Assembly (NCBI GenBank): GCA_031763465.1
Contig: JARFOE010000080.1
Location: forward strand, 9,315,357-9,368,550
From: Squatina squatina
Lineage: Eukaryota
Direction: 5' to 3'
DNA length: 53,194 nt
Both the position numbers and the translations under genes were made by a program. Positions 1 to 53,194 of this stretch are shown here, in pieces. Numbering within the stretch: the stretch's first letter is position 1; every line of letters starts with the position of its first letter. Under the pieces are notes generated by a model. It did no database searches. It saw only the letters and a list, made by a program, of their open reading frames with translations, and was not told the DNA's origin.

Positions 1-939
1 GAAGACAATTGATTCAAAACAAAATGATAACCACTTGGGTCTGTAAAGATCTTTCAGATTCTGGACTTTAACTAGCAACATGCCTGTAATGAAACAAGTA
101 AAAATTCAACCAGTCAAGTCACACATAACAGTAGCCTCAGACCCAAGCATAAGTTGGAGTAAATCAATTTTCAACTGCCACTGTGAGAATCAAAATTGCT
201 AACTTTTTGGAAGCTAGGAATTGCTTTCAGCTTTTCCTAATTAATTTAACAGTTGGAAATGCCAATAGATTAATAAATCAACTTCTCCCAGATGACAAAA
301 GAATTTGCATGTGGTTGGATGGCCATGAGGAGAAAATTAAGCTGTTAATGGTTTTTTTACAGACTTCCATTATCGCGATTTAATAGCTGTCAGCACTGCT
401 AAGCCTTGGCAAACAGCAGGTAGATGATAACTACTTTCCTCCGTGCATGATGTATATGACAGGAAAACCGATGACACATGAGCCTACATTAACTGAACAT
501 TAATTGCCCTTTTCTTCTCCAAAATGATCATGAATTACAGCTAATGATTCTATAACATGCAATGAGCTAAATCAGAAGCAACTCTCGTCATAAGCTAGTT
601 TCTTAAAAATAGTTGAGGAAAGAATTGCTATACTTCCAATAACAGTGCTTTAAATAACAGCAATTTGATTGGACAAAAAGTTTTATCTACTTTCCTATTC
701 ATTTCTTTCAACATATTGGGTTTTTTTTAAGGGGAGGGCCTCAATGAGGAAAAACATACATGTGCTGGGAAATGGAATGCTATTTTTGTCAACCAGCATC
801 AAGTTATCAAGCGCTCATAGGTCAAGTATAGCACAGAGTNNNNNNNNNNNNNNNNNNNNNNNNNNNNNNNNNNNNNNNNNNNNNNNNNNNNNNNNNNNNN
901 NNNNNNNNNNNNNNNNNNNNNNNNNNNNNNNNNNNNNNN

Positions 940-1411
940 GCACCCAGGTCCTCCTGAGGATATCTCTGCTTGTGACCTCCTGTGCAACCAGGCTGTGTTG
1001 GTCTCCTGAAGAGGTCTCTTCTGCTCATTGGAAGGGAAGAGGGCCTCCCTGCATGTTCTTACTCACTCCATAAGCATAAGGAGGGAGTCATGGGAGTGAC
1101 TGGGTGCAGCCTGCACCTCTGTGCAGTGACTGTTAGTGTTTGCAGCACTTCAATGCTGTAGAACACTGACAGCACAAATGTTAAAAGAAAGTTGGCCACG
1201 GTTCCTTTAAGGCAACCGGCTGATGATGCGTCATGAATGACATGATCAGACCTGCTTCCTCTAATTGGACTGGGAAACAGGCTGGGTGGGCTTATCAAGC
1301 CCTATCAACGTAAATTCATCTTAGGCAGTGGGATGGAGCCAGCAGTGCGGCTGCAACCCGACACCAACATCGCCCACACCAGACCCACCAAGGTGAGCAA
1401 AATCCCAGCCA
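940..1411. mobile_element. Probable terminal part of a PIF/Harbinger-type element
   Basis: GC-richer block ending in AAAATCCCAGCC (reverse complement GGCTGGGATTTT), resembling the GGGC..AATT-type termini seen repeatedly in this window. Confidence 0.35.
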
Positions 1412-2689
1412 ATGTATTGATTGCACCCACATAAAAGTAACACCTTTTTGGCACTGGATGACAAACCTTTATCATAATGGTAGCACAAACTGGGCTCTAC
1501 AGAAACCTGAATAAAGGCACAATTCATGCAGCAGTATGACCAAGGTTTTACTAGTTTATATGAAGGTTGCAGTTGCGACTTTCACAATGGTGCAATTGAT
1601 AAATTGGAAAAAAATCCTTGTTTATTTCTGTTCAAAGTAAAGAAATCATAATTCAATAATACAAAATCTATTGACAGTAATTGTCCAATTTCACTACAAA
1701 CACACATTTCAATTCTATTGTGAGTAGACATGTCTATAGAATTGAGGTTGGTGAGAAGAAGGCTGCTGCTTCTCTTTCATAAAAAGTGAACTCAAATCAT
1801 CAAATGCACTCAGCATTCGCATGCATTTTTCTCAAAAATAAATGTCTGTACATTAAGAAAACATCTGAAATGGTAAATTATGGTACTCCCGAATTAATGT
1901 TTGAAATTGATGAGTTGTTAAAAATTCTGGAGATTGTTTTACATAGTTATCTCTGAAGGCTCTGTACTTGATCCTACTCTGCACAGAAATAAAATCAATG
2001 ATCCATAATTTATTCCTGAAATGTTACTATCATGAATAAAAGATCACATCTAATAAAAGAATCCAGAATTAAGTAAAGTACAGCAGCTCCAGCTGAATAA
2101 ATATGTTGTGAAAACAGCTAATGGTCTTATCTTGTTAATTAATTTTAGACATGGTGAAATTTAAAAAAAACTGCAACACACTTAAAAATAAATACCTTGG
2201 CAGTTGGCACCGACAATCAATTGGTAGTACATTAATAATTACAATTTTCTGGGATTAATCCAAAGATACTGAGAAACCTAAGTAAAGCAAGGCTTTAGGC
2301 AATCAATATCTTGTACTTAGCAAAAATACATTCACTTGTATTTCAGCTTTTGCACTCTATATGCATCAACTGGTTTAGATTGTGCACATTAAAAAAAACG
2401 ATTCAAGGTGAGTGTTCCTTTTATGGTTAATAGGCTTTATAATGATTAAACAACCAACTTTCCTTAATCTTTCAACGAAATCTAAAACCGTACTCCATTT
2501 TTAAAAAAGTATTGATATTCTTGGTTGAAAAACAGAATCATGAGTACATTTTCTTTCAAATTATGATGTAATATGTGAGACATGAAACTGCATAGCAATA
2601 GTACATTCTGCACTAAATACTGCATCTGCTGCAACTTAAATTTTCCCAAGCAGCCAATATGGCATCTTTGCATTGTTGTGAACTGAGCA

Positions 2690-2968
2690 TGACAGACAAC
2701 TCCCCGACAACACAGACACGCCTCAGAACCGGTCATGGTAAATGCTGCCACCTTCTCCACGGATGGAAGATTAAAGCAACCCCATCATGCGACTGTAGAG
2801 CTCCTGATCAGATCCTGAAGCACATCATTGAGCACTGCCCTCTGAGGAAATTCGCAGGCAGCCCACAGGATAGCCACGATGTTACACCAGAAGCTTTGAC
2901 CTGGATATCTGACTTCAATATTGACATTTGATTTGCTTTGCTTCTACCACATGTAAGAAGAAGAATAA
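2690..2968 (+). mobile_element. 3' end of an I-group (Ingi/Vingi-like) non-LTR retrotransposon
   Basis: Frame reads RLRTGHG..LLHGWKIKATPSCDC...HIIEHCP (C-terminal CCHC knuckle) to a stop at 2929-2931, then a very short UTR and a TAAGAAGAAGAATAA tail. Confidence 0.7.
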
Positions 2969-3065
2969 GGGTTAAATCTATGCTCACAGCTTCAGAGGCA
3001 GAGAAAAAAATTGCTTAGTCTGGTGGAACCTAAACCAGTCCTAAAAAGCAAAAGTTCAAAAATCT

Positions 3066-3420
3066 GGGGGCTGAAATTGAGTAGCGCCACACTAGAAACG
3101 GTGCACCACTGTTTAGCGCCAAAACTGTGCCAGTCCGTAATGGTGTTATTGAGATACGAAATTCGGCAGCGTTTTGCTTTTTTCACAGTGTGGCACTGTT
3201 CAGAGGCGCAAACAGTTGAGTGGAGGAGCTGACAGCAAAGACGAGGCACTGAAGGCAGAGTCAAGGTGCTGAAGGCAGAGTGAAGGAGAAGACAGCACAC
3301 TGAAGGAGACGAGGCCAGATTGAAGGAGATAATGGCAGAGTCAGGGAGAAGACAGCAGACTGAAGGAGTTGAGGCCAGATTGAAGGAGATGATGGCAGAG
3401 TCAAGGAGATGAGGGCAGAG
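3066..3420. mobile_element. Harbinger-type element end with internal ~60-bp tandem repeat
   Basis: Starts GGGGGCTGAAATTGAGTAGCGCC, matching 47759 GGGGGTGAAATTTGGTAGCGCC; unit GAAGGAG..GAGGCCAGATTGAAGGAGAT..TGGCAGAGTCA repeats at ~3302 and ~3362. Confidence 0.55.
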
Positions 3421-4167
3421 NNNNNNNNNNNNNNNNNNNNNNNNNNNNNNNNNNNNNNNNNNNNNNNNNNNNNNNNNNNNNNNNNNNNNNNNNNNNNNNN
3501 NNNNNNNNNNNNNNNNNNNNAGCTTCACCCCATGCAAAAAGGCAGTTCACGCAAATTTCCTGCATTTGCGCTAGTTTTCTGCAGGTGTAGATTTAAGTCA
3601 AAAAAAATTCGGTCTAAGAGAGACCAAAGTCAACAGTTAACGAGCTTTACCGCAATTTTTGGGCCATTTAAAAAAATTTTTGCTCAGAGACCTAAACTAC
3701 ATTTTCTATATCAGAATGCTTTTTCATGTCATCAGAAAGTGTTACATTAAAAATTTTAAAGCTTCCACAATTGCATTTTCTTGAACATGGCGTGCCTGAT
3801 GTGCATAAATGATGAGGCTTTAAACTATAAGTTTTATAAAAACAGATTTAAAGAAGGAATATAGGCTAAGTTCTGCACTCCTCTCAGGCCCCAATTGTTA
3901 ATGCTGATTTTTGTTTATTTACCCTGATTTTTGTGGTCTGGCATACACAAATGAGATTGGCAGGAAATCTTGGCGTAAGTACGGATTATCAAGGTCAGTG
4001 TAGAATAAGGCATAAATTTCACGTCTCTTTCGATTGACATGATCCATGAAATTTTGATCCTTAGGGATTCATGGTAAATCCACAAAATCAGTAACAAATT
4101 GGCCGAAGAGTTAAAAAATGGCGCGTGCTTGTTAGAGGAGTTATTTTGGGTTGGTATTGGGGGGAGG

Positions 4168-4460
4168 GAAGTAGTGAATGGAGTTACCAAAGCTCAGTAC
4201 TGGGGCTACTACTATGTCTAATTTTCATAAATGACCAGAATTCAGAATGTCAATACAAGGTGGTCTAATTTGCAAATGATACCAAACTCGGAATGGCAGT
4301 GCAATTGGAGGAAGCTGCTCAGAAATTACAGAATGAGTGGGACAAAATACATAAGTGGACAGGAAAATAGCAGATGAAATTTAATGCAGACACATGTAAA
4401 GTACCACATATAAGAAGAAAAAAATATGTAACATAAGTACTGATGAATAGTATTGAAATG
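4168..4460 (+). mobile_element. Decayed CR1 LINE reverse transcriptase fragment
   Basis: SVLG and FANDTKL (FADDTKL-like) motifs, then QMKFNA..C..H. Confidence 0.75.
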
Positions 4461-5329
4461 TCTTCTTTCAATTGAGTGGCACTTGGAGAAACATTTTACA
4501 AATCACTTCTCTGGAAATACTTAAGATATATGCATCATTCCTTTAACAATCAATGACACACATACAGAAATAATTCCTGCACACATCATTGTGTTTTGCT
4601 GAAAAGCCCTTATTGCAGCACTTTGCTCGGGCAACTGTTAAATTGTGCTTTAAGTTTCCTTGTGTTTCCGATTTGAATATTTTATCAGAATGCTTTTCAC
4701 ATCTCATTTAGCACAAACCTCTAAGTCACTTGCCGCAGATCTAATCTACTCTACAAAACTATATTGATGATACTATCTGGCATCTTCTTCCTGTGGTCAT
4801 GGAGTGCAATGGGGCCACCAAAATAATTTACAAATTTTAAATATAATAAAGATACTAAATGATTCTTGAGCATTCAAGGAGTTAAGAGGTATTATTTATC
4901 GGATTTGGTAAAAAAAAATACACAATTGTGTCTTTTTATCTTTTTACTCCCTCACTGGCTTCTTTCCATCACACACCTTTTTCCCCCACCTAGAATTATT
5001 AGATAGGATGGTGGTTGTGTAAATTTATTTTGCTTTACGGAATTTGCGTTGAAAGGTGCGCAAGTTTTATTATGTACAAATTTGAGAAGATCTGGGGCTA
5101 GAAATAACAAAGCGTCCCGTTTGGGGCGATAGCTTTTGCGAGAGCGCAACAGTATCACGGGGCGCTACACAATTCAATCGTACGTGAGCTTCTGGTTCAG
5201 CGCTCCAGGAGGGATGTGGNNNNNNNNNNNNNNNNNNNNNNNNNNNNNNNNNNNNNNNNNNNNNNNNNNNNNNNNNNNNNNNNNNNNNNNNNNNNNNNNN
5301 NNNNNNNNNNNNNNNNNNNGATATATTAT

Positions 5330-5700
5330 TTGTTGAATGCTGCCAAAAACACCCAACAAAATCAAGTTCCATTCTTCAAACAGCTTGACATGCATGTCAA
5401 ATCCATATCAATGATCCCTCAAACTTCTCAAATAATTAAAATGCATCAGAACCCATCAATTAATGTCATTCACAGAAAAAGGCTGAGTTTCCCTTCAAAT
5501 GACAGCATCTTCTCAAAGTGAAAAGGCAGGGTAACATTTTCCTTGAAGTTTGGCATATCAATTTATTCAAGTGAACTGTCATGATCACAGAATAATGAGA
5601 AAATCTGGGAATAGACAGTTTTGTACAGTTCCTTTACTTCTTTGAAAGTACTTTCGCAATGCATGATCACCTTCATTGACACCACCTCCGAGGGAGCTCA
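5330..5700 (-). pseudogene. Frameshifted hAT (Charlie/Buster, GTF2IRD2-like) transposase fragment
   Basis: Minus-strand pieces read RW.S.KVI, FCD-MTVHLNKL..KLQGK, EKMLSFEGKLSLF, LMHFNYL; these match hAT motifs RWLS..KVL, D...HLN.LN..LQG and F..KL.LF. Confidence 0.65.
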
Positions 5701-6139
5701 AGAACATTAGCCCTCTAATCATTTTGATGTTGGACATAGCCCCAGCAGCAGTAAAAAATATTTATTTTTGTAGGAAAACTTTTTTTTTTCCAAGTTATGC
5801 AAGTAACATTTGAACACAATAAATACTTGGCCTGGAATTTCCTCAATTTTATTGATGGCAGTTCTGACGAAGGGTCATCGACCNNNNNNNNNNNNNNNNN
5901 NNNNNNNNNNNNNNNNNNNNNNNNNNNNNNNNNNNNNNNNNNNNNNNNNNNNNNNNNNNNNNNNNNNNNNNNNNNNNNNNNNNCCAATGGCTTCTCCTCA
6001 AGCTCACTGTTGCCCAAAACATTAACCATTTGCCACATGTGGCTAATTGGGAATGCTGTTGTAACCAATTATATTTCTGATTGGTAAATTTAAAAATGAA
6101 TAATAGATACCGTCATTGTGTAGGTAATCTCAGTATGCA

Positions 6140-6470
6140 TTTATTTTTGTCATTGTTCGGAATGCGGGTGTCACTTGCAAGGGCAGCATTTATTGTCCAT
6201 CTTCAGTTGCCCTGGAGAAGGTGGTGGTGGGTCGTCTTCTCGAACTACTGCAGGTCATGTAGTGAAGGTATCCCCACAATGCTGTTAGACAAGAAGTTCT
6301 AGGATTTTGACCCAGCAACAATAAAGGAATGCTGATATACTTTCAAGTCAGGATGGTGTGGGGTTTGGAAGTGATGGTATTTCCATACACCTGATGCCCT
6401 CGGTCCTTCTATGTGGTAGAGGTTACAGTTTGTGAGGCGCTACTGAAGAAACATTGGTGGCTTGATGCCT
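6140..6470 (-). mobile_element. 3' end of a CR1/L2-group LINE (C-terminal KTTHHHLLQGN* plus short UTR)
   Basis: Reverse complement reads ..LQ*FEKTTHHHLLQGN*, then GGACAATAAATGCTGCCC; a similar tail closes the SINE at 14400. Confidence 0.6.
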
Positions 6471-7499
6471 GTATACTTCAACACTTTTGTACATATGTTG
6501 GTAAAATGGTAAGATGAAAAGCAGTGTCTGCAACTGTTTTTTGATTGTTGTGACTGCTTTACTTCCTTGGTTAGTAAATGGTGGTGGATGGTTGTTAATT
6601 AAATGTACACATGAAGTACATTTATCCATATTGTGTGAGTGCATATAATTAAAATTAAGTCATGTGGCTAAAACAGTGTTGGCGTAGGCACACCTGTGGC
6701 TACTCAACAATTTCCGCTGGCAACATTCCATTCAAACCTGCTTTTAAGAAAATCAATATCATCCCCATAGGTGGTGCTGAGGAAGGAAGACGAGAGCATA
6801 TAAATCAAAACTGAATTTAAAAGAAAATTAACAAAATGAAATGTATAAGTTACACTTATACACGTTTATGATGGTTTGTGAATCAGAGGTTATGATTTTG
6901 TAGTGGCAGGTATAAATTATACCAGTGGATTTTATAGTAACTATTTAAAAAAAAGGTTTTTTCTTGAACTTTAATTTTCAAAGGGTTCACAGAGTTCACC
7001 CACTTATAATTCAAGAATCCAAGCAAAAAGAACTATTTGTTGTGGCTCTTGCTCTTCTCCTTCTCTGGCATTTTTCATGGTTAATTGCATCATCCTTTAC
7101 TTTTTCACTTTAATCAGTTTTTCAGTATGTGATTTACACTTTCAGCTGTCAAGGCTGTCTGCAAACAAACCTGCTGGCCTGTCAGACTTTTTCTTTGGCT
7201 GATGTTTTCATTAACCTTTCACACTCCTAGCAGTCTAAAAAATGTTTTAAAAATGTTATAAATAATGCAACATAAATTCACAGATGGAAGTCCAAAGATG
7301 AAAATTGTTTTTTGCTTGAATGCTTACTAGAGCTGTTTAAAAGAACATTTTTTAAGTTTCCGGCAGTTCTGATTTGCGCTGATTCTCCCCACAACCTATG
7401 TTATTTAGAGTTGCTTTCCTCAGGGCCGGAGTTAAAGCAAAGTTAAAAAAAATTTGATTTGCTGGTTTAGAGCTGATTCATACAGGCCAAGACTATATT

Positions 7500-7757
7500 A
7501 CATAGAACTGCATAGAATGTACAGCACGGAAACAGGCCTTTCGGCCCAGCTGGTCCATGCTCCACACGAGCCGCCTCCCAGCCCTTGTCATCTAACCCTA
7601 TCAAGCATATCCTTCTGTTCCTTTCTCTCTCATGTTATTCTAGCTTCCCCTTAAATGCATCTATGCTATTCACCTCAACTACTCCATGCGGTTGCAAGCT
7701 CCACATTCTAACCACTCTCTGGGTAAGAAGTTCCTCCTGAATTCCATATTAGGTTTA
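7500..7757 (-). mobile_element. CR1 LINE 3' end
   Basis: ATAGAA.. tail, ACAGCACGGAAACAGGCCTTTCGGCCC 3' UTR motif, RNFLPREWLECG C-terminal ORF2 remnant. Confidence 0.8.
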
Positions 7758-8029
7758 NNNNNNNNNNNNNNNNNNNNNNNNNNNNNNNNNNNNNNNNNNN
7801 NNNNNNNNNNNNNNNNNNNNNNNNNNNNNNNNNNNNNNNNNNNNNNNNNNNNNNNNNACATTTAGTTCGGATACAATAATAAACACAAGAGGAAAGCTTG
7901 AGTGGTTTGTAAAAATCATCAGCACTCTGGTAGCAAATTATGATCTTATCTACCTCTTAGGTTTTACTTTTGTACTTTTTTTGGTGGACTTTGTCCTTAA
8001 GGATAGAATGTCTGAGCATAAGCAAATAT

Positions 8030-8463
8030 GAGTTGACCAGAGAAAGCCAGATGGTTTTGTTAAAAGTGAGGCAAGCCTGACTAATCTAGTTGAATTTTTT
8101 GAGGAGGTCACTAATAAAGTTAGATTGAGGGTAGACTAAGGTTGTTATCTATATGTAGTTCCAGAAGGCATTCGATAAGGTTCCACACAAATGATTATGG
8201 GCAAAAGTGAGAGTGCATGGAATTGGAGGCAGCCTTTTGACGAATTGGAAATTGGTTGGGAGGTAGTGGACAGAGAGCAGGAATAAAGGCTATGTACTCA
8301 GATTGACAGGATGCAGCAAGTGGTACTCCCCAGGAATCTGTTCTGGGGCCTCAACCTGCCATGAATGAAGTAATAGAGATTCGTATATCCAAGTTTGCAG
8401 ATGACACTGAATTAGTAAGTAGTGCAGATGGGAGCAGAAAGTTGAAGAAGAACATAACAGATA
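8030..8463 (+). mobile_element. CR1 RT fragment, interrupted by an insertion at 8464
   Basis: LTNLVEFFEEVT, FQKAFDKVP, QESVLGP, ISKFADDT motifs. Confidence 0.85.
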
Positions 8464-8880
8464 GGGCTGAATCTGAACCCCCAAAACGGGTGGGTTGGGG
8501 GTCGTGTCAGAGGTTAAAATGCAAAAATATGAAACAGGAACCGAACCTGCCTCAAACCCGCCCACTTCCGGTTTTAACTCAGACGGGATGAGCAAGAACG
8601 AATGCAGAAAATGGGTTGGTCATTAAGTATTATAATGAGGCTGCCTGCCTTCATTTTAACAGTCATTCTATTTTTAACCACAGGCGGTCGGGTTTCCTGG
8701 GACTTGGCAGCTGAAAGCAGACGAGAAAGGCTGAATCCATTAGGTAAGTGCCTTTACAGCACTTCTTGTGGGCCAGGAGGAGCAGGTGTGCTTCCTCCTG
8801 GCTCAAAAGGCTAAACTGTAAACCCTTCCCAACTCCACGATCTCCCCCCGACATCCCCCGCCCATCACCAACCCCCTCCA
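8464..8880. mobile_element. Harbinger-type non-autonomous element end inserted in CR1
   Basis: Starts GGGCTGAAT; 8765-8797 is a near-exact reverse complement of 29247-29279. Confidence 0.55.
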
Positions 8881-9271
8881 TTTGAGTTTTTCAAATTTGT
8901 TGCTGACACCAAAAACAGAAGTACTCGGACAGAGATTGCAATATAAGGTTTAGATAGACTGCATAACAGGACAGAAAATTGGCCGATGAAATTCTACACT
9001 GATAAATGCAATGTATTACACACAGAGCAAAAAAAATGTAGCAGATTAATATTGAGCAAATGGATTTGAGTTAGTACATGGTAAGCTAAATGTTTCTCTC
9101 ATTGCGCTTGGCCAAAAAGGATCACCTGAATTTAGTGTAAAGAGGAAAGTCAGGCTATGAGGGGCCTGCGGCCAAAATAGAGCTTACACAATTTTCCATC
9201 CATTGCACGTACATTATCCTCCCAGTCCAATTTTCCATTGTACTTTCAACCCAGGTGATCCAATACGCTTA

Positions 9272-9473
9272 TAAAAGAAAGACTTGCATTTGTATAGTGC
9301 CATTCATGACCACTGGATGCCCTAAAGCCAATGAAATATTTTTTGAAGTGTGATTACTGTTGTAATGTAGGAAACACAGAGCCAATTTGCACACAGCAAG
9401 CTCTCACAAACAGCAATGTGATAACACCCCAATAATCTGATTTTATTATGTTGATTGAGGGATAAACATTGGC
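9272..9473 (-). mobile_element. Deu-domain SINE (SacSINE1-like), 3' part
   Basis: Reverse complement contains CACATTGCTGTTTGTGAGAGCTTGCTGTGTGCAAATTGGC..TTCCTACATTACAACAG and ends CTATACAAATGCAAGTCTTTCTTT. Confidence 0.7.
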
Positions 9474-9716
9474 NNNNNNNNNNNNNNNNNNNNNNNNNNN
9501 NNNNNNNNNNNNNNNNNNNNNNNNNNNNNNNNNNNNNNNNNNNNNNNNNNNNNNNNNNNNNNNNNNNNNNNNNTCTGTACTTACATCAATCACCAGATTG
9601 AACTTTGAGATTTACTCTGTTGAAATAATTATCTCTGCCTGAACACAATGTTGTGCGACCAGATATTAAAAAATAAAAAAACTTGGGAGGACTTTATTTG
9701 ACGCAGATCAGGTTAC

Positions 9717-9878
9717 CTTGAAAAGCAGCCGCATTTCGTGATATTAAAAATTTCAGAGTTGAGCTGGATGTTTGAAGTAAATTTTGAATATCTTGCCGAG
9801 ATGCCGCTTGGTATCGCTCCTCCATCTTTCTTGTGCAGCATGTTGGATCCTTTGACGTGCACACCTGAAGATCAGAAC
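9717..9878 (-). CDS. GPC5: Glypican-5 internal coding exon (exon 2 equivalent), 162 bp, phase 1/1
   Basis: Acceptor TTTTCCTTTTAG, donor GTAACC; translates (G)[53 protein letters not shown], closer to GPC5 ([18 protein letters not shown]) than GPC3. Not in the ORF track. Confidence 0.93.
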
Positions 9879-11649
9879 CTAAAAGGAAAATGGTAAAGAA
9901 TGAATGTATTTTTCCTCTACACTTGATTCAAAGTTGCTTTGCTCAAATTATCTGATAATTAATTTTAGAACTAAATTCCTACATTCTCATGTTCTTTGCA
10001 CTGACAAATTCAAATGATTTAATAATTCAATTTTTTTCATGTCAGGTGTAGACTGTATTGATGCACTGCTCAGATATCAATAAAGATTGGACAAACTTTC
10101 ATTTATTTGGCACCAATTACATCCTCAGGACACAGCACATTAATTGCTTTTTGAAGAACAGTCACTTTTTTCTACAGGCATCTGTGACAACCAATTTGTG
10201 AAAAGCTTGATCCCACATGCAGCACTGAGATTCACCGGTAATTATGTTTTGGTAATGGTGATGGTTGAGGCATGGACACCAGGAGGATTCCACCGAGCTG
10301 GTCGGGGCCAGAGTGGAGCCAGGTGAATAAAGAGCGAGGAAGANNNNNNNNNNNNNNNNNNNNNNNNNNNNNNNNNNNNNNNNNNNNNNNNNNNNNNNNN
10401 NNNNNNNNNNNNNNNNNNNNNNNNNNNNNNNNNNNNNNNNNNNGTGTGCAGGAGAAGGAAAATCACCCACCGGGCTCGGGAGGGTAAAAATCAGCTGAGG
10501 TTCTTGCACTTGCTGACCAACAACCCTGCCAAAAATATATGTCTGTGGGCACCAGATAAGGACAGAGTAGGCTTAGATTTTGTTTACCTATGTTCACCTC
10601 CCAATTCTTCTGTGTACTGCAGTGGGAGACACCACCTTCAGTAAAGGTGTAAGCAGCAAAAAATAAAAAGCTAATATGATTTCAGGACTTGGTGCTGAAG
10701 TATTGTAATCTAAGTACCATGTTTTTTTTGCTGACTGTGATCTAATGTAACTGCTAGCAACTGTACTATAAATAGCTGCACAGGGTCAATGATTGGAAAC
10801 CAAGTAATACAGAACTTTGAGACATGCTCACTGTTGCTTCAGAACACACAATTTGAAGGCAGCTTGTTCCTAACGATATGTACTTTGTCCTGATGTCAGT
10901 GAATTTCATTTTAAATTGGTTGGTGGGGGAGGACTTTTGTCCTTATGAGCATCACTGCTGCAGAACGGCACTCTTAGAGCTTTGTCTACCTAACGATTGG
11001 GACAGGACCGATGTTGAGTCAACATCTGCTTCAGTATCTGTGTGACCAGGTTGGACACGCAGCTGACCACAAAGTTTTTTTTCTTTAGGCAAAAACTTGG
11101 AGAATGAAATATTTACGTTGAAGATCCATAAACACATGCAAGTGTACTTTGAAAAGAAATCAAAATCCTCTGCCCCTCACACTCTCCTTTGATTTCCAAT
11201 TACGATGCACCATTTGTAATCGAGCTGTTGCTTCTAAAGCCATTCTGAGCCAGCAATGCAATTTGTGCAGTAATGGCCAGAGTGGAGTTTCCCTTATTTC
11301 ATTGTCACCATGTTCCAGTCTCAAACCACTCTCTTGAGAAATAGACACAGGCAGCAGTTCTCTGCCTGATATACAGCACCAACATTGTACCTGCAGGGAT
11401 ACACCACACTGCCACAAGTCCATTGGCAAGAAGGCTTAGGGACCCCAAAGTGTACAGCAAAGGGTATTACTAGGATTTAATCAGCTAAAAATATGCAGCT
11501 TGATAAAATAAACACATTGTCAATTATTTTGTCAAAGTAAGTGATTACAGTTTTGGCAAGTTGTGACCGTACACTCCTTTCCATTGGTAGAAGTAAAATG
11601 CCAATCCGAGCTTCTCTTTGGTGTTTCACTTCATATTGTTGGGATATTT

Positions 11650-11763
11650 ACGAACAATGACGGGCAGGTAAAGACCATCAGGTCCATCAAGCCTGTCTCA
11701 CACAATTGCGATACCTTGTGTATCACAATATATACACTCCACCCACCCGAAACCATGTGATCG
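11650..11763 (-). mobile_element. Short CR1-like 3' end
   Basis: ACGAACAATGACGGGCAGGTAAAGACCATCAGGTCCATCAAGCCTG, an inverted LINE 3' UTR pattern. Confidence 0.5.
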
Positions 11764-11764
11764 T

Positions 11765-13125
11765 CTAAGAGAGTTCTTGAGGAAATAATTAAATCTATTG
11801 ATGAAGGAAATGCAATGGATGGATTTTCAACAGGCTTTTGATAAGGTGTAAAAGGAGGCTTAAAATTAAAAGCACAAAAATATTACAGGATTGTGGCAGT
11901 ATGGTTAGGCAGCTGTTTATAATAAGTAGTGTACTGGTTAATAGATGTTTTTCAGCCTTTAGGGATGTAAACAGTGATATCCTCCAGCGTCAGAACTATT
12001 ACTCTTCTAAATATATATGTATGAAATTGATCTGGATTTGGGTATTGGGGATGCAATATCAAAATTTGCAGACAGCACAAAAATAGGGAGTATGATTCAC
12101 TGTGAAGAGGACTGTTCGAGACATCAAGAAGAGATAGATAGAATAATGGAATGGCCAAATAGATATCAGATGAAAATTATTGTGGTGAAATCTGAGTTGA
12201 TACATTCTGGGAGCAAGAAGGCGAGGAACTAGATATGAAATGGTAAAATTTTGAAAATAATTAGAAGAACAGAAAGACTTAGGGTTTTAGATNNNNNNNN
12301 NNAAATAGGGGACTATGGTTATCTTCAGGATGACATAGAAGGGTTAGTAGATTGGGTAGATGTGAAACTGAATGTGAAGAAATAGGAAGTGATACAGTTT
12401 GTGAGGAAGAATAAGGAGAACACTAAATTGTAAAACTTAAAAAAAAAAATTGAAGGAGCAGAGATACTTAGGGGTTCAGATGCATAAATCTTTACAAGCA
12501 GAAGGACAAGTTGATAAAGCTGCAAAAAACATTGCATCCTAGGTTTTTTGACTAGGGCATAGAATAAAAAAGCTAAAAGATAATGCTAAACCTACAGAAA
12601 TCTTTGGTTAGGCTACAGTTGAAATACTTCATCCAATTTTGGGCACCTTACTTAGGAAGCATGTCACTGCCAGAAAAGGGACAGAAGAGAGCTACTAAAT
12701 GATGTCAAGGACAAGGGGCTTTAGTCATGAGGGGAGAATAGAGTAACTGGGGTTTATCCTTTAGGGAAAAAAAGGTTGCAAAGAGATCTTACAGAAGTGT
12801 TCAAAACTAAGAGATCTTGATCGGGTCCAACCTATTTCCACAAGTTGATGATTCAGTGACCAATGGGTATAAAATTTAAGGTTGTCACCAAAAGAAAGAG
12901 GTTAGGTTTTATTTTAAACTCACAAGGCAGAATGTCAAACTAGAGGAAGTAGTGGAAGCAAAGTCCACAATCGCTTTTAAAAGGGAAGTGTATAAATGCT
13001 TGAAAAAGAAAAACAATTAAAGGGCACAGTAGGGGAAGAGAATATAACTTAGTGGATAGCTCTTTCAGAGAACCCACACAAGGACAATGGGTTGAATGGC
13101 CTCTTTCTGTGGTGTAAAATTCTCT
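11765..13125 (+). mobile_element. Decayed CR1 ORF2 (RT to 3' UTR), possibly two pieces across a 10-N gap
   Basis: AFDKV, ISKFADSTKIG, SLVRLQLKY.IQFWAP motifs; 3' UTR ATGGGTTGAATGGCCTCTTTCTGTG. Confidence 0.8.
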
Positions 13126-13719
13126 GGCTTTATTTGCATGCTCAGTTATCCTTTCCACATCCTTAAGTAATTTCCCTCACAGTTTGCCATGTCCCCAAAT
13201 TTGGTATTTTAGGCCGAGGTTCAAATCATTTATAGAAATAGAAAAAAGATTCCTGCCAATCCAAAAAAGAACACTTTCCCATTACTCTGTTTACCAGTCC
13301 CTCTTTATCCACACCATTACAGATTCCTTTATACCAAAATACCTTAATTATGTGGCACTTAATGTAATGCTGGAAAATCAAGGATCAAAGCTCTGGAGTG
13401 GAACAGAAAGCTAGTGTGGAATATTGTTGGGCATATTAGAAAATGGAATGGCTCAGTTTATTTTTCTTTTGTTGTAATGNNNNNNNNNNCAAGATGCTTA
13501 ATGTCCTACAGACACATCAAAAATAGATGTAATTGGTTAAGGCATTGAGTAGTTGAACCACACAGAGCAAGGATGTCCGAGGTTAACTCGCAGTCTGTGC
13601 TTAATTAGCAAATCTCAACTGGGACAATGGTAAATGCTGCAATTAGTCTCAGATTGAGGACTGATTGAGGAGGGGAAAATGAAACAGGGTTCCCATGATG
13701 ATTCGGTATGATGCTGCTT

Positions 13720-14068
13720 GGAATGAGGAAATATAAATATTTGAAAATTGAGCTGTTTGCATTACAACAGTTGGCATTACAGGATGATTTGATTGAGGTT
13801 TTTAAAATTATTAAAAGCATTGGACAGATTAGATTGAAACAGACTGTTAAATTGAAATTGTGAGGTCTACAAGAGAACAGAGATACAAGATTAAATGCAA
13901 GATATTCAGGACAGAGTGGAGGAAGTTTATTTTAAAAATGGAGAATTGTAAGGCTGTGGAAAGCACTACCAGAATTCATAACGGAAGCACAAACCATCTC
14001 TCAGCATTGAAGAATAGATTAGATAGGTGGCTGAAAGGGAAAAAAATGAATATGAAGCAGGGCAAGCA
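13720..14068 (+). mobile_element. CR1 C-terminal fragment
   Basis: DDLIEVFKIIK motif and LKNRLDRWL terminal helix. Confidence 0.65.
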
Positions 14069-14399
14069 NNNNNNNNNNNNNNNNNNNNNNNNNNNNNNNN
14101 NNNNNNNNNNNNNNNNNNNNNNNNNNNNNNNNNNNNNNNNNNNNNNNNNNNNNNNNNNNNNNNNNNNNCTGTAGGTTCAATTTGTGTGTTGTGCAATTTG
14201 CAATGATTTAAAACACTAGCGCTAGCCTATTAGGCAGTGGGCATAAGTCACTAAGTTTGAATAACCGACAGCTTTCACGAATATGTCAAACAGTGGCAGT
14301 GTACAAATCAGAACATGTATCTCCAAGCTAGAAACAAAAAAATTGGGTGGAGGGTTGTAATTAGAGAATTCTGGACTTGTGCCTCTCTTGATTTATTCT

Positions 14400-14685
14400 T
14401 GGGATGTAGGCTGACATTTATTGCCCTGATAACTGAGTGCCTTGTTAGGCCACTTCAGAGGGCAGTTGGAGTGGGACTGGCAGGACTACATGTTTCATCC
14501 CTTAACAACATTGACGGTTGGGGTTTTATGACTATCCAACAGCTTACTGATATCAGATCTGTTTCCAAATTTTAAAGAATTGAATTCAAAATTCTCACTG
14601 CCATAGAGGGATTTGAGCTGCCCTTTAGCATATTAGTCCAGGCCTCTGGATTACCAGTCCAGTGACCTCACTAGCTACTATACAC
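14400..14685 (-). mobile_element. tRNA-derived SINE with LINE-like tail
   Basis: Reverse complement head GTCACTGGACTGGTAATCCAGAGG..CTCAAATCCC; tail GGGCAATAAATG..CTACATCCC like the LINE end at 6150; related copy at 50690. Confidence 0.55.
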
Positions 14686-15026
14686 ATTCTACCCCTCAAG
14701 TTAACTGTCACTTGGATCCCTCTGGACATGCTGGGTGGCTGCATGATGGCACATCACCTGTAAAGGGGGGAGTTAGATTGCTGGTCTGTGGTTTAGTGGT
14801 TAGAGTTTAATTACCAAAACTTATTTTTGTTTCTAGTGGTTTTGTATTTGATTTGGATTAGTGTGAATGATGAATGCCGTTAATCCGATTATATCCATTT
14901 TTTAAAAAACATTAATTCGTACTTGTTCTTTGATTATCCCAGCAGGTGTGAATGTTTAAAGGGACCATCGGTTTGAAGATTTGGTGAATGAGCGTCAAAT
15001 GTGAAGAATTGAGAACATGGGATTTG

Positions 15027-15108
15027 GTCAGAGTTGTGCAAAAGTGCTTACAGTGCAGGTAGTGTCTAAAATCTACTGCAGTGGAGGCACTTCAAACATT
15101 ATATTGAC
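15027..15108 (+). ncRNA. MIR17: pre-mir-17 position of the cluster; predicted 5p AAAAGUGCUUACAGUGCAGGUAG (15040-15062)
   Basis: GTCAGA...TTGAC flanks as in mir-17; 3p ACTGCAGTGGAGGCACTT; first in cluster. Confidence 0.92.
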
Positions 15109-15180
15109 AGTAACTCCTCATTGAACCTGGAATTTTCAGAATATTGTGCTTGCAGCTTGCTCTGCATCAGTGAAGTCTCT

Positions 15181-15251
15181 TGTGTTAAGGTGCATCTAGT
15201 GCAGATAGTGAAGTAGAGTAGAATCTACTGCCCTAAGTGCTCCTTCTGGCA
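15181..15251 (+). ncRNA. MIR18A: pre-mir-18a; 5p UAAGGUGCAUCUAGUGCAGAUAG (15186-15208)
   Basis: Exact miR-18a-5p and 3p ACTGCCCTAAGTGCTCCTTCTGG. Confidence 0.97.
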
Positions 15252-15329
15252 TAAGTAACTCTGATCAGCTTGTGTGTACCAATCTCCAGATTGGTAGAAT
15301 AGCTATGTGAATCCCAACTAGTTGTTAGT

Positions 15330-15410
15330 GCAGTTTTCTACCAGTTTTGCATGGTTGCACCACAAGAAGAAATTAGTTGTGCAAATCTATGCAAAACTGA
15401 TGGTGGACTG
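15330..15410 (+). ncRNA. MIR19A: pre-mir-19a; 3p UGUGCAAAUCUAUGCAAAACUGA (15378-15400)
   Basis: Exact miR-19a-3p, complementary 5p AGTTTTGCATGGTTGCAC, purine loop CAAGAAGAA. Confidence 0.96.
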
Positions 15411-15464
15411 GGTTGACTGCTAAGTGGTGGCATGAAAACATGCTGTTTGGAGGTTACAGCTCAA

Positions 15465-15535
15465 GCAGTATTAAAGTGCTTATAGTGCAGGTAGTGTTAT
15501 AGTAATCTACTGCAATATGAGCACTTGAGTACTAC
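15465..15535 (+). ncRNA. MIR20A: pre-mir-20a; 5p UAAAGUGCUUAUAGUGCAGGUAG (15472-15494)
   Basis: Exact miR-20a-5p and 3p ACTGCAATATGAGCACTT. Confidence 0.96.
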
Positions 15536-15582
15536 TAGCTAACAGACTGCAGCTGCATAAACTTTAACTATGAAAAGCTTCT

Positions 15583-15656
15583 CTAGTTAGTTTTGCAGGT
15601 TTGCATCCAGCTGTTAATAATTATTGCTGTGCAAATCCATGCAAAACTGACTATAG
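15583..15656 (+). ncRNA. MIR19B1: pre-mir-19b; 3p UGUGCAAAUCCAUGCAAAACUGA (15628-15650)
   Basis: Exact miR-19b-3p; 5p AGTTTTGCAGGTTTGCATCCAGC is the mir-19b-1 type. Confidence 0.95.
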
Positions 15657-15705
15657 TTGTAAAATACAACCAGTGTTAAAGTATCCCTTTTGTACATGCA
15701 ACCCT

Positions 15706-15780
15706 GTCTTGCACCGGTTGGGATTTGTTGCAATGCTGACAGATGTATGTGGTATTGCACTTGTCCCGGCCTGTTAAGGA
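15706..15780 (+). ncRNA. MIR92A1: pre-mir-92a; 3p UAUUGCACUUGUCCCGGCCUGU (15753-15774)
   Basis: Exact miR-92a-3p with 5p GGTTGGGATTTGTTGCAATGCT. Confidence 0.95.
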
Positions 15781-16539
15781 TGGTGGGCACAGTTGGGAAA
15801 TAACACCAAGAACCTGGATCCAAGAAGACAGAACCAAATAAGCGGAGGCTGTGTCTGGTAGCTTGAATCTAAATTAAGTTACTTCACTTGTGTTTAATTT
15901 TAGATTAAGCTAGTGCAGCAGCACTTGTTTGAAGAATATTTTAAAGACTGCCTTGCACTGGTTTAGGTGAAGTGCCAATCTTGATACTGGGATATGGATG
16001 GCATGTTGCCTCAGGATGGGAGGCTTCTTGAACTGAGTTCTTGTGGTGGTTCATAATGCTAGGATTTTGATCCTGCCCATGGTTGTGACTCAAGTGGTAA
16101 TTCTGTTGCTTTGGTGATCAATGTCATGGAGCTAGGAAGCACTGTTAAGATTGGTGATTGCAGTGGTGTATCTACAGTATACACTAGTCATGATTCCCTA
16201 GTAGGGAGGTGCATATTGAATCCACCATTTTTGCAACCAAGCAGATGTCTGTCCTTGGATGATGTCATGCTACTTGTAGCTACACCATCCATCTCTTACA
16301 GACGGAAGGTTTTGAGGCAGTGAGCCTATGTTCATTGTAAGTACAATCAGTTTAGATCCTTTGAGAAATCCACAATTAATTGGGTAATGTGGGATCTAAT
16401 GGGTGGGGGGTTCAGGAGAAAGGAACAGTAAATTGTCAAGACAAAAGGATATGGCAGAAATGCTAGGCAGTGTTTGGGTTATGAGATTGAGTGACAGGAA
16501 GGGACAGTGCATATGAACACGAGCAACAAAGGGTCATTG

Positions 16540-16854
16540 TAAGGAAAAGTGGTAGACAAAATTAAAGGCTTTCTAAATGGATGTAGTATCTGTAACTAAA
16601 TGAACTAATGGTGTAAATAGAGATACAGGTATTATCTGATAGCCATTACAGAGACATGGTTACAGGGAGATCAAAGCTGGGAACTCAATATTCAGGGATA
16701 TTTTCCTTTTTGGAGGACAGGTGGGAAGGAAAAAGTGATGGGGTATCTCCTAGATGAAATGTACAGTTGAGATGCTCTAGGCTCAATATAGAATCCATCT
16801 GGGTGGAGGTTTAAAAACACAGCAAGTGAAAAGACACGAGCAGGAGCAGTGCAT
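16540..16854 (+). mobile_element. CR1 ORF2 endonuclease fragment (left of RTE insertion)
   Basis: LIAITETWLQGDQSWELNIQGY, ESIWVE motifs. Confidence 0.8.
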
Positions 16855-17519
16855 CAACAGTCCCTTGGGTTTGAGGATGACTTGCTGCCACTCGTGTTGT
16901 TGGTCTGAGGTGGCTAAACAGTCCAATGCAGGAACTGCAGACCTGGCCGCAAGTAGGGCAGGTAATGAGTGGCAGGGATGAGCGTGTTGCTGTGTGCTCC
17001 CTCAACATTTGTCCTCAATGCACTTCTGCTGGAGAGACTCAACAGTTGGTGCCTTCATGAACAGCTCTTCTCCATTGCAGGTGGTCTTGGACCACCAATT
17101 CCCATGAGTCAGTGGGGGTTGCATTTCTTCAATGAGGGTGTCCTTGTAGCATTTCCCATGGTGGAGTTCAGAATAAAGTGCTTGTTCTGCGAGTCTTTTA
17201 TTCGGCACGTGGATGACATGACTAGCCCATCGCAGCTGATTGTAACCAGTGCCTTGATGTTGGCCTGGGTGAGGATGCTGATGTCTGTGTTTGTCCTGCC
17301 AGTTTAATTGCAGGATTTTGCAAAAGCAGTGTTGGTGGTATTTCTCAAACTTTGAGGTGTCTGCTGTACAGTGCCTGTGTCTCTGGTATCATTGCCCTGT
17401 AGACTATGATCTTGGTCCTCAAACACTCTTCCTCGGGTACATGAAGGCTGTGCTGGGTCTTGTCAAAGTCTGCCCTACTGCAGTGGGGGGGGTACCTATA
17501 CATGACTGAGTCTCCTCTC
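16855..17519 (-). mobile_element. 5'-truncated RTE-clade LINE nested in CR1
   Basis: TKIIVYRA, MPNKRLAEQALYSEL and C-terminal CPTCGQVCSSCIGLFSHLR zinc-finger motifs. Confidence 0.8.
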
Positions 17520-18464
17520 AGTAGTGTATAAGCTGCCACACTAGGAAAGGGTATAAATCAAATAATGGGTGGGGGGAGAGGGAGAGGGAAGGGTGAGAGT
17601 GAACTTTAATCTTGTAGATTGGGTTAATCAAATTGGAAATGATAACCATGAGAACAAATTCAGAGTGCATCTGGGATAGCTTCCTAGAGCAATACATTAT
17701 GGAGCCAACCAGGGGACAGGCTATTTTGGATCTGGTAATGACCGGTTTAATGATCTGAGTAAAAGATCCTCTAGGAAACAGTGATCATAACATGGAATTT
17801 AGCATTCAGCTTGAGTGAGAAACTTTGGTCTGAAACTGTATTAAACTTAAATAAGGGGACTTACGAAGGAATGAGGACAGAGTTGACTAAAGTGGGCAAA
17901 TAGATTAGCAGGTAAAACAGTAGACAAGCAATGGCAGACATTCAAGGAGATAATTCATGATTACTTTCAGCAAAAATATATCCCAGTGAGATTCTAAGGG
18001 ATGGATGAACCAACCATGGCTAACCAAGTAAGTTCAAAAGGGTATTGAGTTGAAAGAGAAAACATAAGGTGGCAAAAGTTAGTAGGCCTGAAGATTGGGA
18101 TAAATTCAGAAACCAGCAAAGGAGGACAAAATAAACTGAGGACAAACTAGCAAGGAACATAAACTGACAAGAGCTTCTTTAAGTAAATAAAAAGGGAGGT
18201 CAAAGTGAACATAGGCCCCTTAGAGAATGAGGCTGTGGAAATAGTTATGGGGAACAAGGAAATGGCAGAGGAGTTAAACAGATATTTTGCATCAGTCTTT
18301 ACAGTAGAAGATACTACGAACATCCCATTAATAAAAAATACGGGGGAGGAATTAAATACCATCACCATCACTAGAGAATTAATATTAGGCAAACTAATGG
18401 GGCTAAAGGCTGATAAGTCCCCTGGCCCTGATGGTTTGCATCCTAGGATCCTAAAAGAAGTGGC
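17520..18464 (+). mobile_element. CR1 ORF2 continuation (endonuclease end to pre-RT)
   Basis: EPTRGQAILDLV, LGNSDHN, EMAEELNRYFASVFT, KSPGPDGLHPRILKEV. Confidence 0.9.
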
Positions 18465-19215
18465 NNNNNNNNNNNNNNNNNNNNNNNNNNNNNNNNNNNN
18501 NNNNNNNNNNNNNNNNNNNNNNNNNNNNNNNNNNNNNNNNNNNNNNNNNNNNNNNNNNNNNNNNTAATATCGGGGCCAATGTTATTTTTCTTGAAAATAA
18601 CCTTGGAAATGATAGCTCAAGAGATGTCCTAGTTATTTCACTAGATTTTAAACATTTAAGAATAACACCTCTTTAATTTCTGCCGCAGCAGGTAATCAAT
18701 AAGCCACAAGTCACAGGAACCTCACTTTTTCTTTAAATAAATATGCTTCACTTGAAATAGTCCAATGCACTGAGAACAGTGATTATATGTAATAAATTTT
18801 TATCCCTCCTACCACTTGATTACTAAAATGTATTTATTGTAGTATTGCAGCAGAATAAGAACCTTGGAAATTGCCAACAAAATCCAGTTTCCATGGTTAC
18901 ATGCTGATGACAAGACATCCGATCTCTTTTTGTGATGTGTGCACTCTAATAAGTAGATGCATTGACAAATTCACATTTTCACTGTGGATATATTTTGATG
19001 GCCCCTTCTGTAGTTACATATTACTGAGTTTAATTCTATAGCTGTTTGGATTGTGATGCAAGTAGTGTTTGATACACTCAGCAAAATTATCAACCATGGG
19101 TTATGGTCAGGTATAGCTTTCCGTTAAGGAGAAAATGCTACAATTATTTCATGCAATAATGTACAGAACTTCCAAGCTGAGTACAGTTGCAGAATGATTT
19201 CCATACTGATAAATG

Positions 19216-19851
19216 AGGCCAAAATTCCCCTGCTGTGTGCCTCCTGTTAGCGCCTCAGGGCGCAAAAGTGTTTTCACCCAGTGGGGCGCTACCGGTTCCT
19301 GCAAAATTATGTGGGAGTTAGCGGAGGCGCAAAACTGGTAGCACCCCGCTTCCGCCAGTAGCGCCCCGGGCTGCTGCACCTCTGCCGATGATGACATCGC
19401 CATGCGCGGTGGAAACTGGGCAACGTCCCGTGAGACCGCCACAGGTGATGTCAGCACCAGCCTCGCGTGTCGTGAACCGGGCCACACTCTGCTTGCGGGG
19501 TGAAATTTAAAGGGGAGGTGCGTGGCACCATTTTGTCTTCTCGGCTGACTTACCAGTCTGGCCTCCCTTTATTTTTTCCACGGGGTCCGTGCCACGCTGG
19601 TGCAACCCAGCACTCCCCTTCTGTGCCAGGCTGCGGCCATGGCACCCGCGCATCCCCAGTGGCCTAGTGGAGGCCCCTCGTCCCACTGCAGAGCTTGCAG
19701 CGTGCCCTCCCCTTTAACAGGCCACATAGTGCTGCAACATTCGCGTGCTTATCACCCCAGTACCGCCCGACATTGCACTCCCCTTCTTTCAGGGGCGGTC
19801 AGCCCGATTTCGCTGCTGGGACGGGACTTCTGCACTGGGTGCAGGAAGACC
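19216..19851. mobile_element. GC-rich Harbinger-type element end
   Basis: AGGCCAAAATTCCCCT..CCTGTTAGCGCCTC matches the reverse complement of 46020-46062. Confidence 0.55.
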
Positions 19852-20023
19852 NNNNNNNNNNNNNNNNNNNNNNNNNNNNNNNNNNNNNNNNNNNNNNNNN
19901 NNNNNNNNNNNNNNNNNNNNNNNNNNNNNNNNNNNNNNNNNNNNNNNNNNNTCTGTTTTTCACTTAAATTGGAAACTGCCAGGCAGAATTTTACTTTCCC
20001 TCTTCCCCCTGCCAGGTTTATAT

Positions 20024-20188
20024 GGAATTGAATTTCTGCAGGGGTTTTCCTGCTAATCCACAAGAACTTCAGCAGAATAGCTGTGAAAACCCTGGGAAAA
20101 CAGCATTAACACTATTCACACTATTTTGAAAGGTTTCTGTGGCTTTTATGACAGACAAGCAAGAGAACTCCTGTGGAAATTCCATCCC
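20024..20188. mobile_element. Decayed MITE
   Basis: Imperfect terminal inversion GAATTTCTGCAGGGGTTTTCCTGCT / AGCAAGAGAACTCCTGTGGAAATTC; related copies at ~23003 and ~34883. Confidence 0.5.
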
Positions 20189-21399
20189 TCCACAAGCCTC
20201 TCTTACTTTGAGATGTACTTTGGAATATAAAAGGTTAAACCTATAGCTTTTAAAAAAAAATAAAATCACTTCTGCATGATCTATTCTGGTGCTACATGAC
20301 AGATAATAACAGGAAATTATTGCTTCTACCTTAATGTACGCCATACCTGACAGTGCTGCTCATTGCAGACTGTTCTTTAATGTAACTATAATTACTAACA
20401 ATACTCTTATTCTCGTGCATCACAAATCAGTCATCTAAGTAAATGTACTGTGTTGTGCTTTAATAAATCATTATTATACAAACAAGAATTGGCTTTTAGA
20501 ATTTCAGATTTATGGAAGTTTATTGGCCAGATTGTAGAAGATCTTGCAATAAAATCCTGGCAAAGAATAACAGCTGTGCACATTTATTGTGTTGAAGGCT
20601 AGCTGCAGAGAAATGTCTGGAGGCTATTACAATTGTCATAGATATTGTAATATTCATAAAGCATTTCACAGGATTCATTAGAAAACAAATAAGAGGGATG
20701 ATATTTAATTCTAGATCTAGAACTTCATGGAGTATGTTCTAGCACTGGTAATGTTGATATTTAAATCTAATTCCCGCCATGGTTATTATTCATATTATTT
20801 CAATGATATAATAGACCTTAATAGCTGGGGCAATGCATTGAATAAAGGAAATTTCCCCCTCCTATCCACATAACTTCAAAGTAGCTAATAGNNNNNNNNN
20901 NNNNNNNNNNNNNNNNNNNNNNNNNNNNNNNNNNNNNNNNNNNNNNNNNNNNNNNNNNNNNNNNNNNNNNNNNNNNNNNNNNNNNNNNNNNATGCCCTAC
21001 TCCTGCTCCTATCTTCTATGTTTCCTTCCCCCTCTGCACCTAATTCTCACTCTCACCAAACTCCCGTCGTCAGTCCGTTCAGCAGATTCACCCAACTCTC
21101 ACTAAGCTTTGTGCTAAATGGAGGCCGCAGCTTCACATCCAATCTGAAAGATCAATGTTACTGAGATCAGCTACTGAGAAGAGACTCGAGATTGAAGCTG
21201 GGATCTCTGGCCTGTCTGTGTCAATCTATGCCTAGGCAGTACACATACTCAGACAGCCATTAGAGCAAAACAGAGCAATTTAAAAGAAATTCAAAACCTT
21301 CTTTCATTCATAAACAAAGTTTCTTTTATTTGAAAGGAACGGAATATCATAAAATGTCTGGTCACAGGGATTGCAACGCATGATTAAACCATGTATGTT

Positions 21400-22593
21400 C
21401 ATTGTGATGCAGTCAGGATGTCAAATTCATGCTGCCTGCTAATTTCCACGATTGCTGGGTCCAGCCAGTGCTCCCTGCACTGCTTATTGGCTGGATACAT
21501 CTGCAGGGGGCATGTTACTGCGAGTGGCTAGCACTATTTAAAACCAGTCTGTACCTCTTAAAGATGGAGGTGCCGCATAACAGGAGGCAGCAGCAAAGAA
21601 CTGGAGGAGGACCAGCGCGCCTACATGTTTTAACCCCCATGAAGGGGACAGTGCTGGCTCTCATGGGAAGAAACATCACTGAGGCTGTGACTACTCGTGG
21701 TGCTGGAGGGATTGATGATGAGGGGATCTGCATCCCTAATCCTCCTTCTTTCTTCCCACTTCTCCCTCATCCCATGGACTCAAAAGCTGCTGTTGGTATA
21801 GGCATGCACTTCTTACTTTCTCTTCTCCCCTCACCAAAATCTTATCTTTGTCCCTTTTTCATTTCGGATACTCAGGAATTGGAACCTTCCCAGTCAGAGG
21901 AGGTAAAGTAAAGATGAAGGGACACCATCACTCGATCTTACACTCGCTGCCACCAGCTCAGAGACTGACACTGCATGTATTTTAGTGGCTAGGTTAAAGG
22001 AAGGATCTGTACCTGAGGAACCCACAAATTAACGCAAGCGCACAGGAGCCAGGGCAGTGGGAAAGGATAGTGCAGGTGCCAGCTCATCGGATGGCGAGGT
22101 CGCACACTAGTCCTGCTGCAGAGGAGTCAGAGGGGGACTTTGATGGACCAGGCTACAGACAAAGGTTGATGGGTGCTTGCTGCACTGGAGAACCTGCCAG
22201 AAAGCCTGTGCACAATATTAAGGAGCATGGAGGAGTCCAGCAATAACTTGACACAGAGCTTTGTGCAGAGCTTGGAGCCCATCCTTTCCAACATGGAATG
22301 GGTAGTCATCTCCATCATACATCTGTGGAACCCACCATGATGCAGCATCTGATGGCCGATGTCACCACTTCCATTGCAGAGCAAACAGCTTCCATCAAAG
22401 GTCTGAGTGCTGCAGTGAAATTTTAGACTGCAGCCTTGCAAGCTCAGACTGCAGTCATCATGGCTCTGGATATCACTATTTAAAGAGGCTTCCAGGGCAA
22501 CACAGCAGTCCATCAATCTATTCTCCAACAGATCAGTAGGACTGCTGAGGCACCGGCCCAGGGGACTGGCAGTGGCTCCATGGAGCATAAACC
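21400..22593 (+). mobile_element. Decayed coding-like repeat, possibly the accessory (Myb/SANT-type) gene of a Harbinger element
   Basis: GC-richer coding-like composition, broken frames, intron-like pyrimidine tract at ~21740-21870; family call is by resemblance only. Confidence 0.35.
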
Positions 22594-22844
22594 NNNNNNN
22601 NNNNNNNNNNNNNNNNNNNNNNNNNNNNNNNNNNNNNNNNNNNNNNNNNNNNNNNNNNNNNNNNNNNNNNNNNNNNNNNNNNNNNNNNNNNNNTGCATCT
22701 TGCTGAGTTCCTACTTAAGTTATTTCTCTGGGTTTTCCTACGATTATCTGACAGAAAATCAGAGAAGCCTGCAGAAATTCCAGTGTAAATATTTTATTAC
22801 TCTATTGTTCTTGTACCAGTGCCAATTCTTGTACGTGAATTCAC

Positions 22845-22997
22845 GGCGCTCATCCCTGCCACTCGTCTCTTCAAGTATCACCTGCTCCACCTGCGGCCAC
22901 GTCTGCAGCTCCCGCATTGGACTATTTAGCCACCTCAGAACCCACAACTCCGGAGTGGAAACAAGTCACCCACGAACCTGAGGGACTGCCTAAGAGG
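22845..22997 (+). mobile_element. RTE LINE 3' end
   Basis: TCSTCGHVCSSRIGLFSHLRTH motif then GAGGGACTGCCTAAGAG; same family as 16855. Confidence 0.8.
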
Positions 22998-23002
22998 GAG
23001 AG

Positions 23003-23125
23003 TGGGGTGTAAATTTCCATTGCAGTCCTCCTGCTTGTCCACCACAATTTAGCCGAAAGAGATATGCAAAACCCAGAAAATGGTGTAAACAGCATTCATG
23101 TAGCTCTCCCATGGAAATTCACCCA
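23003..23125. mobile_element. Short MITE
   Basis: Termini GGGTGTAAATTTCCAT / ATGGAAATTCACCC. Confidence 0.55.
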
Positions 23126-25509
23126 CTAAGTAGCATAGTTGACATTTGACCTGGTAAACAAACATACTGGTGATAGAAGAGTTCAAATTTATTCCTCTAA
23201 TATCTGAGTTTAGTACAGCAGCTATATAAAGAACACAGGACTCCTTTGGAAATGGCATTCAATATATGTATAATGCGACAGATGTCCCAGTTTCAGTGAT
23301 TCTTCCCTCATACCTTCATTCCATATGCTGGGAAGGTTTCATTGAGCCTTTTATCCTTACATTATTTATCCACTCCTTTTTAACATTCTTTCAAATCCAA
23401 GACCACTCAACTTGACACCTTTGCAGTTGGCAGAGCAATCTGCGAAGCTAAATCTCATCGCAGTCTGTTCCTTTATTAATGTGAAATAATAAACATAGTA
23501 AATAGAAGCCAACAGTTAGCCTAATGTTTCATGAATCTACAGTTTATCTTGCTGATCAAAATATTTTATTAGGCTGATTTAAAAATCTCCTCATTGTCTC
23601 AAATTATGCCTTGCAGATTCTGTCTCCCTCCAGGATGTCACATTTTCTTCACAGAACTTTCACTTAATTACCTCAATGTTCACAACAAACATTTCTTATA
23701 AGTCCTTCTGGACAGTGAAATTAATGTTACTAAGCCGATGATTGGAGCACATCTGGCATATTTGTCATTTCTTAGTCACATACTAAATTGATATTAAAAA
23801 ATCAATCACGTGTTTCTGGCATAATATGACCAGCAATTTAATTCCATCAATTATGTTCAGACCAGCCGCTGTCAACTCCCCTTTCTACATAATGCAGCAC
23901 CAAGCCATCCTATTTACATGTTCTATATGTCATTAGTTCAATATTGCCTCGACAGTAAGCTTCTGCTTTCAGCACTCCTGACACACAAATCTTTGTAATG
24001 GCCATCATAAAATGAAATTTTGCTTNNNNNNNNNNTCTCTTTAAATGAGCAAACTTTGCTTTTGTTTCTTCTTTTCCTTCCAATTTTTGCCCCTCTTCTG
24101 GGGATGTTGACTCCTTGCTGGGGAATGGCTCCACTGGTGCCTGTGCTCCCAATACCTTACTCAAGTAACCATTCTTCCAGTGTGAGCCTGAACAGTGAAT
24201 GCTGGTATGCTATTTGACTTTGAAGCTCATCATTGTTGAGCCCAATTCTGGTCTCATCCAGTGTGCACTTCCAGCAGTGGTCACTGGATATCAGTCAAGA
24301 GCTAATCATAATTTGCCCAGTTGAACCAACGAATGCTAAGACTAATTGCAGCAAAGAACAGGAATTGAGAAAGTTTGGAAGTTGGAAACTAGTGAAAGGA
24401 TCGGTCAAAGTCAGCATGGCTTTACAAAAGGGANNNNNNNNNNNNNNNNNNNNNNNNNNNNNNNNNNNNNNNNNNNNNNNNNNNNNNNNNNNNNNNNNNN
24501 NNNNNNNNNNNNNNNNNNNNNNNNNNNNNNNNNGTGAGTGTTTTTATTACAGGTATAAATGCTTAATGCAGTCTTAACGAATTCCGCTCTCTGCTATTTT
24601 AATTGAGGCACTATCTATTTATTTTGGATGGATAATACTAGTGCTTAAATAGTAGAAAAAGGAATTTGATACGTTGTGTTAAGCGTTTGTGTAAAATAAT
24701 TACTCATACTCATTTTATATTTATCATGAAATTCTATTTGTAATAAGACTAAAATTTTAAATAGAGAGCTAACTCTAAAATTATATCTGGGACTGAAACA
24801 ACAGCGGAAAATACGTTAGAAGAACGCGTGAAAGAACCAATGTTGAAACATGCTCAAAGGAAATTTATTTTAAATATGATTTACCTCTACTGACAATCTA
24901 AAACCTTAATAACTGGAGCATGAGTAAACTTGTACCAATTAAATGCAAAGAAAAACCTAAACTATGGCATTTGAAACCAGAAATGATTTGACCTTGGAGA
25001 TGGTCAGTAATAGCAAGCTTCAGAACTCTTCAGGGTGAAAAATGACTCCTGTAACATAAACGTGCTTTCGGGCTAATTTGTCCAGATAGCATTAGATTGG
25101 CTGCTATACATGCTGGACCAAAATCCCATTAATGCTGGCTCCTGAACTAAAAATTTAGAGAAAAATATATTTGTAATGAATTATTGACATAAATCTGGGC
25201 AGAGACTGGTAAATTTGATTTTCCTGCTTTTGAAAAAATATAATAGGTTATGAGAAATGATCTGTAAAGTGCTGCAACACTAAAGGCATTTTTTTAAAAG
25301 TGATTCAGTCTACTATTCCAATGCAACAAATGGATGTCAAGTTAAATTGTCAACCCACCATTCTAAATATAAAGTCTGAGAACTGTTAAATTTATACTAC
25401 NNNNNNNNNNNNNNNNNNNNNNNNNNNNNNNNNNNNNNNNNNNNNNNNNNNNNNNNNNNNNNNNNNNNNNNNNNNNNNNNNNNNNNNNNNNNNNNNNNNN
25501 GTGATTTAC

Positions 25510-25713
25510 TTGTACTTCTTTCAGTTTAATATACTGTATTCACTGCTCACAATGCGGTGTCCTCTAAATTGGAGAGACCAAATGCAAATTGAGTGACTGC
25601 TTTACAGAACACTCCATTCAGTCCGTAGGCGTGATCCCGGACTTCCGGTCGCTTGTCACTTTAATTCTCCGCTCCATTCCCACTCTGATCTCTCTATCCT
25701 CAGCCTTATACAA
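25510..25713 (+). mobile_element. Penelope-like element GIY-YIG endonuclease fragment
   Basis: YCIHCSQCGVL*IGETKCKLSDCFTEH...PVACHFNS..HSHSDL. Confidence 0.8.
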
Positions 25714-26007
25714 CAGGGGTGTCCAAACTTTTTTCGTAAGGGGCCACGTTGCAATTTTTGCCCCACATAGAGGGCCGGTGAGCAAATTTCGGAAATATAA
25801 AGCACGAGATTGCCTGGTCACCTTTTATTCGATTGTTATTCTCCTGACCCGTGAGGTTGTCAAATTTGCGAGGGTGTTTCGTAGAATAATGTCGCTTGAT
25901 AGTATATTCCTTGAAAAACGCTATCTTCACAAACATATCAGACACAATATGGCCCCGTTGTGTTCGATGACAAAAAAATCATCAGTCCAGGAGCCTTTGG
26001 AGACTCA
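25714..26007 (-). mobile_element. Internally deleted hAT (Charlie/Buster-type) transposon, one end visible
   Basis: TIR CAGGGGTGTCCAAACT at 25714 preceded by 8-mer TTATACAA (nnnTAnnn); minus strand WTDDFFVIEHNGAILCLIC / FKEYTIKRHYSTKH BED-type zinc finger. Confidence 0.8.
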
Positions 26008-28199
26008 NNNNNNNNNNNNNNNNNNNNNNNNNNNNNNNNNNNNNNNNNNNNNNNNNNNNNNNNNNNNNNNNNNNNNNNNNNNNNNNNNNNNNNNNNNNNN
26101 NNNNNNNCTGTCATCAGCTCGGCTGTCCGCAAAGATTCAAAGAGCCGATGAAGTTTTGCCCCTGAGAAAGGAAGGAAGAGCAAAGAGTTAATTAACTGGC
26201 AACACCTGTGAGCTCCTCCATCCATCGAAAGTGCTGACCAAACAGTTATAGGACAAAAACTATTTGCTTTGTGAAGGCATGGAGATAAGCAGCAAAGCTG
26301 ATTTCGGGATTCAGGAATTGAAGTAATGAGGAAAGGTTAAAGAAGTTGGGCTTAGTATAAGGCAGTTTGGGCTGTTTTGTTTGAAAAGAGAAGACTTTGA
26401 GGTTACTGAATTGAGGTTAACAAAGTTAAAGGGTTCAAATACAAGGAATATGACACAAGTTAGAAATGCGAAGGGCGGGGTAAAAAGTGAAGTCCTCTCA
26501 CCCAAAGGACAGTTGATTCGTAGAAGATGCTACGAAAGAGAAAAATATATGAATTTGTACATCTGACATGGAGCTTCATCTGCTGGTAGCACATATCAAG
26601 ATTTCCAGCATGGAGGTCAGCGAGGTTTGTAGAATTCCTGTGGGGCCCACTGACTTCCATGCTTGAATTTCTGATAAGCACTTTTGCCGCATCAAGCGCC
26701 AGGCTGAGAGCTCCACTGTGTAAAATCTACCTTCTGTATAGAGACTTCTTGGTTACCATCAATGTTTCCTTTTCAGTTTGCCTAAAAGATAATTCTGCAC
26801 TTGTTTTATTACGTTTTGATAAAGTTAATAGAAAGTTTTATGAAATACCTTTTGCATGCAGGGAGTACATTATAACTAATTTTAAAAGTGAATATTTTTT
26901 ACAATAAGGCAATGATTTAACATAACTGCATCTATTACTCATTGTGCAATATAATAAGATGTTTCTTGTTTGGAATGCTGTTTTTTTTCTTTATCTTTTT
27001 TAGCAAAAGTATATATACAAAAACAACTGTTAGACTTTGGACCGAGTATTGTTGGGATCCCAGTGTCTGAGGAGAACTGGCACTAGTGGAGTGAAAATGG
27101 CTTTATCCTTGTTTCAAGTCACATTTGACAGGCTTTGAGATTTATTTGCTGTTTACTGACAGGAAAATCAAACCAATTCTGTTACACAGCCAGCTTTCAT
27201 TATGAGAACTATGTGATTTGTGTGTGTCAACCCATTACCTCAAAAGACAGATAATATGCTAAATAAGGAGAAAGACTCCATAAGAAATGGATTTCCTAAT
27301 CTAATTGGCTGTTGATACCTCAGCACTTCTGTAAATAAGTGTTATCGTAACTCATTTTATTGTAGGGAGGTCCCTTAACCACTCTTTCTGCTTCAATTAC
27401 ACAGTCATTCCTGGGCTGTGACCTTGGAGTTTTCCCTCAAGCAGCAGCTTCAGCTATAATACAAATCAGAGTGTATTGCACCCTGGGCAATCATTGCAAC
27501 TAAACACAACTGAATTCATGTAGGACATTGTAATGGCTTCATCAATATCGACCTCAGTATTCGGTATTTTTTAGCTAGTGAAGGTCAGAAGGATTTTNNN
27601 NNNNNNNNNNNNNNNNNNNNNNNNNNNNNNNNNNNNNNNNNNNNNNNNNNNNNNNNNNNNNNNNNNNNNNNNNNNNNNNNNNNNNNNNNNNNNNNNNAAT
27701 GGCGGAGTAGGCTAGAGGGCTGAATGGCCTACTCCTGTTTGTAAAGGGCTGGGAGTGTTCTATCTTGGCTCCAGATAACCATTTGTGTAAGACGCTATCA
27801 TAATGGGTAGAATGATCCTGACTGGACAGATGGTAGGAAGTCTCCTGTGCTTACATCCTGCATGGATTAAACTCTAGTAGTAACTATGCAAGTACTTGGT
27901 AGGCTCCTGAGTCTTGCCACTGGCCAGCCTGCTTCTGGACCTTGGTAAATGGGATGTGTCCTTTAAGAGATCTTATTGGGTAAAGTGAAACTCTTACCTG
28001 TATGGAAACATTTGTCAAATTTTATGAAAATGTCTTTACTCTAACCTAGCTAACAACAGAATAAAAGGAAAGAGACTAAAGTAATAGTTAGAAATTGAGC
28101 TTTAGGCACTACAGGTAACGGGAAAACAAAAATATGTAAAGTAATTAAATCAGGAGAGAAAAATAAGAAATGTGTGAGAAAAACATTAGAGCAGAAAGA

Positions 28200-28745
28200 T
28201 AGGTTAGGGTGTGTGGCCCAAATAAGTGTTCTTTATACAAATACAGGGAGCATAAGGAACAAATTGAATTATCTGCAGCCACAAATTCAACTTAGAGGGT
28301 ATGACATGATAGCCATTACTCAAAAATGGTTGCAAGACGTTCAAGACTGGGAAGGGAGTATACCAGGTTGTAAGGTCTACAGGAAGGACATGGAATCTGG
28401 TAGAGGGGGAATAGTAGCATTAGTGATTAACATGAAATGACTTCAATGACAAGAGTGGATATAACGAGAGGTTAGCAGGCAGTGGAGAACTTACGGGGGG
28501 GAATTAAGAAATAGGAAAGGGTTCGAGTGGGCGTTGTAGTGAGAGTTGTGTATATGCTCCCTGGTAGCAGCTGTGAAGTGGCAGAATGTATAAATGCAGA
28601 GATTGGACAAGTGTGTAACAAATGCAGAGTGTTTTTAATGGGGTACTTTAGCTTCCATATCAATTGGGATAAGCAGACGGGCTCATGTCAGAAAAATAGC
28701 AAAATTTTGTGAGTGTGTTTAAGACAGTTTTCTGCAACAAAGACC
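28200..28745 (+). mobile_element. CR1 endonuclease fragment
   Basis: LYTNTGSIRNK, YDMIAITQKWLQ, VYRKD..GRGGIVAL, MGYFSFHINW. Confidence 0.85.
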
Positions 28746-28925
28746 CAGATTTTAACTCCAGGTGGATTCCTCGCTCAGGCCTGAGTTAAAATTACAGTCG
28801 GGTCTCAATGCCATTGAGCTGCAACNNNNNNNNNNNNNNNNNNNNNNNNNNNNNNNNNNNNNNNNNNNNNNNNNNNNNNNNNNNNNNNNNNNNNNNNNNN
28901 NNNNNNNNNNNNNNNNNNNNNNNNN

Positions 28926-29571
28926 ACCGTACGGACGCTGCTCCAGTCGCTCCCGCCTCTCCAAGCGCTCCTGGGCCTCTGTGAAAACAAAGCCCCGCGC
29001 TCGGGTTTTAAACTCACCGTACGGACGCTGCTCCAGTCGCTCCCGCCTCTCCGCTTCCGGGCCTCTGTACTCACTGGCTGGGATTTTCCCATTTCCTGGC
29101 CACCCGGAGCAGGTGGACATGATAGACTGTGGGAAACCCGGAAAATCCCGGCACGCTGTGGAGTCGTGATCCCATGGGTGGGAATGTCCATTCCCCAACT
29201 CCAGGGAGGGACAGGCTGATGATGGGTGAGCTCGGGGGCGAGCTGAGAGGAAGCACTCCTGCTCCTCCTGGCCCACAAGCATTGTTCCCCGAGGCTTTTC
29301 TCACCTCACTGGAGTTACCAGGAATCCTGAGCCCCGGGATCCCCGGCTGCCTGCAGTTAAACCTGCACAGCAGATTAAAGAAGAAGCTACAGGCCTCATT
29401 TTAATATTTAAAATGCCAACCCGCCTCCTGGCAAAAGGTTGGCTGCCTTACTCTATCTCGCCTGTGTAAAAGTTGAAAGTGGGCGGGTTGGGTTTGGGTT
29501 GTAGATTTTTACAACTTTCACTACACCCTCACCACTGACCCACCCGTTCTTTGCATGTGAAAATTCCCCCC
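28926..29571. mobile_element. GC-rich Harbinger-type element end with 37-bp direct repeat
   Basis: Ends AAAATTCCCCCC; homologous in reverse to 8464-8820; 28926-28962 is identical to 29016-29052. Confidence 0.55.
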
Positions 29572-30619
29572 ATTATCTCAAAACAAGGTCATCACAACAT
29601 AGCAGTTAAAGTTACTTGCAAGGCAGTGAATTCTGTCATTACTTGAAGAATGCTTTTTAATCCTTTTTTCCGACTTGAAGTAATGGAGACATGCTTCTCT
29701 AATATTTATCTTGAACATATAACCTCTTCCATAGTTCTCTACTTCAAATTTTATATTATTCTCTTTTTTTTCCTTTTTCCTTTTTCCCCTATTGGGCCAT
29801 TAACAATCCGCTCAGCCAACTGTCAACTGGTGCCCAGGGCTTCTGTTAATGAGAGCTCAGATTTGATGCATGCAATATTAGACAGCATTATAGCAGGGAT
29901 GTCATAACATAGAGTTACCAGACCTTTGAGAAACTCACCAGATAGGATATTTGAAGTGTAATGTTTTCCATGCAGAAAGTCTTCATTACATCTTTTCCCT
30001 AAATCTCTGAACACTAGCTGACTGATGACATTGACTAAGGACTACCTACAGTGAAACAAAAACTATAATAAATATTAATTTGAATTATTTTATTCTTTTT
30101 CATGTTTTATTTNNNNNNNNNNNNNNNNNNNNNNNNNNNNNNNNNNNNNNNNNNNNNNNNNNNNNNNNNNNNNNNNNNNNNNNNNNNNNNNNNNNNNNNN
30201 NNNNNNNNNNNNTAGTCTATATTGATTTCGGGAGAAGGAAGCTGCTAAACAGTTGGCTACCATAGCAAAGTTTCTAGTTACTTGCTACCACACATAGAAA
30301 TTGATCAGAAGCACAAGGTCTGAAATGGCTGACATTTCCTTGATGCTTTGACTGAGTGCAATATTTTAAAACCAAACTACATTACTATATTCCTCACTAA
30401 TTCCTTCTTGGAAACCAACTCAGTTTATTGGCATACCTAAAGATTCAAAATAACTTATCAAAACACTCTTTACCCAACACAGAAGAGGTAAATATTTAAT
30501 TTAATCTACCTATAACTTAAACTAGGTTAAGTAATTAGTTTAAAAAATGAAAAACCATAAGGTTAGTTGATTAAATACATAAACATGAATTCATTAAATA
30601 AATAAAACAAGGCTAGATA

Positions 30620-31156
30620 GTGATCACAATGCAGGAGGTGTGTCGCAACAGCAGCATGTACGAGCTTGTGGAGAGCATCGTGATCCCAGACAACCATGTT
30701 TGCATCTTGATGAACTTCAGCTCAGATTTGTTGAGCTGGAGTCCAAGGTTCTGACATTGCAGGACATCAGGGAGGGCAAGAATTACCTGGACACTTTGAT
30801 CCAGGTGGCAGTCACATTACTTAGGTTAGGTAGTTGTACCGGTCTGGTTAGTGGTCAGGGATAGGAGGGGGTGACTGCAAGTCAGGTAGGTAAGGGCACC
30901 CCAGGTGCAGTGCTGGAGGCACCTTGGCATTTGCCCTTATCCAACAGGTAAGAGATACTTGCTGCCTATGAGGGTGAGACCAAAGTCTGCAGGGTGGATG
31001 AGCAAACTGACTACAGCACCGTGGTACAAGAAGCTATTCAAGTGGGTGGAGTGAAAAGAAGTGTTGTAGTGATAGTGGTTAGTACAGTTGAGGGATAGAT
31101 GCTGTTCTCTGCAGCCACAACTGGGAGTTCCAAAGGTTGTGTTGCTGCCCAGTGCC
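30620..31156 (+). mobile_element. CR1 ORF1 fragment (zinc finger / leucine zipper into esterase)
   Basis: MYELV..IVIPDNHVC, LDELQLRFVELESKVLTLQDIREGKNYLD, LSNR, VVVI, CCCP motifs. Confidence 0.75.
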
Positions 31157-33815
31157 NNNNNNNNNNNNNNNNNNNNNNNNNNNNNNNNNNNNNNNNNNNN
31201 NNNNNNNNNNNNNNNNNNNNNNNNNNNNNNNNNNNNNNNNNNNNNNNNNNNNNNNNGAACAGATTCACCCACGTCGAATAAATGGAAAAATAATTTGTCT
31301 GGCCCTCCTTTGCAGCAGCAATGGAGTGTTACAATAAAAACAAAATTGCTTTGGTAATGAATATGGTCTTATATTCTCCTCTATATTTGTTGTGATGTGT
31401 CAAATGGTATTAGTGATGCAGTATTATTAGGCTCCCCAGCCGATACACCTTCAATAGGTGAGATTGGAGTTCATTCCTCAATAATTTTTCTGATGTCAGA
31501 GTAATTCTGTCTAAGTAATACACCCTGTTGTGTTTCTGATTGCTGGAGTGCTGCTTGTGGTGTTGTGTATTATGTACATATCTGGGTAAATGACAAAGCA
31601 GTCAGTAACTATGAAGTAATTCTTCCCCTGCTGCATGAATAAATTGGGATTGTCTTTCTGCTATGGCTGATGTGGAAAACTGGATGTGATTTTATTGATT
31701 CAAGCTTGTTGAATTGGTTTACATTTTCAACAATTTCTAACCACATAAACTACCGTTTTGAGCAGAATGCGGCAGGTGGTGGGGGGAGGCGACAATGCAG
31801 ATCGGTGGCCGCCGAGAGAAGGCTGCCAGCAGCACGTTAAGTCCAGGTGGGAAGATGTTGTGGGATTCTTGCTGGTGGGGTTGGGGTGGAGGTGGCTCCT
31901 AGGCCAGCAGAGGATCATATTTTCCTTGTGAGGCCTAGAGCAGTACTCCTGTTCCCACTAAAAATCACCTACCTTTGCTGGCTTCTCGACTGCTTCACCT
32001 GGCTCTGATTTGCATTTATTAATGAGGCTTTCTGCCACCAAAGGCAGTGATGATAAAATGGGGAATCGTGGGAACAGCAGGAAATGAAGGAGCCCCATTT
32101 TAACTGCTTCCCTGTCTTTACCTGCTGATCGGGAAGAGATAAATCCCCCCCTCAAGTATCAGCAGGCTGTTGTATCATAATGGGTATCACTCCCAAACTT
32201 GATCCTTACCTCATGCTCCCGCCTCCTGCAGCGGTCACTGGATAGTGATCAAGAACAGGAAATTGTTTTGGAGGATAATATATAATGTACTATTGAGGCT
32301 ATTTATAAACAGCTCAGATTTTGTTTGATTTCAGGACAAAATAGGCCTCCACTTACTAAATGAGTGTTCCTGTATTTTTAAATATTCACTAGATTCATTT
32401 TACATTTTCTTTTAATATACAGCAACACAAAGAGCCAATTTAGTGTCATCTAAGGGGAAGCTCCAAGAGAATAGCACAAAATAGCTTCTGCTGTACTGCA
32501 GCTGACTGCAATGGGCCTGACACTAGAGGGTGCTCTTGTTTTGATCATGACTATTGAGGGGTAGTAGAGGCATCTTTACTCTGTGGCAGTACCGTACATA
32601 AGCTGGGGAGTGAATGATGCCAGGAAGAGACACAAAACTACAATGTGGTGGCGTGGAGTTTCCACCCAGATGTCAGTGCTGTCTGGGCGGAATCAACTGA
32701 AATAACACAAAAGATCACAGAATTTAAAACGCAAGTGAGCTACGCCCATAACCATTTACGCTCGAGTTTCTGCAATGTTTTAAGCTGGTTCAAAAGTCAA
32801 TTCGTCCAAAGCAATCCCCACCCACAAAACTGCCCATGCCCCCAGGTCAGCATGGCGAGCTACCACCGATTTACGTCTGTTTGGGGATCTTCACATTGCC
32901 CCTAAAATTCCGGGCGGCCAAGCATCCGTGGTCACATTAATCCATCGTTAATGGCCCACAGCTGCAGTGACCTCACAGGTCTGTTTCTCATACTGATGCT
33001 ACAATTACTTCAAATTCAGTTTAATTGAGTTCAAATTCAGTCCATTGATCTGCCCTTGGTACACAAGACCTGTGACTAGCAGTCAATTGAAACCATTGAT
33101 TGGCCTGTTTCTTAAGCTGCAGCAATCATTTGAACAAATTTTCAGTTTAAATTAGTTTAATTCAGTAATCTTGAAACCCCATTTGCCATGTTCCAGTCAA
33201 TAACCAGAGTTATGATTGATAACACTGCTTGATTGCGTTGATTCATGGGAGATTATACATTCAAACTTATGAAAATAAGTTTGAGCAGAAACCTGGACAG
33301 AATTTCACCTCGACAAAACCAGCGCAATTTCCATCACATTATGAGTGCATTTTCCCGATTACATCCCTAGCGCAAACTCCGGGCCAGTGTGTTTAACCTG
33401 CAAATATCCATGGTGACATATTGGCCCGTAAGGCCAGTTTAGCTTTGGTGCCATCTGACATCCATGGCATCCCTTCTTTGTTCTTGATGGTAGGGATGAC
33501 GTATGAAGAGAGATTNNNNNNNNNNNNNNNNNNNNNNNNNNNNNNNNNNNNNNNNNNNNNNNNNNNNNNNNNNNNNNNNNNNNNNNNNNNNNNNNNNNNN
33601 NNNNNNNNNNNNNNNCTTGCCATATCCAATTTTTAGCCTGATTATGTCAGAGAAAGAGAGATTCCATGGAAAGTCTTGGTGCTAGATGCATGATGACATT
33701 ACAGTTTTGCGTTTCATTAAGCAAATTGGTCTGCACTCATTTGAAAAGTGTAAAATCAGCAAAACCAGCAGGTCTTTGGTAAGTGGGTATTCAGAACTCT
33801 GACTTTTAAAAGCTT

Positions 33816-33989
33816 GGGGTAATTTTGACTTTGGGTGTTCATGTAAAATGGCTGATATCAATTTAGCCGCCCCTCCTACATCTCTCCTGATTTTCATTTC
33901 CATTAACTGAAAATTGGGAGAGATATATAATGGGTGGCTAAATTGATATCATCTGTTGTACGCTATCACCCAAAGTCAAAATTACTCCC
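33816..33989. mobile_element. Full-length palindromic MITE (~175 bp)
   Basis: GGGGTAATTTTGACTTTGGGTG / CACCCAAAGTCAAAATTACTCC, inner arms TGATATCAATTTAGCCGCCC / GGGTGGCTAAATTGATATCA. Confidence 0.8.
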
Positions 33990-35526
33990 CTGGTCTGCAG
34001 AGTTGGTAGTTTAGCAGCTGAGTCCTCCATTTCTTCCTCGGGCTGCTGGAGAGAAATTAGGTAAAGTTAAGTGAAAAGATTTCCACGTCCTTCTCACCCT
34101 GAGCCACAAAACCAAAAGCAAATTTAGCCAATCTCAAGGGAAGCTTTTCTTTGTGCATGATATTTAACAGCATGTAAAAAAAATCGTAAACCCTTTAATA
34201 ACGAACAAGTCTGCAGATTTGCTACACATAGTGCACAATATCAATCTTGGCCCTTGTAGTTTTGTCTCAGCGCTTATCAAAGGCAATTCCTGCACCTTAA
34301 ATGTTTGCAAAAAGCATTCTCAAGCAGAACAACATTTCTACCAGGAGAAACGAAAGATCTTGGGACACAAAACCCAAAGAAATTGCATTAGTTTCTACTG
34401 CTACAAGATCTCTCATGATTGAAAACAACAAAGGGACAATTAAGTAGAGACACCACTGAGGAACTGTGAAATTCCTTTAATCCCTTCATACCTCTAATTG
34501 CCTGCCAGAATGAGTAGAGATTAGAATTCACAGTGGGAAAACTATAGAACTACTCTCTAAGTGCCTTCTAATCCAAGTATGACCAGTTTGATGGAGATTG
34601 AAGTTAATAGAGAAATCAATTTAATATGATTACTTTGATTTGCTTTAGCTATTCTTGCTGTGATACACCCCAGTTTCCCATTGCAAGTTTCTGATCTCCA
34701 CTTCGTTTCAGTTTCCTGAATTATAGTCTATCATTTTTGCAGCTATTCAAATCCTACATCAAACAGCAACTGTACACGTTTGATATGGTTTCAGTTAGTT
34801 GGGTATTATTTCCCTGTTATTACCCTTTTGAATACCAAATAGAATACCAAGTGGAAATGAGTGAGTTAGAGTAAAAGCAAGATGGGGGTGAATTTCCCTG
34901 ATAGTTCTCCCACTCGACTGCCATAACTTTGGAAGAAGAGCAGCGGAAATCCTGGAAAAACAACATAAATGGGAAGAATGCATGTGGAAATGCACACCTC
35001 TGTGCCTTCAATGTTCTGCAGTAGAATTGGAGAATGAGGAATGGAGGATGAACCCTTTATAACCTGTGGTGAAGGTAGCACTATCTGACACTAAGGAGAT
35101 ACTGACAGATCTGAATAATGTTGAATTAAGTTAATACCGCACTAGCTTTTTATTACCATACTTAAGTGCCACATGTGGGTGTGCTACAATGACTGCAGAG
35201 TGTTGATATTGTCAAGGCAATAAATTGCTGAGTAGAATCATTCATTTGGACCAAGACGAGAATATTTTAGCAGAAGGCTACCTAATATCATATTTGGATG
35301 GACAAGTGTATTGGTTCCTACGCAGCTACTTTTAATTATTGTTTTGATAGCCTCATGGCTGAGGACTTTGTCATAATGAATCCAAATAGAATTGTTAAAT
35401 CCTCTTATTCAGATGCTGATAGAAACNNNNNNNNNNNNNNNNNNNNNNNNNNNNNNNNNNNNNNNNNNNNNNNNNNNNNNNNNNNNNNNNNNNNNNNNNN
35501 NNNNNNNNNNNNNNNNNNNNNNNNNN

Positions 35527-35610
35527 CCTAGAAGCTGCACTAAGATTTTTTGTGTCTGATAAAATTGTGCCAGAAATCCAAACTTTGGCGAAAGAGGAAG
35601 ACAGCAAAAC
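35527..35610 (+). pseudogene. Possible extreme C-terminus of a hAT transposase
   Basis: LEAALRFFVSDKIVPEIQTLAK resembles the L...LR.......P.I..L.K end of Charlie/Buster transposases. Confidence 0.35.
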
Positions 35611-38600
35611 ACTGAATGGTAGTAGATGTCTGTTAAGTAAATATGCATGTGAAATACATTTACTTGTGTCTAAGGTGTTTTCAGCTAACTTTAGTGCATG
35701 TGGCTAAAACAGTGCTGGTGTAGTCACACTTGTGTCTTCTCAGCAATTTCTATTAGACTACATTGGGATAGACAAACTCCAGTCAAAATTTGCTCCATTT
35801 ATGCTAATAAGTCTCCATTCTATGAAGGCTTGTCCCAAATGTTTATGATCCTCTGGTCTTCTCCGTGGAATCCTCAAAGTCCCACAAATATAAATACAGT
35901 TAATGAACATCTGTTTTTCCCCTAATCTCGATTCCCATCATCACATACCATTACTGGCAGAGGGCAGGCAGCTTACCTGATCCAAGCCAGCCTACCTGAT
36001 CCCAGCCAGCATTACATTATAGCTGGGAACGGATAGGTCATGGTGGATCTTCCAATCTTCCTTTCGACTAGCCTTCACAGTCAATCCTTCCCACGGCAGC
36101 ATTTCTGGATCACTATATCAATGGACATTAAATTTAAAAAAATTAAGAAAATAAGCTATATGAAAACAGCAAAGTAAGAAATGTTAAGTTTGGTCTCTGA
36201 CAAATTGTTCTTACTTTCACTAGAGTCTTTACAAAAAATTGGCCAGAGGAAGTAAGTTGTGGGAGAATTACTAATGGAATGATTTGGCTAGCTTGTTTAC
36301 TCAGTTCCTATCCTCCTGCTGTTCTTGGCCATCCTGATACACTGAAGAGACGCAGTCACAGAACTTCCTATGGCCACCATGAAGGGTCTTAGTGAGGGTG
36401 GAAGAGATTTAATCATAATCCCTCTGCCCTAGAGGGCAGCAGATTCCAAATGACAGTCGAGACAAACGATGTGAATGGCAATCAAATGCTCAACCACCGC
36501 ATTTTTTTCTGCACTGCATCCAAAGTAAACATTACATTATGTAAACACACAGGTCAGAAGATGGGATTTATTTTTGCATTGTTTAACAGTCCTATGGTTA
36601 CTACAAATGTACATGCTTATCCGAGGATCTGATACCAACAAATCACTGGTCTTTCATACAGTGAATTTAACACAAGATACTTGTGTTATACAAAATAAGT
36701 AAATGTTGGAATCTTTCCACAGTTAAAGTTAGCTGGTCATAGGTAGAAACCATTACTTTTAACAGTAATTTCTGAAATGATTTACATTTATGGTCCACTT
36801 TAATGTTTACTTAAATACGATTAGCCTTACTGTATTTCAGTTGTCAGCAAACTTGATTAAAATGAATGTGAATCATAGTCAAAATTAATATACTAGAGAT
36901 GTAAAGGAAACTGATATTAATGTTTCTAATAATTGCATGATCTTTACCAGGTTAGGCATTCCTGCATAACATATTTCAGGAGATAGAGAAATCATAAAAT
37001 AATATAGCACAAAGGTAATTGTGATTAAACAAAAGATATTTGTAAACTAGTGTCAAGTAATAATGTGTACAAAAATGGAAGAAGCAACAGCTGCCTCATT
37101 CTATCAAATGTTTTGGTCATATACTGGGACCTGCAATGTGCAGATTTACCACAAGATGTCAATATGAGAATGTTAGCCGACATAGTTTCTGCCAGAGAAT
37201 GTAGTTATGCAAGAATATCTTCAGATCAGAATAGTGAACAACTGATATTTTCCCAGTCTACAGCAGCATTAATTTTCTATATTTTTCTGTCTTTTTGGAT
37301 GAGAGTTTACTTTCCACTGAAGGCTATGCACCTTGAGATTTCCTCCCCTATTTTCCTTCCTTTCTAGGTTCTTCCAGGCCAAGTGCCTTTGCCGGTGAGG
37401 GGACAGCAGGTGGCCTGATCCCAGACCACTGCCAATGCTACTATTTGGCCAGCTGCCGAGAAACACATGACAGTGGCCCAGTGAGACCGCCCCTCTCTGA
37501 CATTCCCTTCCCCCCGCAGGGAGACACCTGCCTTCTGCTGTATGCCTCTCTCTGCAGTGCTTCTCAAATCAGGAACTGAGTGGAATGGGGATCGAAGCTC
37601 CATCCTCCCACTTTATGACACTGCCAAAAACTTTTGATTTGTGGTCTTTAATTTGAGCACCGATTGCAGAGGAGGCAATCAAGACAGCTAACTTGGAGGA
37701 GTCGTTATTTATGACAATGGACTTTGTGGTAAATGTAANNNNNNNNNNNNNNNNNNNNNNNNNNNNNNNNNNNNNNNNNNNNNNNNNNNNNNNNNNNNNN
37801 NNNNNNNNNNNNNNNNNNNNNNNNNNNNNNNNNNNNNNATTACTTAACCATTCTGTAACGCCTCATGCAGTCACGCTGTGGGAATATAGCTTATCAAGTA
37901 TCAGAAATTTTGGAACTATGACATTCTTCCACAGTTAGATTGGTTTGAAAGATCAGATAATGTATGACCTAACTCGATGAAGCGGCATCATTTACAATGC
38001 AGATTTTATGAGATATCATCAGTTTTGACAGGGAAATAGCTAAAATCCTTTATTTCATGCAATTACATTGCAACAACTGTGAGAAATGCTGGAAAGGAAG
38101 ACTGATTAAATTACCATAAATTGATTATTAGATTTGATTTGCTTTAGACATAAAAACTAGTAACAGTCCGGTGAAAATATAGAAACATTTTTTCTTGCTT
38201 CACTGTCATGACAATTTGAAGAGGAATATGTAGCTTGACAGAGTTATGTTAACATTGCTTAGGCTGGAAATGAGTGAGGCCATGACAGTGGCTGGCCATT
38301 TACTATTCTCAAGCTAGCTCTGACAGCAAGCTTTAATTTTACACATACACATTCAATCTATGGAGACACCTGACAAACAAAAACTCTTTTTGTTGGGAAA
38401 AGTACATGCTGCTGTTCAAAGTTTTCATCATGTTTTGTACTGTAGCTGACAATGGCCAGCTCTGGGCGATGTCACCTTGACAATACAGTTGGCGTCTGCA
38501 TCCACAGAAAATTGAAAACGGCTTTCACAATGCTAGACAAATAGACAAGCATCCATTTTACTGTCATCCAGCCCTTCATCTTAACCTGTCATGGCAAGTT

Positions 38601-39158
38601 ATCTTATTCTGACTAATTCCTGAAATGTCAGAGCTTGCATCGAGAAGCTTTCTCCCTGCATGCTACAACGAAGATTGAAAAGGGACATCACACAAAGCCA
38701 AGCAGATCAAGAAATCTATTTGCAAAAGCCATCGACACTGGTCCAGTCCCAATGGACAAATGGTGTGAGCACGGGCATAATAAAAAGTCGTTAAACTTCT
38801 TTTAAGAAAACTGGAATTTCCACAGACCTGAATTAAAGAACGATTTCAAATGCTTTTTCTTCGCCCANNNNNNNNNNNNNNNNNNNNNNNNNNNNNNNNN
38901 NNNNNNNNNNNNNNNNNNNNNNNNNNNNNNNNNNNNNNNNNNNNNNNNNNNNNNNNNNNNNNNNNNNATAAAAAAAAAAAGTAGGCTGAGATTTGAGTGG
39001 AACAGAAGGTAACTTATATCTATATCTTTTATTTATAACCTATTTCAAAAGAAATATCCAGTTTGTCATTTACTGTGCCTATTTAGTTGTAATACTGAGG
39101 AGAAATGGTCATGAAATTAGTAAGAGTGTTTAATGTAATTGAAGATTTTCTGTTTTAG

Positions 39159-39322
39159 GGATCACGTGAGCAGCTTGCAATTGCTGAATTTGCCAGGGCC
39201 TTACTGGTTATTCCAAAGACTCTAGCAGTAAATGCAGCTCAGGATTCTACGGACCTGGTTGCTAAGTTGCGTGCATTCCACAACGAGGCCCAGGTAAATC
39301 CTGAACGCAAAAATCTGAAATG
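39159..39322 (+). CDS. TCP1: T-complex protein 1 subunit alpha (CCT1), late internal coding exon, 164 bp
   Basis: Acceptor TTTTCTGTTTTAG, donor GTAAGT; GSREQLAIAEFARALLVIPKTLAVNAAQDSTDLVAKLRAFHNEAQVNPERKNLK(W). Not in the ORF track. Confidence 0.95.
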
Positions 39323-41354
39323 GTAAGTACATATTTTCTGCCATAGCTAATGTCCTGTGTTATTATCCACAGCTTTAGCTGTACACTGCTGGACAATTTA
39401 CTGGTTCGACCAGAGAAAAGGCAGCTATTCATACATGAAAGTAAACGTCAACATCTCTCTTCTACAACCCATGTAGGTTTTGGTCACATGCAGGTTCACT
39501 TTCACCCACCCAGAAGTTCAGCATTTCTAGTATTGTGTGGGTTGCTGTAGGAAAGGCATAATTAGACCAGCAGCTCTTGCATTCCTCTGGTGGTTAGGTG
39601 TTCTTTTGAGTGTATTCAAAACGGAATGAGGNNNNNNNNNNNNNNNNNNNNNNNNNNNNNNNNNNNNNNNNNNNNNNNNNNNNNNNNNNNNNNNNNNNNN
39701 NNNNNNNNNNNNNNNNNNNNNNNNNNNNNNNGCAAATGTAATCATTATTTTGCATTAGAATGGCTTATTGTATAACATATAGCATGATCTCCTATTTGAC
39801 CTGTCACACTAGACTGCTTTAACAAGCAAAATGTTGCACAGGTCATGATTTGTCTACATAAATCTCTTGTTGACAAATAAATGTTCTAAGTATTTCCATT
39901 CAGACATCTGCCTGATAAAATTTTAAGGGTCTGAGTAAAATATAAAAAAATGCAATGCAATGTGTTTATCCACATTCTCCATATATTTTAATAACATTCA
40001 CGAGGGCACCGCATGCCCTGAAACTAGAAGACAGGCTATTAAAGTGATCTATTCTAATGTGCATAAACACAAACCTGTAAGTGGATGGAAGGTAGCTGCA
40101 GGCACACTCATTTAAACACTGAAGATGATAGATATCTGGTCACTCTCCTTGGCTCTATTACAGTTCAACCACTCTCTGATTCAAGTAAAACCACATTAAC
40201 AGGAGGAAATAACTTCATCATTTAACTTTACAATAATCTTTAGCCTTACAAGCCATATGGTTTATAACATGATTCTGTAATTAACACAATAGATAATGTG
40301 ATGTCCATTTTTTACCTTGCATTTGTAAGGATAGTTGTCTGTGTCAATTAAATATGGCATCAGAAAAGGCATCAGTCTATTCTGCTGTAGCCAGTGTTAG
40401 TGTCCTAACTGATTGCTCATTTGCTAGATTAACGTCAAGTGGCTAGATTGACATCTTGCACCTTTCGAATCTTTGGGAATACTTTCACAGGTGCTCTGTG
40501 TTACTGCACAATTACAGAGCAACAATTCTTCACTGTCAGATGGCTCAACCTTGTTTATTGTGTCTCTGCTGATTTGCAAACCTAGAAAAGAATATTGCTG
40601 ATGAGCAATGAAATTACAGAAACATGGCGTACCTAAAATAATTTTAACATTGTCTTGGAAATGTTCTTGTATCTCAGCTTCAAGAAATATAAAATTCTTT
40701 TCATAATCAAAATGTGCTGGTATTCTTGAGCTGTCCTGTTCATTCCTCTGGTTCGATAGGAGTGCTGATTAAAATATAATCACAGGTGCCAATGGTTCAT
40801 ATCGCATGCACTGCTGAACCTTTTGCAAGGACTTATTTAAAGGATACATTTTCTTCAGAAGTAAATGTTCTGTAAATGCATATGTGTAGCTTAATGACAC
40901 AGAATAAAAACAAAATGTTACAAGTTCAGTTATCTGTATGTAATAAATGATCAGCTGCTATTTATATAAGATGTAGGAATACTTTGAAGAGATAATTCAT
41001 GTTACCACAATTAAAAAGTATATCCCATCACAATATGGGAACTATAAGAGGGAGTGAACTTTCCCTTTTTTACAAGGATTGGTGCAATGAGTATTTTTCT
41101 GCATAATTAATGATCTGTTAATGACATTGCATTCTCAGTAATCACATGTTTGCATGATCTGCATTCTGCAATTTCATTAAGAGGTTGTTAATTAGAAAAA
41201 AATAGGCATCTTGCTGTCCATTAATTTTAATAGATGAAAACCCTATGAGGTCAGNNNNNNNNNNNNNNNNNNNNNNNNNNNNNNNNNNNNNNNNNNNNNN
41301 NNNNNNNNNNNNNNNNNNNNNNNNNNNNNNNNNNNNNNNNNNNNNNNNNNNNNN

Positions 41355-41612
41355 GAGAGTGGAGTGAGTGGGGGTGAGTGTGTGGTGAGTGTGGGGGTGA
41401 GTGTGCAGTGAGAGTGGGTGAGTGTGTGGTGAGTGTGGGGGTGAGTGTGGAGTGAGAGTGGGGTGGGTGTGGGATGGGTGTGGGGGTGCGCGCGGGGTGA
41501 ATGTGGGGGTGAGTGTGGGAGTGAATGTGGAGTGAGTGTGGGGTGAGTGGTGGGGTGAATGTGGGGGTGAGAGCGGGGTGAGTGTGGGGGTGAGAGGGGG
41601 GGAGTGTGGGGG
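41355..41612 (+). repeat. G/T-rich minisatellite, (GAGTGTGGGGGT)n-like
   Basis: Direct reading; many GGGG runs, almost no C. Confidence 0.85.
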
Positions 41613-43252
41613 TCAGGGTACGATCGCTGCACCAGAATGGAGAAGTCCAGGTCCCCCAATATTGCCCTTAGGAACTCATTATCATCAGGTCAGTGTGCTG
41701 GGAGGATCACACCGGCAAAGTGTGAAGCAAGATCGTGTCACTGCTAGCAGAGTCGTGGCCCTCAGGTAAGCAAAGGACGGGGGTGGCCGGGAGGGACATC
41801 AGAAGTGGTGGGATAGGGGCAGAGATCAGGCCTCGGACAGGGATCACTGACTGGTGGGAGTGGGAGAGGTGATCGGGTGATCTATTGAAAAGCAGGCGCT
41901 GCCGGGCCAAATGTCTAGGCCAAGGTATCAGTCACTTTGTTAATCCACCCTACGATGTAGAAGGTCAGTGCATTTTGGTTTGGGCAACATTTTAAGTTTT
42001 TCTATCTGATCTTTGATATTAGTGACTGACATGATAAATGTGCCTCTTTAGAATGAAAATCTGTATCAGCTTTTTGTTTTTTTTAAAAAGAGAATTTTCA
42101 TATATTGATGAACTTATATTGGCCATACGCAGTCAGTTTGAGTTCTTGAGAATATATGAAATTTACATTTTGTATTTACCTATGAGCTCAGCCTTGACAC
42201 AGTCTAATTGTTTCAAACTCTGCAAAAGTAGCAGTGTTCAAACTTGGCAGCACTCTTTCCATCTATCTCGGTGAATTGCATACATGAAAACAATAGCACA
42301 CAATTCCTTAAGGTAAGAGTTCTAGCAATACTGCGGACAAGGCAAGATCAATAAATCTTTAACAAAACTGTGAGTGTTGGTAATGCTGCTGTTTTAATAG
42401 TTTTGTTTTCAATATTCTCAAAGGAAAACTGCAGGTTTCACATAATTTATATTCCCTACATGGAATAATCCTTTGGTTTCAGTTCTAGTCATAATTTATT
42501 ATCTTTTGATGCTGATAGAAATATTAGACGAGTAGAACTGGAACAGTCAATGATGTGATTGCTCATATTCAATAATTGATCTGTTGGACCACCATCCAAA
42601 CTCAAATAATAACATGTTACATACATCAAAAATTGTCAGCTATTCTTAAGGCACATCTGATCACTTTATTTACAATTCAGAGAATGAAGTTCAGTTGGCA
42701 AGTTACCGCACTCACTGTCTTCTATCATCTCCATCTTTGATACCTTCCCTCTTCCCAGTACAGTGTTTCTAGTTCAATCTCCTCCTGCATGCCTTTATCT
42801 TAGACCCCATTTTGCCATGTCTCCATTTCAGACCCCTCCCATTCCCTTAATTATATCTTAGATCCCTGGGATCTGTTCCATGTCAGCATTAGCTTCAAGC
42901 CGTTTCATTAGCTTCCTATTCTTCCTTGACTCTGCACATTCACAGCCTCTTTTGGAGCAGAGCTATCCCACTATCCATTACATTAGTAAAAGGGATAGAC
43001 TAAAACTGAGAGTGCTGGATGGAGATATAGAAAGCAGGTAGTAGCTGGGCCTGAGACAAGCATGGAGCAGTCCGATGGAGTAAGAACTAAAGCAGACATA
43101 GAGAGATGGCTGGGGCAGAGTGATGAGAGNNNNNNNNNNNNNNNNNNNNNNNNNNNNNNNNTGACATAGCTTGTTAATTTGGAAACCTCAATGCAAATGA
43201 GGTTGCTTACTAAACAAGTAAAGGAAAAGCATTTTTCTCTTATTCAATTCAG

Positions 43253-43450
43253 TGTAATGAACTTGGATGATCTGACCAGGAGAGGCCTTTATCTCAGTGA
43301 CATCCCACTACATGATGCTACACGTGAACTTGTTCTGCTAGGTGAGCAGTTCAGAGAAGAGTACAAACTTACACAGGAACTAGAAATTTTGACTGACCGC
43401 TTGCAACATACACTGCGAGAATTAGAAGATGAGAAGAAAAAGACAGACAG
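43253..43450 (+). CDS. GUCY1B1: Soluble guanylate cyclase beta-1, H-NOBA/coiled-coil exon, 198 bp, phase 2/2
   Basis: Acceptor TTTTTCTCTTATTCAATTCAG, donor GTAAAC; (S)[65 protein letters not shown](R). Confidence 0.95.
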
Positions 43451-43544
43451 GTAAACTACCAGCAGGGAGAGGCTTTGTTTGCATTTCTGTTACTGATACC
43501 AACACCTCTCAAGCAAATAGGTGACAATACAGAAGCTGAGGGAA

Positions 43545-43890
43545 TTCGGTTATCTGGAGAGACTAGTGCAGGTAAAGAGGAGATTTATTAGAGGTGCCCA
43601 AAATTATGAGGGATTTTGATAGAGTAGATAGGGAGAAACTGCTTCCACTGGCAGGGGACACAGATTTAAGATAATTGTCAAAAGAGCCAGGGTGACGCTG
43701 AGGAGAAATATTTAACTCAGCGACTTGTTATGATCTGGAATGCACTGCCTGAAAATATGGAAGAAGCAGAATTAATGGTAACTTTCAAAAAGGAATCGGA
43801 TAAATACTTGAAAGCAAAAAAAATCTGCAAGGATATCAGGAAAGAGTAGGAGATTGGGACTAATTGATAGCTCTTTCAGAGATGCCACGA
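43545..43890 (+). mobile_element. CR1 3' end in GUCY1B1 intron
   Basis: GDLLEVPKIMRDFDRVDREKL, TQRLVMIWNALP motifs. Confidence 0.8.
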
Positions 43891-45942
43891 TTTACTCACA
43901 GCACTCTGATAGTAAAATAGGTGTAAGGAAAATCACTGCACACAGACACTCGAGGCAGTTTTCATCTCCATATCAACCCACTTTTCAGCATAGAAAATGT
44001 GATATGTGGACAAGCATTATAACAACAGGTTCTGAATTGCAGTTTGTGCCTACCAACAGATCTCTGAATGCATTAATACAACCTTCGCATTTCTGTCTGA
44101 AATTCCTAGTAGTGAGGGTCAGTCAATGAGTAAAGTCTACAATGTTAAAATCTAGGAGACAGCCTCAACGACAGAACATACAGCTCTTGAAGTAATGATC
44201 CTTTGTGTTGAGAATGTGGAGTCAAGAAGATAAGCAAATATGATAGAAATGTCATGTAACCATGGAAACAAACATTTTGAAGTGTCCAAAAGGAGGAACA
44301 CTTCTCTCGCAAGAAGATTAATTTTAGATGCTACAATTCAAAATGCTTTTGTATTTTTTACAAATGTGTGCTGAGTAATATATATATATACTTTGTAAAT
44401 GGCTTCTTTTGCAAGCCACAATATCACTGGAAAAAGCGTAAATCATAGAATNNNNNNNNNNNNNNNNNNNNNNNNNNNNNNNNNNNNNNNNNNNNNNNNN
44501 NNNNNNNNNNNNNNNNNNNNNNNNNNNNNNNNNNNNNNNNNNNNNNNNNNNAGTCTCACAGTTGTTCCATGCAGCAATTACAACTGGAAACACTCCAGCC
44601 TGATTACACCGAAGGGAATTTTAGATGTAGCACAGGCCACTGGAAAATGAATAACCATTAAAGCAAAATATTTAACTGTCTAACTGTTGCTAAGTGGATT
44701 CACTTGACACTTAATGGGGAAACAAATGCCTAAGTAGACAGGAAGTTTCTGCAATATGCTGCTGCATTAAGTACTTCACAAACATGCTCGAAATGTATCA
44801 CTTATTTCAGCAGCAAGTGCAGGTCAAGCCGGAGCTTCTGTTTATGAATACAAAGAGCTAGAAGCGTCAAGCTTACTTTCAATGGCACCAGTTTTTTTTT
44901 AAATTGCTCATGCTTTTCACCAGATAGTTCTGCTGAGAATGATAGATAATTGATTTACAGATGAGTGTACTTTTATATATGTGCACTGCTCACGATAAAA
45001 TGTCTGCTCTAAATGCTTCCAAGTGCCCAGATTGATAATGCATAAGGGGGAAATTGCACTATAACACTGTTCATTAAATTGACATTGACATAGTATGCAA
45101 CTGAATACAATGTGAGTTGTGATTACCATATGCATGGAGATTCATATTTAGATATGAAGAGTAGAAAATTATCAATGTATCAGTAAACAGGTTAACATAG
45201 TGATTTTGATAACTGGTTTCAGATTCAGATAAGATTAGAGCTGGACTAAATTTTCATATATACAGTAAATATAGANNNNNNNNNNCTGAATGTAAGAAAC
45301 AAGCATTTTCCTAAATTTATGTACTCAAAATTAAGCTTTCTGATATTTAATATTTCACTTATACTACAAGGGCTGTAAGTGGGTTAAAATAACTGTTTTT
45401 TAATCTAATTTAACAATTCCAAAAGAGCAGGTCTCCCATGCACTTTAGCCTATGTCTAGCTTCAATATTGATGGATTAAGACACAGGGTGCAGAATATGT
45501 TAGGGACAGCTACAAGGTCAATACATTCAGCTAAGGCCAAAGTTGGCAAGTGTCTGAAGCCGTGCTGTTCTATTGAACACAAACAAAGAGATAGCTAGTT
45601 GCTTTAGAAATAATTCAGTTTACTGTCAGAATCAAAAAAAATACTAACCTGAGCATATTCCAGGGGAAAAAAAAACTGCACCAAATTGTATTCAAGATTT
45701 TTCTTTGCCAAATGCGGTCTAACAGAGCAATCTGGTTATAAATGAGCAATCATATTTACGTGCAAAGGCTTGATGAATAGCAAAAGCTGAACAACAGCTT
45801 TGAAAGAACTGACACAGTCCCGAGAAAGCTGACAGCTCAAGANNNNNNNNNNNNNNNNNNNNNNNNNNNNNNNNNNNNNNNNNNNNNNNNNNNNNNNNNN
45901 NNNNNNNNNNNNNNNNNNNNNNNNNNNNNNNNNNNNNNNNNN

Positions 45943-46062
45943 ACCCCAGGGAATTTCCCGGGAAGCGAGATAGCCACCTCCCACTGCCAATTTTTCCTTT
46001 TCGCCCCATTAGCGTCCCTCGGAGGCACTAACAGGGAGAGAAAATAGGGGAATTTTGGCCCC
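45943..46062. mobile_element. Harbinger-type element terminus
   Basis: Ends GGGGAATTTTGGCCCC; reverse match to 19216. Confidence 0.55.
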
Positions 46063-47504
46063 TTTTATGTTTTTTGGTTTTGATTGTAAATCCTTCATTG
46101 AAAACATTACAGGTTGTGGAAGTAAGCAGCAAATTACTGTCACTGTTCTATCAGATAGTTTGATTTTGGTTATTGCACTGCTACATGAAGTTATTGGCAA
46201 GTCCCTGTGGCATCCAAAAATAAGAAAGCTTTAAGAGGTATTGATTGAACAGCAGAAAAGTAATACCAGTTTCACCCACTGGCAATGTGCAGTTGTGGTT
46301 TGTGCACTTACAACATTCCTGCTTCAAAATTCTGCTGCTCTCCTATCTCAAATTATTTGAACAAGGAAAACTAAGAAAATCTATATTTTCACTTTTGATA
46401 ATTTAACACTCAACAAGCATTTATTTCAAGGCAGTGCACTTACTATTAGGTGCATAAAATATCTCTCATGATTTGCCAGCAGGAGTAAATTGAAGACAAG
46501 AACTCCAAATCAAAATTGACAAACACTTATTAAACATTTCATTCACCTTGTTTTGCGCTCTCATTCTCCATGTTGCTCATCTTTTTGTCATCCTCCTCCA
46601 GCTAGCAGACAGGTGGTTGTGAGTTACTTCACGTGCGAACTATAATTGAGTATCAGACAACCATCAATATGGCAAGACGGATGAAGCATCCCGATTTATC
46701 TCCAGTAAAAAAAGAAAACCTGAGAGCTGGTGGAACCCATTTTATTTACTAATGTGAAATCCCTGCTTATAATGGAGTGCAAGTATTTGCTCAGATACAT
46801 GTCCAGAAAAGCATTCTAATCATTACACTTCAAGACCTCTGCCTGTGAAAATATTTTTGATAATGTTGTAGTAAGTTGGCAATAAAATCAACCACTGCCA
46901 TCATTCTTGTTACTGGTAATGAAATAAAATTGAACATTTTTTTTTCTTTTGAATTGTTTTGCACTCCAAGCTATGAGTTTAATGGCATGGAATTGTACTG
47001 TGCGATAGTATAGAATGGGTTAAAATAAACATTTTGTTGTTAAAATAATAGACAAAGAAATTTCATACTAGCATGCTAACATGTTCATTACTAACTCTGT
47101 ATAGCATCATTTAAATCCATGTCATTTTTTTTAACCCGGATCATCTGTAGAACAGTAACATCATCGTAACATTAATACACTGATGTCATCATAAAGGAAA
47201 TGAATGCTTTATCATTCAATAATTTTTGTTAAGAACTCGAATATTTAAGATAAACATGAACATTTGCCTGCTGAAATGAAATGTTGTAACATCATTTTGA
47301 AAGTTAATGTGGATTAATTATTTTCAGAAAGGAAGGATGTGAGGTTGATTTAGTGGATTAGTGGAAATCTTTCTAATGGCAGAGCTGAGTACAAGATTCA
47401 ATCAGGATGTAAACTGTTCAAATCACTAAACATTTACTGTATGAATGAGGATGTCAATAGTCATTATGGACGTAACTTACATTTTCTGGTACCATTTAAA
47501 GTGA

Positions 47505-47758
47505 CAGTGGTAGCACTCTGAATCAGAAGGTTGTAGGTTCAAATGCCACCCCAGAGAGCTGAGCAGATAGTCTCAGCTGACAGTTCAATGCAGCGATACC
47601 AGAGGTGCATCTTGCAGATGAGACATTAAACCGAACGCTGTCTGTCCTCTCAGATGGGCGTAAAAATCTCACAGCACTATTTTGAAGGAGAACATTGGGA
47701 GTTCTCCCTGGTGTCCTAGCCGATATTTATCCTTCAAACAACGTCACTAAAACAGACA
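47505..47758 (+). mobile_element. Deu-domain SINE (SacSINE1-like), 5' part
   Basis: tRNA-like head GTGGTAGCACTCTGAATCAGAAGGTTGTAGGTTCAAATG; GATGAGACATTAAACCGA; ATATTTATCCTTCAAACAAC overlaps the copy at 9272. Confidence 0.7.
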
Positions 47759-48035
47759 GGGGGTGAAATTTGGTAGCGCCCCGTTTGGGGCATTAACTTA
47801 TAAAAGTCTGAAAAATTAGCACCGGTCCCTAATCATTGCAATCTTTTTAAAAAATTAGGCTAAATCAAGCACTCCACTTTCTTCCTGGAGCGTAATCGGC
47901 AGCAGGCGGGACAGCGAGTGGAACAGCGCTACACACTGGGCCATGCAGCGCGGCCGCGTTGAAAGGCTCCTTCCCTCCCTTAAAGGGAAGGACCATCACT
48001 GCAGGCTCTGCAAAGGTAAAAACAACTTACCTTCT
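47759..48035. mobile_element. Harbinger-type element end inserted into the SINE
   Basis: GGGGGTGAAATTTGGTAGCGCCCCGTTTGGGG, shared with 3066 and 5094. Confidence 0.6.
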
Positions 48036-48139
48036 NNNNNNNNNNNNNNNNNNNNNNNNNNNNNNNNNNNNNNNNNNNNNNNNNNNNNNNNNNNNNNNNN
48101 NNNNNNNNNNNNNNNNNNNNNNNNNNNNNNNNNNNGTGG

Positions 48140-48540
48140 GATTATTCAACTAGAAGTCTATTTGAGAAAGGGAGGGTGCTAATTATGGGTGATATTAATT
48201 ACCCTAATTAAGTGGGATGTTGATGGGAAGTTACAAATGAGGGAGGTTAATTTATGAGTTTCATACAGGGCTGTTCTTGACATAACAGGGTAGCACTGAA
48301 AAGCATGCATCATCTAATGTTTTGAGATGAGTTTAAGATAATGAAAAATTTAAAGGTGGGAAGCACTTGATTACCAGTGATCATAATGTGATTAGATGTG
48401 ACCTTGTGTCACTTTCTAGAACAAGGGATAATTACATTAATAAAAGCTGATTTTAAGATAACAGGGAAGGCTGTGTCAATTAATTTGGAAAACAGAAGTT
48501 GGTGAAAATATCAAATGCTTTAAAGATATGCTAGTCGGGC
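48140..48540 (+). mobile_element. Old CR1 endonuclease fragment
   Basis: LIMGDINYP, HLITSDHNVI motifs; followed at 48549 by a GGGGGCCCAATT terminus. Confidence 0.6.
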
Positions 48541-48979
48541 TATAAGACGGGGGCCCAATTGGTGTGGCCTGAAACCGGCCACAGCATTCGGGGCTCCATA
48601 GCTGCGGGGGCGCCACGCTGGCAGTGAGGGTCACTGACCTGGAATTGGTGACTTAGTCGCCATTCCGGGTAAGCGCAATGTGGCAATGCTAAACAAGCAT
48701 TGCCANNNNNNNNNNNNNNNNNNNNNNNNNNNNNNNNNNNNNNNNNNNNNNNNNNNNNNNNNNNNNNNNNNNNNNNNNNNNNNNNNNNNNNNNNNNNNNN
48801 NNNNNGGAGACATCTCCAAAACCAGCAGAGAGACAGAAGGGCACAGGCATATGAGGTGGGGGTGAGGCAGCAGCAGCTCCTGAGCATTACCACGCCCAAC
48901 AACCACCTGACATGCCAGAGCCACCTGCACCAGTGGTGGCACAGCCCAGACCAGTGCAGCCTCTTCCTAGAGGGGGGAG

Positions 48980-49950
48980 GGCAAGGGGACATCAAAAGAG
49001 GTATTCCACAGAGTGTACAGCTACCTCCACATGACCGATGAGCAATCCCTTCGTAGACTGCGCTTCAAAAAGGAGGTCATAACAGAACTGTGCCAGCTCC
49101 TGCAGGCTGACCTGCAGCCTCAGAGCAGGGCTTCCACTGCTCTCTTTGTGACAGTTAAAGTCACAGTCGCACTCAATTTTTATGACAATGGCACATTTCA
49201 AAGTGCCACGGCTGACATTTCTAACATCTCGCATTACACTGCCTACTGCTGCATCAGACAGGTCACCACCGCACTGTACCGGAGAAGAAGGGAGTACATA
49301 TCCTTCCCGTATAGCCACCAGGATCAGCACGAGAGAGCTGTGGCCTTTGTCCATGTTGCCAACTTCCTCAAAGTCCAGGGCATCATTGTCTCCATACACA
49401 TCATCATGAGGGCTCCTGTAGTAAAGCTGCTGCCTTCATGCATCACAAGGGCTTCCATTCCATTAATATACCGGTCTATGCCCGCTTTCCTGACCACTTC
49501 CATGGTTCTTTTATATTGCAGTAATCCTGCATTCCTCACGCCACCCCCCACCCCACCCCACACCCCCACCATCCTCTCCCCCCAGTTTTTGACCCTGCAT
49601 AACAAGTGTGAAGCTGGTTACTTGGGGAGAAGGGATATCACCCATACTCTTGGCTTATGACTCCTCTTAGAAACACACACTTATTGACCAACCTGTACTA
49701 CCACCGGATCCACAAGTTGACTACAACCCTCAATGTGCAGACCATTGTAGTGTTCAAACAATGATTCCACTGCATGGACAAGTATGACAGGGACAACATA
49801 TGGAGCCTCCATTGGACAAGGGCCTTTAACTAGTTGATGAATAAAACACAAATGATATTGAGGATGCTACAGAAGCAGGAGAGCACAAACACCAGCCTGC
49901 AGCCAGAACTCTTAGGCAGCAGCTCATTGAATAATGCTTCAGCTGAACTA
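48980..49950 (+). pseudogene. Decayed PIF/Harbinger (HARBI1-like) transposase
   Basis: YSYLHMTDEQSLRRLRF, VKVTVALNFY..GTFQ, IRQVTTAL, KVQGII (first catalytic Asp lost), frameshifted LGEKGYHPYSWLMTP. Confidence 0.88.
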
Positions 49951-50689
49951 TCGCTGCCCCGCTGCCACATTAATAGTTATGTCCAACATCTATCCCAGCC
50001 ACACTGTATTTTCCCTCCTATCTTTGCTATGATTGCTTAGCTTTTTTCTGAGTTCAATTTGTACTTAGAATTACACTACTATGTCGTAGCAAAATGTATT
50101 CTTTGTTATTTTCTCCTTTTTGATTTGATCCAAATGCCTGAAGCAAGTAATATGGGCTGAAGGCTGTTCTTATTGCAGAAAAAAAAACAATTTAAAAAAG
50201 GAAAAAAATCAGCAAAGCGTTCTGAAGGAATGGTTTCAGGCGATATAGTCCTGCTCTTGGAGGAGAAGAGGAGGCAAACATGAAAGGGGAATGTGCTTAA
50301 AAGCTGAATCGAGCCCACAGTGTGATCTTTTTCTTTTATGAAAGGTTGGTGGCATAATCAGCTCTCTTGACATTTGCCAAATATTGTAGGTTGATGGTGA
50401 GGGTGTTTAGTCGGGTCAATCTGTATAAGTGTTGTGAAGTTGAAGGTATCATTCAACTTCAATATAACTGATCATTGCCTGTCTCATGGGGTTATTTCAN
50501 NNNNNNNNNNNNNNNNNNNNNNNNNNNNNNNNNNNNNNNNNNNNNNNNNNNNNNNNNNNNNNNNNNNNNNNNNNNNNNNNNNNNNNNNNNNNNNNNNNNG
50601 CCATTGTCATGTCTGTAGACGGTGCCAAGGTCAATGTTGGGTGGTCCATTCGTTTTTATTCTTCTTATTGTTTTTCATAGCAGTTTGTT

Positions 50690-50825
50690 CCAACTGACTG
50701 GCTTGCTAGGCCATTTCAGAGGGCAGTTAAGAGTCAACCACATTGCTGTGGGTCTGGAGTCGCATATAGGCCAGACCACATACAGATAGTAGATTTACTT
50801 CCCTAAAGAACATTAGTTAACTGTT
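50690..50825 (-). mobile_element. SINE fragment related to 14400-14685
   Basis: AACTGACTGGCTTGCTAGGCCATTTCAGAGGGCAGTT matches AACTGAGTGCCTTGTTAGGCCACTTCAGAGGGCAGTT. Confidence 0.6.
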
Positions 50826-51029
50826 AGACTTAGATAGAATTGGGTTGTTGGATAAGTTTCTTTCTCTCTTCTGGATTTGGTTTGCTGTTTATATTTGCAA
50901 CCAACTCATAAGACTGGACTGAAGTCAATCGGATGGTGGTAGTAAGGTCGATGTTGGTAAGGATTGTGGGACAGTTGGTGTATTGGGGATGGGAGAGTTG
51001 GTTCTTGTGACACATCTTTAGATGAGCTG

Positions 51030-51730
51030 CTCTCAAAGCTCTGGCAGGTAGGGGTAGTGGTCGTTGATGCTTCTCCTGCTCTTTCTCCTCTTCATGCTGC
51101 ACTTTTGCTGCCCAGGTGGTGGTAAGGGCTGATCCCTCATGTTGGCAAAGCTAAGCAGTATGCAGCAGATGACAACAAGTAAGGATATCCACTCAGGATA
51201 TCTGGATATTGCAAAACACCTTCTGAATGATCCAGGCAGGGGAACTGTTGCTTGAGCATGCCAACTGTCAGCTTGATGATATTTCTGTGGTAGCATGACT
51301 CTCGTTGTAGGCCACTTCTGCAGCTGTGTTCATTTTCCAAGTCTGAAGGCAATAGGCCTTGTCGCCTAGTAGCCAGCCTGTAACCTGACCAGCTGCTTAG
51401 ACTAAAGATGGCACAGAGAACTCATGCAGGATGAATGCATTATGACTGCTGCCGGAAAAGTGGGCACAGACCTGCATGATGCGCTGCCTGTGGTCACAAA
51501 CCAGCTGTGTGTTGAGGGATTGGAATGCCTATTGATTGATGAAGTGATGGGAGCAGGCAAGGCAATGTGGGTGCAGACTATGGCACTTTGCAGAAGCCTG
51601 CCATCCAGGCAAAACCAAGTGATCTCTAATCGTGAACGTGTTTCTCATGCTGTAGAGAGCCTCGGTGACTCCCTGATACAACAGTGCAAATTTGGCAGTG
51701 TGGCTGATGTCACCTGGTTCCACCTGGAAG
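51030..51730 (-). pseudogene. Second decayed PIF/Harbinger transposase
   Basis: Minus strand GDISH..VTEALY, GWLLGDKAYCL, RNIIKLTVGMLKQQFPCLDHSEGVLQY, VICCIL. Confidence 0.85.
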
Positions 51731-52669
51731 GAGCCTGTGGCATTAAAGGATGTAATATTCTTTGTTCCTCTAAATTTGCCTATCCCATAAATAAGTAACT
51801 CCCACTTCCAATCAAACTACAGTGGACAAAATGAAGGCACTGAAACCGTTATATGTGTAACAATGTGCCAAAAACAAACTTACAGGATGGCTCTGTCAGC
51901 AAAGCTATGTTCCAGGAGCCAAGTTCCACATCAATCTGGAGGTGAAATGTTCTCTTTGTTACCATTCTCCCTTTTTGATAGTCTAATAAACACTGACAGG
52001 CGTACTGTGATTGATGGTGTGACCAATCAATTATTGAAATGCTGAGACATTGATTAAAACTTTCGTTCTAGCCACCGCAGTCAAAAAATGAGCAATCTCT
52101 GGGAAATTCATCTGGAGGTAAATAGTAAATAATGCCCCTTTATATTACAGAATGATATCAAGTAGAAGCCTTAATGCATGCGCAGTTGCTTGAGAGTTAT
52201 GATTCATGATTTTCATTTCTGGCAGCTAGAAGTAAAAAGGTTTACACAGGCCAGCAAGAAGGAAACTGAATCACTGGACTATATAGAGAGGCTGCGGGCT
52301 TTGATCACCCATCGCCCAAACCGAATGTTGTTGAAATGGTTGGCTGCAGTCTTTATATTTACAACAATATTGCTTCCAGGACCAAAGTTTTTTTTCCAAG
52401 GAATTTTTCCACTTCATTTACTTCATAGCACCACAGTCAAAGTCAGAGCTTCTGGAAGTTGCACACGGCAATGTAAATGAGCCATCAAATTCATAATTTG
52501 AACTTTTGGAACTAGTATCTTTATCTTTGGTTCAAAATTTAGATAGCTAAACCTAAAAATTGAGGTTAAAAAAAGTTAAAAATAAAACTTTAGTATTAGT
52601 TGACTTCCTTTACCAAGCCTCAAATTTTCTAAAATAATTTCAGTGTTATAATTTAGGGGTGTAGCATAT

Positions 52670-53194
52670 TCATAGAACCATGGAACCATATAGCACAGAA
52701 GGAGATCATTTGGCTCATTGTGCCTCTGCCATTTCTTTGAAGAGCCAGCCAATTAATCTCATTCCCCTGCTCTTTCCTCACAGCCCTGCAATTTTGTCCA
52801 CTTCAACTATTTATCCAATTCCACACTTCTGCATTCTAGATCATAACAACTCGCTGCGTCATTTTTGTCCGCCTCTGGTTCTTTTGCCAATTACCTTAAA
52901 TCTGTGTCCTCTGGTTACTTACACTTCTGCCACTGGAAACAGTTCCTCATTATTTACTATATCTAAGCTCTTTATGATTTTGAATGTCTCTATCAAATCT
53001 CCTTTTAATCTTCTCTGTTCTAATGAGAACAGCCCCAGTTTTTCAAGGCCCTCCACATAACTGAAGTCCCTCATCCATGGTACCATTCTAGTAAATCTCC
53101 TCTGTGCTCTCTCTAAGGCCCTGACATCCTTCTTAAAGTGTGGTGCCCAAAATTGAACACGATACTCCAGCTGTTGCCGAACCAGTGTTTTATA
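52670..53194 (-). mobile_element. CR1 3' end
   Basis: CATAGAACCATGGAACCATATAGCACAGAAGGAG tail; minus strand YKTLVRQQLEYRVQFWAP, GDLIETFKI. Confidence 0.88.

What the first reader, a model, noticed from the sequence alone, without database searches (positions are those of the whole stretch)
15027..15780. Complete six-hairpin miR-17~92 polycistron, invisible to the ORF track
Six pre-miRNA hairpins lie in ~750 bp on +, in the canonical order 17-18a-19a-20a-19b-92a; five mature arms are identical to the known vertebrate sequences (seen). No mir-363-like hairpin is visible downstream and a 19a-type member is present, which favours the miR-17~92 locus over miR-106a~363 or miR-106b~25 (established cluster compositions). 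It is a known system but probably unannotated in this species (inference).
Basis: partly seen in the sequence, partly recalled or inferred. Interest (0 to 1): 0.75.

Follow-up and report, generated by a model that had tools for sequence, protein, structure and literature searches.

The report
Shark miR-17~92 microRNA cluster
This is a shark's intact copy of a well-known vertebrate cluster of six microRNAs that controls growth and development; it is real but ordinary, and most likely the same locus as human miR-17~92.

Summary
Observation confirmed. Six hairpins lie at 15030-15783 (+) in the order 17-18-19-20-19-92, all above Rfam gathering scores. They fold better than nearly all shuffles, and 5 of 6 have a CNNC motif at +16 to +18. 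Five guide arms equal mouse miR-18a, 19a, 20a, 19b and 92a (by eye). The sixth differs from miR-17 at base 1 and equals a listed miR-106a sequence; its seed is unchanged. The host is a shark. The miR-17~92 (1-alpha) call still stands at about 0.85. Its support is passenger arms closer to mouse 17~92, no miR-363 in 2.7 kb of unbroken downstream sequence, and a GPC5 exon 5 kb away, though on another contig of a patchwork scaffold. No mammalian-type 19b-92a switch hairpin is predicted. Expression and annotation status were not tested. Known system, low interest.

The parts
15040..15096 (+). Pre-miRNA 1, Mir-17-P1 type (miR-17 position). Predicted guide 5p 15040-15062, which starts with A; seed as in miR-17. 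Ends are inferred.
   Evidence: Rfam mir-17 15030-15105, 61.7 bits; fold z -2.53; ends; arm equals listed miR-106a-5p and is 1 base from mouse miR-17-5p
15186..15249 (+). Pre-miRNA 2, Mir-17-P2 type (miR-18a). Guide 5p 15186-15208.
   Evidence: Rfam mir-17 60.0 bits; z -2.57; both arms identical to mouse miR-18a and 2 differences each from miR-18b (by eye)
15343..15400 (+). Pre-miRNA 3, Mir-19-P1 type (miR-19a). Guide 3p 15378-15400.
   Evidence: Rfam mir-19 66.7 bits; z -5.01; 3p identical to mouse miR-19a-3p
15472..15530 (+). Pre-miRNA 4, Mir-17-P4 type (miR-20a). Guide 5p 15472-15494.
   Evidence: Rfam mir-17 71.5 bits; z -3.59; 5p identical to mouse miR-20a and 2 differences from miR-20b
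15589..15650 (+). Pre-miRNA 5, Mir-19-P2 type (miR-19b-1). Guide 3p 15628-15650.
   Evidence: Rfam mir-19 86.8 bits; z -6.41; 5p identical to mouse miR-19b-1-5p and about 3 differences from 19b-2-5p
15715..15774 (+). Pre-miRNA 6, Mir-92-P1 type (miR-92a-1). Guide 3p 15753-15774.
   Evidence: Rfam mir-92 71.8 bits; z -4.01; 5p has 2 differences from mouse 92a-1-5p and 6 from 92a-2-5p
15114..15670 (+). Five CNNC (SRSF3-type) motifs 16-18 nt behind the inferred 3' Drosha cuts, at 15114, 15266, 15417, 15547 and 15667; none in the 26 nt behind hairpin 6.
   Evidence: binomial P for at least 5 of 6 is 2e-4 with cluster composition
14169..18464 (.). The unbroken 4,296-nt contig that carries the cluster, bounded by 100-N spacers. 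From about 16300 on it looks like LINE-type repeat remains (recalled likeness, no library test).
9717..9878 (-). Context only: one glypican-5 coding exon (162 nt, AG/GT bounded) on a separate 770-nt contig.
   Evidence: Pfam Glypican E 1.2e-16; 98% identity to Scyliorhinus canicula glypican-5a; 31 of 54 residues identical to glypican-3 (by eye); boundaries read

Best explanation
This is the shark orthologue of miR-17~92 (MirGeneDB cluster a, sub-genome 1-alpha), intact. Shown in the sequence: six family-grade hairpins in the canonical order, unchanged seeds of the miR-17, 18, 19 and 92 families, and CNNC motifs in register. Inferred from established knowledge: one polymerase II primary transcript on + is cut by Drosha-DGCR8, helped by SRSF3 at the CNNC sites, then by Dicer. 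The guides (5p of hairpins 1, 2, 4; 3p of 3, 5, 6) load into Argonaute and repress mRNAs through bases 2-8. The A at base 1 of hairpin 1 leaves the seed, and so the target set, as in miR-17.
For: Rfam and folding. CNNC at +16 to +18 in 5 of 6; mouse miR-17~92 has SRSF3-bound CNNC at +18 to +20 behind 17, 18a, 19a and 20a. Arm differences to mouse 17~92 versus 106a~363 (by eye, all 8 arms where the paralogues differ): 1/2, 5/5, 0/2, 0/2, 0/2, 5/6, 0/3, 2/6, total 13 versus 28. Clusters b and d are excluded because they lost the 19a type. Cluster c keeps Mir-92-P2c in catshark and counts 7 genes in elephant shark, yet no such gene lies in 2.7 kb of unbroken sequence. A GPC5, not GPC3, exon is 5.1 kb away, and human miR-17~92 neighbours GPC5. 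Bamboo shark liver reads include miR-17 and miR-92 guides, so the families are expressed in sharks.
Against: Hairpin 1 5p equals the listed miR-106a-5p, while bamboo shark reads show a C-start miR-17. Beta-genome copies evolve faster, so any slowly evolving copy would resemble mammalian cluster a, which weakens the 13-versus-28 count. The GPC5 exon is on another contig and the opposite strand, in a scaffold that also holds lone TCP1 and GUCY1B1 exons. Shark cluster a is also credited with a seventh gene, Mir-92-P2a, which is not here; that it lies elsewhere as miR-367 is recalled, not shown. The primer table labels the hairpin 2 arm miR-18b, against the table; it also files the 19b 3p arm under a 5p name, so I trust it less. 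No shark precursor sequences could be seen.
Confidence: 0.85

Rival explanations
1. It is the shark 1-beta cluster (miR-106a~363 orthologue), which in chondrichthyans keeps a 19a-type gene and may have stayed near the ancestral sequence. Here it would have lost miR-363. It would work by the same mechanism.
For: First arm equals listed miR-106a-5p. Catshark has Mir-19-P1c, and its loss is placed in bony fishes. Slow shark evolution could mimic a-type arms (caveat). The 3p arm of hairpin 1 ties 5/5.
Against: It needs loss of Mir-92-P2c, which catshark and elephant shark keep. 7 of 8 discriminating arms are closer to mouse a and none is closer to mouse c. The neighbouring exon is GPC5. An A-start also occurs in another bamboo shark miR-17-family read, so it is not a marker of cluster c.
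Confidence: 0.1
2. It is a silent or lineage-specific duplicate of the cluster, or the A at base 1 is a sequencing or assembly error in a short A-run of a fragmented assembly.
For: The window is 31 contigs (median 1,523 nt) joined by 100-N spacers. No CpG island, E-box or E2F motif lies on the 858 nt of contig upstream. There are no expression data.
Against: Seeds, stems and CNNC spacing are all intact, which is unlikely for a dead copy. The promoter may simply lie on another contig. The six hairpins sit on one unbroken contig.
Confidence: 0.05

Closest known systems
miR-17~92 / MIR17HG polycistron (MirGeneDB Mir-17-P1a, P2a, Mir-19-P1a, Mir-17-P4a, Mir-19-P2a, Mir-92-P1a)
   Same: Six hairpins in the same order on one strand; about 750 nt versus about 800-825 nt in human and mouse; five guides identical; CNNC behind the first four; GPC5 nearby.
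   Different: Base 1 of the first guide is A, not C. There is a CNNC behind 19b, where mouse has none. No predicted NPSL2 hairpin between 19b and 92 (-2.2 kcal/mol for 15662-15705 versus about -9.3 reported), and no leader-to-spacer pairing beyond shuffles.
miR-106a~363 cluster (cluster c, 1-beta)
   Same: First guide equals the listed miR-106a-5p; in sharks it has the same first six genes in the same classes.
   Different: No miR-363 downstream; the 18, 20, 19b and 92 arms are a-type; the neighbouring exon is GPC5.
miR-106b~25 (cluster d) and the chondrichthyan-only cluster b (2-alpha)
   Same: Same three families and the same seeds.
   Different: Both lost Mir-19-P1; b carries Mir-17-P3b and Mir-92-P2b. 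The bamboo shark miR-19 and miR-92 variant reads that map beside miR-25 differ from the arms here.

Membership tests
MIR-17, MIR-19, MIR-92 precursor families | Covariance-model score above the curated cut-off | tested here: met
   6 of 6 above gathering score
Canonical microRNA genes | Single hairpin of about 60 nt with a basal stem and conserved seed | tested here: met
   Pre-miRNA lengths 57-64 nt; seeds match mouse
Canonical microRNA genes | Reads from both arms with uniform 5' ends and 2-nt overhangs | not testable with these tools
   No small-RNA data for this species; bamboo shark reads are only indirect
Cluster 1 (a or c) of Mir-17/19/92 | Has Mir-19-P1 and lacks Mir-17-P3 | tested here: met
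   Order 17-18-19a-20-19b-92 with three MIR-17 hairpins; definition
miR-17~92 (cluster a, 1-alpha) | Arms of a-type rather than c-type | tested here: met
   7 of 8 discriminating arms closer to mouse a, 1 tie (by eye); hairpin 1 5p equals the listed miR-106a
miR-17~92 (cluster a, 1-alpha) | Synteny with GPC5 | tested here: inconclusive
   GPC5 exon 5.1 kb away, but on another contig, opposite strand, in a patchwork scaffold
miR-17~92 (cluster a, 1-alpha) | Groups with shark P1a/P2a/P4a precursors in a tree | not testable with these tools
   The alignment rows in the supplement of PMC8789304 are cut
miR-17~92 (cluster a, 1-alpha) | MYC/E2F-driven host transcript | tested here: inconclusive
   No CpG island or motif on the 858 nt upstream on this contig; the promoter may be on another contig
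miR-106a~363 (cluster c, 1-beta) | Mir-92-P2c (miR-363) directly behind Mir-92-P1 | tested here: not met
   No exact seed in 15781-18464 and no Rfam match in 15785-16400
Clusters b and d | No Mir-19-P1 (19a type) | tested here: not met
   Hairpin 3 is 19a type

The most novel reading that the evidence does not exclude
The shark cluster keeps all guides and the SRSF3 motifs but lacks the NPSL2 / repression-domain switch between miR-19b and miR-92a that holds back miR-92a in mammals, and it releases an A-start (miR-106a-like) first guide. It would then show the polycistron before that self-inhibiting layer arose, and serve as a natural control for it. A less likely alternative is a near-ancestral 1-beta copy that lost miR-363.
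Probability: 0.25. Interest if true: 0.35.

Novelty: new member of a known kind. Interest (0 to 1): 0.13.

Why it matters
Little in itself. [quoted passage not shown] It adds one annotation. It also gives a caution: in cartilaginous fishes a 19a-type member does not tell miR-17~92 from miR-106a~363. The one testable point of wider use is whether the mammalian folding switch on miR-92a is missing here.

Tried and rejected
Seventh hairpin at about 15898-15972 as a remnant of Mir-92-P2: z -2.1 to -2.6 and a seed with one mismatch on its 3' arm. Rejected because there is no Rfam match at E<=10, no likeness to hairpin 6 (274 of 300 shuffles score as well), and it fails a seed-in-hairpin filter that hairpin 6 and one chance site passed among 200 sites.

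Long-range pairing of the leader 14850-15026 with each of 6 spacers: none beat shuffles (46-126 of 200 as good). NPSL-like spacer hairpins: none significant in 6 folds. No 3' splice-site-like stretch upstream at the cut-off used. A recalled glypican exon-1 motif found nothing, and tblastn with 4 shark GPC5 and 3 shark or ray TCP1 proteins found one exon of each gene. Pfam scan of 416 of 425 stop-to-stop frames of 45 aa or more gave 3 hits; left out were 5 frames overlapping the cluster and 4 touching N runs. No tRNA. No end overlaps between contigs. Comparing chromosome lengths of GPC5 and TCP1 hits failed, as I saw no shark species shared.

The identity of Mir-92-P2a was not found. No paper tying both clusters to both glypicans was found.

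Full report
Observation. Rfam at curated thresholds finds 6 matches in the 53,194-nt window, all on + between 15030 and 15783, in the order mir-17, mir-17, mir-19, mir-17, mir-19, mir-92, at 60-87 bits against cut-offs of 47-50. A relaxed scan of 10000-22000 added only weaker matches to these same hairpins (reverse strand or unrelated models) and one E=5 match elsewhere. Each hairpin folds with z from -2.5 to -6.4 and survives folding of the whole region. Hairpins 1, 2 and 4 resemble each other, as do 3 and 5 (0 of 300 shuffles as good), as expected of tandem duplicates; 3 of 18 consensus pairs among 1, 2 and 4 show compensatory change. A CNNC motif lies 16-18 nt behind the inferred 3' cut in 5 of 6 hairpins (P about 2e-4).

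Mature arms. I compared by eye with the mouse table in PMC4499379. Five guide arms are identical to miR-18a-5p, 19a-3p, 20a-5p, 19b-3p and 92a-3p. The first guide has A where mouse miR-17-5p has C at base 1, and equals the sequence listed as miR-106a-5p in PMC12540329. That table disagrees in places: it labels the hairpin 2 arm miR-18b and files the 19b 3p arm under a 5p name. The seed is unchanged. The start at 15040 is inferred from alignment, not from reads.

Organism and surroundings. The window is 31 contigs, median 1,523 nt, joined by 100-N spacers, with no end overlaps. The cluster lies on one unbroken contig, 14169-18464. A Pfam scan of 416 of 425 frames gave three lone exons: glypican at 9717-9878 (-), TCP1 at 39159-39322 (+) and soluble guanylate cyclase beta-1 at 43253-43450 (+). 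The glypican exon is 98% identical to Scyliorhinus canicula glypican-5a, 93-96% to other sharks and about 80-87% to bony vertebrate GPC5, but only 31 of 54 residues match glypican-3. The animal is therefore a shark and the exon is GPC5. No second exon of GPC5 or TCP1 was found, so order and orientation across spacers cannot be trusted. Still, a GPC5 exon two contigs from this cluster is unlikely in a random join (inference), since human miR-17~92 neighbours GPC5.

Which paralogue. MirGeneDB describes four gnathostome clusters; cluster 1 (a, c) lost Mir-17-P3 and cluster 2 (b, d) lost Mir-19-P1. The 19a-type hairpin thus excludes b and d but not c. Catshark has Mir-19-P1c, bony fishes lost it, and elephant shark counts 7, 6, 7 and 5 genes in a, b, c and d. 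For a: over the 8 arms where the mouse paralogues differ, differences to a versus c are 1/2, 5/5, 0/2, 0/2, 0/2, 5/6, 0/3 and 2/6 (13 versus 28, by eye). There is no miR-363-like gene in the 2.7 kb of contig downstream, though catshark keeps Mir-92-P2c. GPC5 is nearby. Against a: the miR-106a-like first arm; a C-start miR-17 read in bamboo shark, although another miR-17-family read there starts with A; faster evolution of beta copies, which biases the mouse comparison; and a seventh a-gene, Mir-92-P2a, credited to sharks and humans but absent here. Human miR-17~92 has six members, so that gene lies elsewhere in humans; that it is miR-367 is my recall and was not found. I put a at 0.85, c at 0.10, and a silent copy or error at 0.05.

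Mechanism. Shown: hairpins, seeds, CNNC spacing. Inferred from established knowledge: a single primary transcript, Drosha-DGCR8 then Dicer cutting, Argonaute loading and seed-based repression. In mouse, SRSF3 binds CNNC behind miR-17, 18a, 19a and 20a; the shark has CNNC at those four and also behind 19b. In mammals a small hairpin (NPSL2, about -9.3 kcal/mol) between 19b and 92a competes with the basal stem of miR-92a and can pair with a 5' repression domain. Here that spacer folds to -2.2 kcal/mol over 44 nt, or -7 over 58 nt, neither better than shuffles. The leader does not pair with it beyond chance (55 of 200 shuffles as good), and hairpin 6 has a strong basal stem. This suggests the switch is absent but rests on folding predictions alone. 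No promoter features were seen on the 858 nt upstream.

A seventh hairpin at about 15898-15972 was tested as a Mir-92-P2 remnant and not supported.

Papers seen. PMC8728216: passages, section 5, supplement rows. bioRxiv 10.1101/2021.09.01.458616: passages; its supplements are closed. PMC8789304: passages, supplement searches and parts 4-5; alignment rows were cut, and they bear directly on the a-versus-c call. PMC4499379 and PMC12540329: table passages. PMC10328067: passages and section 6. PMC5766152: passages. PMC3824591 and PMC4005632: passages. PMC3789328: passages and supplement rows. PMC4834410, PMC3940925, PMC10417697 and PMC8759566: searched, nothing used. Whether this species' copy is annotated was not testable.

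Verdict. A real, intact shark copy of a known cluster, most likely miR-17~92 itself. New member of a known kind; interest 0.13.

Noticed in passing
window 1-53194: The window is 31 short contigs joined by 100-N spacers, plus five shorter N runs, and holds lone exons of three unrelated genes. Gene order across spacers is unreliable for any finding in this window.
   Followed up: partly
window 9717-9878 (-): Glypican-5 coding exon, 98% identical to catshark glypican-5a; no other GPC5 exon found in the window.
   Followed up: yes
window 39159-39322 (+): Single TCP1 (CCT-alpha) exon, identical in protein to shark and ray TCP1, on a 664-nt contig.
   Followed up: yes
window 43253-43450 (+): Single soluble guanylate cyclase beta-1 exon.
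   Followed up: partly
window 15898-15972 (+): Extra hairpin about 125 nt behind miR-92 with a one-mismatch miR-92-family seed on its 3' arm; no Rfam match, not supported as a microRNA.
   Followed up: yes
window 15040: Base 1 of the first guide is A (miR-106a-like) where mouse and bamboo shark miR-17 have C; the seed is unchanged.
   Followed up: partly
window 48971-49660 (+): 229-aa open frame with no Pfam match at E<=0.001; it looks like a Harbinger-type transposase nuclease remnant (recalled likeness).
   Followed up: no
window 16300-18464 and 14560-14700: Purine-skewed stretch with LINE-like frames (e.g. 18187-18465), and a SINE-like piece upstream of the cluster; identities are recalled, no repeat library was available.
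   Followed up: no
window 41355-41613: Low-complexity tandem repeat.
   Followed up: no
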